Shown here piece by piece: positions 1 through 64,000 of a stretch of DNA of 64,000 bases. The stretch comes from Gemmatimonadota bacterium. GTDB taxonomy: Bacteria; Gemmatimonadota; Gemmatimonadetes; Longimicrobiales; Gaopeijiaceae. The stretch covers positions 1 through 64,000 of the forward strand of contig JBDHHQ010000001.1 of NCBI GenBank assembly GCA_039589315.1, read 5' to 3'. The notes below the pieces were generated by a model that saw only the letters and a program-made list of their open reading frames with translations, had not been told where the DNA came from and searched no databases. Numbering within the stretch: position 1 is the first letter of the stretch; each line of letters starts with the position of its first letter. The translations under genes and the position numbers were made by a program.

Positions 1-5
1 ACCGC

Positions 6-76
6 TGCCCCCTGGTGTAACGGCAGCACAAGGGTCTTTGGAACCCTTGGTCCAGGTTCGAGTCCTGGGGGGGCAA
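6..76 (+). tRNA. tRNA-Gln (anticodon TTG); CCA not encoded
   Basis: Cloverleaf: acceptor TGCCCCC/GGGGGCA, D-arm TGGTGTAACGGCAGCAC, anticodon arm AGGGT-CT-TTG-GA-ACCCT, T-arm CCAGG-TTCGAGT-CCTGG. Confidence 0.96.
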
Positions 77-93
77 TTCGCAGGAAGGAGTAC

Positions 94-1887
94 ATGCACA
101 ACCCACTCGCCCTCGTCGGATCACTCAGCTTGCTGATCGCACCCCCGCTGCTCTCGACGGCGGTGGCCGGTCAGGAGACCGTCCGCTTCACGTCGGTCTC
201 CGAGGCGGTGGATTCGGCCGACGTCCGTGACCGGGCTCGTAGCGCCCAGGCCCGCTTTGAACGCTACCGCCGACTCCACCTTCCCTCGACATGGGGCGGC
301 TGGGGTGGCCAGTGCGACGAGGTCATCGGCCGCATGTGCATGCGGTACGGCGAGGACGACTGGGAGCCGGTTACCGAGGCTCCCGAGGTCCGCGCGGCCC
401 GCGAGGAGCTGCTGATGGAGCTGCGGGGGGCGGGCGACCGGATTCCGGGTGACACGTGGATCACGGGCCAGCGGATCTTCTACCTCGGCGAGGTCGGCCG
501 GTGGCCCGAGGCCGTCCGCATCGCCGACGCGTGCCGAGGAGGGGAGGAGGGGTGGTGCGACGCCCTGCGGGGCCTGGCCTACCACGGGGCCCAACGCTTC
601 GTGGACGCGGAGAGGGCCTTCGATGCAGCCCTGTCCGCCATGAGTCCCGAGCGAGCGGGCCGGTGGCGGGACCCGTCCGTGCTGCTCGAGGACCGGGGAG
701 ACGTCCTCCGGGACGCACAGGGCGCACCCTCCCCCGACGGCCTCGTGGCTCGAGCTTGGCAGCTCGCCGACCCCCTGTTCCTCAAGCCCGGCAACGATCG
801 CCTCACCGAGCACTATGCTCGCCGCACGGTATCCCGCATCCGGTCCGGCAGCCGATCGGCATATGGCATGTCCTGGGGCGCCGACCTCGAGGAGCTGCTG
901 GTCCGCTACGGTTGGGAGGTGGGATGGGAGCGCACCCGCGCGGGTCCCGGCGAGTCCAGGAGCACGGGAGTGGTGGGCCACCATCACCCCGAATCCCTGA
1001 CCTACATGCCCCCGCCCGCGGCCATCGCCCGGCCCGCCGCAGCCGACGAGGGTGCGTGGGAGCTGTCGCCCGATCGTCCCCGGAGTGCCTACGCGCCCCT
1101 ATACGCCCCTGTGGCGACCCCGGCCGATGTCCAGATCGCTCGCTTCTGGCGTGGCGACTCGGTCCTGGTGGTGGCCGCCTACAGAATGACGCCACCCGAC
1201 GACGAGGACCGCCCCGACGGTTCGCTGCTGCGGCGGTTGGACTCGGACGTCCCGCCCGATCAGCCCGTGGAGGCCGGTCTCTTCCTCCTGCCCGAGGTGG
1301 GTGGGAGTCTCCAGGGGGCCACCAGCACCGCGGGGCCCGTGGGACGCCTGTCGCTCCAGGTGCCGGCCGGGGCCTACCTGGCGTCGGTGGAGAGCCTGAT
1401 CCCGGAGTTGGGGCGCGCCAGCCGGACGAGACTGGGACTGGTGGCCGACACGCTGCCACCCGACGTTCCCGCCCTGTCCGACGCACTGCTTCTCGACGCC
1501 GGTCCCGGCATGCCCGAGACCCTGGCGGTGGCCATCGACCAGGCCTGGCCCGGTAACGCCATTCTGCCCGGACAGCCGCTCGGCGTCGCCTGGGAGGTGA
1601 CGGGGCTCGGCCCCGAAGCGGTGAGCATGGCCTATCGCCTCACGGTCGAAAAGCGGGACCGGGGCCTGGTGGAGAGGGTGGGTTCGCTCGTCGGCCTCTT
1701 CGGCGGAGGGCCCGAAGTGCAGGTGTCGTGGAGCGAGCAGGGTGGGGGTGGAGCTCGCCGACAGTTCCGGGCCACGGACGTGGACCTCACTTCCCTCGAC
1801 GCAGGCCGGTACCGCCTAACGCTCGAGCTGGAGCTGCCGGGACGTTCCACCATGGCCGTCCACCGTACGTTGAGAGTGGTGGAGTAA
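94..1887 (+). CDS. Exported hypothetical protein, TPR-like helices plus divergent GWxTD-like domain and C-terminal beta-sandwich
   Basis: 597 aa, AAGGAG RBS, signal-peptide-like N-terminus; LADPLFLKPGNDRLTEHYAR and WGADLEELLVRYGW resemble GWxTD-family motifs. Confidence 0.65.
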   Translation: MHNPLALVGSLSLLIAPPLLSTAVAGQETVRFTSVSEAVDSADVRDRARSAQARFERYRRLHLPSTWGGWGGQCDEVIGRMCMRYGEDDWEPVTEAPEVRAAREELLMELRGAGDRIPGDTWITGQRIFYLGEVGRWPEAVRIADACRGGEEGWCDALRGLAYHGAQRFVDAERAFDAALSAMSPERAGRWRDPSVLLEDRGDVLRDAQGAPSPDGLVARAWQLADPLFLKPGNDRLTEHYARRTVSRIRSGSRSAYGMSWGADLEELLVRYGWEVGWERTRAGPGESRSTGVVGHHHPESLTYMPPPAAIARPAAADEGAWELSPDRPRSAYAPLYAPVATPADVQIARFWRGDSVLVVAAYRMTPPDDEDRPDGSLLRRLDSDVPPDQPVEAGLFLLPEVGGSLQGATSTAGPVGRLSLQVPAGAYLASVESLIPELGRASRTRLGLVADTLPPDVPALSDALLLDAGPGMPETLAVAIDQAWPGNAILPGQPLGVAWEVTGLGPEAVSMAYRLTVEKRDRGLVERVGSLVGLFGGGPEVQVSWSEQGGGGARRQFRATDVDLTSLDAGRYRLTLELELPGRSTMAVHRTLRVVE

Positions 1888-1900
1888 CGCCGCCGCCACG

Positions 1901-1929
1901 TTGACGACACCTGGGCCCGTCTCTAACTT
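1901..1929 (+). promoter_or_regulatory. sigma70-type promoter of prs operon
   Basis: TTGACG-17 bp-TAACTT, 43 bp upstream of the prs ATG. Confidence 0.6.
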
Positions 1930-1972
1930 AGCGGGCTGTCGCCACTAACATTGGATCCGACCTCCAGGCAAT

Positions 1973-2980
1973 ATGGACTACACCTACCAAAGAGGCCCGC
2001 TGATGCTCCTGGCCGGGCGGGCGAATCGCTCGCTGGCGATGGAGATCGGAGACCGGATCGGCCAGACTACGCTGGGCGTCACGATCGAGGATTTCGCCGA
2101 CGGCGAGATCTTCGTCCGGATCGACGAGAACGTCCGCGGGCGGGACGTCTTCATCATCCAGCCCACGCCGGCCCCTGCCGAGAACATCATGGAGCTGTTG
2201 CTCCTGATCGACGCGGCGATGCGGGCATCGGCGGCTCGCGTCACGGCGGTGATCCCCTACTTCGGCTACGGTCGTCAGGACAGGAAGGACCAGCCGCGCG
2301 TGTCCGTCGGTGCGAAGCTGGTGGCGAACCTCATCGAGGCGGCGGGCGCGGATCGGGTGTTGGGCATCGATTTTCACCAGCATCAGATCGCCAGCTTCTT
2401 CGACATCCCGGTCGACCACCTGTACGGGCGCCCCGTCTTGATCGACTACTTCCGCCGACTCGAGCTCGAGGATCTGGTCGTGGTGGCCCCGGACGTCGGG
2501 TCTGCCAAGATGGCCCGGGGCTACGCGAAGCGGCTGGGGGCGTCGCTGGCCATCATCGACAAGCGTCGCCCTCGCGCCAACGTGGCGCAGGTGCTCAACG
2601 TCGTGGGTGAGGTGGAGGGGCGCCCCTGCCTGATCACCGACGACATGGTGGACACGGGCGGCACCATGGCGAACGCGGTGCACGCACTCAAGGAGCGAGG
2701 GGCCACCAAGGTCTACGCGTGCGGAACCCACGCCCTCCTTTCGGGGACGGCCAGCGAGAAGCTCTCTGCCGCACCGTTGGAAGAGCTCGTCGTCACCAAC
2801 AGCATCCACGTGCCCGAGGAACGGCGCTTCGACCGGCTGCGGATCCTCTCGGTGGCAGGCCTTCTGGCGGATGCCATCGTCAACACCCACTCGAACGAGT
2901 CCGTGAGCGAGCTCTTCGAGATCCGTCCGCACGGGACGAGTCACGGGTCGGAGACCCTCGAGCCCACTCACCAGTCGTAG
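1973..2980 (+). CDS. prs: Ribose-phosphate pyrophosphokinase
   Basis: FADGEI, PYFGYGRQDRK, VAPDVG, DDMVDTGGT motifs. Confidence 0.97.
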   Translation: MDYTYQRGPLMLLAGRANRSLAMEIGDRIGQTTLGVTIEDFADGEIFVRIDENVRGRDVFIIQPTPAPAENIMELLLLIDAAMRASAARVTAVIPYFGYGRQDRKDQPRVSVGAKLVANLIEAAGADRVLGIDFHQHQIASFFDIPVDHLYGRPVLIDYFRRLELEDLVVVAPDVGSAKMARGYAKRLGASLAIIDKRRPRANVAQVLNVVGEVEGRPCLITDDMVDTGGTMANAVHALKERGATKVYACGTHALLSGTASEKLSAAPLEELVVTNSIHVPEERRFDRLRILSVAGLLADAIVNTHSNESVSELFEIRPHGTSHGSETLEPTHQS

Positions 2981-2990
2981 GACGAGCGTC

Positions 2991-3668
2991 ATGAGCGAGA
3001 ATACAACGTTGAGCGCGACCCGCCGGGAGGGCACCGGCAAGGGTGTCGCACGGAAGCTCCGAGCCTCGGGCCAGGTGCCGGCAGTCGTCTACGGGAAGGA
3101 CATGGACGCGGTCCATCTCGCGGTGGACGCGCACGCTGCGGAGCACCTGTTCCAGGGGATCTCGGTCGCGAGCACGATCGTCGACCTGAAGATCGAGGGC
3201 GAGCGCAGGCCTCTGCCGACGCTGGTACGGGAGGTACAGACGCATCCGTACCGGCCCGAGCTCATCCACATCGACTTCTACCGGATCCAGAAGGGCGTGG
3301 CCGTGGAGGTCGAGGTGCCGCTTCACTTGAAGGGCACTCCCGCGGGCGTGCGCGACGGCGGCACCCTCGAGCAGGTCTTCCACGTGATCCCCATCAAGTG
3401 CATGCCCTCCAACATCCCCGAGGCCATCACGGTGGACGTGACGGGGCTGAACGTGGGTGACTCCGTCCACGCCTACGACCTGGAGATCGACGAGGGCCTC
3501 GAGCTGCTCATCGACCTGGAGCGGACCCTGGCCGCCGTGGCGGCGCCGAGGGCGGAAGAGGAAGTCGTGGAGGAAGAGGAGCTCGAAGAGCTCGAAGCCG
3601 CGGCCGCTGAGGCGGGCGCAGCCGAGGCAGCAGAGGCCGAAGGAGAGGGCGAAGAGGCAGGGAGCTAG
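2991..3668 (+). CDS. rplY: 50S ribosomal protein L25 / Ctc (long form)
   Basis: GKGVARKLR, VPAVVYG, HIDFY, acidic tail; prs-rplY-pth synteny. Confidence 0.96.
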   Translation: MSENTTLSATRREGTGKGVARKLRASGQVPAVVYGKDMDAVHLAVDAHAAEHLFQGISVASTIVDLKIEGERRPLPTLVREVQTHPYRPELIHIDFYRIQKGVAVEVEVPLHLKGTPAGVRDGGTLEQVFHVIPIKCMPSNIPEAITVDVTGLNVGDSVHAYDLEIDEGLELLIDLERTLAAVAAPRAEEEVVEEEELEELEAAAAEAGAAEAAEAEGEGEEAGS

Positions 3669-3700
3669 GCCCCTCTCCGCACTGGACGCCACTTCCTGGA

Positions 3701-4264
3701 ATGAAGGTCGTCGCCGGGCTCGGCAACCCCGGGCCCGAGTACGACGAGACCCGACACAACGTCGGGTGGTGGGTGCTGGATCGTCTGGCGTACGATTGGG
3801 AATTCGGCGCCTTCCGGCAGCGGGGATTCGCCCTCGCCGTGGACGGCGTCGTGGAAGACCACGACGTCCGGCTGATCAAGCCCACCGCATACATGAACCG
3901 GAGTGGGTGGGCCCTGAGCCCCCTCTCCTCGGCGGCGGACTTCGAGCCCGCTCGCGACCTGCTGGTCGTCGTCGACGACGCGGCCCTGGACGTTGGGCGG
4001 GTCCGTTTTCGTCCCCGGGGCGGCCCCGGCGGACACAACGGCCTGAGGTCCGTGTCCAGTACCCTGGCCATGGACGACTACCCACGCCTGCGGTTGGGCG
4101 TGGGCGTAGCACCTGCGGGTGCGGACCTGGCGGCCTGGGTCCTGTCGCCCATGAGCGAGTCGGATGAGGACGTCGTGGTGGAGCTCCTTCCGGAGCTGAC
4201 CCGGGCCGTGGAAACCTGGATCGTAGAGGGAATCGAGGCGGCCATGAACCGATACAACCGGTGA
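3701..4264 (+). CDS. pth: Peptidyl-tRNA hydrolase
   Basis: GLGNPGPEY, TRHNVG, KPTAYMNRSG, GGHNGL. Confidence 0.97.
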   Translation: MKVVAGLGNPGPEYDETRHNVGWWVLDRLAYDWEFGAFRQRGFALAVDGVVEDHDVRLIKPTAYMNRSGWALSPLSSAADFEPARDLLVVVDDAALDVGRVRFRPRGGPGGHNGLRSVSSTLAMDDYPRLRLGVGVAPAGADLAAWVLSPMSESDEDVVVELLPELTRAVETWIVEGIEAAMNRYNR

Positions 4265-4319
4265 CCGACCGGACCGCCGCCTCCACACAACACCTGAGGA
4301 ACCGAGAAAGGGTCGCTGA

Positions 4320-6440
4320 ATGACCGACTTCGTGACGCTGACGGACTGGGCTTGGCTGCTGGGCCTGATCGGGCTGGGCGTGGCCGGATTCATCTACGGC
4401 TACGTCAAGAGGCAGGATCCCGGGACGGAGGTCATGGTCGATCTGGCCAATCAGATCCACGACGGTGCCATGGCGTTTCTCAGGCGCGAGTACACAGTGC
4501 TGGCGGTTTTCGTCGTGGTGGTCGCCGTGCTGTTGGGACTGGCCATCTCGCCGCAGACGTCCATCGCGTACTTGTTCGGCGCGGTGAGCTCGGTCTCCGC
4601 CGGCTTCTTCGGTATGAAGGCAGCGACGCGGGCCAACGTGCGCACGTCGGCGGCAGCCAACCAGGAAGGCCAGGGCAAGGCCCTTCGTATCGCCTTCTTC
4701 GGTGGGTCGGTCATGGGGCTCGCCGTGGCGTCGTTGGGGCTCCTGGGACTGGGCGCCCTCTACTGGATCTACGCGGCTGACGCCATCCCCGGCACCGGTG
4801 ACCTGCCCCGGTTCGCCGAGATCGTGTCGGGCTTCGCCATGGGTGCCAGCTCCATCGCTCTGTTCGCCCGCGTGGGCGGTGGCATCTACACCAAGGCGGC
4901 GGACGTCGGCGCGGACCTGGTGGGCAAGGTCGAGGCCGGCATCCCCGAGGACGACCCTCGGAATCCAGCCACCATCGCGGACAACGTCGGCGACAACGTC
5001 GGTGACGTGGCAGGGATGGGCGCCGACATCTTCGAGTCGTACGTCGGATCCATCGTGGCCACGATCGCCATCGGCGCCACGGCCGCGGGGCTGGCGTCGA
5101 ACCGCCTGGAGGCGGTGGCCCTACCCGTCGTCACGGTCATGGTGGGCCTGGTGGCATCCCTCGTGGGCATCGCCATGATGAAGGTGCTCGAGCGCACGGA
5201 CCCGGCCGGGGCGCTCCGGAACGTCACCTTCATCGCCGCCGCGTTGTTCCTGGTCGCGATGTACTTCGTGATCGACTCGCTGGGTTTCCGGATGATGGAC
5301 GCGTCCGGCGGCACGTACCCGTCCACCGGCCCGTTCTGGGCGCTACTGTCGGGCACCATGGCGGGCATCCTGATCGGCCTGGCCACCGAGTACTACACCG
5401 CCGCCGGTCCCGTCCGCCGTATCGCCGAAGCGAGCAGCACCGGCGCGGCGACGAACATCATCACGGGCCTGGCCGTCGGCATGGAATCCACGGCGGTCCC
5501 CGTGATCCTCATCGCGGTGGCCATCGGCGTGTCCCACTTCTTCTCCGGCCTGTACGGGATCGGCATTGCGGCGGTGGGGATGTTGGCCACCGTGGGCGTG
5601 ACCATGTCGGTGGACGCGTACGGGCCCGTGGCCGACAACGCCGGCGGCATCAGCGAGATGAGCGCCCTCGGACCCGAGACCCGGGCCATCACCGACTCAC
5701 TGGATGCCATCGGCAACACCACGGCGGCCATCGGGAAGGGCTTCGCCATCGGCTCCGCGGCACTGACCGCATTGGCGCTCTTCTCGGCCTACGCCTCGGC
5801 GGTCGGCCTGCTGGATACGGGCATCAGCATCGTGAACCCCACCGTGGTCATCGGCCTGCTCCTGGGGGGCATGCTGCCATTCTTCGTGGCGGCCCTGACC
5901 ATGACGGCCGTCGGCCGCGCGGCCGCGGGGATGGTGGACGAGGTGAGACGCCAGTTCCGGGAGATCCCGGGGCTGATGGAAGGTACCGCGAAGCCGGACT
6001 CGGCCCGCTGCGTGGACATCTCCACCAGGGCGGCCCTGCGGGAGATGATCCTGCCGGGGGTGACGGCCTTGCTGGCTCCCGTGCTCGTCGGGGCCTTCAT
6101 GGGCGTCGAGGCTCTGGGCGGCCTCCTGGCCGGGGCCACGGTGACTGGTGTGCTCATGGCCCTGTTCATGGCCAACGCCGGAGGGGCATGGGACAACGCC
6201 AAGAAGTACATCGAGGGAGGGGCCATGGGCGGCAAGGGCTCGGATCCCCACAAGGCGGCGGTGGTGGGAGACACCGTCGGTGATCCGTTCAAGGACACGT
6301 CCGGTCCGTCCCTGAACATCCTGATCAAGCTCATGAGCGTGGTGGCCCTCGTGCTGGCGCCGTGGTTCGTCCGTATCCACGGACTGGACGTGGATGGCAC
6401 GTCGTGGATCACCGACCTCATGACGCGGTTCCTCGGGTAG
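4320..6440 (+). CDS. hppA: Membrane-integral ion-translocating pyrophosphatase, K+-dependent, probably Na+-pumping
   Basis: [55 protein letters not shown]. Confidence 0.95.
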
Positions 6441-6459
6441 AGCCAGGCCAGGAGCTTCC

Positions 6460-7656
6460 GTGACGAAGGACGCCACCTTCGAGAATGCCCTGGCCTTCGC
6501 CCAGGCACTGATCCGCCTGCCCTCGCCGCCGGGACAGGAGGAGGCGGTCGTCCGGCGCGTCCAGGAGGAGATGACGGCACTGGGGTTCACCCGGGTACGC
6601 ACGGACGAGGTGGGCAACGTGATCGGCGTCGTGCCAGGCTCTGGCCGGGCGCCCACCGTCATGCTCAACAGCCACGTGGACGTGGTGGCGGAGGGGGATG
6701 CCGCCGAATGGGAGCATCCACCCTATGGCGGCGTGGTCGCTGACGGCTTCCTCCACGGGCGGGGAGCCATGGACATCAAGGGTCCTCTGGCGCTGCAGAC
6801 CTATGCAGCGGCCATGCTCATGGGGCGGACCGAGGGCGACGTCGTGGTGGCGCATACCGTTCTCGAAGAGCGCGGTGGCTGGGGCATGGACCACCTGATC
6901 GAGTCCGGGGGCGTGAAGCCGGACGCCGTGATCATCGGCGAGGCCACCAGGGGCGACATCGCCATCGGACACCGGGGAAGAGGTGAGCTGGAGGTCGTGC
7001 TACACGGCCTGGCGGGGCACGCCAGCGTGCCGGACCGAGCGCGGAACGCGCTGGATCTCGTTCCCCCGGTCCTGGCCGCCATCCAGGATCTGGCCGAAGA
7101 CCAGCCCTCCGATCCGATCCTCGGTCGCGCGAGCCTCGTGGCCACGGGCGTAGACGTGCTTCCCGAGAGCCGCAACGTCATCCCCGACAGGGTGGCCGTC
7201 GTCATCGACTGGCGGGTCCTGCCCGATTCCACCGACGAGGGCCTCATCCGGTCGGTGGAGGAGGCCATCGGGCGGCGGTTGCCGGCCGTGCCGGAGGGCT
7301 TCCGGGTCGAGGTGCAGATGGCCCGGGAGCGACAGGGGACCTACACGGGCTTGAACCGGGATCGCCGGCTGTTCACCCCCGGGTTTCTCATGGACGCGGA
7401 CGCGCCGGTGGTCCAGGCGGCCGCCCGGGCCGTGGGCCGCCGGGACGGTGAGGGCTCCGCTACGGTGCGACCATGGGCCTTCGCCACCGACGGCGGTTGG
7501 AGCTGCGGGATCCATGGCATTCCGACGCTGGGCTTCGCGCCCGGCGAGGAGCGGTTCGCCCACACGAACCGGGAGCGGCTCGACCTGGAAGAGGCCCGGT
7601 GGGCCCTGTCCCGCTATCCCGACCTGATCCTGGCCGTGCAGGACGCGGTGAGGTAG
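6460..7656 (+). CDS. M20/M25/M40 family metallohydrolase (ArgE/DapE/YgeY-like)
   Basis: [34 protein letters not shown]. Confidence 0.9.
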
Positions 7657-7695
7657 CGCCGAGGCTGGCAGGGCGAGGGCCGGCGCAGTCCCGAC

Positions 7696-7737
7696 CGAGA
7701 AACGACCCCGGAGGCGAGAGCCCCGGGGTCGTTCTCG
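7696..7737. terminator. Stem-loop between convergent genes (possible bidirectional terminator)
   Basis: CGAGAAACGACCCCGG...CCGGGGTCGTTCTCG inverted repeat. Confidence 0.55.
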
Positions 7738-7760
7738 TCAGGGTCGGCCGCAGCGTCCGG

Positions 7761-9107
7761 TCAGAGGGTCTCTCCGCCTGGCCGCGCGATCTGCTGGCTC
7801 GGCGCGCCGTTTCCGTCGCTTTCGGCCGGAAGCTGGGCGACACGAGCGGTCGCTCCCCTGAGGACGGCCTGGATGTCGATGCCCAGAGCCGAGGCCAGAC
7901 CCTCCATGGTCCCGTAGGCGCCCTGGACCTTCTGGTTGACCGCGTTGCTGGCCCCGCTGCCGCTGCCCCCGTCCAGGACCACCAGCCGATCGATGTCGAC
8001 GTCCTTCACCGCGCCGACCGCGATCCCGAGCAGCTCCGGGAGCTTCTCCGCCAGGAACACGGCGAACCCATGCTCGCCCCCCTTCTGCACTTCCTCGTAG
8101 AGACGGCGCAGTACCTCGACCTGGGCCTTGCCGCGCTCCAGGATCGGGGCCGCTTCGGCCTGGGCCTCCGCGAAGGCGGCCTCCCGGGCCGCGTTGGCGG
8201 GCTCCACCACGTCGGCCCGCAGCCGCTCCTGCTCCTTCTCGACGCGGCGCTCCTCCAGCACCCTCTGAGCCTCCACCTCTGCCTGCTCCGCCCTCACCAG
8301 TGCCGTGCGCTCTGCGATCTGGGCCTCCTGGTCGAGCTCGGCCTCCCGCACACGCAGGGCGTTGTTGGCCTCGGCGATACGGATGTTGGCCTCGGCCTCC
8401 TTGACCTCGGCCCGCTGCTTCGCCTCGGCCTGCCGCTCCCGGGTCTCGGCGTCCGCGTCGGCCTCTGCGATCTCGGCGTCCCGCACCGCCTCGGCCGCCC
8501 GCTTCCGGCCGATGGCCTCGAGGTAGCCCCGCTCGTCGCTCACGTTCTGGATCTTCAGCACGTCCAGGTGGAACCCGAGGGCCGCCAGGTCCTCGCCGGC
8601 GTCCTCGGCCAGCGCCTTGGCGAAACCGAGGCGGTCCTCGTTCACCTCCTCGGGCGTCAAGGTTGCCAACACGCCGCGGAGGTTCCCCATCAGCGTGTCC
8701 TTGGCAAGGAGCTTGACCTCCTGCTCCGACTTGCCGAGGAGCCGCTCCACGGCGTTGTTGAACACCGTCTCGGGCTCGGAGGCGATCTTGACGTTGGCGA
8801 TGGCCTCCACGGTCAGAGGGATGTTCCCCTTGGAGAAGGCGTCGCTGACGCCCACCTCGATGGGAATCGTCGCGAGACTGACCCACTCGACGGCTTCGAT
8901 GATGGGGATCCGCAGCGTTCTCCCGCCGATCACCGAGCGGTATCCGACACGCTGGCCGTCCGGGAGACTCCGGCTCCGGCCCGTGATCACGGCCGCTTCG
9001 TTGGGCGGGACGATGATGATGAGCGACTTGATCGTCAGGATCGCCACGAATACGGCGAAGAGAACGGCAAAGCCGATCGCAGCGCCGCCTGCGAGCATCT
9101 GGTCCAT
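7761..9107 (-). CDS. Flotillin / SPFH domain protein
   Basis: N-terminal TM, PPNEAAVITG, GNLRGVLA-LTPEEVNEDR, AEA-rich coiled coil. Confidence 0.9.
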   Translation of the reverse strand: MDQMLAGGAAIGFAVLFAVFVAILTIKSLIIIVPPNEAAVITGRSRSLPDGQRVGYRSVIGGRTLRIPIIEAVEWVSLATIPIEVGVSDAFSKGNIPLTVEAIANVKIASEPETVFNNAVERLLGKSEQEVKLLAKDTLMGNLRGVLATLTPEEVNEDRLGFAKALAEDAGEDLAALGFHLDVLKIQNVSDERGYLEAIGRKRAAEAVRDAEIAEADADAETRERQAEAKQRAEVKEAEANIRIAEANNALRVREAELDQEAQIAERTALVRAEQAEVEAQRVLEERRVEKEQERLRADVVEPANAAREAAFAEAQAEAAPILERGKAQVEVLRRLYEEVQKGGEHGFAVFLAEKLPELLGIAVGAVKDVDIDRLVVLDGGSGSGASNAVNQKVQGAYGTMEGLASALGIDIQAVLRGATARVAQLPAESDGNGAPSQQIARPGGETL

Positions 9108-9193
9108 CTTGTCCTCCGAATCGAATGCGATCAGTTACCGGTCGATTACCGACGGCTCCGGAGCGGGGGTCGGTCCCCCCGATTCGGGGCGCG

Positions 9194-9805
9194 TCAGCCG
9201 CCGTCCGGGAGCCGGAGCTCCTCGTCCACCGGGACTACACGGGCGATCCCCGCGTCCATCTCCACCACCAGCACTTCCTTCCACGCCCCCGGGTCCAGGT
9301 GTCCGGCCGTGTCGTGGGGCAGTGCCCGGATGCGGAAGCTCCGGTCGCCGCGCAGAACGGTCACCTGTCCGGGAGAACCGGGTCCGATGGGCAGGCTCAC
9401 GAGGCCCGGGAGTCCAACGAAGCTCGCTTCTCCGGCCCGGTCTCCGACCTCGGACCGCCGGAGGAACCCGAACAACGCCGAGGCGATGAATCCGGTGGCG
9501 ACACCACCGGCCGTGGCGAAAAGGGCTGTCTGCGAAGCCTGCGCTCCTCCCCACATCTGCGTCAGGATGGTACCCACGGCCCCGAATCCGAACAGGGCGT
9601 ATACCAGGGTCCGCAGGGAGAGGATCTTGAGTGCGTTGACGTCGCTGCCTCCACCGGCGTCGACATCCAGGTCGGCGTCGAGGTCGAGGTCGAGGTCGAG
9701 ATCGACGTCTGCCACGTCACCTCCTCCCGCCACGTCTCCGAGGAGGGAGAGGGCCATGAATCCGCCGCCTACCACCAGGGCGAAGATGTACGCTACGGCC
9801 ATCAT
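9194..9805 (-). CDS. NfeD/YqiJ-like flotillin partner membrane protein
   Basis: Three TM segments, Asp-Leu repeat loop, C-terminal OB-like GxV..I..G.V; directly upstream of flotillin. Confidence 0.75.
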   Translation of the reverse strand: MMAVAYIFALVVGGGFMALSLLGDVAGGGDVADVDLDLDLDLDADLDVDAGGGSDVNALKILSLRTLVYALFGFGAVGTILTQMWGGAQASQTALFATAGGVATGFIASALFGFLRRSEVGDRAGEASFVGLPGLVSLPIGPGSPGQVTVLRGDRSFRIRALPHDTAGHLDPGAWKEVLVVEMDAGIARVVPVDEELRLPDGG

Positions 9806-10173
9806 GTCGGTCCGGACCGGGGGAGCCGGGGGTTGGACCTAAACCCATGCCCTCCTGCTCCCGTTCTCGGATGTATCCTGCATACGGATCTTGACGACGT
9901 CGTCTTCTCCAGCTGCCTGGATGGCGCGCGCGTGGAGGAACAGCGGTCGACTCCGCTCGGCCCCCAGGCTACCCGACGATGCCAGGTGGAACGTCCGCCC
10001 GACGGGTCCGGGGCGCAAGGCCGCCAGAGGGCCGGTGTCCACCGCTGCTCTCGGCCGTGAGCGCCCCCGCCCGTTCCCGACCGCACCGGCCTGGACACGA
10101 CGGGCGTAACGCCGTGGAGTCACCGCTGCCGACCCCTTCCCCCGCGGCGGGGCGGAGCGATATCTTCATAGGC

Positions 10174-10232
10174 TCATCCCGCTCCGCCCGACGAGGCGGA
10201 GCCCGCGTTTTTCACGACGGACCGAGGGAGAG
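10174..10232 (+). promoter_or_regulatory. Putative S6:S18-binding rpsF leader RNA
   Basis: Hairpin GCTCCGCC-CGACGA-GGCGGAGC (10181-10202) followed by CCG (10203-10205); upstream TCCC can pair with SD GGGA (10226-10229). Confidence 0.6.
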
Positions 10233-10239
10233 TCGTATC

Positions 10240-10881
10240 ATGCGTCTCTACGAGATCGTCTACATCTTCGACGCCGCTCTGGACGAGGCCGGCGTCAACC
10301 TCCATCTGGAGGAGCACCACCCGCTGCTCACCCAGGTCGAAGGCGCCGAGATCGTCGCGGTGGACCACTGGGGGGCTCGCCAGCTCGCCTACCCCATCGA
10401 CAAGAAGAAGACCGGCTACTACGTGGTGGCCCAGGTTCGCACCGACCCCGAGGCCCTGCCCGAGTTCGAGCGCCGCGTCGGGTTGAACGAGCAGATCATG
10501 CGATACCTGGTGGTGCTCAACGAAGGCGAGCCCACGCGGGGCATGTCCATCCAGAAGCCCGACACCCGGGTCCGGGAGGATGACGACGACGACCGCGGCG
10601 GCCCCGACGATGACGGAGATGCCGAGATCGTGACCCACCGGTCGGCTCCACCCGAATTCAGCGGAGGCCGTGGGCGGCGTCGGCGCATCGAAGGGCCTGC
10701 CATCGAGCTCCTGAACTACAAGGACGTGGCCACCTTGTCGCGGTTCATGACGGAGCAGGGCAAGATCCTGCCGAAGCGGACGACGAAGGTGACGGCCCGA
10801 TTCCAGCGTCAGCTCGGACGCGCGATCAAACGTGCCCGGTACCTGGCGCTCGTCCCCTACGTTCGAGACCACGAGGTCTGA
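10240..10881 (+). CDS. rpsF-rpsR: Fused 30S ribosomal proteins S6 and S18 (single 213-aa ORF)
   Basis: S6: [35 protein letters not shown]; acidic linker; S18: [43 protein letters not shown]; no in-frame stop between them. Confidence 0.9.
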
Positions 10882-10887
10882 GGCGGA

Positions 10888-11826
10888 ATGCACGCCAGCC
10901 ACCGAGAGGGTCGGGGGTGGCTTCGCGCTGCGGCGCTGCTGGCTTTCACGGCCGGCTTCTCGGTCCTGCAGCCCGGCGTCCTGGTCGCCGTCCCGTTCGT
11001 TCTCCTGGCATTCATCCTGCCGCCCCATCGGATCATGGCCCTACTCCTGGCGAGCGCGGTCGGCTATCTGGTGTTTCGTGGCTCGGGTCAGCCTGGTGTG
11101 TGGTTCATCGAGCGGGGGTGGGCCCTGTTGCTGGGCGGCTGGTTCGTAGCCCTGACGCTGCGTTGGCCCGGGAGCGGCTTTGCCAGCCGGGCTCTGGGCG
11201 CGCTGGGCGGAGCCCTGGCGGTGACGGCCTCCATCCTCGCGGTGCGGCCCGGCGAGTGGGCGGTGGTCCGCTGGCTCGTCGACTCACGCATTCGCCAGGG
11301 GCTCGGGTCGGCCCTCGAGGCGTTACGGCTGATGCAGGGCGACGGGGAGGTCTCGGAGGCGCTGGCAAACGCCGCCTACCGGACCGCCGACATCCAGAGC
11401 GCGGTGTTCCCGGCGCTCCTCGGGCTGACGTCGCTCTCGGCGCTGGGCGTGGCGTGGTGGCTATACGTGCGGCTGGCACGCGGAAGCGACCAGGGGGTCG
11501 GCCCTCTCAGGGACTTCCGGTTCAACGACCAGCTGATGTGGGTGGTGATCGCTGGACTGGGCGCGTTGCTCTTGGGGTCGAGCGAGGCGTGGTCGGAGGC
11601 AGGCACGAACGCCCTCGTATTCATGGGCGCGCTGTATGCGCTCCGAGGGGCCGCGGTCGTGGTGTTCCTGTACGGCGGGTTGAACCTGCTCGGAATGATC
11701 GTGTTCGTGTTCGGGTTGCTGTTCGTGGCGCCGATCGTGGTCATGGCTGCCATGGTCATCGGGATCGGAGATACGTGGCTGGACCTGCGCTCGCGGGCGA
11801 CGCCCCGGGCGGAGGGCGGGTCTTGA
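10888..11826 (+). CDS. DUF2232/YybS-like multi-pass membrane protein
   Basis: Multiple TM segments, FRFNDQLMW, GIGDTWLDLR tail; position between rpsR and rplI. Confidence 0.75.
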   Translation: MHASHREGRGWLRAAALLAFTAGFSVLQPGVLVAVPFVLLAFILPPHRIMALLLASAVGYLVFRGSGQPGVWFIERGWALLLGGWFVALTLRWPGSGFASRALGALGGALAVTASILAVRPGEWAVVRWLVDSRIRQGLGSALEALRLMQGDGEVSEALANAAYRTADIQSAVFPALLGLTSLSALGVAWWLYVRLARGSDQGVGPLRDFRFNDQLMWVVIAGLGALLLGSSEAWSEAGTNALVFMGALYALRGAAVVVFLYGGLNLLGMIVFVFGLLFVAPIVVMAAMVIGIGDTWLDLRSRATPRAEGGS

Positions 11827-11848
11827 ACGAAACGAAAGGGAGTGGCAG

Positions 11849-12304
11849 ATGAAGCTCATCCTGAAGCGAGATGTGCACAACCTCGGGACGTCCGGGGACA
11901 TCGTGAACGTCAAGCCGGGCTACGCACGGAACTACCTTCTTCCCCAGGGTCTGGCGTACGTCGCCAGCGACGCCAACCTGCGCCGGATCGAGCTGGAGAA
12001 GCAGCAGGTGGAGGAGCGGGGGAAGCGGGACTACTTGGAAGCGCGCAGGCGCGCCGCACAGCTCGCGGGCCTGGTCCTCACCTTCCACGCCAAGGCCGGC
12101 GAGGAGGGCAAGCTCTTCGGGTCCGTCACCGCTGCCGACATCGCGGACCGGGCCGGTGAGCACGACCTCGACTTCGATGTGGACCGCCGCAAGATCCTCC
12201 TGGACGAGCCCATCAAGCAGCTCGGGGCCTTTCCGGTTACGATCCGCCTCGGATCCGAGGTGGACGCCGAGATAGAGGTCCGGGTGGAGCGGGCCACCGA
12301 GTAG
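11849..12304 (+). CDS. rplI: 50S ribosomal protein L9
   Basis: LGTSGDIVNVKPGYARNYLLP, GKLFGSVT. Confidence 0.97.
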   Translation: MKLILKRDVHNLGTSGDIVNVKPGYARNYLLPQGLAYVASDANLRRIELEKQQVEERGKRDYLEARRRAAQLAGLVLTFHAKAGEEGKLFGSVTAADIADRAGEHDLDFDVDRRKILLDEPIKQLGAFPVTIRLGSEVDAEIEVRVERATE

Positions 12305-12315
12305 GCGAGGCCGAG

Positions 12316-12687
12316 ATGCAGCGTGCTGCTGAACGGGCCACGCCCGAGCTGCCGTCCGTGGTGAGTCAGGCCGCGGAGGTCGCCCTCGAGCGAAAGTCGT
12401 CGGACGTCGTCGCCCTGGACCTCCGGGGGATCTCCTCGGCCACGGACTACTTCGTGATCGGCTCCGGAACGTCCGACATACACGTCCGGTCCATCGCGGA
12501 GCACATCGAGGAGGCGTTGCGCAAGGAGGGACACCGTCCCGACCACGTCGAGGGTAAGGCCGGGGGGACCTGGGTGCTCCTGGATTACATCGACTTCGTG
12601 GTGCACGTCTTCCACTCTGCGGCGCGGGATTTCTATCAACTCGAGCACCTGTGGGGGGACGCACCGCGGGTCGCCTTCGAGGACTGA
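12316..12687 (+). CDS. rsfS: Ribosome silencing factor
   Basis: TDYFVIGSG, WVLLDYIDFVVHVF, RDFYQLEHLW. Confidence 0.95.
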   Translation: MQRAAERATPELPSVVSQAAEVALERKSSDVVALDLRGISSATDYFVIGSGTSDIHVRSIAEHIEEALRKEGHRPDHVEGKAGGTWVLLDYIDFVVHVFHSAARDFYQLEHLWGDAPRVAFED

Positions 12688-12866
12688 TTGACCGGGTTCG
12701 GGTGCCTGCACCCCCCGCGATGCCCGATGGACCCTGCGGCCGATTGCCCGGCCGCTTCGCCGGGCGTTAAGTTGACGAGGTTTCCATGGGGTCCCCGACG
12801 AATAGCTGCGCCGGGTCCCGAGCCGGGTCTGCGGAGCCGGCTTGCCATAGCTTCCCGATCACGCGA

Positions 12867-14759
12867 ATGACACTGGAGACACCCGTCTGGCAGGCCTTTG
12901 ACCCGGCGACGGACGACGTGCCGGACTCGATCTTGGCTCTCCTGGACGGCGGCGGCCCGGTACGCGTGTTGGCCCTGGCGGTGGCTCCGACGGCGGAGGA
13001 CGGGCCGTGGGCGGCCGGTGTGTCGGCGCAGATCGCCGAGGCCGCCGCCGCGCGGGGCGCCCGGACACTCCTGATCGACCTGGGCCTGGAGGGATCCTCG
13101 CTCCCCGCCGAGCTCGACATCACGCCTGGCGAGGGCATCAGCGACGTCTTCGAGTTCGGTGCCTCTGCGCGTCGGGTCTCCACGGGCGTCCGCGAAGGGT
13201 CTTTTCTCTTCGTGCCCGCTGGCACCGTGGTCGGGGATTCCTCGAAGATCCTCGAACACCCCCGGTGGGGCGCGGTCCTGGCTGGCTACCGGAGTTCGGG
13301 CACGCTGGTGCTTCTCCACGTGCCGCTTTCCCTCGAGGGCGCCGCCGGCTTGCTGGAACGTGCCGACGCCGTGGTCGTCCTGGCGGGAGCTGCGGCAGCG
13401 TCCGAGGCGCTCCTGGAGTCGTCCACGGAGGTGCATGCCGTGATCGGCCCGCCGGAGGCGGCGGAAGGCATCGCGGCCGGCGCGGTGGAGGACCCCGGCG
13501 CCGAGGGCGAGGACGGGGTGGCGGGAGGGGACGTCGCTGCCGACGACGTCGCCAGCCTGGAAGTTCGCCTCGCGGAGAGCCTCGAGCTGGCAGAGGAGCC
13601 TGGAGCCCTGGGCCTGACGAGTCAGCTGGAGGCTGGGACACGACCGGTCGTCGACGAAGGCGCGGCGTGGGCAGCGGAGCGCCCTGCCGAGGATCTGCCG
13701 ACGGGAGAGGACGCGGCCCCCGGTGAGGGCGCGGAGGTGGGGCCGGATCCGTTTTGGGACGAGGCCGCTGCAGGCGACCTCGTTGGCGAACGCGCGGAAC
13801 CGGCTGGTGCGGACGAGCCGGACGCCACCGGCGACCCTGACACACTGCTGTACACCGAGTTCGAAGGCCTGCCCGGGATCGAATCGCCGTCAGGCTCGCG
13901 TCGCTCTCGGCTCCTGCTGCTGGCGTTGATCGTCATCGTGGTGGTGGCGCTCATCGCCCTGATGAGCTGGGGCGACGAGCCGGCCGTGTCGAGCGGTCCG
14001 GCGGACGACGAGGCGCCGATCGAGGTGTCCGCGGCAAGGTCGGCCGAGGCGGACATGGTCGCGGCCCGGCCGGAACCGGGTGACGAGTCCGAGGGCGGGG
14101 ATCCCGTGACCGTTGAGGGGTCCGTGCCTGCCGCCACCGGCGGCGAGCCGGTCGATCCGACGGTCGGCGAGGAAGGTGGCGCCCCCGCCGAGCTCGTGGA
14201 CGACGCGACGGAGGGAGGCACTCCACCGGCCACCTCGCCCGGTAGGCTGTCGCCCAACGCGGTCATGCGCTTCGGCCTGACCATCAACGCCCACGAGCGA
14301 CGGACCGCCGCCGAAGAGCAGGCCCAGGACCTGCGGGCCCGCTTCCCGTCCCTCCAGTTCGTTCTGGTGCCGGTGCAGGTTCGGAGCGTCACCTACTACC
14401 GGGTCGTGGCGGGGCCCGCCGAGACGGGAGCGCGTGCCGAGGCCATTCGCGCCGAGCTGGCCGGCTACATCGGCAGCGCGGTCGCCCGGAGCGCCATCGT
14501 CCGATCCACCCGCGTCGCCTTCCTCCTGGGCGAGTACGAGTCGCTCGACGAGGCCATGGCGCGAAGGGCCCAGGCCGAGGACGCCGGGATCCCGGCCTAC
14601 TTCGCGGAATACGGGCTCAGCGCCGGTCCGCTGCGGTATCGCGTCTACTCCGGCGCCTATGCGAACGCCCGCGAGGCGAGTCACCTCCAGACCCAGCTGA
14701 TCGAAACGGGCCTGACCGGTGCGATCCTCACCGAACGGATGGGCCGCCCCCTTCGATGA
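12867..14759 (+). CDS. Bitopic membrane protein: degenerate MinD/ParA/Wzc-like domain, acidic linker, TM, two SPOR-like repeats
   Basis: ARTLLIDL, GEGISDVF, FLFVPAG resemble P-loop ATPase core with no GK[ST]; TM LLLLALIVIVVVALIAL; YYRVVAGP and RYRVYSGAY SPOR-like; start could be 12786. Confidence 0.65.
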   Translation: MTLETPVWQAFDPATDDVPDSILALLDGGGPVRVLALAVAPTAEDGPWAAGVSAQIAEAAAARGARTLLIDLGLEGSSLPAELDITPGEGISDVFEFGASARRVSTGVREGSFLFVPAGTVVGDSSKILEHPRWGAVLAGYRSSGTLVLLHVPLSLEGAAGLLERADAVVVLAGAAAASEALLESSTEVHAVIGPPEAAEGIAAGAVEDPGAEGEDGVAGGDVAADDVASLEVRLAESLELAEEPGALGLTSQLEAGTRPVVDEGAAWAAERPAEDLPTGEDAAPGEGAEVGPDPFWDEAAAGDLVGERAEPAGADEPDATGDPDTLLYTEFEGLPGIESPSGSRRSRLLLLALIVIVVVALIALMSWGDEPAVSSGPADDEAPIEVSAARSAEADMVAARPEPGDESEGGDPVTVEGSVPAATGGEPVDPTVGEEGGAPAELVDDATEGGTPPATSPGRLSPNAVMRFGLTINAHERRTAAEEQAQDLRARFPSLQFVLVPVQVRSVTYYRVVAGPAETGARAEAIRAELAGYIGSAVARSAIVRSTRVAFLLGEYESLDEAMARRAQAEDAGIPAYFAEYGLSAGPLRYRVYSGAYANAREASHLQTQLIETGLTGAILTERMGRPLR

Positions 14760-17700
14760 AGCTCCGCTCTCTGAGGGTAAACGGCTTCAAGTCCTTCCCA
14801 GACCGCACGGATATCGAGTTCCACGAGGGGATCACCGCCATCGTGGGTCCCAACGGCTGCGGCAAGTCCAACATCAGCGACGCCATTCGCTGGGTACTGG
14901 GAGAGCAGCGCCCGACCGCCATCCGGGGTGCCAAGATGGAGGAGGCCATCTTCCAGGGAACCGTGAACCGCCGGCCCGTGAACCGGGGCTCCGTCGTCAT
15001 GACGGTCAGCAACGAGGACGGACTGCTCCCGGTTCCGTTCGAGGAGGTGGAGATCGGTCGGACCGTCTTCCGGGACGGGGGCAGCGAGTACTCGATCAAC
15101 CGGTCCCACTGTCGCCTGAAGGACGTCGTCGAGCTTTGCCGCGACACCGGTCTGGGCGCCAACGCCTATGCGGTCATCGAGAACCGCATGATCGACGCCA
15201 TCCTCTCGGACCGGGCCGACGAACGTAGGGGCCTCTTCGAGGAGGCGGCCGGGATCGGCAAGTACAAGGACCGGCGGAAGGCGGCGACCCGGCGTCTGGA
15301 GCGGGCGGAGCTGGATCTGCAACGCCTGGAAGACGTCATCACGGAGGTCGAGACCAAGGTCCGATCCCTGGCCCGCCAGAAGGGGAAGGCGCTACGGTAC
15401 CACGCGCTGCGGCATCGGCGGCTGGCCGTGGAGGTGGCCGTCGTGGGGCATCGCCTGACCGGCCTCCAGGAGCGGCTGGTGGAGGTGGAAGGTGCTCTGG
15501 GTGGGGAACAGGGGTCCGTCGAGGGCATGCTGGCCGAGTTGCGGGCCGCGGAGGCGCGGGTCGAGAGTCTACGGCTGCGCCAGATCGATGTGGAGAAGGA
15601 GCGCTCCGAGGGTGCCGCACGGCTCGACGACGTGCGCAGCCAACTGGTGCGGTGGGAGCGGGACCTGGCGGTCGCGGACGAGCGGGCGGCGTACGCCGAG
15701 CGGCGATTGGCCCAGATCCTGGAGGAGCGCCAGCAATCACAGGATCGGGCCCATGCGCTGGAGTCCGAGACCCGGAACCTGTCTCGTTTGGGGCGGGACC
15801 TGGAGGAGGAGCTGGGCGAGGCGCGGGGATCGCTGGAGGCCAGTCATGCGTCAACGGGCGAGGTGAGGCAGCGGCTCCAGAGCGCCCGTGGCGACGTCCA
15901 ATCCATGGAAGCGCGCGAGCGCGAGGTGGCACGCAAGGGGGCCCAGCTCGAGGGCGACGCTGACGCCTCCGAAGCCCAGGCGGCAGAGTTGGGAAGGCGC
16001 CTGGAACGGCTCCACGACGAGCTGGAGGCCGCGGCCGACGCCCTCTCGGACCTGGAATCCCAGGGAGATCTCTTCGCGGATCGGCTCGAGCAGCTGTCCA
16101 GGGACGAGCAGGTGGCGCGGTCCACGGTTGCCGGCGCGGAAAGCACGCTCGCACAGGCCCGGGCGGTGCTGGACGACGCGCGCGTCGCGGAGTTGGAGAC
16201 GGCCGACCACGCCGGATCGCTGTCTGCCGAGGCCGTGGCGCTCGAGCGCATGGCGCGGGACCAGGAAGGTGTGGAGCCCGCCGTCCAGGCTGTCCTGGAA
16301 GGAGCGCGCACGGGCGTGCTCGGCCCGCTGTCCGACTTCGTCACCGTGGAGGCGTCCCACTCGGCGGCCGTGGAGGCGTATCTGGGCGCCTTGCTGCGGG
16401 GCATCGTCGTGAAGGACCGGAAGGCGGCAGGGAGCGTCGCCGGCTGGTTCCGGGACGAATGGGAAGGGGGCGGGGGTCTGATCCTGCTGCCGCTGGACGG
16501 CGTGCCCGGCTCGGGAGGGGCGGTGCCCGAAGGCGTGACGCCCACGGGGGCTGGGACGCCCTGGGTGGAGGCCCTGCTCGGCGGCGTGAAGTTGGTGGAC
16601 GAGGAGGGTCTGTTGAGCGCTGGCGACGGGCGCCGCCTGGCCCCCTCCGGGGCCTCTGTGGACCGCCTGGGCGTCGTGCGGGTGGGCAATCCCATGGGCG
16701 CCACCGGTGTGCTGGAGCGTCAGTCCCGCCTGGATGAGCTCCGGCCCAGGGCGGAGGCCGCGCGTGCAGCGGCCGACCAGGCGCGAGCGGGTCGCGAGGC
16801 CGCCGAGGGCCGCGCGAGGGATGCCGAGACGAACCTGGAAGACGCTCGAGCGACGCTCCGGAGCGCTGAGGACGCCCACCGCCAGGCCGGTGCCGAGATT
16901 GCCGCGCAGTACGACCGGAAGGACCGGATGGACCGGCACCGGGACGAGTTGGCGCGGCAGCTCGAGGGAACGCGGGCGGCCCGGGCTCGAGCCCTGGAGC
17001 GAGGCGAGACCGCCCGGGAGGATCGGGGCGCCCTGTCGGCGGAAGAAGAAGCGCTGCATGGCCAACGCGAGAAGGCCCAAGCGGCGCTGGAGACCGTGGA
17101 GGAAGAGTGGGAGGCGGCACGGGCCGAGGAGTCCAGACTGACGGTGGAGCTCACCCGCCTCCAGGGCGAGCTGGGCCGGACCCGCGAACGGAACGAGGAC
17201 GCGGCCAAGGCCCGCCAGTCCGCTCTCGATCGGGTCGAGGCGCTCGACCGAGAGGAGATGGCCCTGCGAACCGAGCTGTCCGAGGTGAGTCAGCTGCGGC
17301 GGCAGGGCGAGACCGCCACCGAGGAGCTCTTCAAGGCCCGTACGGAGGCCGAGTCTCGACTCGCCGAGCGGGACCGGGTGGTGGCGAGCGTGGCGGAGGA
17401 GCTCGACGTGGAGGGGCGCCGGGTACGGGCAGCCCGGAGCGCCGAGCGTGAGGCGACCAACCGGCGCCATCGGCTCGAGCTGGAGCGGCAAGAGCTCCTG
17501 GGAGACATCGGGCGGATCCAGGAGCGGCTCGAAGGCGAGTGGGGCAGGCCGCTCCAGACGTTGCTGGAAGAGGCCGAGCCCATCGAAGGTGATCCGGACG
17601 CGCTGGCCGCGGAGCTGAAGGAGATCGTCCAGGCCCTTGACCGGGTCGGACCGGTGAACATGCTCGCGATGGAGGAGCACGAGGAAGAGAGCACCCGCCT

Positions 17701-18268
17701 CTCGTTCCTGCAGGAGCAGCAATCGGACCTGGTAAACGCCCGGGACGACCTGCGGGCCGCCATCAAGCACATCAACGAGACCGCCACGACCCTGTTCCTG
17801 GACACCTTCCACCAGATTCGCGAGCACTTCGTCAGCACCTTCCGGCGTCTGTTCGAAGGTGGCGAGGCCGATCTCTGGCTGTCGGACGAGGAGGATCCCC
17901 TAGAGTCACTCGTGGAGATCCACGCATCGCCCCGGGGCAAGAGGACTCAGCGCATCGATCTCCTGTCGGGGGGCGAGCGGGCGCTGACCGCCCTGTCCCT
18001 CCTCTTCGGCATTTACCTGGTGAAGCCCAGTCCGTTCTGTGTGCTGGACGAGGTCGACGCGCCTCTCGACGAGGCCAACATCGGTCGCTTCATCCGCCTT
18101 CTCCAGGAGTTCAAGCGGGGCACCCAGTTCGTCGTGATCACCCACAACCCACGCACCATCGAGGCCGCCGACTGGATCTACGGGGTGACGATGGAAGAGC
18201 CGGGCGTGAGCAGCATCGTGGGCGTGCGCCTCGAGGATGCCCTGCAGGCGAGTGGCTCCGCAGCGTAG
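14756..18268 (+). CDS. smc: Chromosome segregation protein SMC
   Basis: GFKSF, GPNGCGKSN, long coiled coils, hinge, LSGGE, LDEVDAPLD, ITHN. Confidence 0.97.
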   Translation: MKLRSLRVNGFKSFPDRTDIEFHEGITAIVGPNGCGKSNISDAIRWVLGEQRPTAIRGAKMEEAIFQGTVNRRPVNRGSVVMTVSNEDGLLPVPFEEVEIGRTVFRDGGSEYSINRSHCRLKDVVELCRDTGLGANAYAVIENRMIDAILSDRADERRGLFEEAAGIGKYKDRRKAATRRLERAELDLQRLEDVITEVETKVRSLARQKGKALRYHALRHRRLAVEVAVVGHRLTGLQERLVEVEGALGGEQGSVEGMLAELRAAEARVESLRLRQIDVEKERSEGAARLDDVRSQLVRWERDLAVADERAAYAERRLAQILEERQQSQDRAHALESETRNLSRLGRDLEEELGEARGSLEASHASTGEVRQRLQSARGDVQSMEAREREVARKGAQLEGDADASEAQAAELGRRLERLHDELEAAADALSDLESQGDLFADRLEQLSRDEQVARSTVAGAESTLAQARAVLDDARVAELETADHAGSLSAEAVALERMARDQEGVEPAVQAVLEGARTGVLGPLSDFVTVEASHSAAVEAYLGALLRGIVVKDRKAAGSVAGWFRDEWEGGGGLILLPLDGVPGSGGAVPEGVTPTGAGTPWVEALLGGVKLVDEEGLLSAGDGRRLAPSGASVDRLGVVRVGNPMGATGVLERQSRLDELRPRAEAARAAADQARAGREAAEGRARDAETNLEDARATLRSAEDAHRQAGAEIAAQYDRKDRMDRHRDELARQLEGTRAARARALERGETAREDRGALSAEEEALHGQREKAQAALETVEEEWEAARAEESRLTVELTRLQGELGRTRERNEDAAKARQSALDRVEALDREEMALRTELSEVSQLRRQGETATEELFKARTEAESRLAERDRVVASVAEELDVEGRRVRAARSAEREATNRRHRLELERQELLGDIGRIQERLEGEWGRPLQTLLEEAEPIEGDPDALAAELKEIVQALDRVGPVNMLAMEEHEEESTRLSFLQEQQSDLVNARDDLRAAIKHINETATTLFLDTFHQIREHFVSTFRRLFEGGEADLWLSDEEDPLESLVEIHASPRGKRTQRIDLLSGGERALTALSLLFGIYLVKPSPFCVLDEVDAPLDEANIGRFIRLLQEFKRGTQFVVITHNPRTIEAADWIYGVTMEEPGVSSIVGVRLEDALQASGSAA

Positions 18269-20288
18269 GCGCGACCGGGGCCGGAGCTCGGCCCCGCTCC
18301 TCCTTCTCCTCTCCTGCGCCTGGGGCGCGTTGCCGTCGCCCGCGCAGGCTCAGCAGGCTCCGCTCGGTAGCCGGCCCACGGCTCTCGCGGACACCTCGTA
18401 CGGGGCCCTCACGGACGTGCTACGGCGCATGGGCGTTGACGGTGCCCATCGGCTCGGCGTCACCGGTGCCGGCGTTCGGATCGGGATCCTGGGCGGAGCC
18501 GTTCGCATCGACCATCAGGCGTTCGCCGGCAGCGACCTGCTCGCGACGCGGGACTTCGTGGACGGCGACGACGACGTGACTCCAGGACCGGGCGAGGAGG
18601 AGGCAGCGGCCCGAACCACCGCGGCGTGGTCGCTGGCCGGAGCCCGGGCACCCGACGTCCTCGTGGGGCCGGCGTTCGGCTCGTCCTTTCTGCTGGCCCG
18701 AACCTTCACCGCCGGGGGGGCGCCCAGGGACGACGAGGATCGATGGGTCCAGGGCCTGGATTGGCTGGAGAGCCAGGGCGCCCGAGTCGTCGTCAGCGAC
18801 GGCGGCTTCCGTGCCTTCGACGATGGATTCGCGTACACCATCGAGGATCTGGACGGAGCGACGACGCCGTCCACGGTGGCGGCGGTCCTGGCGAGCGAGC
18901 GGGGTGTGCTGGTCGTGACGCCCGTGGGTGACCTGGGCCCCGGCGAGGGGACGCTCGTGGCTCCCTCGGACGGTGACGGTGTGCTGGCGGCCGGGGCGGT
19001 GGCCGGCGACGAGACCATCGCCTCCTTTTCTTCCGAGGGGCCCACCGCCGACGGGCGCCCCAAGCCCGACGCGTACGCACCGGGTGTCGATGTACCGGCT
19101 GCGGGCTCAGGGTCGCCAACGGACTTGGTGGCCTCTGACGGGACGGCGTTGGCGGCGGCCCTGCTCGCGGGTGGGGCGGCTCTCTTCACGGAGGCTCATC
19201 CAGAGCGGACGCCGGCCCAGATCATCGATGCCCTCGTGTCGTCCGCGGACCTCCGGGTGGGGCGAGCCGACGCCGCGCCGTCCATCGACGTGGGGTCGGC
19301 CATCGCGTTCCCGGACGGCATCGTGGCCATCCCCATCGCCGAAGTGGACGCAGAAGGTCAGGTGACGACGCTCACGCCGCTCTTCCGGTGGGACGCGCCC
19401 ACGATCTATCCACCAGCCCTGCCGGTGTCGTTCACGATTTTCGTCGCGGCGGACTCCACGTTCCAGGACGTCCTCCTGGCCGACCGGGTCGTGGGAACGT
19501 TCGCGCGCCGCCTCAGTCGGCCGTTGCCGCCACGGCAGCGGATCTTCTGGCGGGTGAATGCCGAGACGCCCCAGGCCGTGACACGGAGCACGGAGACGCA
19601 AGGCCCGCTCACCGTCCCGGCCTGGCTACGGCTCATGGTCCTGAACAACCCGGCCGGTCAGACCATAGAGGAGCGGAGGCCCACCTTCGAGTGGGAACCG
19701 TTCGAGGTGCTCGAGCCGCCGGCCGGGCCGCTTACCTACGATCTGGACGTCTTCAGCGACCGGGACGAGGAGTCCGTGGCCGCCTTCGCGGGCCTGGACT
19801 CCACACGCTTCCGGGTGCCCGAGCCGCTGCCGCTGAACGAGCCGCTACGCTGGAGCGTGGTGGCCAGGGCCCCGGGGGGTCAGGCCGACACGGCGATCAG
19901 CGCCGGTCCTTTCGTCGTCGTGAGCACTTCGAGCCCGCCGGCCACCATCCTCTTCCAGAACTTCCCCAATCCGTTCCCGAGCGTGGAGCTCGGGTTGTCG
20001 GAGACCCGTATCTGGTTCGACCTGTCCCGTGAAGGGCCCGTCCAGCTCACCGTGTATGACCTCCGCGGCAGGCTGGTGCGCAGACTGGTTCCGGCGGCAG
20101 GTTGCGGCGAGGTCGTGTTGCCTGCGGGTATCTACGGGAGGGAGGAGGGAGGCTCCCCGGATCCCTGCGTGCAGCTCCGCTGGGACGGCACCGACGAGGC
20201 GGGCCGTAACGTGGAGCCCGGCGTGTATCTGCTTCGTCTGCGCGCCGGAGGCACGGAGGGGATCCGACGGATGGTGTATTGGCCATGA
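18237..20288 (+). CDS. Secreted subtilase (S8)-like protein, catalytically degenerate, with Fn3-like repeats and C-terminal FlgD-Ig/sorting-like domain
   Basis: GVTGAGVRIGIL, IASFSSEGPTADGRPKPDAYAPG; C-terminal QNFPNPF, VYDLRGRLVRRL, WDGTDEAG, PGVYLLRL. Confidence 0.8.
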   Translation: MPCRRVAPQRRRDRGRSSAPLLLLLSCAWGALPSPAQAQQAPLGSRPTALADTSYGALTDVLRRMGVDGAHRLGVTGAGVRIGILGGAVRIDHQAFAGSDLLATRDFVDGDDDVTPGPGEEEAAARTTAAWSLAGARAPDVLVGPAFGSSFLLARTFTAGGAPRDDEDRWVQGLDWLESQGARVVVSDGGFRAFDDGFAYTIEDLDGATTPSTVAAVLASERGVLVVTPVGDLGPGEGTLVAPSDGDGVLAAGAVAGDETIASFSSEGPTADGRPKPDAYAPGVDVPAAGSGSPTDLVASDGTALAAALLAGGAALFTEAHPERTPAQIIDALVSSADLRVGRADAAPSIDVGSAIAFPDGIVAIPIAEVDAEGQVTTLTPLFRWDAPTIYPPALPVSFTIFVAADSTFQDVLLADRVVGTFARRLSRPLPPRQRIFWRVNAETPQAVTRSTETQGPLTVPAWLRLMVLNNPAGQTIEERRPTFEWEPFEVLEPPAGPLTYDLDVFSDRDEESVAAFAGLDSTRFRVPEPLPLNEPLRWSVVARAPGGQADTAISAGPFVVVSTSSPPATILFQNFPNPFPSVELGLSETRIWFDLSREGPVQLTVYDLRGRLVRRLVPAAGCGEVVLPAGIYGREEGGSPDPCVQLRWDGTDEAGRNVEPGVYLLRLRAGGTEGIRRMVYWP

Positions 20289-21088
20289 AGTTGACCGTGC
20301 TCGGCTCCGGGACGTTGCTACCCGATGGGGAGCGGGCGTCGCCTGCCCACCTCCTGCAGGGACGGGGGTTCTCCATGCTCCTGGACTGCGGCTCCGGCGC
20401 CGTTCATCGCCTGGGCAGCCTCGGGAGCGCCTGGCAGCACCTCACCCATGTGGCCATCACCCACTTCCATGGCGATCACGTGGGTGACCTACCTGCCTTG
20501 CTCTGGGCGTTCAAGCACGGTCTGAGCAAGGGTCGAGCCGAGGGTTTGACCGTCGTCGGGCCCCGGGGCCTACGGGATTTCCTCGACGCTGCGGCCGTGG
20601 CGTTCGGCCGTTACGTCCTTGAGCCGGGTCTGCCCCTGCAGGTGGTGGAGCTTCCCCGGCAGGGCCGCTGGTCCGATCCTGCGGGTCGGTTCACGCTGTT
20701 CACGCACCCCACGGTCCACACGGACCGGTCGCTCGCCTACCGGGTCGAGGCGGGGGGCGATGTGCTGGGGTATACAGGCGACACGGGTCCCGACACCGAG
20801 CTGTTCTCCTTCCTCCGCGGCGCCCAGGTGATCGTGTGCGAGTGTGCCCACCTGGACCCGGCGTCGACGGACACCCACCTCACGCCCTCGGGGGTCGCCG
20901 AGCTCGGCCGGGTCGCGGCGCCGGAGCGGATCGTCACGACCCACGCCTACCCGCCGCTCCCACCGGACGAGGTGCCGCGCCTGGTGAGGGAGGCGGGGTG
21001 GGAGGGCCCGGTCACGGCGGGATTCGACGGACTGCAGCTGGAGGTGGCGGGTCCTCACGATCCGGAGGGCGCGGAGGGGGCACGGTAG
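20285..21088 (+). CDS. MBL-fold metallo-hydrolase (RNase Z-like)
   Basis: LGSG, LLDCG, THFHGDH, YTGDT; ATGA overlap with upstream gene. Confidence 0.88.
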   Translation: MKLTVLGSGTLLPDGERASPAHLLQGRGFSMLLDCGSGAVHRLGSLGSAWQHLTHVAITHFHGDHVGDLPALLWAFKHGLSKGRAEGLTVVGPRGLRDFLDAAAVAFGRYVLEPGLPLQVVELPRQGRWSDPAGRFTLFTHPTVHTDRSLAYRVEAGGDVLGYTGDTGPDTELFSFLRGAQVIVCECAHLDPASTDTHLTPSGVAELGRVAAPERIVTTHAYPPLPPDEVPRLVREAGWEGPVTAGFDGLQLEVAGPHDPEGAEGAR

Positions 21089-21182
21089 ACCGGCGTCCCC
21101 CTTGTCCCTTAGACTTACACCCCGACGGCGCTCGTCCGAATAGACGCGAGCCTGAAGAATTCGCCTGACCAGAGCGGTTGTC

Positions 21183-22235
21183 ATGCTGATCGTGATGAGC
21201 CACAGCGCCTCGGAAGAGGAAATCCGGACGGTCGTGGACACGATCCGGGACATGGGCTACGACGCACGGCCCATTCCCGGGCGGCAACGGACGGCCGTTG
21301 GCCTGATCGGCAACGACGGGCGCGTCGACTCGGCCCGCCTGGAGGGCTTGGAAGGCGTCCGGGAAGTCATCTCGGTCACGAAGCCCTACAAGCAGGTGTC
21401 TCGGGAGTGGCGTTCGGACGACACGGTCATAGAGCTGCCCAACGGCACGCCGATCGGTGGACGGTCGATCGTGCTCATGGCGGGCCCCTGCGCGGTCGAA
21501 GGGCGGGAGCAGATCCTCGACGTAGCCCACCGACTCCGGGACATGGGCGCCACCGTCCTCCGTGGCGGTGCCTTCAAGCCGCGAACCTCGCCCTACTCCT
21601 TCCAGGGTCTCGGGCAGGCCGGGCTCGAGCTTCTCGCCGAAGCCCGGGAGGCGACGGGTATGGCTGTGGTCACAGAGGCTCTCGATCCGGCCAGTGCCAA
21701 GCTGGTCGCCGAGTACGCCGACATCGTACAGATCGGCGCCCGCAACATGCAGAACTACGCATTGCTTCGGCAGGCAGGTCGCCTCGACAAGCCCATCCTC
21801 CTCAAACGGGGCATGTCGGCAACCATCACGGAGCTGCTTCTGGCCGCCGAGTACATCCTGGCCGAGGGCAATGAGCAGGTGATCTTCTGCGAGCGCGGCG
21901 TGAGGAGCTTCGACACCCACACGCGGAACCTCCTGGACCTGACGGCCATCCCCGTCGTGCAGGCGCTTTCCCACCTGCCCATCATCGCTGATCCGAGCCA
22001 CGGCACCGGCATCCGCACCAAGGTCACGCCCATGGCCCGTGCCGCGGTCGCCGCAGGAGCCGACGGCCTCATGGTGGAGGTCCATCCGGATCCACCTACG
22101 GCCCTCTCGGACGGTGCCCAGAGCCTTTACCCCGAGCAGTTCGCGGCCCTGGTCCAGCAGATCCGCGTGATCGCCCACGCCCTGGACCGGGACCTCGTGG
22201 CTCCCCTGCCGGAGGCGACCGTCGCGGGCGCCTGA
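21183..22235 (+). CDS. aroF: DAHP synthase, type I-beta with N-terminal regulatory domain
   Basis: [44 protein letters not shown]. Confidence 0.95.
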
Positions 22236-22383
22236 CCCGACCCGCTCGGTGCCAAATTCCCCTTGCTCGGACCCGGTCGGCGCCGGCGCTTGACCCGACC
22301 TGATCGATACCGGATTCCCCTCGCTCGGACCCGGTCGGCGCCGGCGCCTGACCCGACCCGCTCGGTACCGGATCGACCCTTGC
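22227..22383. repeat. Tandem repeat, 58-bp unit, about 2.7 copies
   Basis: Units start 22227, 22285, 22343: GGCGCYTGACCCGACC...ATTCCCCTYGCTCGGACCCGGTCGGCGCC. Confidence 0.9.
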
Positions 22384-22486
22384 CCGTCGTGATCGGCGCA
22401 TTGGCTGGGCCGGTGTCGGGCGGCAGTCCCACCCCCGGTTTCACCGGACCATGGTCCCGCCCGGAGCCCGCCGCGACCTTCTAGCC

Positions 22487-22885
22487 ATGAACGAGCAGCT
22501 CCCGACCGGGTCGCCCACGGGCACCTCGCTCGAGCTTGGCAGAGAGGGCGAGCGTCTGGCGGCCGATCTTCTGGAGCGCCGGGGCTGGACGATCCTCGAA
22601 CGGAACTACCGGGCGGGTCGGAAGGAGGTGGACCTCATCGCGCGGCGGGGAGCGCTGGTGGCGTTCGTCGAGGTCAAGAGCCGGAGTGGCACGGGTTTCG
22701 GCCACCCCCTGGAGGCCATCACGTGGAAGAAGCGCCGCGAGATCTCCGCGGTGGCTCGTCAGTGGTGGGCCGCCCATCCAGGGGTGGGGCGGATCTACCG
22801 ATTCGACGCCGTGGCGGTATTCTTCGGACCTGAGGGTCCGACACGGATCGAGCATGTCGAGGACGCTTGGCGGCGGCAGCGTTGA
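22487..22885 (+). CDS. yraN: YraN family PD-(D/E)XK nuclease
   Basis: LGREGE, ILERNYR, EVDLIA, FVEVKSR, RFDAVAV. Confidence 0.93.
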   Translation: MNEQLPTGSPTGTSLELGREGERLAADLLERRGWTILERNYRAGRKEVDLIARRGALVAFVEVKSRSGTGFGHPLEAITWKKRREISAVARQWWAAHPGVGRIYRFDAVAVFFGPEGPTRIEHVEDAWRRQR

Positions 22886-22911
22886 AGCCCCGGCATCCAC
22901 CCCCGATTCGG

Positions 22912-22940
22912 TTGACGCTGCCTCCCTGCGTGGATAGCTT
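22912..22940 (+). promoter_or_regulatory. sigma70-type promoter of ffs
   Basis: TTGACG-17 bp-TAGCTT, ending just before the SRP RNA 5' end. Confidence 0.7.
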
Positions 22941-22944
22941 TTGC

Positions 22945-23046
22945 GGTGCCCCAGGTCCGTAGGGCGAGAGCCCACGAACCGCGTCAGGACCCCGCAGGTA
23001 GCAGCGCTAAGTGTGGTAATCGTAGCTGCGGGTCGCCTGGGGCATT
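22945..23046 (+). ncRNA. ffs: Signal recognition particle RNA (4.5S)
   Basis: Terminal stem GGTGCCCCAGG/CCTGGGGCATT then T-run; GAACC...TCAGG...AGCAGC domain IV; upstream of dnaX. Confidence 0.88.
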
Positions 23047-23158
23047 TTTTTTCCCGTGCCGCCTGCTTCGACTCCCGTCCTCCGCCCCCCGGGCCGGGGC
23101 TCCGGGCCCGGAGCCCCGGCCGGCCGGGACAACGTCAGCCAGCCATTCGGGCGGCCCT

Positions 23159-24913
23159 GTGTCCCACACGGCGCTAGCGCGCAAATACCGACCCCGGACG
23201 TTCTCGGAGGTGGCCACCCAGGGCCACGTCTCGGAGACCCTGCGGCGTGCTGTCGCAGGTGGCAGGGTCGGCCACGCCTACCTCTTCTGCGGCCCCCGCG
23301 GCGTCGGCAAGACCACGCTGGCTCGCGTGCTGGCCATGGCCCTGAATTGCCCGACGCGGAGCCCGGAGGGGGAGCCGTGCGGGGAGTGCGAGAGCTGCGC
23401 CCGGATCTGGGGCGGACACACCGCCCTGGACGTGGTGGAGATCGACGCAGCCTCGAACCGGGGGGTGGACGACGCGCGCGAGCTGCGGGCCCGGGCCCAG
23501 TACGCGCCGTCGGGCGAGGGTCGGTACAAGGTGTACATCCTCGACGAGGCCCACATGCTGACCCGGGAGGCGTGGAACGCGCTCCTCAAGGTCCTCGAAG
23601 AGCCGCCCCCCCGTGTGATCTTCGTGTTCGCCACGACCGAGCCGCAGAAGATTCAGCAAACGGCGGCGCCGATCCTCTCCCGCTGTCAGCGGTTCGACTT
23701 CCGTCGGATCGGCGTGGCCGACATCGTGGAGCGCCTCTCGGAAGTGTTGGAGCGCGAGGGGACCGAGGGCCCTCAGGACGCCCTCCGTACCATCGCCCGC
23801 AAGGCCGATGGCGGCATGCGGGACGCGCTTTCGCTCCTGGACCAGGTCATGGCCCTGACGGGAGGGCGAGTCAGCCAGGAGGCGGTCCGGCAGATCCTGG
23901 GCCTGGTCGAGGAGGAACGATACGTCGAGTTGATCGACATCCTCATGGCCCGGCAGACGGGACGGATCTTCGCGTTCGTGGATGGCCTGGTGGCCGACGG
24001 ATACGACCTGGTCGAGTTCTACCACGGCCTCGTCGAGGCCATCCGGCTGCTGCTGAGGATCCGGCTAGAGGGCTCCGCCGACTTGTCCGACGTGCGGGAG
24101 GACCTCCGCGACGGCTTTCGGGACCGGGCGGAGCGCTGTGACCCCGTGGATCTCGTGCGCATGCTGGCGCTCGCCGCGGAGCTGGAGACGTCCGGCAGCC
24201 TCCGCCGCAGCGTGCAGCCCCGTATGCTCGTGGAGATGCTCCTGCTCCGCCTCGCCTTCCTCGACCGCAGCGTGGACCTGGAGGAGCTGCTCCGAGAACT
24301 AGGCGGTGCGCCGGTGGACGCCGGGTCTCCAGGCGGTGGATTCGCGACCTCTACCGGGTCGTCTACCTCCCCACAAGCGCCGGTGACCGCGGCACCGGCG
24401 CCTGCCGCCTCCGAGAGCCGAGCGTCGGAGGCGCGCGGGGGCGAGGACGCGGGCGCGCCCAGCTCGCCAAGTGCGACGGCACCACTGGGGCAAAGCACGT
24501 CGGAGCACGGGGAGCCGGAAGAGCGAGAAACCACGCCGCCGACCGGTGACCCCGCTGTCGCGTGGAGTCGCCTGCTGGATGAGGGTACGGGCCTACCGGG
24601 TGGGTTGGGCCCGTTCTTGCGGGCGGCCGTGGTCCGGAGCGGCACCCAGGGCCAGGTGGAGGTCGTCCTCCCGCCCGGCCCGGGGCTGGACCGGCTGAAG
24701 GAGCCCCTCGTGCGCTCCGGCTTGGAGAAGGCGCTACATCGACATCTGGTGGGCCGGCCCCGACTGGTCGTCGTCCCCGGGGAAGCACCCGGGGCCGCGA
24801 GCGGGCGGATCACACCGGAGACCGTTCGGCAGAGCCGCTTGAGAAAGCTGATCGAACGGGAACCACTGCTGGGCAAGGCGGTACAAGAGCTCGACCTCGA
24901 ACTGCTCGACTGA
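23159..24913 (+). CDS. dnaX: DNA polymerase III subunit gamma/tau
   Basis: LARKYRP, GPRGVGKTT, EIDAASNRGVDD, DEAHML, SRCQRFDF; GTG start inferred. Confidence 0.96.
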   Translation: MSHTALARKYRPRTFSEVATQGHVSETLRRAVAGGRVGHAYLFCGPRGVGKTTLARVLAMALNCPTRSPEGEPCGECESCARIWGGHTALDVVEIDAASNRGVDDARELRARAQYAPSGEGRYKVYILDEAHMLTREAWNALLKVLEEPPPRVIFVFATTEPQKIQQTAAPILSRCQRFDFRRIGVADIVERLSEVLEREGTEGPQDALRTIARKADGGMRDALSLLDQVMALTGGRVSQEAVRQILGLVEEERYVELIDILMARQTGRIFAFVDGLVADGYDLVEFYHGLVEAIRLLLRIRLEGSADLSDVREDLRDGFRDRAERCDPVDLVRMLALAAELETSGSLRRSVQPRMLVEMLLLRLAFLDRSVDLEELLRELGGAPVDAGSPGGGFATSTGSSTSPQAPVTAAPAPAASESRASEARGGEDAGAPSSPSATAPLGQSTSEHGEPEERETTPPTGDPAVAWSRLLDEGTGLPGGLGPFLRAAVVRSGTQGQVEVVLPPGPGLDRLKEPLVRSGLEKALHRHLVGRPRLVVVPGEAPGAASGRITPETVRQSRLRKLIEREPLLGKAVQELDLELLD

Positions 24914-24963
24914 GCGGTTCGAGGTCGTTGTCGGAAAACGACTTCTAGGATTCGAGCCGATCG

Positions 24964-25284
24964 ATGGACAACAACCTTCAGCAGCTGATGCAGATGGGCC
25001 AGCAGCTTCAGGCCCGCATCGCGGAGATCCAGAACAACCTGGACAGCCAGGAGGTCACCGCAACATCGGGCGGTGGCATGGTGACGGTTTCCGTCGACGG
25101 GAAAGGGGCCGTCAAGAAGATCTCGATCGAACCCACGGTCGTGGATCCCGCAGACGTGGAGATGCTCGAGGATCTCGTCCTGGCCGCCGTCGCCGAGGCA
25201 CAGAAGAAGGCACGCACCCTCTACGAAGAGGAGATGCGCAAGGCGGCGGGCGGGCTCCCGGTCCAGATCCCCGGCCTCTTCTGA
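24964..25284 (+). CDS. ybaB: YbaB/EbfC nucleoid-associated protein
   Basis: SGGGMVTV, EMLEDLVLAA; dnaX-ybaB-recR synteny. Confidence 0.95.
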   Translation: MDNNLQQLMQMGQQLQARIAEIQNNLDSQEVTATSGGGMVTVSVDGKGAVKKISIEPTVVDPADVEMLEDLVLAAVAEAQKKARTLYEEEMRKAAGGLPVQIPGLF

Positions 25285-25323
25285 CGCCGGACGTCACCCG
25301 TACCGGAGCCAAGCGCCAAGACC

Positions 25324-25917
25324 GTGTCGGCGATCGATCACCTTACCGGGGAGCTGGCTCGCCTGCCGGGCATCGGGCCGAAGACCGCCCTGCGGCTGGT
25401 GCACCACATGCTCAAGGGATCCCGCGAAGACGTGCATCGATTGAGCCGTGCCCTGAAGGAGCTCGCAGAGCGGGTACGCCCCTGCGCCCGGTGCGGCAGT
25501 TTCAGCGAAGACGAGCTCTGTGAGATCTGCTCCAATCCGCGAAGAGATCCGTCGATACTATGTGTGGTGGAGGAGGCCTACGAGGTAGGCGCCATCGAGC
25601 GTACGGGCGGATTCAGGGGACTGTACCACGTGTTGGGCGGCCACCTCTCGCCACTCGACGGAGTGGGGCCGGACGAGTTGAACATCGGCTCCCTGCTCGA
25701 GAGGGTGGCGAACACGGACGGCGGAGTCGCGGAAGTCATCATAGCGACCAACGCCAGCGTGGAAGGAGAAGCGACCGCAGTGTACCTTGAGAGCACTTTG
25801 AGGTCCGGGGGCGTGCGCCTGACGCGGCTCGCCCGGGGGATTCCGGTGGGATCGGACCTCGAGTACGTCGATGGAACGACCATCGCGGAGGCCCTGGCGG
25901 GCCGCCGCGAGATGTGA
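25324..25917 (+). CDS. recR: Recombination mediator RecR
   Basis: LPGIGPKTA, C4 zinc finger, YHVLGG, EGEATA, RLARGIPVG. Confidence 0.97.
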   Translation: MSAIDHLTGELARLPGIGPKTALRLVHHMLKGSREDVHRLSRALKELAERVRPCARCGSFSEDELCEICSNPRRDPSILCVVEEAYEVGAIERTGGFRGLYHVLGGHLSPLDGVGPDELNIGSLLERVANTDGGVAEVIIATNASVEGEATAVYLESTLRSGGVRLTRLARGIPVGSDLEYVDGTTIAEALAGRREM

Positions 25918-25928
25918 CGGGGCGTGCA

Positions 25929-26243
25929 ATGAACAAGACCCTTCGAATCGCGACGTTGGCCGCGCTCGCGACGGCTGCCGCAGGAGCGGTGGCCCTCCTG
26001 GTGGTGCGTGATCAGATCTCGCGTCACCAGCGGGACCTGTTCAGTCCCCACGCCTTTCGCAGGCTGGCGGCCCTGGGGCACATCGCCCGGGAAGAGCCGT
26101 CGGTGGACCACATCACCCTCCTCCGAGATTACGTCGCGTGGGAGCCCAGCAAGCTCCTTCGCAATCGGGCCCGCGTCATCCACGAGCGCATGGAGCGTGA
26201 GGCGCGGGCGCTCGAGCACAGTTCGGAGGAGGGAACCGCGTGA
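25929..26243 (+). CDS. Small membrane-anchored hypothetical protein
   Basis: N-terminal hydrophobic helix, helical RRLAALGHI region; GTGA overlap with mglB. Confidence 0.7.
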   Translation: MNKTLRIATLAALATAAAGAVALLVVRDQISRHQRDLFSPHAFRRLAALGHIAREEPSVDHITLLRDYVAWEPSKLLRNRARVIHERMEREARALEHSSEEGTA

Positions 26244-26737
26244 AGCTCGGTCGACCACACGACACCACAACCGACCCCCTGGGGGTCCTGCGCGCGAACC
26301 TGGACGAGCTCCTGCTGGAGACGGACGGGCGCATGGGTATTCTCATGGATGGTAGCGGGGCCGTAATTCTCGAAGCCGGGCGGTCACCGGACCTCGATCG
26401 CACCGCCTTCGCCAGTCTCACGGTGAGCCACCTGGCCGCGACCCGGGCGCTGGCGTCTCTCGTGGGAGAGGATGAGCTCAAGGGCCTCTGCCAACAGGGT
26501 GAGCACACGTCTCTCTTCGTGGCACCCGTAGCCGATCAACTCATCCTGTCCATTCTCTTCAACGGACGTCGCCCGTCAGGGCAGGTCAGCAAGGAGGGTA
26601 GCAGAATCGTCTCGAGCCTCGAAGCGCCCTTGCGCGAACTGATTGAAGCCGGGTCGACCGGAGGCCGGCCCCTCGATCCCGACTGGGTCTCGGCGGCGGG
26701 CGACGAGATCGACCGCCTGTTCGAGGAAGGAGCGTAG
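26240..26737 (+). CDS. mglB: Roadblock/LC7 protein MglB
   Basis: AFASL, LASLVGEDE, QGE, C-terminal EIDRLFE helix; adjacent to mglA. Confidence 0.85.
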   Translation: MKLGRPHDTTTDPLGVLRANLDELLLETDGRMGILMDGSGAVILEAGRSPDLDRTAFASLTVSHLAATRALASLVGEDELKGLCQQGEHTSLFVAPVADQLILSILFNGRRPSGQVSKEGSRIVSSLEAPLRELIEAGSTGGRPLDPDWVSAAGDEIDRLFEEGA

Positions 26738-26743
26738 CCGGTC

Positions 26744-27322
26744 ATGTCGATGATCAACTACGCGAGCCGTGAGATCAACTGCAAGATCGTCTATTACGGC
26801 ACGGGCCTCGGCGGAAAGACGACCAACCTCGAGTACGTCTACTCTCGGGTGAACCCCGAGACCAAGGGCAAGATGATCTCGCTTGCCACGGAGACGGAGC
26901 GCACGCTCTTCTTCGATTTCCTTCCCATCGACCTGGGAGAGATCCGCGGCTTCAAGACCCGGTTCCACCTGTACACGGTCCCGGGTCAGGTGTACTACAA
27001 CGCCAGCCGCAAGCTCATCCTGAAGGGGGTGGACGGGATCATCTTCGTTGCGGATTCCCAGGGGGAGCGCACCGAGGCCAACATCGAGGCCATGCACAAC
27101 CTGTACGAGAACCTCGAGTCCTACGGATACGATCTCGAGGAGATCCCGTTCGCGATCCAGTACAACAAACGGGATCTGGGCAACGTGATGGCGGTCGACG
27201 AGCTCCGGGCCCAGCTCAACCCGGCGGGCGTTCCGGACTTCGAGGGTGTGGCCATTGAGGGTCGCGGCGTTTTCGACACGCTGAAGGCCGTGTCCAAGAT
27301 GGTCGTGAAGTCGCTCAGCTGA
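26744..27322 (+). CDS. mglA: Small Ras-like GTPase MglA
   Basis: [39 protein letters not shown]. Confidence 0.96.
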
Positions 27323-27428
27323 GCGAAGTGCGTCTCTGCCAACCCCCCGTCACGACCCCGGTTCTCCCATAGCCCCTGACACGCTACCTTCAGTCCGTTG
27401 CCATGACACGAACGCGCCACTGGAGCCT

Positions 27429-28076
27429 ATGGCCGGGCGACGACTGACCCTCCCGAACATCATAACCGTAGCGCGCATCGCCATCTGCCCGGTGATCTTC
27501 GCGCTCGCCCTGTCCGAATCCGTACCGGGTCGGACGGCGGCATTCGTGCTGTTCGTGGCCGCGGCCCTCAGCGACCTGTGGGACGGGTACCTGGCCCGGA
27601 AGCACGGTTGGATCACCGACGTGGGCAAGCTGCTCGACCCCATCGCCGACAAGCTGCTCATCGTGTGCACGTTCATCCCCTTCTACATCCTCTCCCACTC
27701 CGCGGAGCCCCTCAACCGAGTGCCTTGGTGGGGCACCTTGCCCCTCTGGGTCCTGGTGGTGGTCCTGGGGCGGGAGCTCGGCATCACGTTGTTCAGGAGC
27801 TGGGCCGCTCGGCGAGGCGTCGTCATCTCCGCGGGTCAGTCGGGCAAGTACAAGGCGTTCATCCAGAATCTCTTCGTCGGCGCGCTCCTGCTCTGGTACC
27901 CCCTCCTCATGATTGCCGAGGAGTCCGGTTGGATGGGGACCTCATCCTGGGCCAACTGGAGCCGCTTCCACGGCGCCTTCATCGGGGTCACGCTCACCGT
28001 TGCGGTGATCCTCACGGTCTACTCGATGCTGGACTACCTCTGGAGCTATCGATCGTTGGTCCGGAGCGGCATCTGA
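27429..28076 (+). CDS. pgsA: CDP-alcohol phosphatidyltransferase (PgsA-like)
   Basis: PNIITVARI, DLWDGYLAR, GKLLDPIADK. Confidence 0.9.
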   Translation: MAGRRLTLPNIITVARIAICPVIFALALSESVPGRTAAFVLFVAAALSDLWDGYLARKHGWITDVGKLLDPIADKLLIVCTFIPFYILSHSAEPLNRVPWWGTLPLWVLVVVLGRELGITLFRSWAARRGVVISAGQSGKYKAFIQNLFVGALLLWYPLLMIAEESGWMGTSSWANWSRFHGAFIGVTLTVAVILTVYSMLDYLWSYRSLVRSGI

Positions 28077-29359
28077 GCTATCCCCGGGCCGGGCACGCCA
28101 CGGCCAGCGCCGTCATCGTGACGGTCGGAGAAGAGCTGCTCCTGGGTGAGACCGTCGATACCAACAGCGCCTGGCTGGCCCGGGAGCTCCATGGGCTCGG
28201 CATGTCCGTCGAGGCAACGGTCACGGTGGGTGATCGGGAAGCCGACATCCGGGAAGCCGTGTCGAGGGCCTTGGAGCGAGCCGACGCGGTGCTCGTGACC
28301 GGCGGCCTCGGCCCCACTCCCGACGACCTCACGCGGAACGCCGTGGCCGACCTCCTGAACCGTGACCTCAGGGTCGACCCGTCGTTGCGGGACGCCCTCG
28401 AAGCTCGCTTCCGGGCCCGGGGCTACGACCGCATGCCCGAGACGAACCTCCAGCAGGTGCAGGTGCCATCGGGTGCGCTCGTACTGGCCAACCCCATCGG
28501 GACCGCGTCGGGACTGGTGTTGGAGGAGGACGGCAAATGCGTGATCCTCTTTCCCGGCGTGCCCGCCGAGCTCAAGCGGATCTTCGCGGAGTCGGCCGCG
28601 GGCTATCTGCAGGAGTCCTTTCCCGGTCGCCTGTGGCCCACCCGGTACCGAGATGTCTACACGACCGGTATCCCGGAGTCCGAGCTGGCCCTCCTGCTGG
28701 GTCCCCATTTGGAGGCGGGGCTGGGTGGCGTGGACGTCGCGTTTCTGCCGGGCGTCGCCGGTGTCGCGCTGCGGTTGACCGTGCGGGACGCCGCCGATGG
28801 AGAGCGTGCCGCGGTTCTCCTCGATCGGGCGGAAGGGCTGCTGGAGCCGGTCCTGGCAGCGTACCGCTACCGGGCTCGGTCCGGAGACCTCGTGGAAGCT
28901 GTGGCCGACGCATTGAGGCAAGCAGGCAAACGCCTGGCCACGGCGGAGAGCTGCACGGGAGGCGGCGTGGCCAAACGCCTCACGGACCGTCCGGGCTCGT
29001 CGGACTACTTCGTGGGCGGAGCCGTGTCGTACTCGAACGAGGCGAAGGCGACGTTGCTGGGTGTGGATCCCGGCGTCATCGAGCGTGAGGGAGCGGTGTC
29101 GGAGTCGGTGGCGGAGGCCATGGCCCTGGGCGTGGCGGAGAGACTGGGGGCCGAGGCGGGCCTCGGCATCACGGGGGTCGCCGGTCCCGACGGAGGGACG
29201 GAGGCGAAGCCGGTGGGCACCGTCTGGTACGCCGTCAGCCTGGACGGCCGGGTCGTGGCCCGCACGGAGCGATTCCCCGGGGACCGGGCGGTCGTGCGTG
29301 CCCGAGCCGGGCAGGCGGCGCTCGCTCTCCTTCTCCGGATGCTCGAGGGTGCGGCGTGA
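28073..29359 (+). CDS. cinA: Competence/damage-inducible protein A (NMN deamidase fusion)
   Basis: VGEELLLGETVDTN, GGLGPTPDDLT, PGVPAE, TAESCTGG, GVAGPDGG; start uncertain (CTG 28073 or GTG 28118). Confidence 0.93.
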   Translation: MSYPRAGHATASAVIVTVGEELLLGETVDTNSAWLARELHGLGMSVEATVTVGDREADIREAVSRALERADAVLVTGGLGPTPDDLTRNAVADLLNRDLRVDPSLRDALEARFRARGYDRMPETNLQQVQVPSGALVLANPIGTASGLVLEEDGKCVILFPGVPAELKRIFAESAAGYLQESFPGRLWPTRYRDVYTTGIPESELALLLGPHLEAGLGGVDVAFLPGVAGVALRLTVRDAADGERAAVLLDRAEGLLEPVLAAYRYRARSGDLVEAVADALRQAGKRLATAESCTGGGVAKRLTDRPGSSDYFVGGAVSYSNEAKATLLGVDPGVIEREGAVSESVAEAMALGVAERLGAEAGLGITGVAGPDGGTEAKPVGTVWYAVSLDGRVVARTERFPGDRAVVRARAGQAALALLLRMLEGAA

Positions 29360-30207
29360 CCGCCGGAGCGGGGAGCGTGCCCGGCGAGGGTCGGATGGCC
29401 GGGAGCGGGGGCGTGTCGTTGCGGACCCTCTGGTGGACGGCACCTGAGCCGAGGGGTGCTGCCGTGGTCGTCCACGGCCTGGGCGAGCACGCGGCCCGGT
29501 ACGAGCACGTGGCGAGGGCGCTCAACGCTTCGGGGATCAGCACGTTCTCCCTCGATCACCGGGGACATGGCCTTTCGGCGGGGGACCGGGGCCACGCCGG
29601 GAGCTTCGAGTTGTTCCTGGAGGACCTCGATCGGGCCTGGTCCGAGGCGGAGCAGGTGTTGGGACGAGCACCCTCGTTCCTCATCGGGCACTCCCTCGGT
29701 GGCCTCATCAGCCTGGCGTGGACCGCGACCCGCGACCCGCGGCTGAAGGGCCTCGTCCTGTCCGCCCCGTGGCTCGCCACGGCCGCACCGGTGCCCTGGT
29801 GGAAAGTCGCCGTCGGTCGCCTCGCGGCGGGGGTCTTGCCCCGGATCCCCATGGACACAGGGACGAAAGCCGAGGTGCTGACCTCGGACCCGGAGGTCAT
29901 CGCAGCGTACGAGGCCGATCCCCTGGTGCACGCCACGATCACCCCGAGGTTGTACACCGAGGTGGAGCGCTGGCAGCAGTGGGTCCGACGCAGCGCGGAT
30001 CGGTTGAAGGTCCCGGCGCTGTTCTTCGTACCGGGGGCGGACCGTCTTGCAGACGCGTCGGCCACCCTGGAGCTGGCCGAATCGTTGCCCTCCGCACAGA
30101 CGACCATCGTCGAGCTGCCGGGCTTCCGTCACGAGCCGTTCAACGATACGGGCCGAGCCGAGGTCATCGCGCACCTGTGCTCCTGGCTCGCGGCTCGGAC
30201 GGTGTGA
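29356..30207 (+). CDS. Alpha/beta hydrolase, lysophospholipase family
   Basis: HGLGEH, DHRGHG, GHSLGG nucleophile elbow, HEP. Confidence 0.9.
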   Translation: MTAGAGSVPGEGRMAGSGGVSLRTLWWTAPEPRGAAVVVHGLGEHAARYEHVARALNASGISTFSLDHRGHGLSAGDRGHAGSFELFLEDLDRAWSEAEQVLGRAPSFLIGHSLGGLISLAWTATRDPRLKGLVLSAPWLATAAPVPWWKVAVGRLAAGVLPRIPMDTGTKAEVLTSDPEVIAAYEADPLVHATITPRLYTEVERWQQWVRRSADRLKVPALFFVPGADRLADASATLELAESLPSAQTTIVELPGFRHEPFNDTGRAEVIAHLCSWLAARTV

Positions 30208-30310
30208 GAACACGGCCCGCCCGGGTGGGTATTGCAGCCCTGGCTCGGTGGAGCCCTTTTGTCTCGATGTCCGGGGGTGACCCGGGCACCTGACGACCCA
30301 TGGACGACTG

Positions 30311-30991
30311 ATGACTAGACCCGACGAAGACCCGACCCTCACGGGGGCTGAGGAAGCATTGGAAGAGGCCGATCCCCTCGCGGCCCATGCCGACGCCGAG
30401 GGAGCGGTGGACAGCCAGGCCGCCGGCGCGGAAGAGAAGAACACCCATGCCGACGCCGAGGAAGCGGACCCGGTCCTGGCCTCGGACACACCCGAGCTCG
30501 CCGAGGAGCAGGAGGCCGAGGCGGAGCTCAGGAGCGAGGCCGAGCACGTTCAGGCCGAGATGGCGGAGCTTCACGACCGTCACCTGCGCCTGCGTGCGGA
30601 GTTCGACAACTACCGCAGGCGAGCCCAGGGCGAGATGATGGAGTCCTGGGTGCGAGCCCAGGCCGACCTGGTCCGGCGCCTGCTGGATCCCATCGACGAC
30701 ATCAAACGGGTGTCGGCCCTCGACCTGTCGAATGCCACCGTCGAGGCCATCATGGAGGGCGTCGACCTGGTGGAGCGCAAGGTCATGCGAGCCCTCGAGG
30801 AGGCCGGCCTCAAGGAGATCGACCCGGAGGGAGAGCCCTTCGACCCCAACATCATGGAAGCGATGATGCGGGTCCCTGCCGAATCGCCTGAGGACGACGA
30901 CCGGGTGCATCAGGTATTCCTCAAGGGCTACTTGCTCAAGGGACACCTGGTTCGCCCCGCCCGGGTGAGCGTCCTCAAGCACGACGCCTAG
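30311..30991 (+). CDS. grpE: Nucleotide exchange factor GrpE
   Basis: LRLRAEFDNYRRR, GEPFDPN, GY..LVRPARV. Confidence 0.95.
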   Translation: MTRPDEDPTLTGAEEALEEADPLAAHADAEGAVDSQAAGAEEKNTHADAEEADPVLASDTPELAEEQEAEAELRSEAEHVQAEMAELHDRHLRLRAEFDNYRRRAQGEMMESWVRAQADLVRRLLDPIDDIKRVSALDLSNATVEAIMEGVDLVERKVMRALEEAGLKEIDPEGEPFDPNIMEAMMRVPAESPEDDDRVHQVFLKGYLLKGHLVRPARVSVLKHDA

Positions 30992-31003
30992 GTCTCGGCA
31001 GCC

Positions 31004-32131
<1,128 letters not shown>

Positions 32132-32266
32132 GCCCCGCTACGCCGGCCGGAGCACGATGGGTACGGCGGGGGCATGGTCGTTTCCCTGCACAGCCGCGCC
32201 AGGGGCCCCGCGCGATCCGGTCCGCTCTACGGCCCAGCCACGGGAAGGGGTGGGGCCGCGGTGGGG

Positions 32267-33370
32267 TCAGACGGCGACGCCCCGGAGGGCGTGCTGGATC
32301 CGCCCGCCACCGAGCACCCGGTCCCCGTCGAAGATCACCGCTGACTGACCGGGCGTGATGGCCCGCTGCTCCTCATCGAAGGCCAACTCGAGGACCTCGC
32401 CCCCGCGCGCCACAGTCGCGGACACGGCGGCGGCCCGATACCTGGGCTGAACCTGCACACGGCTACCGGACGCCGGCGGAGGGGCGAGCCAGTTCAGCTC
32501 TCCGACCTCCACGCCGACGCTGCTCAGCTCTGCGAGCGGACCCACGACCACCGCCCGGGCCTCCGGCCAGATCTCGAGGACGTAGAGGGCCTCGGGGAAC
32601 CCGCCGCCCAACCCTCTCCGCTGGCCTACGGTGAAGCCTGCGTAGCCCCCGTGCTCGCCCAGGACCTCTCCCTCGCGGGTGACGATGGGGCCGGGCAGGA
32701 GCGATGGGTGGGCGAGGGGTAGCCGCTTCTCCAGGAAGTCGCGGTAATGGCCCGTCGGCACGAAGCAGATCTCCTGGGATTCGGGCTTGTCGGCCGTGAT
32801 GAGGCCCAGTTCCCGGGCCCGTGCCCGGACCTCGGTCTTGGTCAGCTCGCCGAGGGGGAACTCGAGGCGGGGGAGCATCTCCCGGGGGAGGCCCCAGAGG
32901 AAGTAGGACTGGTCCTTGGAGCCGTCGACCCCCCTCAATATCGCCGACGAGCTGGGGCCGTGGCGGACGCGCACGTAGTGCCCGGAAGCCACGGCATCGC
33001 ATCCCAGCAGCCGGCCCCGGGCGAGAAGGTCCCGGAACTTGGTGTTGGAGTTGCACCGGACGCAGGGATTCGGTGTCCGGCCGCGGGCGTACTCCGAGAC
33101 GAAGTCGTCGATCACGTCGCGGGTGAACTCCTCCTCCACGTCGTACACGTAGTGGGGGATGCCCAGGTCGTGCGCGACGCGGCGAGCGTCGGCGATTCCG
33201 TCCAGGCCGCAACACGTCTTCGCAGGCCCCGTAGTGCCGCTGTAGCAGAAGGTCTTCATGGTGGCGCCCACCACCTCGAACCCCTCCTCGACCAGCAACG
33301 CGGCCGCCACTGACGAGTCCACTCCGCCGGACATGGCCACCAGGACCCGCCGGGGTCGAGGCCGGCTCAC
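32267..33370 (-). CDS. mnmA: tRNA 2-thiouridine(34) synthase
   Basis: AMSGGVDS, TPNPCVRCN, KDQSYFL, ESQEICF, TPGQ; GTGA overlap with desulfurase. Confidence 0.96.
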   Translation of the reverse strand: MSRPRPRRVLVAMSGGVDSSVAAALLVEEGFEVVGATMKTFCYSGTTGPAKTCCGLDGIADARRVAHDLGIPHYVYDVEEEFTRDVIDDFVSEYARGRTPNPCVRCNSNTKFRDLLARGRLLGCDAVASGHYVRVRHGPSSSAILRGVDGSKDQSYFLWGLPREMLPRLEFPLGELTKTEVRARARELGLITADKPESQEICFVPTGHYRDFLEKRLPLAHPSLLPGPIVTREGEVLGEHGGYAGFTVGQRRGLGGGFPEALYVLEIWPEARAVVVGPLAELSSVGVEVGELNWLAPPPASGSRVQVQPRYRAAAVSATVARGGEVLELAFDEEQRAITPGQSAVIFDGDRVLGGGRIQHALRGVAV

Positions 33371-34530
33371 CCCCGAACGCTCCCGGCCAGCTCGCGGAGG
33401 CGCTCGATCACCTGCGACGCGACCCCGGCCGCACGACGCACGCGGCCGTCGTCCGAGAGGTGCCCCAGGCTGAACCGCACCGAGGCCTGGCTGGCGCCCG
33501 GGCCGTAGAGAGCCGTCAGGACGTGGCTGGCCTTCGAGGCGCCGCTGTGGCACGCCGAGCCGCTCGAGACGGCCACGCCTTCCATGTCCAGCGCTTGCAC
33601 CAAGGCGGTGGCGTCCACGCCGGGGACTCCCAGGTTGGCCACGTGGGGCGCACGGGTACCCTCGCCGCCGTGCACGGTGAGGTCCGGAAAGCGCTCCAAC
33701 AGCGACGACTCGAGGCCGTCACGCAGCGCCGCCAGGCGCAGGGACTCCCGGGGCTGCTCTTCGACGGCCAGGGCAATGGCCTCGGCCAACCCCACCGCGC
33801 CGGCCACGTCCTCGGTGCCCGGGCGTAGCCCGCGCTCCTGACCTCCTCCCACCAGACTCGGGACCAGCTCGGTTCCCTCGCGAACGAACAAGATGCCGGC
33901 CCCGCCGGGCCCGTAGATCTTGTGGCCGGTCACGGTGAGCAGGTCCACCGGTGTCTGGTCCACCCGGACCGGGATCTTGCCTATGGCCTGCACCGCGTCC
34001 GTGTGCATCGGTACGCCGGCTGCCCGAGCCCGGGCCGCCAGCTCGGGCACCGGCAGGACGAGCCCCACCTCGTTGTTCACCCACATCACCGAGAGGACGT
34101 CCGGGCGGAGCGACAGCACTTCGTCCAGGACGTCCCCGTCGAGGGATCCGTCGGGGTCGACCGGGATCCGGTGCGCATCGCCGCCCCGTGCCTCCACACG
34201 GTCCAGGGACTCCAGCACCGCCGAGTGCTCCACGGTGCTCGCCGCGACCCGGGGCCGGTCGCCCCGGGCGCGGGCGACGGCTGCCCGCCCGCGCACGGCC
34301 ATGTTGTCCGACTCGGTGCCGCCACGCACGAAGTAGATCTCCGTGGGGCGAGCGCCGAGAGCGGCCGCGACGCGCTCCCGCGCCTCTGCCAGGGCCGCGG
34401 CCGCCCTACGACCGAATCGGTGGACGCTGGAGGGGTTGCCGAAGGCCTCGCCCATCCACGGGTCCATGGCGTCGCGGACTTCGCGTCGGAGGGGTGTGGT
34501 GGCTGCGTGATCCAGGTAGATGGCGTCCAT
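33367..34530 (-). CDS. iscS: Cysteine desulfurase (class I, IscS/NifS)
   Basis: YLDHAATTP, GNPSSVH, HTDAVQA, GHKIYG, SSGSAC. Confidence 0.92.
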   Translation of the reverse strand: MDAIYLDHAATTPLRREVRDAMDPWMGEAFGNPSSVHRFGRRAAAALAEARERVAAALGARPTEIYFVRGGTESDNMAVRGRAAVARARGDRPRVAASTVEHSAVLESLDRVEARGGDAHRIPVDPDGSLDGDVLDEVLSLRPDVLSVMWVNNEVGLVLPVPELAARARAAGVPMHTDAVQAIGKIPVRVDQTPVDLLTVTGHKIYGPGGAGILFVREGTELVPSLVGGGQERGLRPGTEDVAGAVGLAEAIALAVEEQPRESLRLAALRDGLESSLLERFPDLTVHGGEGTRAPHVANLGVPGVDATALVQALDMEGVAVSSGSACHSGASKASHVLTALYGPGASQASVRFSLGHLSDDGRVRRAAGVASQVIERLRELAGSVRG

Positions 34531-34645
34531 GCGTCAGGTCGCGGCTCGAGGGAAGTCGGTCGGCGGCCTCCGCCATTGCACGGCAGGACGCCTTCGGTAA
34601 GTTATCGACGATGCGCCAGACCTGGAACCAACCTGGGAAGACCCC

Positions 34646-34984
34646 GTGACCCTCCGGCCCCCTCCGTTCCCCGAGGGCCGGCCTCGGCGGTTCCGCGCGA
34701 CCGTCCACGGGACCGTCTTCGCGGACCGGGACCGCCACCTCCCCGGCCTCGCGGCGGGCGACACCCTCGTGCTGATTCCCGATCCGCCCGGTCAGGACGA
34801 CCCCGACGTCTGGGTGCACCTCCGGTCCGGCGATCCGATTGGACACTTGCCGCCCGAGATCGGGGCCTGGTTGGCCCCCTGGATGCGGGGGGGTGGGGGG
34901 GCCAGGGCCCGGATGCTCAAGGTCGGAGGGGCGGACGTCCCGAGCTGGCGACGGGTCCTCGTGGAAGTGGACTGCGGAAGCTGA
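34646..34984 (+). CDS. Stand-alone HIRAN-like domain protein
   Basis: VHGTVF, L..GD.LVL.PD, VWVH, IGHLP pattern; possible promoter TTGCAC-16-TAAGTT at 34576-34603. Confidence 0.7.
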   Translation: MTLRPPPFPEGRPRRFRATVHGTVFADRDRHLPGLAAGDTLVLIPDPPGQDDPDVWVHLRSGDPIGHLPPEIGAWLAPWMRGGGGARARMLKVGGADVPSWRRVLVEVDCGS

Positions 34985-35005
34985 GGCTTAGTGTGGCGGT
35001 GCACA

Positions 35006-35728
35006 CTAGTAGGTGGAGATCCGGAGGCTCCCGAGGGTGTCGGCGGAGACGGTCTCGCGGGTCCAGAAGGGCTCCCCGTAGGGGACCCGGATGAGCGAGC
35101 CGTAGGCCGCCGACTGGGCTCGGATCTGCTCGTCCAAAGGCCGTCCACCGGGAAACACCTCACCGGCCTGCACGGCGCCGCCGAACTGAGAGACGTAGCA
35201 GGCCACCGCTTCCAGCTTGCGCTCGACCTGGTCGGTGACGTCCACCACGAACGTGGGCTTCACTGCATCCTCCCGGAAGGTCATGGCGTGGACGACCTTG
35301 TCCGGCCGGTGCGCCTGGCCCGGTGCGTCGAATCCCTTCAGCCCCGCGAGGAAGCTGGCGTCGTAGACCAGCTCAGCGGCCCGTCGGTGGTCCGGGTGGC
35401 GACCGCTCATGAAATGGGTCACGACGATCCGGGGACGGAGCTCCCGGATCAACGCGGCCACGGTGCGGCGAGCTTCAGGCGTGCTGGCCAGACGCGTGTC
35501 GGGCAGGCCCGCGTTGCGGCGGACCGCCAGGCCCAGGATCTCGGCTGCCCGGGCCGCCTCGTCGGCTCGCTGCTTGGGCGTGCCCAACGTCCCGGCCTCG
35601 CCACGGGTCAGGTCGACGATTCCGGTGCGCTCTCCTGCATCGGCGCTCTTGGCCAGCGAGCCGCCGCACAGCAGCTCCGCGTCGTCGGGGTGGGCCATGA
35701 TGGCCACGACGTCCAGGGGTTCGCTCAA
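35006..35728 (-). CDS. bshB1: PIG-L family deacetylase, bacillithiol BshB1-like
   Basis: AHPDDAEL, DLTRGEAGT, RHPDH, FLAGL, YGEPF. Confidence 0.85.
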   Translation of the reverse strand: MSEPLDVVAIMAHPDDAELLCGGSLAKSADAGERTGIVDLTRGEAGTLGTPKQRADEAARAAEILGLAVRRNAGLPDTRLASTPEARRTVAALIRELRPRIVVTHFMSGRHPDHRRAAELVYDASFLAGLKGFDAPGQAHRPDKVVHAMTFREDAVKPTFVVDVTDQVERKLEAVACYVSQFGGAVQAGEVFPGGRPLDEQIRAQSAAYGSLIRVPYGEPFWTRETVSADTLGSLRISTY

Positions 35729-35735
35729 GGCTCGT

Positions 35736-37007
<1,272 letters not shown>

Positions 37008-37097
37008 GGGCTCACCTCCCGTCGGACCCGACCCTCTGTCCGGCGCCCGCAGGGCGGCGGGCGGCGATCGGCCCAGGGACGCACGGTGACGGTGGCA

Positions 37098-38336
37098 TCA
37101 CTCATAGCGGAGCGCGTCCACGGGGTCGAGTCGGGCGGCCCGAGCCGCCGGGTAGACGCCGGCCACCACGCCCACGGTCACGCCGAGCGCGACGCCGACG
37201 GCGATCCACCGGGGGGCCACGGCAGCCGGCAGCGGGGACACCGCGCCCACCAGGATCGTCAAGCCGATCCCGATGCCCACGCCCAGCAGGGCGCCGAAAC
37301 CCGACAGGGTGGCCGACTCGATGAGCACCTGGATCAGGATGTCGCGCTGCCTGGCTCCGATGGCCTTGCGCACGCCGATCTCCCGCGTCCGCTCCATGAC
37401 AGAGACCAGCATGATGTTCATGATCACGATGCCACCGACGACCAACGAGATGGAGACCAGACCCGGCAGCGCGAGGAAGAGGATCCGGGAGATGCGGTCC
37501 CAGAACGAGAGCGAGGCGTCGGCGGTGACCAGGGCGAAGTTGTTCTCCTCCGCCGGTCGCAGCCGCCGCCGGACCCTCATGATCCCTTCGGCCTCCATGG
37601 CGACGGCGTCCATCAGCCCGGGATCGTCGGTCTGGATGAGAACGTCCTCGACCACGTTGCCCCGCGTCATGTACCGACGGATCGGGGAGTGGATCGGCAT
37701 CACGGCTATGTTGTCCAGAGACTGGCCCAGAATGGAGCCTTGTTCTTCGAGCACGCCGATTACCCGGTACGGGAAGCCCCGCACCTGAACACGCTGGCCT
37801 ATGGGGTCGGAGTCCGGGAAGAGGATCCCCACGGTCTCGGTGCCCAGCACCGCCACAGGGACTCCCTGCTCGGCCTCTTCGGGCGAGAAGGGCCGGCCCA
37901 GCGCCACGTCCAGGTCCCGGATCTCGAAGACTTCCGGCGTGGCGGCAACGAGGATGACGTTCTCCACGCTCCGGCCTCTCGGCCCCTCGATCTCGCCGCT
38001 CCGGTCGTTCAAGACGCCGACGCGCACGGGGAGGGTGAGCCGTTCGCGGAGGTACTGGGCGTCCTCGAACTCGACGGGAGGACGGCGGGCCCAGGCACGA
38101 CGCTGCTCGTCGCTGGTGTTGATCTGGATGTCGGTGCGGCGGAGCGTGACGGTGTTGAGGCCGAAGACCTGCTCCGCGAAGTCCTCTTTGATGTACTGGT
38201 CCAGGCCCTCGACGACGCTGACCACGACGATGAGGAACATCACCCCTATCACGACGCCCAGGACGCTGAAGAAGCTCTTCAGCTTCTGGCTGTGGATCTG
38301 GCCGAAGGCCAGCCGGATCCCCTCCCAGACGTGCAT
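37098..38336 (-). CDS. MacB/FtsX-family ABC permease (no ATPase domain)
   Basis: GGIVIMNIMLVSVMERTREIGVRKAIGA, PAARAARLDP. Confidence 0.93.
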   Translation of the reverse strand: MHVWEGIRLAFGQIHSQKLKSFFSVLGVVIGVMFLIVVVSVVEGLDQYIKEDFAEQVFGLNTVTLRRTDIQINTSDEQRRAWARRPPVEFEDAQYLRERLTLPVRVGVLNDRSGEIEGPRGRSVENVILVAATPEVFEIRDLDVALGRPFSPEEAEQGVPVAVLGTETVGILFPDSDPIGQRVQVRGFPYRVIGVLEEQGSILGQSLDNIAVMPIHSPIRRYMTRGNVVEDVLIQTDDPGLMDAVAMEAEGIMRVRRRLRPAEENNFALVTADASLSFWDRISRILFLALPGLVSISLVVGGIVIMNIMLVSVMERTREIGVRKAIGARQRDILIQVLIESATLSGFGALLGVGIGIGLTILVGAVSPLPAAVAPRWIAVGVALGVTVGVVAGVYPAARAARLDPVDALRYE

Positions 38337-38356
38337 GGCTCAGACCCCCTTCCGCA

Positions 38357-39661
38357 TCAGTACTCGGGGCCCCCTGCCCTGCCCTCGGCGTTGGATTCCG
38401 CCTCCTTGACGGCGTCCCCGTCGCTCAGGTTCCGGATCCGCTGGTAGGGTCCCGCCACCACCGTGTCCCCCTCTTCGACGCCCGCCACGACCTCGAAGTA
38501 CTCCTGTCCGGTGATGCCGATCTCCACCTCAGCGAACGTCACGGTCCCTTCCGTGACCACGAAGACGCCTTCGGTAGGCTTGTCGAGACGGCTGCGGGCC
38601 ACCGGCCCTTCCGGACGCTGCTCGGTCTCGTCCTCCTCGTCGGGGGGGGCGCGGTCGCCGTCCCCGTCCTCCCGCACGGTCACGGAGATGATGGGCACGG
38701 CCAGGACGTCCCTCCGCGTGTCTATGATGACGTCGGCGGTAGCGGACAGATCCGGGCGGATGTTGTCCGGTGGGTCGGTCATCGTGATCACCACCTCGAA
38801 GTCGACGGCCTGGGCCTGGCCGGCAGCGGCCGTGGACGAAGGCGGCCGGATGGCGCTGTTGCCAATCTCGGTCACCCGGCCGTCGAACCGGGTGTCGGGG
38901 AAGGCGTCCAGCTCCACGACCGCGCTGTCCCCCAGAGCGACGAGGGGCACGTCGGTCTCATCCACCTCCATCACGGCTTCCACGACCGAGAGGTCCGACA
39001 CGGTCAGGAGGAGGCTCCCCGGGTTGTTCATCGTCCCGATGACGACGGTCTCGCCCAGCTCGATGTTGAGGCGCGTGACTTTGCCGGAGATGGGGGCTCG
39101 GATGACCGTCTTGGACAAGAACTCCTGGGCTTCCGTCAAGGCGGCCCGGGCCTGGGCGACCCCGAACTCCAGGGACTGCTGCTGAGCCCGGGCCACCTGG
39201 AGAGCCGTCTCGGCGTCCTGCACCTGCTGGGTCGAGACGAGCAGTGAGTCCCGCTGGCTCAAGGCCAAGATGCGGTCGTAGTCACGCTGGGCACGGATGA
39301 CGTGGGCCTCCTGCTCCAGCACCCGGGCCTGGGCCTGGCTCAGCGCACCCTCGTTCCGGGCGACGGCAGCCTGATACTGGGTCGGATCGATGCGGAGCAG
39401 GATGGCCCGGGCCTGGACGTCGTCTCCCTCGTCGACGTTGAGCTCCACCACGCGGCCCTGGACGTCGGCGCTGATGTCCACGGTCCGCCGGGCCCGCACG
39501 TGGCCGCTGGCGGTCACGGTGGCCACCAGATCCCGGCGCCCCACCTCCTCGAGTCGGACCTCAACGCCCCGATCCCGACCCTGAAGGACGGCCAGGACGG
39601 CCGCAGCGGCCACCACGAGGACCACCACTATCCCAACCACCACCTTGCGTCGTGAGCTCAT
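38357..39661 (-). CDS. MacA-like periplasmic adaptor subunit
   Basis: N-terminal anchor, lipoyl half-motifs V.EGD.V and IRAPISGKV, VDETDV. Confidence 0.92.
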   Translation of the reverse strand: MSSRRKVVVGIVVVLVVAAAAVLAVLQGRDRGVEVRLEEVGRRDLVATVTASGHVRARRTVDISADVQGRVVELNVDEGDDVQARAILLRIDPTQYQAAVARNEGALSQAQARVLEQEAHVIRAQRDYDRILALSQRDSLLVSTQQVQDAETALQVARAQQQSLEFGVAQARAALTEAQEFLSKTVIRAPISGKVTRLNIELGETVVIGTMNNPGSLLLTVSDLSVVEAVMEVDETDVPLVALGDSAVVELDAFPDTRFDGRVTEIGNSAIRPPSSTAAAGQAQAVDFEVVITMTDPPDNIRPDLSATADVIIDTRRDVLAVPIISVTVREDGDGDRAPPDEEDETEQRPEGPVARSRLDKPTEGVFVVTEGTVTFAEVEIGITGQEYFEVVAGVEEGDTVVAGPYQRIRNLSDGDAVKEAESNAEGRAGGPEY

Positions 39662-39694
39662 TGGGTGCCTCGGTGCGTGCTCCGATGTCTGTCG

Positions 39695-41200
39695 CTACTG
39701 GTCGCGCAACGACGTTCCCACGACGGCCTCGAGCCGGGCCAGCGTGTCATGATAGGCGAAGACGGCGGCGATCAGCTCCCGGTCCGCCTGAGCCTTCACC
39801 GTCTCCGCCTCCACCAGCTCCACGAAGCTGGTGAACCCGAGCTGGTACTGCTCTCGGGCCAGCCGGAGTTGCTCGTCTGCGAGCTGTTGGTTCCGCTGCT
39901 CGATCAGAGCAGCCTGGTACGCCGCTCGGAGCCGCGCCAGCCCCGAGCCGATTTCGGCCTGAAGCGCCAGCTGCTGCTCACGGATGCGGTAGTCGAAATC
40001 CTCTCGCTGGACCTGGGCGGCCTCCACGTCGCGCTGACGGTTCAAGCCCTGGAATATGGGCAGGTTGACGGTCAGGCCCACCTGGGCCGGCTGGGCCGTG
40101 AAGTTGAACGGGAACTGGCTGTTGCCGCTCACGATGGCGTCACGCTGCGCGTCGGTGAACGCGAAGGCGTTGCAGTCCTGGGTGGGCAGGGGGTCCGCCA
40201 GGCGCCGGAACAGCTCGTTCAGCGCGGCGCAGTTCTGCATCTGGTTCTGGGCCGCAGCTTGACCCTGTGCCAGCAGGAATCCGGTATTGCTGGCTTCGCG
40301 GGTGAATCCCCCGATGCCGGCCTGGACGTTCAGTCGCGGGAGGTACGCCGACTTCGCGATACGCACGTCGTAGTCCGACGCGTCGCGGTTGGCTCTGAGG
40401 GCCCCGAGAGTCGGGTTCATGTCCAGCGCCAGGTCGTACAGGTCCAGACCGTCGAAGACGGGCTCGAAGAGATCGAACGTCGAAGTCAGGTCGTGACGCC
40501 GATCCAGGTCCAGGCCCAGACGTCTCAGCAGCTCGAACCGCTGGGCCTCCAGGTCACTCGTCGTCACCAGGATCGCCACCTCGGCTCGACCCACCGCCAC
40601 CTCGGCCTGCTGCACGTCGATGATGGTGGCCGATCCCACTTCGCGGCGGCCCCGGGCGAGGCGGACATTGTACTCGGCCCGCTCGAGCTCCTCCCTGGCA
40701 ACCCGAAGACGCTCCTGCTCGTTCAGCACGTTCAGGTACGCCTGCGTCACACCGAGCACCAGCTCGGCGTCTGCGGTGCGGATGTCGGCCTCCGTCGCGG
40801 TGCGCCAGGCCTTGGCCTGACCCGGTTGGAGGATCGTACGGCCGTCCAGCAGATAGCTCAGTCCCAGGCTGTAGCTGGAGAAGTAGTACGACGGCGGATC
40901 CACGACGCCCAGCTCCGCAGCCGTGATGCTCCCGAAGACCTGTTCGCCGCCGCCCTGCCAGGACACCCCGGCGTTTGCCGAGAGTGAGGGAATCAGCGAT
41001 CCGTATGCCGACTTCACGTCCCAGTCGGCGACCGCGCGGCCGTTCCTCACGACCTGGAAGGCGGGGTTGTATTGTCGCGCCGTGACGAGGGCCTCTTCCA
41101 GTGTGAGGTCCACCGCCTCGTCTTCCTGTCCGGCCGCCGGGCTGGCCAGGGCCAGAATCGCGAGGCCAGCCACGGTGGCGGGTATTCCGAGCTTGAGCAC
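39695..41200 (-). CDS. TolC family outer membrane channel
   Basis: Signal peptide, LTLEEAL, two OEP repeats, LPIFQG. Confidence 0.9.
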   Translation of the reverse strand: MLKLGIPATVAGLAILALASPAAGQEDEAVDLTLEEALVTARQYNPAFQVVRNGRAVADWDVKSAYGSLIPSLSANAGVSWQGGGEQVFGSITAAELGVVDPPSYYFSSYSLGLSYLLDGRTILQPGQAKAWRTATEADIRTADAELVLGVTQAYLNVLNEQERLRVAREELERAEYNVRLARGRREVGSATIIDVQQAEVAVGRAEVAILVTTSDLEAQRFELLRRLGLDLDRRHDLTSTFDLFEPVFDGLDLYDLALDMNPTLGALRANRDASDYDVRIAKSAYLPRLNVQAGIGGFTREASNTGFLLAQGQAAAQNQMQNCAALNELFRRLADPLPTQDCNAFAFTDAQRDAIVSGNSQFPFNFTAQPAQVGLTVNLPIFQGLNRQRDVEAAQVQREDFDYRIREQQLALQAEIGSGLARLRAAYQAALIEQRNQQLADEQLRLAREQYQLGFTSFVELVEAETVKAQADRELIAAVFAYHDTLARLEAVVGTSLRDQ

Positions 41201-41415
41201 GTTCAGCTCCTGAATGCCATTTCGAGAGATTTCGCTCCTCCCCCCGCGTCTCCCCGGATCATCCCCATCCCCGCGCCGGGGGGTTCATCGTTCTACACAG
41301 ATGTTTACGGCCGAGGGACCCTGGCAAGGATCCCGTGCCGCTCGAGTCGTCGCCCGAGCGTTTGCAGAGCTTACGGAGAACGGAGGCGGCTCCTTCAAGA
41401 GACGGGCGCAGTCCG

Positions 41416-42123
41416 TCAGCCTCGGGGCGGATCCTGGCGGTTGGCGATGAAGCCGAGTGCGGGATCCTCGACGCGCAGGACCCGTCCCTGCCCGTCGAGC
41501 CACACCTCCCGCCGGTCGTCGCCGCTGGTCAGGGTGACATGCGTCGCGTCCAACGACGCGCTCCCCACGCGAACGGATGCTCCTGTCTCCACAGTCACCA
41601 GGAAGCGGCTGACGTCGCCCGCCCTGGGTGTCAGGACCCAGACCGACTCGGCTTCCGCCGCGAGGGCTGGTGCGAGGAGGAAGTACTGATGGGCGACAGC
41701 CTCCTCCAGGATCACCGAGCCGGGCCTGAATCGGAACTCCCGCTGCTGCTCTCCGGCGTCGGATCGGACATTGGCCACGAACCGGCGTCCCTCGGCTCGC
41801 AGGTAGATCTCCTCTCTTTCGTCTCCCGACACTTCCACCTGGTAGGCGTAGACGCCGAGCGCTCGCCCCCGTGCCTCGAGAAGCGGCACGACGTCTCGGG
41901 CGCCGGAAGGCAGCGACCACTGGATGTGACCCTGGGCGATCACGCGGGCGTCATCGCCCGAGCCGGCACGACGCACGGTGAAGGTCTCCGTGCCCGCGCC
42001 TCCGCCGGCCAGGGACACCGAGAACGCACCCTCGTCGAGGGTCACGTTCTGAGCGACCGCCCCGCCACCGGGAGGGAACACCAGGCCGCCTGCCATCAGT
42101 AGTGCAATGTGAAGACGCGTCAT
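41416..42123 (-). CDS. Exported beta-rich hypothetical protein
   Basis: Signal peptide MTRLHIALL...AVAQ; REVWLD-QGRVLRV C-terminus. Confidence 0.7.
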   Translation of the reverse strand: MTRLHIALLMAGGLVFPPGGGAVAQNVTLDEGAFSVSLAGGGAGTETFTVRRAGSGDDARVIAQGHIQWSLPSGARDVVPLLEARGRALGVYAYQVEVSGDEREEIYLRAEGRRFVANVRSDAGEQQREFRFRPGSVILEEAVAHQYFLLAPALAAEAESVWVLTPRAGDVSRFLVTVETGASVRVGSASLDATHVTLTSGDDRREVWLDGQGRVLRVEDPALGFIANRQDPPRG

Positions 42124-42256
42124 GGATCCGTCCGATGCGCAGGAGGCACGCCGTTCGCGCTTCCGCCGAGTCGCCCGCTGATACACGGCGCTCGGTAAGA
42201 GGTTCGCGGGTTCCCCCGCTCTGGGAGGAGCACGAGAACGAGGCTGCAGCGGGAGC

Positions 42257-43030
42257 TCAGGCGGGTCGCCGCTCGCGCATCGCCCTGCGGACGCCGTCGA
42301 CGTAGCGCTGGTAGATGCGGCGCCCCGTCTCGGCCGACGCGCGCGACGGGCGACCGACGGCCCCCTGCGAAGAGGGCGGGGGTGTGGGGACACGTCCCCG
42401 CACATATCTTCGCAGGGTTCCGGGGGCCAGGAGGTAGTCCGCGATCATCCGGGTGCGCACACGCTCCGGCGCCAGGTGCAGGAGCAGGGAAGTCTCCACC
42501 TCGCCCGCATGCTCGGCCTCCGGCGACACCTCGATGACGTCGCTCACGTCGATGGCGTAGAGATCGACCACCGTGGTGACGGACTTGGTGGTGAGGGCCA
42601 TGAGAAGGGCATCCACATGGGGCTCGTACCGATGGGCCGTAACGATGATGAACTCCTGGAAACCGTGGTCCTCCCAACTGGCGAGGAGCTCGTTGACGGC
42701 CCTGTGGAACGTCTTGCGCCGGAGAGCGGCCGTGCCGGAATACGGGTGCTTGGCCGGCAGCCCGACGCCATAGGGGAATACGGGCCCGCGCAGGATTCCC
42801 AGATCCTCAGAGAGATCCCGGGCAACGTGGGTCGCGATGAACGTGTTGGTGCCGAGCGGCAGGTGGGGACCGTGCTGCTCCAGGGCTCCGACAGGAAGGA
42901 TCAGCCTGGGATCCCGGACGACGGCTCTGCTGACCTCCCTCCACGTGAGCTCGTCCAGGGCGTATGACGGCGGACCCGACCGCGCCGGCCGCTCCGGGAA
43001 GGGCTCCTCGCCTGCGTCGGCTTCTGTCAT
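42257..43030 (-). CDS. Creatininase family protein (divergent active site)
   Basis: LDELTW, PVGALEQHGPHLPLGT, EHAGEVETS. Confidence 0.85.
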   Translation of the reverse strand: MTEADAGEEPFPERPARSGPPSYALDELTWREVSRAVVRDPRLILPVGALEQHGPHLPLGTNTFIATHVARDLSEDLGILRGPVFPYGVGLPAKHPYSGTAALRRKTFHRAVNELLASWEDHGFQEFIIVTAHRYEPHVDALLMALTTKSVTTVVDLYAIDVSDVIEVSPEAEHAGEVETSLLLHLAPERVRTRMIADYLLAPGTLRRYVRGRVPTPPPSSQGAVGRPSRASAETGRRIYQRYVDGVRRAMRERRPA

Positions 43031-46000
43031 CGTTCGGCCCTTGGGTCGGCGTTGTCGTGTTGGGCGCGTGGCTCCGCTGGCACAGCCCGTGGCTTCTCGT
43101 GGTCGGCGTCGCCTGCGTTGTCGCGTGGACCCTGTCGCCCCGTCCCTGGTCCAAGCTCCAGGCCCTGGGGATCGCCCTCACGGTCGGGGCCATCACCGCC
43201 GGGTTCGCCACGTACCCGGACCTGGTCCCGTTCGAACGCGACTGGGCGGAGCACTGGTCCGCCCGGGAGGCCGAGCTCGTTGAGCTGCTGCGAACCGACC
43301 TCCGGGCGTTGACCGATGCCGGTGAGCTGGCCGCCGACCGGATCGCCGCCCTGAGCGACTCGCTGCAGGGCGGCGATCTCGACCGCGCCCTGTCCTCGCT
43401 GCGCCGCGAGACCGGGATGGCCGGCCTGGCGGTGTACGGCCCGGGCCCGAACCCTCGCCTGGTCACCTGGGATGGCGCCCACCAGGGCCAGGTCCCCGCC
43501 CAGGTCACGCTGGGCCGGCGCAGGTTCTCCTACGGGGAGAGTCCGCTCTTCAGCTATCTATACATTACGGCCCCGGTGGAGGGTACGGGAGGGACTGCCG
43601 TAGCGGCCGCTCTCCTCCGGGCCGAGTTGCCCCCGGGCCTGCAGGGCAGCGAAGACGACTTCGCGGTACGCTTTCGCCGCCAGACGGGTGAGTCCATCCG
43701 GATCTTCGCCCCGCACCGGGTCGTCGCCGAGACCGTCTGGGACTTCCTGATCGAGGACCGGAGCCTCTTTGCCGTGGCCGTCGCACAGCCGTCTCGGACC
43801 GAGCGGCGCGCGGACGCCCTGCTCGCATGGTCGCGAGTCGTCCTGGCACTCCTGATAGGCGCCTGGCTCTTCCTGGCGCTCGGCGGACACGGAAGGACCC
43901 TACAGCTCCCCCTGGCGGCGGCCTCACTTCTGGTCCTGGCCGTTCTGGTCCCGCTGGACCCGCTGCTGAGAGGCGAGACGTACCTGTCGTCGGCCCAGTT
44001 CCTCCTGCCCGGACCGCTCACGGTCACCCTCGTGCCGCTCCTGGCCCTGGCGGTGGCAGGGGCATTCGTGGCGGGTCTGCTCATGCCGCGGGGCCCGGGA
44101 AGGGTGAGGATGCCATGGATTCCAGCGCTGCTCCTGGTGGGCGTGGGCTTTCCGCTGCTTGGCGGCGTCATGTTGGAGGGGGCATCCGGCTCCTTGCTGT
44201 CGGGGCCGGAGCGCAGCTTCGTGGCCTTCCAGTCTGCGCTGGCCCTTTTGCTCACTCTGCCGGCCTACGGCGCGCTGCGATCCATCCAACTGAGGCCGGG
44301 GCGCCGGGGTGCGCCGGCCGCCTTTCTGTCGGGCATCGCCATACCGCTGCTCATGGTGGCCTACGCCTCCATGTTCGTCCGTCAGTTCGGCTCCTTTCCC
44401 ACCTGGGCGCTGGCCTTCTGGGCGGTCCCGGCCGGGCTGATCGGCTATGGCCTGGATCGTCGCGGTCGGGGTTGGCGGTCGGTGCCACGCTGGATTCTGG
44501 CGGGCCTACTGGGTGCCACGGCGGCGCTCAGCCTGGCCTGGGGGGCGCGGGTCGACGCTCGGATCCAGGCCGCCGAGGACCGGATGACCAACCTGGGCGT
44601 GCAGGTCGATCCGTACCTGGAGTTCCTGCTGCGCCGTTTCGGAAGCCGGGCCCAAGCCCTGGACGCGAGCGGCGCGGGCGCCGTCGAGATCCTGTACCGC
44701 AGCTGGGTCGACAGCGAGTTGGCGCGGGAGGGTTACCCGGTCTGGTTGACGCTCTGGTCCCCCGGTGACCTGCCCCAGGAGGAGTTCCGGATCGGCGTGT
44801 CCGAGTCTCGGCCCGGGGTGGCCGACGACTTCCTCTCAGCTGCCCGGCAATCGGACACCGTAGCCATCCATCCCCTCGCCCGGGCGGATGCCAACTACCT
44901 CGCGGTGGTCCCGCTCCGAGCAGGTGCCGTGGTCACGGCCACCGTCCCGCCGCGCCGGGAGGCGTCGGCCACCTCGCCCCTGAGCGACCTGTACGCGCCT
45001 GACCGAACCGTCCGGGAGGACCCCCTCACGTTGGTCCCGCTCCTCCCCGGAGACGTGGCCACGGCCGCCGAAACGCCCCGATGGTCCCCGGAGCCGGAGG
45101 GGTGGAGAGGGGAGATGCTTCTCACCACGCCGGAGCTGGAGTACGACGCCCACTTCCTCGTGGCCATCCCGGGCCCACTGGTGCTCAGCGCCCGAGCCAC
45201 CCTGATCCTTTTCCTCAACATGGTCACGTTCTTCGCGGCGTGGGGGGCCGGGCGAACCATGTCCCGGGGGCTACGCCCCCCCTTCGGCGGTTGGCTCGTC
45301 GCCGTCACGTCCTTCCGCGCCCGCATCACGCTCGCCCTTTTCGGGTTCTTCCTGCTGTCGAACGCGATCTTCGGCACCGTGGCGTTCCAGGCGCTCTCCA
45401 CCGCCACCCAGCGCGCCTCCGAGACCCTCGCGGAGCGGATCACGGAGGATGCCGCGGGCTGGTATTACGAGCTGTCGGGAGCCATGGAGCTGTTGGCTCG
45501 CCGAGTCGGTGGGGACCTGTTGGAATACCGGGACGGCGCCCTCCGCGACGGATCGGTGGAGGAGCTGGTGCGTCTGGGTGTCTACCCCGGCTGGCTCCCC
45601 CTGGACGTGCATCAGCTGCTGAGCAGCCGACGGGAGCTACGGACCGTGGAGCTGTCGGGCCTGGGCCGATTCGCCTACGCGACCGCTTTTCGACGCCTGC
45701 CCGACGGTGACGTCCTCGCGGCGCCGGTCTCGCTGCGGGCGGGCGCCGAGGCGGTGCGCCGCAGAGAGGTCATGGATCTGCTGGCCTTCGCGGTCATCGT
45801 CGGCGCGCTGCTCTCGTTGGGACTGGCCCTTCTCGTGGGTCGTGCCCTGGCCCGACCGCTCCTGATCCTCCAGGTGGCATCCGAGCGCGTGGGCGGCGGC
45901 AACCTCCGCGTCCGCCTGCCGGAGGAGCGAGCGGACGAGTTCGGCTCCGTGTTCGTGGCGTTCAATCGCATGGTGGGCCGGCTGCGCCGCGCTCGACGGG

Positions 46001-47100
46001 ACCTCGTGCGCACGACGCGCCGGACCGAGGCCATCGTGGAGGAAGCGGCGACCGGCGTCGTGGCGCTGGACGCTGCCGGCCGGGTCACCCTGGTGAACCC
46101 GCGGGCCGAGGGGCTGCTGGGTCGGCCCATCTCGGTGGCGAAGCCCCTGAGCGAGGAGGGCGGGCCGAGCGACGAGCTGGCCCGTTGGGTCCGGCTCTAC
46201 TTCCGGGACGGCGTGCGAGAGTCGGCGACCGACCTTCAGCTGGGGGACCGCCGCCTGCGGGTCCGGGCCCGACGCATCGAGCGCCAGGGGCCGCTGGGGG
46301 GTGCCGTCCTGAGCATCGAAGACGTAACCGACGAGCTGAGGACCGAGCGCATCCTGGCCTGGGGGGAGATGGCCCAGCAGGTGGCTCACGAGGTGAAGAA
46401 CCCACTCACCCCCATCAAGCTGAGCGTGCAGCACATCCGTCGTGCCTGGGAAGACCGCCGGAAGGACTTCAACGCGATCCTCACCAAGAACGTCGAGGCG
46501 ATTCTGGGTGAGATCGACCGGCTCGCGTCCATCGCCACCAGCTTCTCGCGCTTCGGCGCGCCCAGGGCCGCGGGCGAGGAACCCCTGGAGGGGGTGGATC
46601 TCGCCGAGGTGGTCGGAGAGACGCTGGCCCTCTATGGGAGCGGCGCCCCGGAGATCTCCTTCGAGGCATCCGTGGGAGCGGAGGTGCCGCGCGTCACGGC
46701 TCGGCCCGCCGAGTTGAAGGAGGTCCTGGTGAACCTCCTCGAGAACGCCCGCGCGGCCGTGGAGACCCACGGCGTCGTGAAGGTGGAGGCGTCGCTCGGT
46801 GCCGACACGGTGGAGCTGCGGGTGCGGGACAACGGCTCCGGCATCCCCGAGGAGCTCATGGGCCGTATCTTCGAGCCACACTTCTCGACGCGGTCCACCG
46901 GTACGGGACTGGGGCTCGCGATCGTGCGCCGCCTCGTGGAGTCGTGGGGCGGATCCGTGGATATCGAAAGCTCACCCGGACAGGGGACGGTGGTGAGGAT
47001 GGAGCTGGTGCCGTGGCAGGGCGGGGACTCGGCGACGCCTGTGGAGGAACCGGAAGCCCAGGGCGGTGCATCGGTTTCGCCGCAGGGCCCGGGTCTCTGA
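42964..47100 (+). CDS. Very large multi-TM sensor histidine kinase (HAMP-PAS-HisKA-HATPase, NtrY-like core)
   Basis: AHEVKNPLTPI, NLLENA, DNGSGI, FEPHFST, GTGLGL; start uncertain. Confidence 0.92.
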   Translation: MTADPTAPAAPGRAPRLRRLLSSFGPWVGVVVLGAWLRWHSPWLLVVGVACVVAWTLSPRPWSKLQALGIALTVGAITAGFATYPDLVPFERDWAEHWSAREAELVELLRTDLRALTDAGELAADRIAALSDSLQGGDLDRALSSLRRETGMAGLAVYGPGPNPRLVTWDGAHQGQVPAQVTLGRRRFSYGESPLFSYLYITAPVEGTGGTAVAAALLRAELPPGLQGSEDDFAVRFRRQTGESIRIFAPHRVVAETVWDFLIEDRSLFAVAVAQPSRTERRADALLAWSRVVLALLIGAWLFLALGGHGRTLQLPLAAASLLVLAVLVPLDPLLRGETYLSSAQFLLPGPLTVTLVPLLALAVAGAFVAGLLMPRGPGRVRMPWIPALLLVGVGFPLLGGVMLEGASGSLLSGPERSFVAFQSALALLLTLPAYGALRSIQLRPGRRGAPAAFLSGIAIPLLMVAYASMFVRQFGSFPTWALAFWAVPAGLIGYGLDRRGRGWRSVPRWILAGLLGATAALSLAWGARVDARIQAAEDRMTNLGVQVDPYLEFLLRRFGSRAQALDASGAGAVEILYRSWVDSELAREGYPVWLTLWSPGDLPQEEFRIGVSESRPGVADDFLSAARQSDTVAIHPLARADANYLAVVPLRAGAVVTATVPPRREASATSPLSDLYAPDRTVREDPLTLVPLLPGDVATAAETPRWSPEPEGWRGEMLLTTPELEYDAHFLVAIPGPLVLSARATLILFLNMVTFFAAWGAGRTMSRGLRPPFGGWLVAVTSFRARITLALFGFFLLSNAIFGTVAFQALSTATQRASETLAERITEDAAGWYYELSGAMELLARRVGGDLLEYRDGALRDGSVEELVRLGVYPGWLPLDVHQLLSSRRELRTVELSGLGRFAYATAFRRLPDGDVLAAPVSLRAGAEAVRRREVMDLLAFAVIVGALLSLGLALLVGRALARPLLILQVASERVGGGNLRVRLPEERADEFGSVFVAFNRMVGRLRRARRDLVRTTRRTEAIVEEAATGVVALDAAGRVTLVNPRAEGLLGRPISVAKPLSEEGGPSDELARWVRLYFRDGVRESATDLQLGDRRLRVRARRIERQGPLGGAVLSIEDVTDELRTERILAWGEMAQQVAHEVKNPLTPIKLSVQHIRRAWEDRRKDFNAILTKNVEAILGEIDRLASIATSFSRFGAPRAAGEEPLEGVDLAEVVGETLALYGSGAPEISFEASVGAEVPRVTARPAELKEVLVNLLENARAAVETHGVVKVEASLGADTVELRVRDNGSGIPEELMGRIFEPHFSTRSTGTGLGLAIVRRLVESWGGSVDIESSPGQGTVVRMELVPWQGGDSATPVEEPEAQGGASVSPQGPGL

Positions 47101-47321
47101 CGCTCTGTGCCTGACGCCGGTCCCGGCGGGCTTCATGCCCGAGCGCCCCTCGGTGGCAATCTACTCCAGTCCCGCTATCTTTCGAATCGTCCGTCTCCGC
47201 CAGGCTCCCAACCGTGCGAACGGCAGATGACCCCTTGAAAACCGGCAAAAGCACGTCTCGGCCGCCGCAGCGTGCGGTGGTCCACACACCCGGGCAAAGA
47301 CACGACAGGAAGCTCAGACCC

Positions 47322-47867
47322 TTGGATCTCGCGCAGTGGGTCGACGCCAACGCGGAGCGATTGGCCGAGCGCTGGCTCGCCGAGGTCGCTGCGCGGTCCG
47401 GCCCGTGGCCCGACGAGATTCGGGACCTGGTGAGCCGGTTCATGGGCCTTTTCGTTTCGCTGCTGCCGGTGAGCGTGGGCCCCCTTCGGGCTCAGTTCGA
47501 GCCCCTCTGGCTCGAGGCGGCGGAGCTCTATGGATCGGTCTCCGCGATGCGCGGACTCGCCGCCGGGGAAGTCATCGAGGAATTCCAGTCCCTGAGGGAG
47601 GCGCTGATTCGGGCCCTCTACGAGCGTCCGCCCAAGGACGGGCACGAGCCCCTGTCACTCCGAGAGATCCTGACGCTGAATCGCATCGTCGATCAGGGCG
47701 TGACGCAGGCGAGCGTCGGTCACACGGACGCCCTCTTCTTCGCCCTGTTCCAGGGCTCGGGACTGCCGGCTTCCCCGACCGCCCAGCTCCTGGCCGAGGT
47801 CCGGGAGCAGATCGACGGCGTGGCGAGCGAGCGGGACGCGATCCTGGCGGACGTGCGGCGCCACTGA
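47322..47867 (+). CDS. All-helical hypothetical protein (RsbRD-N/globin-like sensor fold suspected)
   Basis: LAERWLAEV, G..AMRGLAAGEVIEEFQSLRE; start could be 47214. Confidence 0.55.
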   Translation: MDLAQWVDANAERLAERWLAEVAARSGPWPDEIRDLVSRFMGLFVSLLPVSVGPLRAQFEPLWLEAAELYGSVSAMRGLAAGEVIEEFQSLREALIRALYERPPKDGHEPLSLREILTLNRIVDQGVTQASVGHTDALFFALFQGSGLPASPTAQLLAEVREQIDGVASERDAILADVRRH

Positions 47868-47927
47868 GCCGGGGGCTCGCCCGACGGCGTATCGCCGCTC
47901 TGAGGCCCCCTCGGTGGGGCCGATCCG

Positions 47928-48374
47928 TCAACGCCTCTTCGCGAGGAAGTCCCGGAGCTTCCGTTCTGACGGCAGAGCCAGCATCATGGCGAGCAGCACC
48001 ACCGCCGCCAGTCCCAGCCCCCACGCGAGGTCGCCCGTCAACAGTGCCACCACGACGGCGAGGAGGGCGGCCCCTTCGCGCAGGGCCATGCCGACAATGA
48101 CCGCATTGCCGAACCGGACCGTGGCCTCGGCACGGTCGGCTCCGGCCGGCACCTTCTTCAGGGCGGATTCGAGAAGAGGGGCCACCACCAACGACAGCAA
48201 CACGTACCCGGCGGTCACCGGGAGCAGGAGGCCCTCGATCCCTGGCGCCACGGGCTCGAAGCCGCTCGAGCTCAAGACGGCCACGACGACGCCGAGCACG
48301 ACCACACCCCCCATGAGGGCCGCGCAGACGATGCGGAGAATGCGGAGGGCCTCGTCGTCCTTCCCGTGCGGCAT
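47928..48374 (-). CDS. Hypothetical membrane protein (about 4 TM)
   Basis: Hydrophobic segments, ALREGAAL; GAGG RBS. Confidence 0.7.
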   Translation of the reverse strand: MPHGKDDEALRILRIVCAALMGGVVVLGVVVAVLSSSGFEPVAPGIEGLLLPVTAGYVLLSLVVAPLLESALKKVPAGADRAEATVRFGNAVIVGMALREGAALLAVVVALLTGDLAWGLGLAAVVLLAMMLALPSERKLRDFLAKRR

Positions 48375-48476
48375 CCCTTCCTCCGTCAAGATGGACGGAC
48401 GCCCGGGGTCCGATTCCCGGGGCGTCGCGCCGACCCGCATGGCCGACGCGGGGTCCTCGTGGGCCGATGCGCACGG

Positions 48477-49853
48477 CTACGCCTCCCGGACCTCCCGGGC
48501 GAGGTTGACCATGGAGTCGTGGGCGTCGCCGAAGAACATGTAGGTCTTGTCCATGTAGAACAGATCGTTGTCTATGCCGGCGAACCCCGGGCTCAGGCTC
48601 CGCTTCATGACGATGACGTTCCGGGCGTGGTCCACGTCCAGGATCGGCATGCCGGCGATGATGCTGTCGGGATCCCGCGCCGCGGGATTCACCACGTCGT
48701 TGGCGCCCACGAGCAAGACCACGTCGGTGCGCGCGAACTCGTCGTTGATCTCGTCGAGGTCGTAGAGCTGGGTGTAGGGCACGTCGGCCTCGGCCAGCAG
48801 CACGTTCATGTGCCCGGGCATGCGGCCGGCCACGGGGTGGATGGCGAACTTCACGTCGACGCCTCGGTCCCCCAGCAGATCACTGACCTTGCGGAGCTCG
48901 TGCTGGGCCTGGGCCACGGCCAGGCCGTACCCCGGTACCACGATGACGGACTGGGCGTAGGCCATCATCATGGCAGCGCCCTCGGCGTCGATGTCCCGGA
49001 CGGACTTGTCACCCGTGGCCCCGGCAGTGATCTGGGCCGTGCCGCCCCCGAAGGCCCCGAACGCCACGTTGGCCAACGACCGGTTCATGGCCTTGCACAT
49101 GAGCTGGGTCAGGATCAGCCCGGCCGCACCCACGAGGGCGCCCGAGATGATCAGCACGTTGTTCCCGAGCACGAAGCCCGTGGCCGACGCGGCCAGCCCC
49201 GAGTAGGAGTTCAGCAGCGAGATCACGACCGGCATGTCGGCGCCGCCGATCGGGATCACCAGCAGCACGCCAAGGATCAGCGCTACGACGGCGAAGGCGA
49301 GGAAGACGTTTTGGTCCGGCGCCACGAGCACCAGGTAGACCCCGGCGGCGACCAGCGCGAGAAAGACCAGCAGGTTGACGAAGTTGGCCCCGGGGTATGT
49401 GACCGGCTTTCCCGTGACGATGCCCTGCAGCTTGCCGAATGCGATGAAGCTCCCGGACAGCGTCACGGCGCCGATCAGCACGCCCAGCACGATGGTCGTT
49501 CCCTCCGTGCCCGGCATCTGTCCCTGGTTGGAGAGGCGCAGGAACTCCGCAGCCGCCACCAGGGCCGAGGCGCCGCCGCCGAATCCGTTGAAGATCCCCA
49601 CCATCTGGGGCATGGCCGTCATCTTCACGGTCCGCGCCGCGATGCCGCCGATGAGGGACCCGATCACCACCCCGACCAGGATGCCCCGCCAGTCCAACAC
49701 CTGGTTGTCGAGCAGCGTGACGATGATGGCGATCAGCATCGCCAGGGCGGCCAGGGCGTTGCCGTTCCGGGCGGTGACAGGGGACTGGAGCTTCTTGATG
49801 CCGACGACGAAGAGGATCGCCGAGACCAGATAGGCGAGATCGATCATGATCAC
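48477..49853 (-). CDS. pntB: NAD(P) transhydrogenase beta subunit
   Basis: MPQMV, GGADMPVVISLLNSYSG, HPVAGRMPGHMNVLLAEA, GANDVVNP. Confidence 0.97.
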   Translation of the reverse strand: MIMIDLAYLVSAILFVVGIKKLQSPVTARNGNALAALAMLIAIIVTLLDNQVLDWRGILVGVVIGSLIGGIAARTVKMTAMPQMVGIFNGFGGGASALVAAAEFLRLSNQGQMPGTEGTTIVLGVLIGAVTLSGSFIAFGKLQGIVTGKPVTYPGANFVNLLVFLALVAAGVYLVLVAPDQNVFLAFAVVALILGVLLVIPIGGADMPVVISLLNSYSGLAASATGFVLGNNVLIISGALVGAAGLILTQLMCKAMNRSLANVAFGAFGGGTAQITAGATGDKSVRDIDAEGAAMMMAYAQSVIVVPGYGLAVAQAQHELRKVSDLLGDRGVDVKFAIHPVAGRMPGHMNVLLAEADVPYTQLYDLDEINDEFARTDVVLLVGANDVVNPAARDPDSIIAGMPILDVDHARNVIVMKRSLSPGFAGIDNDLFYMDKTYMFFGDAHDSMVNLAREVREA

Positions 49854-50137
49854 GAGCCCCCGTCACGCTTGAACATCTGGAGCATCCGGTCGGTCACCAT
49901 GAAGCCACCCACCACGTTGATCATGGCCATGATGATGGCGAGCACGCCGAGCACCGTGGACAAGGGCCCCTCGGCCTGGGCCGAGACCACCAGGGCGCCA
50001 ATGATGGCGATCCCGCTGATGGCGTTGGCCCCGGACATGAGGGGCGTGTGGAGCGTGGGTGGGACCTTGGTGATGAGCTCCCGGCCGGCGATGGTCGCCA
50101 GCACGAACACGTACAGCCCGACGATCAGCTCACCCAC
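49850..50137 (-). CDS. pntAb: NAD(P) transhydrogenase alpha subunit part 2
   Basis: VPPTLHTPLMSGANAISG, INVVGGFMVTDRML. Confidence 0.95.
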   Translation of the reverse strand: MGELIVGLYVFVLATIAGRELITKVPPTLHTPLMSGANAISGIAIIGALVVSAQAEGPLSTVLGVLAIIMAMINVVGGFMVTDRMLQMFKRDGGS

Positions 50138-50178
50138 TCTGGGTGCCCCCTCTCAAGCGCGCTGATGACAGTACCACC

Positions 50179-51327
50179 CTAGGCCTCCTGACCCATGTGC
50201 TCGAGGGTCCGGCCGTGAACGACCTTCCCCCCGTGTGTGATGCACGTACCCGACACGATCTCGTCGTCGAAGTCCAGCTTCAGCTCCCCCTCCTCCACCA
50301 TGTCCAGCAGCAGCGTCGTGATGTTCTTCGAGTACATCTCGCTGGCGTGATACGGGAGCTCGCCGGGCAGGTTCGTTGGCGCCATCACCTTCACGCCGTT
50401 GTGCACGACCGTCTCCCCGAAGCGGCTCACCGCGCAGTTGCCGCCGCTGGCGCCAGCCAGATCCACGATCACCGAGCCCGGCTTCATGGATTCGACCATT
50501 CCCTCGGTGATGAGCAAGGGAGCCGGGCGTCCCGGGATCTGGGCGGTGGTAATGACGATGTCGGCCGCGTCGATGTGGCTCGCGATGAGGTCCAGCTCCC
50601 GCTGGTGCTGGTCCTGGGACAGCTCCTTCGCGTAGCCCCCCGCGTCCTCGGCGTCGGCTTCCATCTCGGCCTCGAGGAACTTGGCGCCCAGGCTCTCCAC
50701 CTGCTCCTTCACGGCGGCCCGAACGTCGAACGCCTCCACGATCGCGCCCAGCCTCCGAGCCGTGGCGATGGCCTGGAGGCCGGCCACTCCGGCACCCAGG
50801 ATCATGACCTTGCCGGGCCGGATGGTGCCGGCCGCCGTCATGAACATGGGAAGGAACTTGCCCAGGTTGTCCGCGCCGATGAGGACGGCCTTGTAGCCCG
50901 CCACGTTGGCCTGGGAGGAGAGGGCGTCCATGCGCTGTGCCCGAGTGATGCGCGGGATCTGATCCATGGCCATGGACGTAACGCCCGCCTCGGCCAGGCG
51001 CGTCACCAGGTCGAGGTTGGTCACGGGGCTCAGGAAGCTGATGATCGCCTGGCCGGACGAAAGGAGCGCCACCTCGTCGGTGCCGTCTCCCGTTGCCGGT
51101 GCGGCGACCTTGAGGACCACGCCGGCGCCCTCCAGTGCCGAGCGTGCGTCGTGTGCAATGGTCGCGCCTTCCGCCTCGTACGAGGCGTCGAGAAAGCCTG
51201 CGGCGGTGCCGGCGCCCGATTGGACGCATACCTCCAGGCCCGCGGAGACGAGGGACTTCACGCCGGTCGGAACCAGCGCGACGCGGTGCTCGTCCGCACG
51301 CGTCTCTCCCAGGACAGTCACCTTCAT
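50179..51327 (-). CDS. pntAa: NAD(P) transhydrogenase alpha subunit part 1
   Basis: RVALVP, PRITRAQRMDALSSQ, GAGVAGL, VDLAG..GGNC. Confidence 0.96.
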   Translation of the reverse strand: MKVTVLGETRADEHRVALVPTGVKSLVSAGLEVCVQSGAGTAAGFLDASYEAEGATIAHDARSALEGAGVVLKVAAPATGDGTDEVALLSSGQAIISFLSPVTNLDLVTRLAEAGVTSMAMDQIPRITRAQRMDALSSQANVAGYKAVLIGADNLGKFLPMFMTAAGTIRPGKVMILGAGVAGLQAIATARRLGAIVEAFDVRAAVKEQVESLGAKFLEAEMEADAEDAGGYAKELSQDQHQRELDLIASHIDAADIVITTAQIPGRPAPLLITEGMVESMKPGSVIVDLAGASGGNCAVSRFGETVVHNGVKVMAPTNLPGELPYHASEMYSKNITTLLLDMVEEGELKLDFDDEIVSGTCITHGGKVVHGRTLEHMGQEA

Positions 51328-51564
51328 GGCCGCTCCCGTTGTGGGCGGTTTCGAGGGAAAGGGGCGTAAAGCGCCCGGACGATAAGCGGGGGCCCCGGGC
51401 CCCGCAACGTCGGCACCGAACGAGCTTTGGGAGACACGCCTTGCGAGGTGGGAGAACGCCAGGCAGGATTCGGGTCGGGCGCCGGGCGGCACGACCGGAC
51501 CAGCTCGTGACCGGGCTCGTGACCGGGCTCGTGGCGTCCCGCGACCCCGTCCTCCGAGGATGCC

Positions 51565-53280
51565 ATGACCCAGCGATCCACGGCTCCGGCCGGCTTCCCA
51601 CTCGATCGACGCGCTTTCCTTTCGTTCTTCTCGGCGGCCGGACTCTCGGGGACGCTGCTGCCGGGGGTCCTCTGGGCCCAGGCCCAGGAGGGCGGTCCCA
51701 TCACGAAGGACGTCCTCGCAGCGGCGGAGAAGGTCGCGGGTCTGTCCTTCACGGAGGAGGAACGGGAGATGATGCTGGAGGGTCTGAACGAGAGGCTCGA
51801 GGCGTTCAAGGCCATCCGGGCCGTGGAAATCCCCAACGGAGTGCCGCCGGCGCTCCACCTCCAGCCCGTGGTGCCGCCGCCGGCCGTCACGGGACCCTCC
51901 CGATTCCGGGCCTCACGGAGGCCGGATCTACGGCGCCCCGACCGGCTCGAGGACGTGGCATTCTGGCCCGTGACCCACGTCTCCGAGCTGGTCCGGACGG
52001 GCCAGGTATCGTCGGTGGAGCTCACCGAGATGTACCTGAGTCGGCTTCGGCGCCACGGAGAGGCGCTGGAATGCGTGGTGACGCTCACGGAAGAGCTGGC
52101 CCTCGAGCAGGCGCGTCGCGCGGACGCCGAGCTGGCCAACGGACGATACCGGAGCGGCCTTCACGGAATCCCGTGGGGTGCCAAGGACCTGCTCTCGACC
52201 CGCGGCTACGCCACGACCTGGGGCGCCGAGCCCTTCCGCGAGCAGGTGATCCAGGAGGACGCCACGGTAGTCGGACGGCTGGAGGAGGCGGGCGCCGTCC
52301 TGGTGGCCAAGCTCACACTCGGGGCCCTGGCGTCGGGGGACGTCTGGTTCGGGGGGCAGACCCGGAACCCCTGGAACCTCGAGCAGGGCTCGAGCGGCTC
52401 CTCGGCCGGACCTGCCGCAGCCACCGTGGCCGGACTGGTGGGCTTCGCCATCGGCAGCGAGACCTTGGGCTCCATCGTGTCGCCGTCCACACGGTGCGGG
52501 GCGAGCGGGCTCCGCCCGACGTTCGGCCGGGTCAGCCGCTACGGGGCCATGGCCCTGTCGTGGAGCATGGACAAGCTCGGTCCCATCTGCCGGACCGTAG
52601 AGGATTGCGCCCTCGTCCTGAACGCGATACAGGGCGCCGACGGCAAGGACCCCACGGCCAGGGATGCGCCGTTCCATTGGGATGCCGGACGCCCGTTGTC
52701 CTCCCTGCGCGTCGGCTACCTGAAGAGCGGCTTCGAGGACGAGGAGTCCCGTAGCCACGATTTCGACGGACCGGCGTTGGAGGTGGTGCGGCGGCTGGGG
52801 ATCGACCCTGTTCCCGTGGAGCTGCCCGACCGGTTTCCCCTGAGCGCCATTCGATTCGTGCTCAACGCCGAGTCCGCCGCCGCCTTCGACGAGCTCACGA
52901 GGAGCGGCCGGGACGACCTGCTGGTGAGGCAGACGGACAACGCCTGGCCGAACCGGTTCCGGGTCGCGCGCATGGTACCGGCGGTGGAGTACATCCAGGC
53001 GAACCGGGTGCGCACCATGGTCATGCATGCGCTGGAAGCCGCCCTGGAGGGCGTAGACGTCTTCGTGACGCCCTCGTACGCCGCCGGCGTGCTGCTCATG
53101 ACCAACCTGACGGGTCATCCGACGACAGTGGTGCCGAGCGGCTTCACGGAAGAGGGCACGCCCGTGTCGATCTCCTTCGTCGGCAAGCTGTGGGGCGACG
53201 CCGAGGCGCTGCTCCTGGCCAAGGCGTACCAGGACGCCACCGGGTGGCACGAACGGAGACCCGAGCTGTTCCTGGGCTGA
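51565..53280 (+). CDS. Amidase-signature enzyme with Tat signal
   Basis: DRRAFL twin-arginine; GAKDL, GSSGSSAG, GSETLGSIVSPS. Confidence 0.9.
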   Translation: MTQRSTAPAGFPLDRRAFLSFFSAAGLSGTLLPGVLWAQAQEGGPITKDVLAAAEKVAGLSFTEEEREMMLEGLNERLEAFKAIRAVEIPNGVPPALHLQPVVPPPAVTGPSRFRASRRPDLRRPDRLEDVAFWPVTHVSELVRTGQVSSVELTEMYLSRLRRHGEALECVVTLTEELALEQARRADAELANGRYRSGLHGIPWGAKDLLSTRGYATTWGAEPFREQVIQEDATVVGRLEEAGAVLVAKLTLGALASGDVWFGGQTRNPWNLEQGSSGSSAGPAAATVAGLVGFAIGSETLGSIVSPSTRCGASGLRPTFGRVSRYGAMALSWSMDKLGPICRTVEDCALVLNAIQGADGKDPTARDAPFHWDAGRPLSSLRVGYLKSGFEDEESRSHDFDGPALEVVRRLGIDPVPVELPDRFPLSAIRFVLNAESAAAFDELTRSGRDDLLVRQTDNAWPNRFRVARMVPAVEYIQANRVRTMVMHALEAALEGVDVFVTPSYAAGVLLMTNLTGHPTTVVPSGFTEEGTPVSISFVGKLWGDAEALLLAKAYQDATGWHERRPELFLG

Positions 53281-53408
53281 TCGGCACGGTTGGCGGCTCG
53301 TCGCAGCCGCCGCGGGAGTAGGGGCCCCGGCCGGCCACCACCGGCGACCGGTGGGTCGACGACCCCGCTTCACATTCCGGGGCCCGAACGAGCCCGCCAG
53401 CTTTGGCT

Positions 53409-54959
53409 ATGCTCGCTCAGGTCACCTCCGCAGCGCTCCAGGGCGTGGACAGCTACCTCGTCAGCGTCGAGGTCAACGTCAGCTCCGGGCTGCCGTCGTT
53501 CACGGTGGTGGGGCTCCCGCACGGCGCGGTCCGGGAAGGGCGTGAGCGGGTCACCGCCGCCCTTCAGCACGTCGGCGCGCCGGTTCCCCCCCGCCGCGTC
53601 ACCGTCAACCTGGCGCCGGCCGACGTGCCCAAGGAGGGCAGCGCCTTCGATCTGCCCATCGCGGTGGGCCTCCTCTGCGGCACCGGCGCGCTGGACGCCG
53701 GTCGCGTGGACGGAACCGCGTTCGTCGGTGAGCTGGGCCTCGACGGAGGGCTGAGGCCCGTTCGCGGTGCGGTCTCCATGGCGGCCGGGGCCCGAGCGGC
53801 CGGAATCCGGCGTCTGGTGGTGCCTGCGGGCAACGCGCGCGAGGCGGCCATCGTCCAGGGCGTAGACGTGATCGGCGCGCAGCGACTGGCGGACGTGGTG
53901 GCCGATCTGAAGGGCCGGGTCCGCCTTCTCCCCACCCGGATCGATCCCGAGGCCATCCTGGACGAGCCCGAGCGGACGGGGCTGGACCTTGGGGACGTGC
54001 GGGGACAGCGGGCGGCCAAGCGAGCACTGGAGGTGGCCGCTGCCGGCGCCCACAACCTGCTGCTGCTGGGTCCCCCCGGCTCGGGCAAGACCATGCTGGC
54101 CCGGCGGCTCCCGGGTGTCCTGCCGCCTCTGTCGCTGGACGAGGCCCTCGAAGTGACGAAGGTCCACTCGGTGGCCGGGATGCTGCAGGGCGGTGAAGGG
54201 CTCGTCCGCACCCGGCCCTTCCGGGCGCCCCACCACACGGTGAGTGACGCGGGCCTCATCGGCGGCGGTCGCACGCCTAGGCCCGGGGAGGCCAGTCTCG
54301 CCACCCACGGCGTGCTGTTCCTCGACGAGCTGCCCGAGTTTCGGCGCCACGTGCTGGAGTCTCTCCGTCAGCCCTTGGAGGACCATCATGTCACCCTGGC
54401 CAGGGCCAGCCAGAGTCTGCGGTTTCCCGCCCGCTTCGTCCTGGTTGCGGCCATGAACCCCTGCCCGTGTGGGTACTACGGTGACGGCTCGGACCGCTGC
54501 ACCTGCGACCCCGGCATGGTGGAGCGCTACCGGTCCCGGATCTCCGGCCCACTGCTCGACCGAATCGACCTGCACGTGGAGGTTCCATCCGTTCCGTACA
54601 GGGAGCTGACGGCTCGTGCGGACAACGGGGGGAGCGCCACGGTGCGGGCGCGCGTAGCCCGGAGCCGTGAGCGACAACGGGCCCGCTTCTCGTCCGCGCC
54701 CGGCATCCACGCCAACGGGCAGATGGGGCCCACCGAGATCCGGCGATGGTGTCGCCCGGCCCCGGCCGTCGCGCGCCTGCTGCAACGATCGCTGGATCGC
54801 CTCGGCCTGAGCGCCCGGGCGTACCACCGGATCCTGAAGGTGGCCCGCACCATCGCGGACCTCGACGAGGCCGCCGAGATCGCACCGGAGCACGCCGCCG
54901 AGGCGGTGCAGTACAGAACCCTGGATCGCCAACGGGCCTCTGCGGTAGCGCTGCGGTGA
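53409..54959 (+). CDS. comM: ComM/YifB Mg-chelatase-like AAA+ helicase
   Basis: VNLAPAD, GPPGSGKTM, PFRAPHH, LFLDELPEF, AMNPCPCG, LSARAYHR. Confidence 0.95.
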   Translation: MLAQVTSAALQGVDSYLVSVEVNVSSGLPSFTVVGLPHGAVREGRERVTAALQHVGAPVPPRRVTVNLAPADVPKEGSAFDLPIAVGLLCGTGALDAGRVDGTAFVGELGLDGGLRPVRGAVSMAAGARAAGIRRLVVPAGNAREAAIVQGVDVIGAQRLADVVADLKGRVRLLPTRIDPEAILDEPERTGLDLGDVRGQRAAKRALEVAAAGAHNLLLLGPPGSGKTMLARRLPGVLPPLSLDEALEVTKVHSVAGMLQGGEGLVRTRPFRAPHHTVSDAGLIGGGRTPRPGEASLATHGVLFLDELPEFRRHVLESLRQPLEDHHVTLARASQSLRFPARFVLVAAMNPCPCGYYGDGSDRCTCDPGMVERYRSRISGPLLDRIDLHVEVPSVPYRELTARADNGGSATVRARVARSRERQRARFSSAPGIHANGQMGPTEIRRWCRPAPAVARLLQRSLDRLGLSARAYHRILKVARTIADLDEAAEIAPEHAAEAVQYRTLDRQRASAVALR

Positions 54960-55141
54960 GGGCTACCGACCGCCATGGCCCGGTGGACTCACGGTGGAAG
55001 CCCGCGCGGCCGCCCGGGCGAAGAGGCCCGCGCGTAGCGGGCTCAACCGCCCCGAAGCGTGGGCGATTCGGTTGTATGCTACCGCGGGCAGGGGTACGTT
55101 ATGCCGTCTCTCGCCGTCCGACCGCACCGCCCAGGCCGACG

Positions 55142-56299
55142 ATGCATTACCTGGACTACGCAGCCACCTCCGCCGTGCGCCCCGCGTCCGTCGTCGACGC
55201 CGTGACGGCCTTTCTGGCCGATTGCGGGGCGACGCCCGGCCGCGGTGGGCACAGGCCCTCCATCGAGGCGGGGCGGGTGGCCTTCCGGTGCCGCCGGTCG
55301 CTCTGCCGCCTCCTCGGCCTGCCCGGCGACCCCGGCCGGCTCGCCTTCACGCACAACGCGACCCACGCCCTCAACACGGCGCTGTGGGGCCTCCTGCGGC
55401 CAGGTGACCTCCTGGTCGTCTCGCCCTACGACCACAACGCCGTCCTCCGACCGGCGCATCGTCTGGCGAGGGAGCGCGGGGTCGAGGTCCGGATGCTGTC
55501 GGGTGCTCCCGACGGCAGCTTCGATCTGGACGAGGTGGGCCGGGTCGTGGAGGGAGCCCGGCTCCTGGTCATCAACGCCGCGTCCAACGTGCTGGGGACC
55601 CGGGCTCCTGTGGCCGAGCTCGCCGCCCTGGCCCACGACCGTGGCGCGCTCGTGCTCGTCGATGCCGCTCAGTCCGCGGGCGTCCTGCCCGTCAGCCATG
55701 CCGAGGAAGGCGCCGATCTGATCGCGGTCACGGGCCACAAGGGCCTCCTCGGTCCCCAGGGACTGGGCGCCCTCTGGGTGCGGGACGGCCTCGACGTCGA
55801 GCCTCTCCTCTGCGGCGGGACCGGTGGCGATTCCAGGACGCGGGAGATGCCTGCGGCCATGCCGGACCGATTGGAAGCCGGAACACCCAACTCGCCCGGC
55901 ATGGCCGGGCTCGCCGCCGGGGTCCGCTACGTCCTGCAGGAGGGCGTGACCGAGATTCAGCGCAGGGAGCTGGTGTTGAAGCGCCGCTTGCGCGACGGCC
56001 TCTCCCAGATCGCAGGCGTCCGTGTGGTCTCGCCGGCCGGGGAGGACGGCGTGGGGGTGGTTACGGTGGCCAGTGACGCCATGGACGCAGGGACCCTTGC
56101 CGGACGGCTGGATGCCGAATTCGGCGTCATGGTCCGAGCGGGTCTTCACTGCGCGCCCGAGGCTCACCGGATCCTGGGGACCATGGGGACGGGGGCCGTG
56201 CGATTCTCGGTGGGCTGGGCCACCACCGACGCCGACGTCGACGCCGCCGTGTGCGGTGTGGACCGGATCGCCGGGAAGCGTCCCGTCCCTTTGGCGTGA
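55142..56299 (+). CDS. Class-V aminotransferase / cysteine desulfurase family
   Basis: YLDYAATS, NATHALN, DAAQSAG, GHKGLLGP, RAGLHCAP. Confidence 0.9.
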   Translation: MHYLDYAATSAVRPASVVDAVTAFLADCGATPGRGGHRPSIEAGRVAFRCRRSLCRLLGLPGDPGRLAFTHNATHALNTALWGLLRPGDLLVVSPYDHNAVLRPAHRLARERGVEVRMLSGAPDGSFDLDEVGRVVEGARLLVINAASNVLGTRAPVAELAALAHDRGALVLVDAAQSAGVLPVSHAEEGADLIAVTGHKGLLGPQGLGALWVRDGLDVEPLLCGGTGGDSRTREMPAAMPDRLEAGTPNSPGMAGLAAGVRYVLQEGVTEIQRRELVLKRRLRDGLSQIAGVRVVSPAGEDGVGVVTVASDAMDAGTLAGRLDAEFGVMVRAGLHCAPEAHRILGTMGTGAVRFSVGWATTDADVDAAVCGVDRIAGKRPVPLA

Positions 56300-56324
56300 C
56301 TGTCGAACGGCCCGGAGGTTCGTG

Positions 56325-56891
56325 TTGCGCCTCTTCGTGGCCCTGAACCTCCCCGACCGCGAGAGAGCCGGCATTCACCGCGCGGCGGCCTCCCTACGTG
56401 AATCGACCCTACCCGTGCGGTGGGTCCCCGCCGAGAACCTGCATGTGACCCTGGCGTTCCTTGGCGAGGTGGACGAGGGGCGGGTGGACCCGGTCGGCCA
56501 GGCGCTGCGATGGGTGGGAGCCCAGCACGCCCCGCTGACGTTGGAGGTCGGTGGGGTCGGCGCGTTCCCGACTCCTCGCCGCCCCCGGGTCTTGTGGATC
56601 GGTGCGGAGGGTGGGTCGGCCCTCCGCGCGCTGCAGCGAGGGGTGCAGGCGGCGCTGGAGCCCCTGGGATTCGCGCCCGACGAGCGCTCCTTCCATCCTC
56701 ACGTGACGCTCGGGCGCGCTCGGAGGCACGCCGGACCACGGGACTTCGGGGAGTTCGCTGCCATGGCCGAAACCGTGGACTACCGGCAGCGCGTAGGGAT
56801 CGGTACGGTGGATCTCATGCAAAGCCGGGGATCGCCATCCGGTGTTCGCTACCGGGCAATGCTGCGCTGCCCACTGGGCGGCGCTGGATAG
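56325..56891 (+). CDS. thpR: RNA 2',3'-cyclic phosphodiesterase (2H family)
   Basis: RLFVAL, two HVTL motifs, GAFP..RPRVLW; GGAGG RBS before TTG. Confidence 0.93.
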   Translation: MRLFVALNLPDRERAGIHRAAASLRESTLPVRWVPAENLHVTLAFLGEVDEGRVDPVGQALRWVGAQHAPLTLEVGGVGAFPTPRRPRVLWIGAEGGSALRALQRGVQAALEPLGFAPDERSFHPHVTLGRARRHAGPRDFGEFAAMAETVDYRQRVGIGTVDLMQSRGSPSGVRYRAMLRCPLGGAG

Positions 56892-57010
56892 GGTGCGGGT
56901 GCGGAAATCCCGGTGGCGCCCTCCGTGGAGGCACGCGCCGGTAGAATCGAACCGAGGCGCCCGGGGCCGAACCTGGAGAGGCTCCGTCCGGACTGGAGCG
57001 GAATGGAATC

Positions 57011-57670
57011 GTGAAGACGCTGAGCTGGATCGTCCGCAGGGTCGTGGACCTGGTCGTGCTGATCCTCGTCGCCTACGGCGGCTGGAAGTGGGGGGGGCTC
57101 GTGTTTCCGGGCCTCGAGGCGCGGCTGGGCGTGGGGGCCGCCCCGGCCATCGTGGTGGAAGGAGTGGAGCCGTCCGAGGAGCTGGGTGATGCCGCCCTTC
57201 GCCGCATCGAGGACTTCCTGGAGGGCGGGGAGGACGAGCTGGCCCTGTCCGGCGCCGAGCTCACCAGCGTCCTGCGTTACGGGCGCCAGGACCTGGTCCC
57301 GGCGGGACTCCACGAGCTCCACGTCCGTCTCGAACAGGGTCGCGCCCATGCTGCCGCCGATGTGTCGCTCTCCCAGTTCCCCGCGTTGGCGGAGCTCGGG
57401 CCCGTGACCGGGATCCTCCCGGACCCGGTGACCCTGGAGCTCCAGGGCTCGGTCATGGGGTTCGGCGACCATTCAGCGGCGCTGGTGGTGCAGGGAATCG
57501 CGGTGGCGGGCGTGCCGCTGCCCAGAGGGCTCATCCCCGAGGTCGTGCGTGCCCTGCGCGAGATCGACCGACCGGGCCTTCCGGACGAGGCGCTGGTCGT
57601 GGGCCTGCCGGAGGGGATCGCGTCGGCCCACGTGGTGGGTGACCGCCTGGTCCTGGTAGCCGGGTCCTGA
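57011..57670 (+). CDS. Membrane-anchored hypothetical protein
   Basis: N-terminal TM, beta-rich body, GC3-biased codons. Confidence 0.7.
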   Translation: MKTLSWIVRRVVDLVVLILVAYGGWKWGGLVFPGLEARLGVGAAPAIVVEGVEPSEELGDAALRRIEDFLEGGEDELALSGAELTSVLRYGRQDLVPAGLHELHVRLEQGRAHAAADVSLSQFPALAELGPVTGILPDPVTLELQGSVMGFGDHSAALVVQGIAVAGVPLPRGLIPEVVRALREIDRPGLPDEALVVGLPEGIASAHVVGDRLVLVAGS

Positions 57671-57910
57671 CGCCCACGCCGCCCCGCAGGCTCCCGCATG
57701 GCCTACCGCGCCGCCCCCGGGGTTCGGTCCGGTCCGGCCGGCCGGTCTCGGCCCAACCGGGAACCGCCACGCCGTTGTTGTGTCCTACACAGGTGACACC
57801 TGGGCGGCAGCGTCCACCCCCTGGCCAGGATCTCCGCCGGGGGCCGTAGCGCTCGGCCAGCGAGCCCGCAGGGCCCGCCGTCCTTTCATCCCAGACCCGG
57901 AGCCGTTGCC

Positions 57911-59269
<1,359 letters not shown>

Positions 59270-59278
59270 CCGACCGGG

Positions 59279-60088
59279 TCAGCGGTCCTGGGCGCCCATG
59301 CCTTCGATCTGGGCCCCGTTCGGCAGCCGGTAGAGAACCTCGACGGTGCGGTAATCCCGTGCCGACAGGCTCCGCGCCGTGTTCGTCGGATACATCACGT
59401 CGCGCGGCGAGTCGCTGTGGGGCAAGCCCAGGGCGTGGCCCATCTCGTGGGCCGCGACCAGCTCCACCTCGTGGGGGCTCAGCTCGTAGCGCGGGTTGTA
59501 GGGACTGCGCGTGGCCAGCGCGAAGTCCACGATGCGGAGCGATTTTTCCCCGTTCCTGTCTCGCCATTCGGACCGGGTGTGTCCCAGGCTGGATCCGTCG
59601 AGCTGGAGCGTCCACCGTACCACGATGTCGGCACCCTCACGACTGCCTCGGTCGTGTATGCGAAGCGCGAACGGACGTTGGTGCCAGGCCTGGATGCCAC
59701 GCACGGCGGCCCGTTGCAGCCCCCGGGCCCGGCCGGGGGGCTCGAAGTCCGGTTGCGGGACGGAAACGGTGAGCGTCTGAAGGGTATCGGGCCACCGCAG
59801 CACCCGGTGCGAGTCGGGAGCCTCCGGGTTGGCGCACAGGTAGCCGGAATCCGGACACACGGACCGGGCCGGCAGGACGAGCCGTTGCGTCCGTGCAACC
59901 GGGGCCTCGGCGGAAAGTGGACACGGCGACGTCTCGCACTCGTCCATACCCCCGAACGCCTCGTCCATGCCGAACAGAGGTCTCGACAGCCGGGACGCGG
60001 GGCGAAGGAAGCCGATGAGGGCCACGACCACGGCCACACCGACCAGAGGCGTGATGGGTAGACCGCCCCGACCGGGGGAACGTCGCAA
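59279..60088 (-). CDS. Matrixin family (metzincin) metalloprotease
   Basis: HEMGHALGLPH, Met-turn DVMYP, N-terminal TM. Confidence 0.88.
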   Translation of the reverse strand: MRRSPGRGGLPITPLVGVAVVVALIGFLRPASRLSRPLFGMDEAFGGMDECETSPCPLSAEAPVARTQRLVLPARSVCPDSGYLCANPEAPDSHRVLRWPDTLQTLTVSVPQPDFEPPGRARGLQRAAVRGIQAWHQRPFALRIHDRGSREGADIVVRWTLQLDGSSLGHTRSEWRDRNGEKSLRIVDFALATRSPYNPRYELSPHEVELVAAHEMGHALGLPHSDSPRDVMYPTNTARSLSARDYRTVEVLYRLPNGAQIEGMGAQDR

Positions 60089-60170
60089 GCCGGTGTCCTT
60101 TCACGCAGGGGCGATGGAAGCAGTGGATATACACTTCTTCGGCCCCCCCGGGCGGAAAGATTAGGGACGG

Positions 60171-60356
60171 TTGACCGTCGGGAGCTGGGCGACGTTGGTG
60201 GGCGCCGGGGTGGCGGGCGCGGCCTTCGTGGGCTTCGTCGTGGCCCTGGTGGCGAGGCGCGTGAGCCCCGCCTCGCCGTTCGTGCAGACGTGGCTCTTCT
60301 ACACCGCCCTGGTGGCATTCTTGATGGCGGCGGTCCTCGTGGTCGGGCTCACCTGA
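60171..60356 (+). CDS. Small 2-TM hypothetical protein
   Basis: 61 aa, two hydrophobic helices, GC3-biased codons. Confidence 0.55.
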   Translation: MTVGSWATLVGAGVAGAAFVGFVVALVARRVSPASPFVQTWLFYTALVAFLMAAVLVVGLT

Positions 60357-60498
60357 TCGCGTCCTCCCGCCGGGCCCTCGTGGGAAGCTCGGGCGGGGCT
60401 GGACCAGGGCCGCCGTGACGCGAACAGCCGCCCCGGCGCCACCGGGGTGGCGGAGCCCGGGCGCCCCGCCTCGGCCATCTCGAAGGGCGGAAAGCCCG

Positions 60499-60765
60499 GT
60501 GACGCGCACCGAGGAGCTTCGACTCGGCGACGGGCTGCTGCCCGAGACCGCGATCGGGCCGCTGATCGACGCCGACGCTTTCCGGAAGACCCAGCGGTAC
60601 ATGGAGGTGGCCCGGTCCGCAGGCGAGATTCTGTCGGGTGGGTGGCCCGCCGGGGGCGGCCACCGGAAGGGGGGCTGGGAGGTCTACGAGTTCTACTCGG
60701 AGACCAAGGTCTGCTCCCTGGACTACTCCGGCAGGCTCCAGCGAGCAAAGATCGACGACTACTGA
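60499..60765 (+). pseudogene. Aldehyde dehydrogenase remnant with internal deletion
   Basis: LRLGDGLLPETAIGPLI...ILSGG joined to C-terminal GHRKGGWEVYEFYSETKV..DYSGRLQRAKID. Confidence 0.75.
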
Positions 60766-60987
60766 CCGGTGGGTCGAGACTATTGACCGGCGTTCCGCGG
60801 CTGAGCCAGGTTGGGTACACCGCAGGAGTGTCGAGATTCTACGAGCGGTCCGTGCCACCGCTTACGGCGGGAACGGCCCCGGGGCCGGTGTGTATTCGTC
60901 GAGTACCGCCGCGAAGAGCTCGGGGATGCGAGACCGGGCCGGGAACGCCCAGCGGGATCCCGTAGGGACCGGAAGAACCGAAGCGGA

Positions 60988-61731
60988 ATGAGCGTGACCG
61001 ACCCAACCGACCAAGTCAGCGATCCCAGGCCGCGCCTGGCGGACCGCCCCTCGTTCTTCCGGACCGTCTGGGACTGGACCAAGTCCGTGGCGGTGGCCTT
61101 CGTCCTGTTCCTCTTCATCCGGGCCTTCCTCGTCGAGGCGTTCAAGATCCCGACGTCGTCCATGGAGAACACGCTTCTCGTGGGCGACTTCCTGATCGTC
61201 AACAAGGCGATGTACGGTGCCGAGATCCCCGGCGTCCACCTCCGCGTTCCCGGATTCGCCGAGCCGGACCGGGGAGACGTCATCGTCTTCAATCCGCCGC
61301 ACGATCCCGCCAAGAATTACGTGAAGCGGCTCATCGGACTCCCTGGGGACACGCTCGAAATGCGAGGCAAGGACGTCTACGTGAACAACGTCCTTCAGGA
61401 GGAGCCCTACGCCCGCTACCTCGACCGGGGAGGCGACGCCGTCCATCCGTCGATGAGCTGGCAACACCGATTCCTTCCCACCAGTCTGGAGGCGCGCGAG
61501 TACCGCCCGTCCCGGGACAACTGGGGGCCCATCGTCGTTCCGGTGGGCCGCTTCTTCGTTCTCGGTGACAACCGGGACAACAGCGAGGATTCCCGCTACT
61601 GGGGCTTCGTGCGGAGAGAAGCCATCCGCGGTCGTCCCTGGTTCATCTACTACTCGTTTCGACCGCACGACGACGGCATGAGCTGGCTCCGGGACATCCG
61701 CTGGGAACGCATCGGCGGGCGCATCGAATAG
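60988..61731 (+). CDS. lepB: Signal peptidase I
   Basis: IPTSSMENTL..GD, YVKRLIGLPGD, GDNRDNSEDSRYWG. Confidence 0.96.
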   Translation: MSVTDPTDQVSDPRPRLADRPSFFRTVWDWTKSVAVAFVLFLFIRAFLVEAFKIPTSSMENTLLVGDFLIVNKAMYGAEIPGVHLRVPGFAEPDRGDVIVFNPPHDPAKNYVKRLIGLPGDTLEMRGKDVYVNNVLQEEPYARYLDRGGDAVHPSMSWQHRFLPTSLEAREYRPSRDNWGPIVVPVGRFFVLGDNRDNSEDSRYWGFVRREAIRGRPWFIYYSFRPHDDGMSWLRDIRWERIGGRIE

Positions 61732-62003
61732 CCAAGCCGTCCCCCCGGCGGAGTCGGGCGGCGCTTCACCGCCCGGTCGGGACCCTCTGTCCAACACTTC
61801 CCGCCGGGTTGCGCGACGGCATTCCGGGCCCTACTGATTCCTCGACGGGCTCGCCTGGCAATGCGCGGCTGCCCATCCTGATGAGCGACACCCGCGACTT
61901 TCGAACGAGCTGCTGATCTGAGCGTGGACCGCCGGGTTGCCCCCCACCTCGCTGCGCCACGGCGCACCGGTGTTCCCGTGCGCTCGAGCCCTCTATCTGG
62001 CAC

Positions 62004-62855
62004 ATGAGCTTCCAGGCCCGCCGCCGACCCCTCGGAGAGGGCTCTCTCGACCAGTACCTCAAGGAGATCTCGGCGTATCCGCTCATCGATCGCGATGAGG
62101 AGGCCCGACTCGCCAAGGCGATCCGCCGAGGCGAAGACGAGGCCCTGGACAAGCTCGTCAGGTCCAACCTCCGCTTCGTCGTTTCGGTCGCCAAGAAGTA
62201 CCAGAACCAGGGCGTGCCTCTGGCGGACCTGATCAACGAGGGCAACCTGGGCCTGATCCGGGCGGCCCATAAGTTCGACGAGACCAAGGGGATCAAGTTC
62301 ATCTCCTACGCCGTGTGGTGGATCCGTCAGGCGATCCTGCAGGCGCTGGCCGAGCAGAGCCGGATCGTCCGGGTGCCCCTCAACCGAGCGGGGGCGCTGC
62401 ACCGGATCGGACGGCGAAAGGCCATGCTGCTCCAGGAGCTCGGCCGGGAGCCCACCGTCGAGGAGCTTGCCGACGACCTCGAGCTGACCAAGGAGGAGGT
62501 CGAGAAGACCCTGGCCATCTCCCAGTCTCACCTCTCGCTGGACGCCCCCATGACGCCCGGCGAGGACAATCGGCTCCTGGACTATCTGCCCGATCAGTAC
62601 TCCCCCGGTCCGGAGGACGAGGCCTACGAGCGAGCGCTCAAGGAGACGATCGAAGAGGCGCTGTCCACCCTCAAGGAGCGTGAGGCCAAGATCCTTCGCC
62701 TCTACTTCGGGTTGGATGACCAGGAGCCCATGACGCTGGAGGAGATCGGATCGCTTCTGGGCATCACCCGGGAGCGCGTTCGTCAGATCAAGGAAAAGGC
62801 GCTGCTCAGGCTGCGTCACGCGTCGCGGGCGCGCTTCCTGGAAACCTACCGCTGA
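62004..62855 (+). CDS. RpoD/SigA-family sigma70 factor lacking region 1.1
   Basis: YLKEI, NLRFVVSVAKKY, DLINEGNLGL, FISYAVWWIRQ, TRERVRQI. Confidence 0.93.
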   Translation: MSFQARRRPLGEGSLDQYLKEISAYPLIDRDEEARLAKAIRRGEDEALDKLVRSNLRFVVSVAKKYQNQGVPLADLINEGNLGLIRAAHKFDETKGIKFISYAVWWIRQAILQALAEQSRIVRVPLNRAGALHRIGRRKAMLLQELGREPTVEELADDLELTKEEVEKTLAISQSHLSLDAPMTPGEDNRLLDYLPDQYSPGPEDEAYERALKETIEEALSTLKEREAKILRLYFGLDDQEPMTLEEIGSLLGITRERVRQIKEKALLRLRHASRARFLETYR

Positions 62856-62916
62856 GGCCCCCCTAAAGCCGCGGAACCCCCCCCACTCCACGGTCTGATG
62901 CGGGGCTCTCGGGCCG

Positions 62917-62945
62917 TTGACACCCCCCAAGGCCTGGACTATCAT
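62917..62945 (+). promoter_or_regulatory. sigma70 promoter of rplM-rpsI-rpsB
   Basis: TTGACA-17 bp-TATCAT. Confidence 0.8.
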
Positions 62946-62982
62946 TCAAAGCTCTGTTGCTGAACCTGCTTTTTCGCAGAAA

Positions 62983-63435
62983 ATGAAGACATACACGCCC
63001 AAAGCCACCGAGATCGAGCGCAAGTGGTGGGTCGTCGACGCCGATGGAAAGCCCCTCGGCCGACTGGCCACCGAGGTCGCGCGCGTGCTCCGTGGAAAGC
63101 ACAAGCCGATCTTCACGCCGCACCTCGACGTGGGGGACCACGTCGTGGTGATCAACGCGGAGAAGGTGGCCCTGACGGGGAAGAAGGCCGAGCAGAAGAC
63201 CTACTTCCGGCACAGCGGCTACATGGGCGGAGAGAGGCACATCCCCTTCAAGCGCATGATCGAGAAGAACCCTGAGCGGGTCATCGAGCTCGCCGTCAAG
63301 GGCATGCTCCCAAAGAACACGCTGGGGCGCCACACGCGAAAGAAGCTGCGGGTGTATGCGGGCGGCGAGCATCCGCACGTCGGCCAGGCACCCGAGCCCC
63401 TGGAGATTCGAGCAGGATACGAGCCTAGTTCATGA
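62983..63435 (+). CDS. rplM: 50S ribosomal protein L13
   Basis: [28 protein letters not shown]. Confidence 0.97.
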
Positions 63436-63830
63436 CCGAGTCGACGAACCAGATCCACGCGGTCGGCCGCCGCAAGACCAGCACCGCCCGGGTCACGCTT
63501 CGCCCCGGGCGAGGTGAGTGGTCCATCAACGGCCGCCCCCTCGCCGAGTACTTCCCCCGGAGAGCGCATCAGCTACGCATCGAAGAGGCGCTGCGTGTCG
63601 CCAATGCCGAAGGCCAGTTCGACGTCAGGGTCCGGGTGCGCGGCGGTGGCCTCACCGGCCAGTCGGACGCGATCCGCATGGGTCTCGCCCGTGCCCTCGT
63701 GGCGTATGACGACGAGCACCGCCCCGCCATGCGCACGAATGGCCTGCTCACCCGCGACGCCCGCAAGGTAGAGCGGAAGAAGCCCGGGCAGCCCAAGGCA
63801 CGCAAGCGCTTCCAGTTCAGCAAGCGCTGA
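63432..63830 (+). CDS. rpsI: 30S ribosomal protein S9
   Basis: [30 protein letters not shown]. Confidence 0.97.
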
Positions 63831-63877
63831 TCATGACTTCGACGGCTACCGAGACAGAGCAGCCCATGGAAGGCGAG

Positions 63878-64000
63878 ATGCAGCAGGTGGGTCTGAACGA
63901 GCTCCTCGAAGCTGGCGTCCATTTCGGGCACCAGACTCGTCGCTGGAACCCGAAGATGCGCAAGTTCATCTTCGCCGAGCGCAACGGGATCCACATCATC
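63878..64000 (+). CDS. rpsB: 30S ribosomal protein S2 (partial, runs off window)
   Basis: [19 protein letters not shown]...ERNGIHII; in-frame ATGs also at 63833 and 63866. Confidence 0.95.

Follow-up and report, generated by a model that had tools for sequence, protein, structure and literature searches.

Are ribosomal proteins bS6 and bS18 made as one chain in the bacterium from which this DNA derives, and, if so, is the fused gene an established feature of its lineage or a local accident? The question is raised by an ORF at positions 10240-10881 (+) of the window, that is, of the whole 64,000-nt stretch that was analysed. This ORF runs without interruption over 213 codons and a stop codon, and encodes an S6 domain, an acidic linker, and an S18 domain. 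Pfam profile PF01250 (Ribosomal_S6) matched residues 4-92 of the fused protein with 82.5 bits against a cut-off of 27, and PF01084 (Ribosomal_S18) matched residues 158-204 with 73.7 bits against a cut-off of 21. The NCBIfam equivalogs gave matches over residues 1-93 for TIGR00166 (S6; 76.7 bits, cut-off 42.9) and residues 155-210 for TIGR00165 (S18; 78 bits, cut-off 38.75). The ORF was the sole match to PF01250 and the sole match to PF01084 in the assembly. The fused gene encodes a full bS6 and a full bS18 on a single ORF: the reading of the two proteins as one polypeptide, given in the preliminary description of this DNA, holds, with one stop-free frame and both domains above the cut-offs of both collections.

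The anatomy of the protein was derived from profiles, structure prediction, and alignment. The bS6 domain corresponds to residues 1-100 (10240-10539, +) and was delimited using PF01250, TIGR00166, AlphaFold2 (AF2), and Foldseek. AF2 modelled two confident domains (pTM 0.63), with pLDDT values of 85-90 for residues 1-100, and the S6 fold matched bS6 chains of solved ribosomes with target-normalised TM scores of 0.8-0.9 and an E-value of 1e-9 in Foldseek. Residues 101-136 (10540-10647, +) form an acidic linker, present between the domains just as had been described; its pLDDT was below 50, as expected of a disordered segment, and it includes an in-frame GTG at 10630-10632. The alignment of fused proteins defined a junction motif at residues 137-149 (10648-10686, +), consisting of PPEF followed by a basic S18 N-terminal patch. 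The cysteine-free bS18 core and the stop codon occupy 10687-10881 (+; residues 150-213), as delimited using PF01084, TIGR00165, and phmmer. In phmmer, the S18 part matched bS18 chains of solved ribosomes with an E-value of 1e-17, the values for bS18 and bS6 chains overall being 1e-17 to 1e-11. No single chain among the best 60 of the 123 PDB sequences matched covered both halves.

Downstream of the fused gene, Pfam searches identified a gene for a DUF2232 membrane protein (10888-11826, +), which begins 6 nt past the fusion stop and lies between the fused gene and rplI, followed by rplI itself, encoding bL9 (11849-12304, +), and the gene for RsfS (12316-12687, +). Compared with the canonical bS6:bS18 heterodimer of the Escherichia coli and Thermus thermophilus 30S subunits, both fused domains are full-length and belong to the same families, and the gene lies near rplI, as in many bacteria. 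The differences are that one chain replaces two, that the domains are joined by about 40 to more than 100 residues of acidic, disordered linker, and that neither ssb nor priB lies between the S6 and S18 halves. An antisense ORF of 284 codons (10174-11028, -) overlaps the entire fused gene. In DNA as GC-rich as this, chance alone often yields antisense ORFs of such length.

We evaluated the distribution of the fusion in related genomes, using f1 for the family of the source organism and f2-f7 for sister families of Gemmatimonadota, of which f2 and f3 belong to the same order. The depositors' labels of the related records were Gemmatimonadota, mostly 'Longimicrobiales bacterium' MAGs, and all relatives found were uncultured MAGs. 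In a sample of 40 close relatives, a single match without interruption, reaching from residue 1 to at least residue 209, was obtained in 22 of the 24 f1 genomes; in the remaining two there were two matches, which shared one frame and lay in one open frame. A sample of the order comprised 251 genomes, 106 of them from f1, and an S6-S18 match was obtained in 105 of the latter, the missing one being a 93%-complete MAG. The match was uninterrupted in 71 of the 105 and consisted of two matches in 34. Sequences were examined for 20 of these 34 loci, and each of the 20 proved to be one continuous ORF encoding 229-294 aa, with a longer linker; for six others, coordinate arithmetic placed the two halves in one frame. 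A fused single ORF was thereby established in 97 of the 105 f1 genomes with a match; the other eight were outside the examined set, and none was seen split.

Similarly, all 80 loci returned from a collection of species representatives were fused, 79 of them by one tblastn alignment and one (L111) by frame reading, and several sit on chromosome-scale contigs. A protein search retrieved 1829 relatives of 117-373 aa; among the matches listed, all 120 contained both Pfam domains. Two genomes that are marked unpublished (G115 and G405) are counted in these tallies; no claim depends on them. The survey by profiles and tblastn that had been proposed for related genomes thus found both domains on one protein throughout the f1 genomes examined and no uninterrupted match outside f1. 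The S6-S18 fusion is confirmed as real and as common to the whole of family f1. One fused locus (L105, JAHEKL010000139.1) comes from a MAG labelled Gammaproteobacteria, and its protein is 63% identical to that of the window; the label probably reflects a binning or labelling issue.

Outside f1, no uninterrupted S6-S18 match was seen in the order sample or in a sample of the phylum comprising 201 genomes, 177 of them non-f1. All 16 of the f2 and f3 genomes among the close relatives presented S6 and S18 as two matches, with S18 open frames of 76-120 aa. In the order sample, 28 f2 and f3 genomes gave one match; 26 of these matches spanned both halves with a stop inside, and the other two were taken as matches to a single half based on their weak E-values. 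The one-match non-f1 genomes of the phylum sample likewise had 1-3 internal stops, in 20 of 20 cases.

The junctions read in 20 split loci consisted of an S6 acidic tail and then a stop codon. In one set of junctions, the rpsR ATG followed the rpsF stop by 0-3 nt, in the same frame, in 9 of 14 split loci. In split relatives with a same-frame junction, GAGGAG codons in the acidic tail of S6 also make up a sequence resembling a Shine-Dalgarno (SD) element before rpsR. The split rpsF-rpsR loci of f2-f7 resemble the fused gene in gene order, in the acidic S6 tail, and in a related 5' leader, and are 45-64% identical to the fused protein in S6 and 49-68% in the S18 core. Unlike the fused gene, they have a stop codon after S6 and a separate ATG for S18, located either 0-3 nt further on or in a different frame. 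Moreover, the split S18 begins with MRRQxKxCPxCE, whereas the fused S18 has a PPEFSGGRG extension instead.

Because sister rpsF and rpsR lie 0-3 nt apart, often in the same frame, the comparison points to loss of the rpsF stop codon as the way in which the fusion arose. The simplest reading of the distribution is a single origin at the base of f1, as the fusion was present in every f1 genome examined and unseen elsewhere in the phylum sample. The sister lineages display how easy this route would be, since a stop codon and 0-3 nt are all that separates their two same-frame genes.

The linker was characterized using 95 unique relatives. Measured between the S6 domain and the RRRR patch, it comprises 41-129 aa of unconserved sequence rich in D (18.6%), E (17.1%), and G (12.9%). 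The 95 unique ORFs encode proteins of 30 different lengths, from 204 to 243 aa; longer-linker members of the family reach 294 aa, always in frame. In a total of 16,203 nt of linker, frame 0 contained no stop codon, whereas frame +1 contained 13 and frame +2 contained 263. The absence of frame-0 stops despite the variable length indicates that the open frame is maintained by selection. The origin of the linker from the C-terminal acidic tail of S6 is supported by the split sister genes, in which S6 ends in a like acidic tail with its stop directly before rpsR. The suggestion of a natural tethered S6-S18, with the S6 tail serving as linker, is therefore borne out by a frame kept across the family and by the same tail on the split S6 of sister lineages.

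The junction behaves differently from the preceding linker. Across 124 aligned fused proteins, residues 137-149 were invariant or at least 90% conserved, and the commonest form among the 95 unique ORFs ends in the RRRR patch. In Firmicutes bS18 chains, the segment aligned to the residues from G142 onward is the basic N-terminus. The PPEF element is specific to family f1.

The S18 half is further distinguished by its lack of cysteine. The fused S18 of the window contains none and lacks the zinc-type CxxC motif, and cysteine was absent from 92 of the 95 unique fused proteins. By contrast, the split S18 of sister lineages carried CxxC in 6 of 6 and 11 of 13 loci read, in two sets. The fusion is thus accompanied by a change to an S18 of the zinc-independent type. 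According to passages of PMC5912738, S18 occurs in zinc-binding and cysteine-less forms, and the loss of zinc-binding cysteines is a feature that the fused S18 has in common with the zinc-independent mycobacterial S18-2 described there. The f1 protein differs from S18-2 in that it is the sole copy, with no alternative paralogue, and is fused to S6.

Based on these data, we consider it probable that the single chain is built into the 30S platform uncut, its S6 and S18 domains pairing within the molecule and the former acidic tail forming a loop in solvent. One polypeptide would then supply both bS6 and bS18 to the platform, and the two domains would occupy their usual sites as an intramolecular heterodimer while the expanded S6 tail, acidic and predicted to be disordered, looped into solvent. 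A single event in an ancestor of the Longimicrobiales family f1 would have created the fusion, when an rpsF adjacent to rpsR, 0-3 nt from it and in its frame, lost its stop codon. Passages of PMC4647458 state that S6 and S18 heterodimerise before they bind the rRNA-S15 complex. For two proteins that must dimerise before meeting 16S rRNA, a covalent 1:1 link may have replaced translational coupling. On this reading, the f1 lineage would represent a natural, long-fixed experiment in tethering such proteins, and the 30S platform would tolerate an acidic loop of 40 to 130 residues between S6 and S18, which could be of use in ribosome assembly studies and in the engineering of tethered ribosomal components.

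A recent frameshift or an assembly error had been raised as possible causes of the open frame, and an error of binning or a pseudogene would have a similar effect. The source assembly is a MAG of 6.67 Mb in 288 contigs (95% complete, 5% contamination), which leaves some room for such an artefact. Against this, more than 100 assemblies, obtained independently in many studies and some of them single-contig chromosomes, carry the same fusion, which excludes both a recent frameshift and an assembly error; the fused gene is the only S6 and the only S18 of its genome, with both domains scoring as equivalogs; and a DNA contig that covers 10497-10886 in a close relative differs by a net +3 nt and stays in frame across the linker. 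We consider artefact or decay, as a whole, to have a negligible probability. None of the public sequencing runs held at least half of the sampled words of the stretch, the best share being 0.18; four runs supplied contigs of relatives, and those from RNA libraries covered parts of the fused gene only, with none bridging the linker. The preliminary description had also pointed to an internal S18 start, such that S18 would be made also, or mainly, from a site such as the GTG at 10630, the fusion being a by-product. Indeed, this GTG (10630-10632, V131) is in frame, GGAG lies 11 nt upstream at 10616-10619, and the nearest relative or relatives keep the valine; the TGA of the GTGA is out of frame. 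However, apart from the window itself, the V131 GTG is restricted to the nearest relative or relatives. An in-frame ATG, GTG, or TTG within 20 codons upstream of RRRR was found in only 19 of the 95 unique ORFs, and such a codon together with an SD-like motif in only six of the 95. The residue after RRRR was M or V in 60 of 94 proteins and H, I, or F in 34. Finally, frame 0 of the linker would not remain open if there were no need for a fused frame. These counts lend no support to a conserved start within the gene, and we regard internal initiation as very improbable as the source of S18.

A somewhat better candidate, still unlikely in our judgement, is that the protein is a polyprotein, translated as one chain and then cut in or beside the linker, for example at PPEF-SG, so that S6 and S18 would be separate in the ribosome. 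Such cleavage would fit a junction motif that is nearly invariant at the S18 boundary after a freely variable linker, and a linker whose predicted disorder would make it accessible to proteases. Nevertheless, no protease or self-cleaving element is apparent, and distant S6-S18 fusions have unrelated junctions. Moreover, as the residues from G142 onward align with an ordinary basic bS18 N-terminus, S18 function accounts for much of the conservation of the motif. We infer that the uncleaved chain, with its intramolecular S6:S18 pair, is the form incorporated. A wider reading would make the fusion more than a stoichiometry device: the acidic loop and PPEF would provide a new function on the ribosome, or the tether would have allowed loss of the zinc knuckle, a zinc-sparing change. 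The loop and PPEF would presumably be placed on the platform of the 30S subunit, next to the mRNA exit and the anti-SD region, and could, for example, tune SD-dependent initiation or dock a factor. We consider this reading doubtful.

The fused gene is preceded by a conserved structured leader at 10178-10228 (+), defined by the alignment and consensus fold of 54 leaders of fused loci. It comprises three paired elements: P1, in which CCC (10178-10180) pairs with the GGG of the SD sequence (10226-10228); P2, a 7-bp hairpin formed by 10181-10187 with 10196-10202; and P3, CCGU:ACGG, formed by 10203-10206 with 10217-10220. The 54 aligned leaders contain 19 invariant columns, and the consensus fold has 14 pairs, only three of which show compensatory changes. 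Of 94 unique upstream regions, 93 contained the pattern CCCGCUCCG...CGGGGCCCGU...ACGGACCGAGGGAG directly before the start codon. The split rpsF genes of sister families have a simpler P1+P2 leader upstream, which lacks the P3 hairpin of f1. A search of Rfam with a 141-nt stretch, at E-values up to 10, returned no match to the leader, only miRNA-type matches at chance level.

Passages of PMC4647458 (Babina et al. 2015) describe repression of E. coli rpsF by the S6:S18 complex through its leader, and an rpsF leader widely distributed across bacteria. As far as those passages describe it, the published rpsF_leader resembles that of f1 in being a conserved structure directly 5' of rpsF with the SD sequence in a helix; the f1 leader differs in having an extra P3 hairpin and no Rfam match. 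Positions 10178-10228 are probably an autoregulatory site for the S6-S18 product, a putative assignment made from sequence: by sequestering the SD element, the leader would let the fused product repress its own mRNA. As no Rfam family was matched, we go no further than to say that the f1 leader may, by analogy, be the counterpart of the E. coli rpsF leader.

A search of 1.84 billion cluster representatives revealed proteins, 149-266 aa in length, that are 28-47% identical to the fused protein and match it in both halves. Thirty were picked from 150 among the matches listed, and all 30 contained both Pfam domains above cut-off. To judge from their sequences, the f1 fusion is not unique, the same architecture recurring in distant lineages. 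The distant proteins share the domain order on one chain and differ in their short, neutral or basic junctions, which have neither a long acidic linker nor PPEF; several keep cysteines. Given the identity of 28-47%, the unlike junctions, and the cysteines kept in several, they look like separate events. Ten of these distant clusters were looked up; most were singletons at 90% identity, and two occurred on several contigs.

The f1 fusion represents a variant, spread throughout its lineage, of a well-known pair rather than a new kind of system. We found no paper describing a natural S6-S18 fusion in the full-text literature; PMC2837039 mentions fused clusters, and the pair rpsF-rpsR is absent from those of its passages that we consulted. 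The sources that name the fused proteins call them mostly 'ribosomal protein S6' only. With such naming, S18 can seem absent when these genomes are scored with marker-gene sets for phylogenomics or for estimating completeness.
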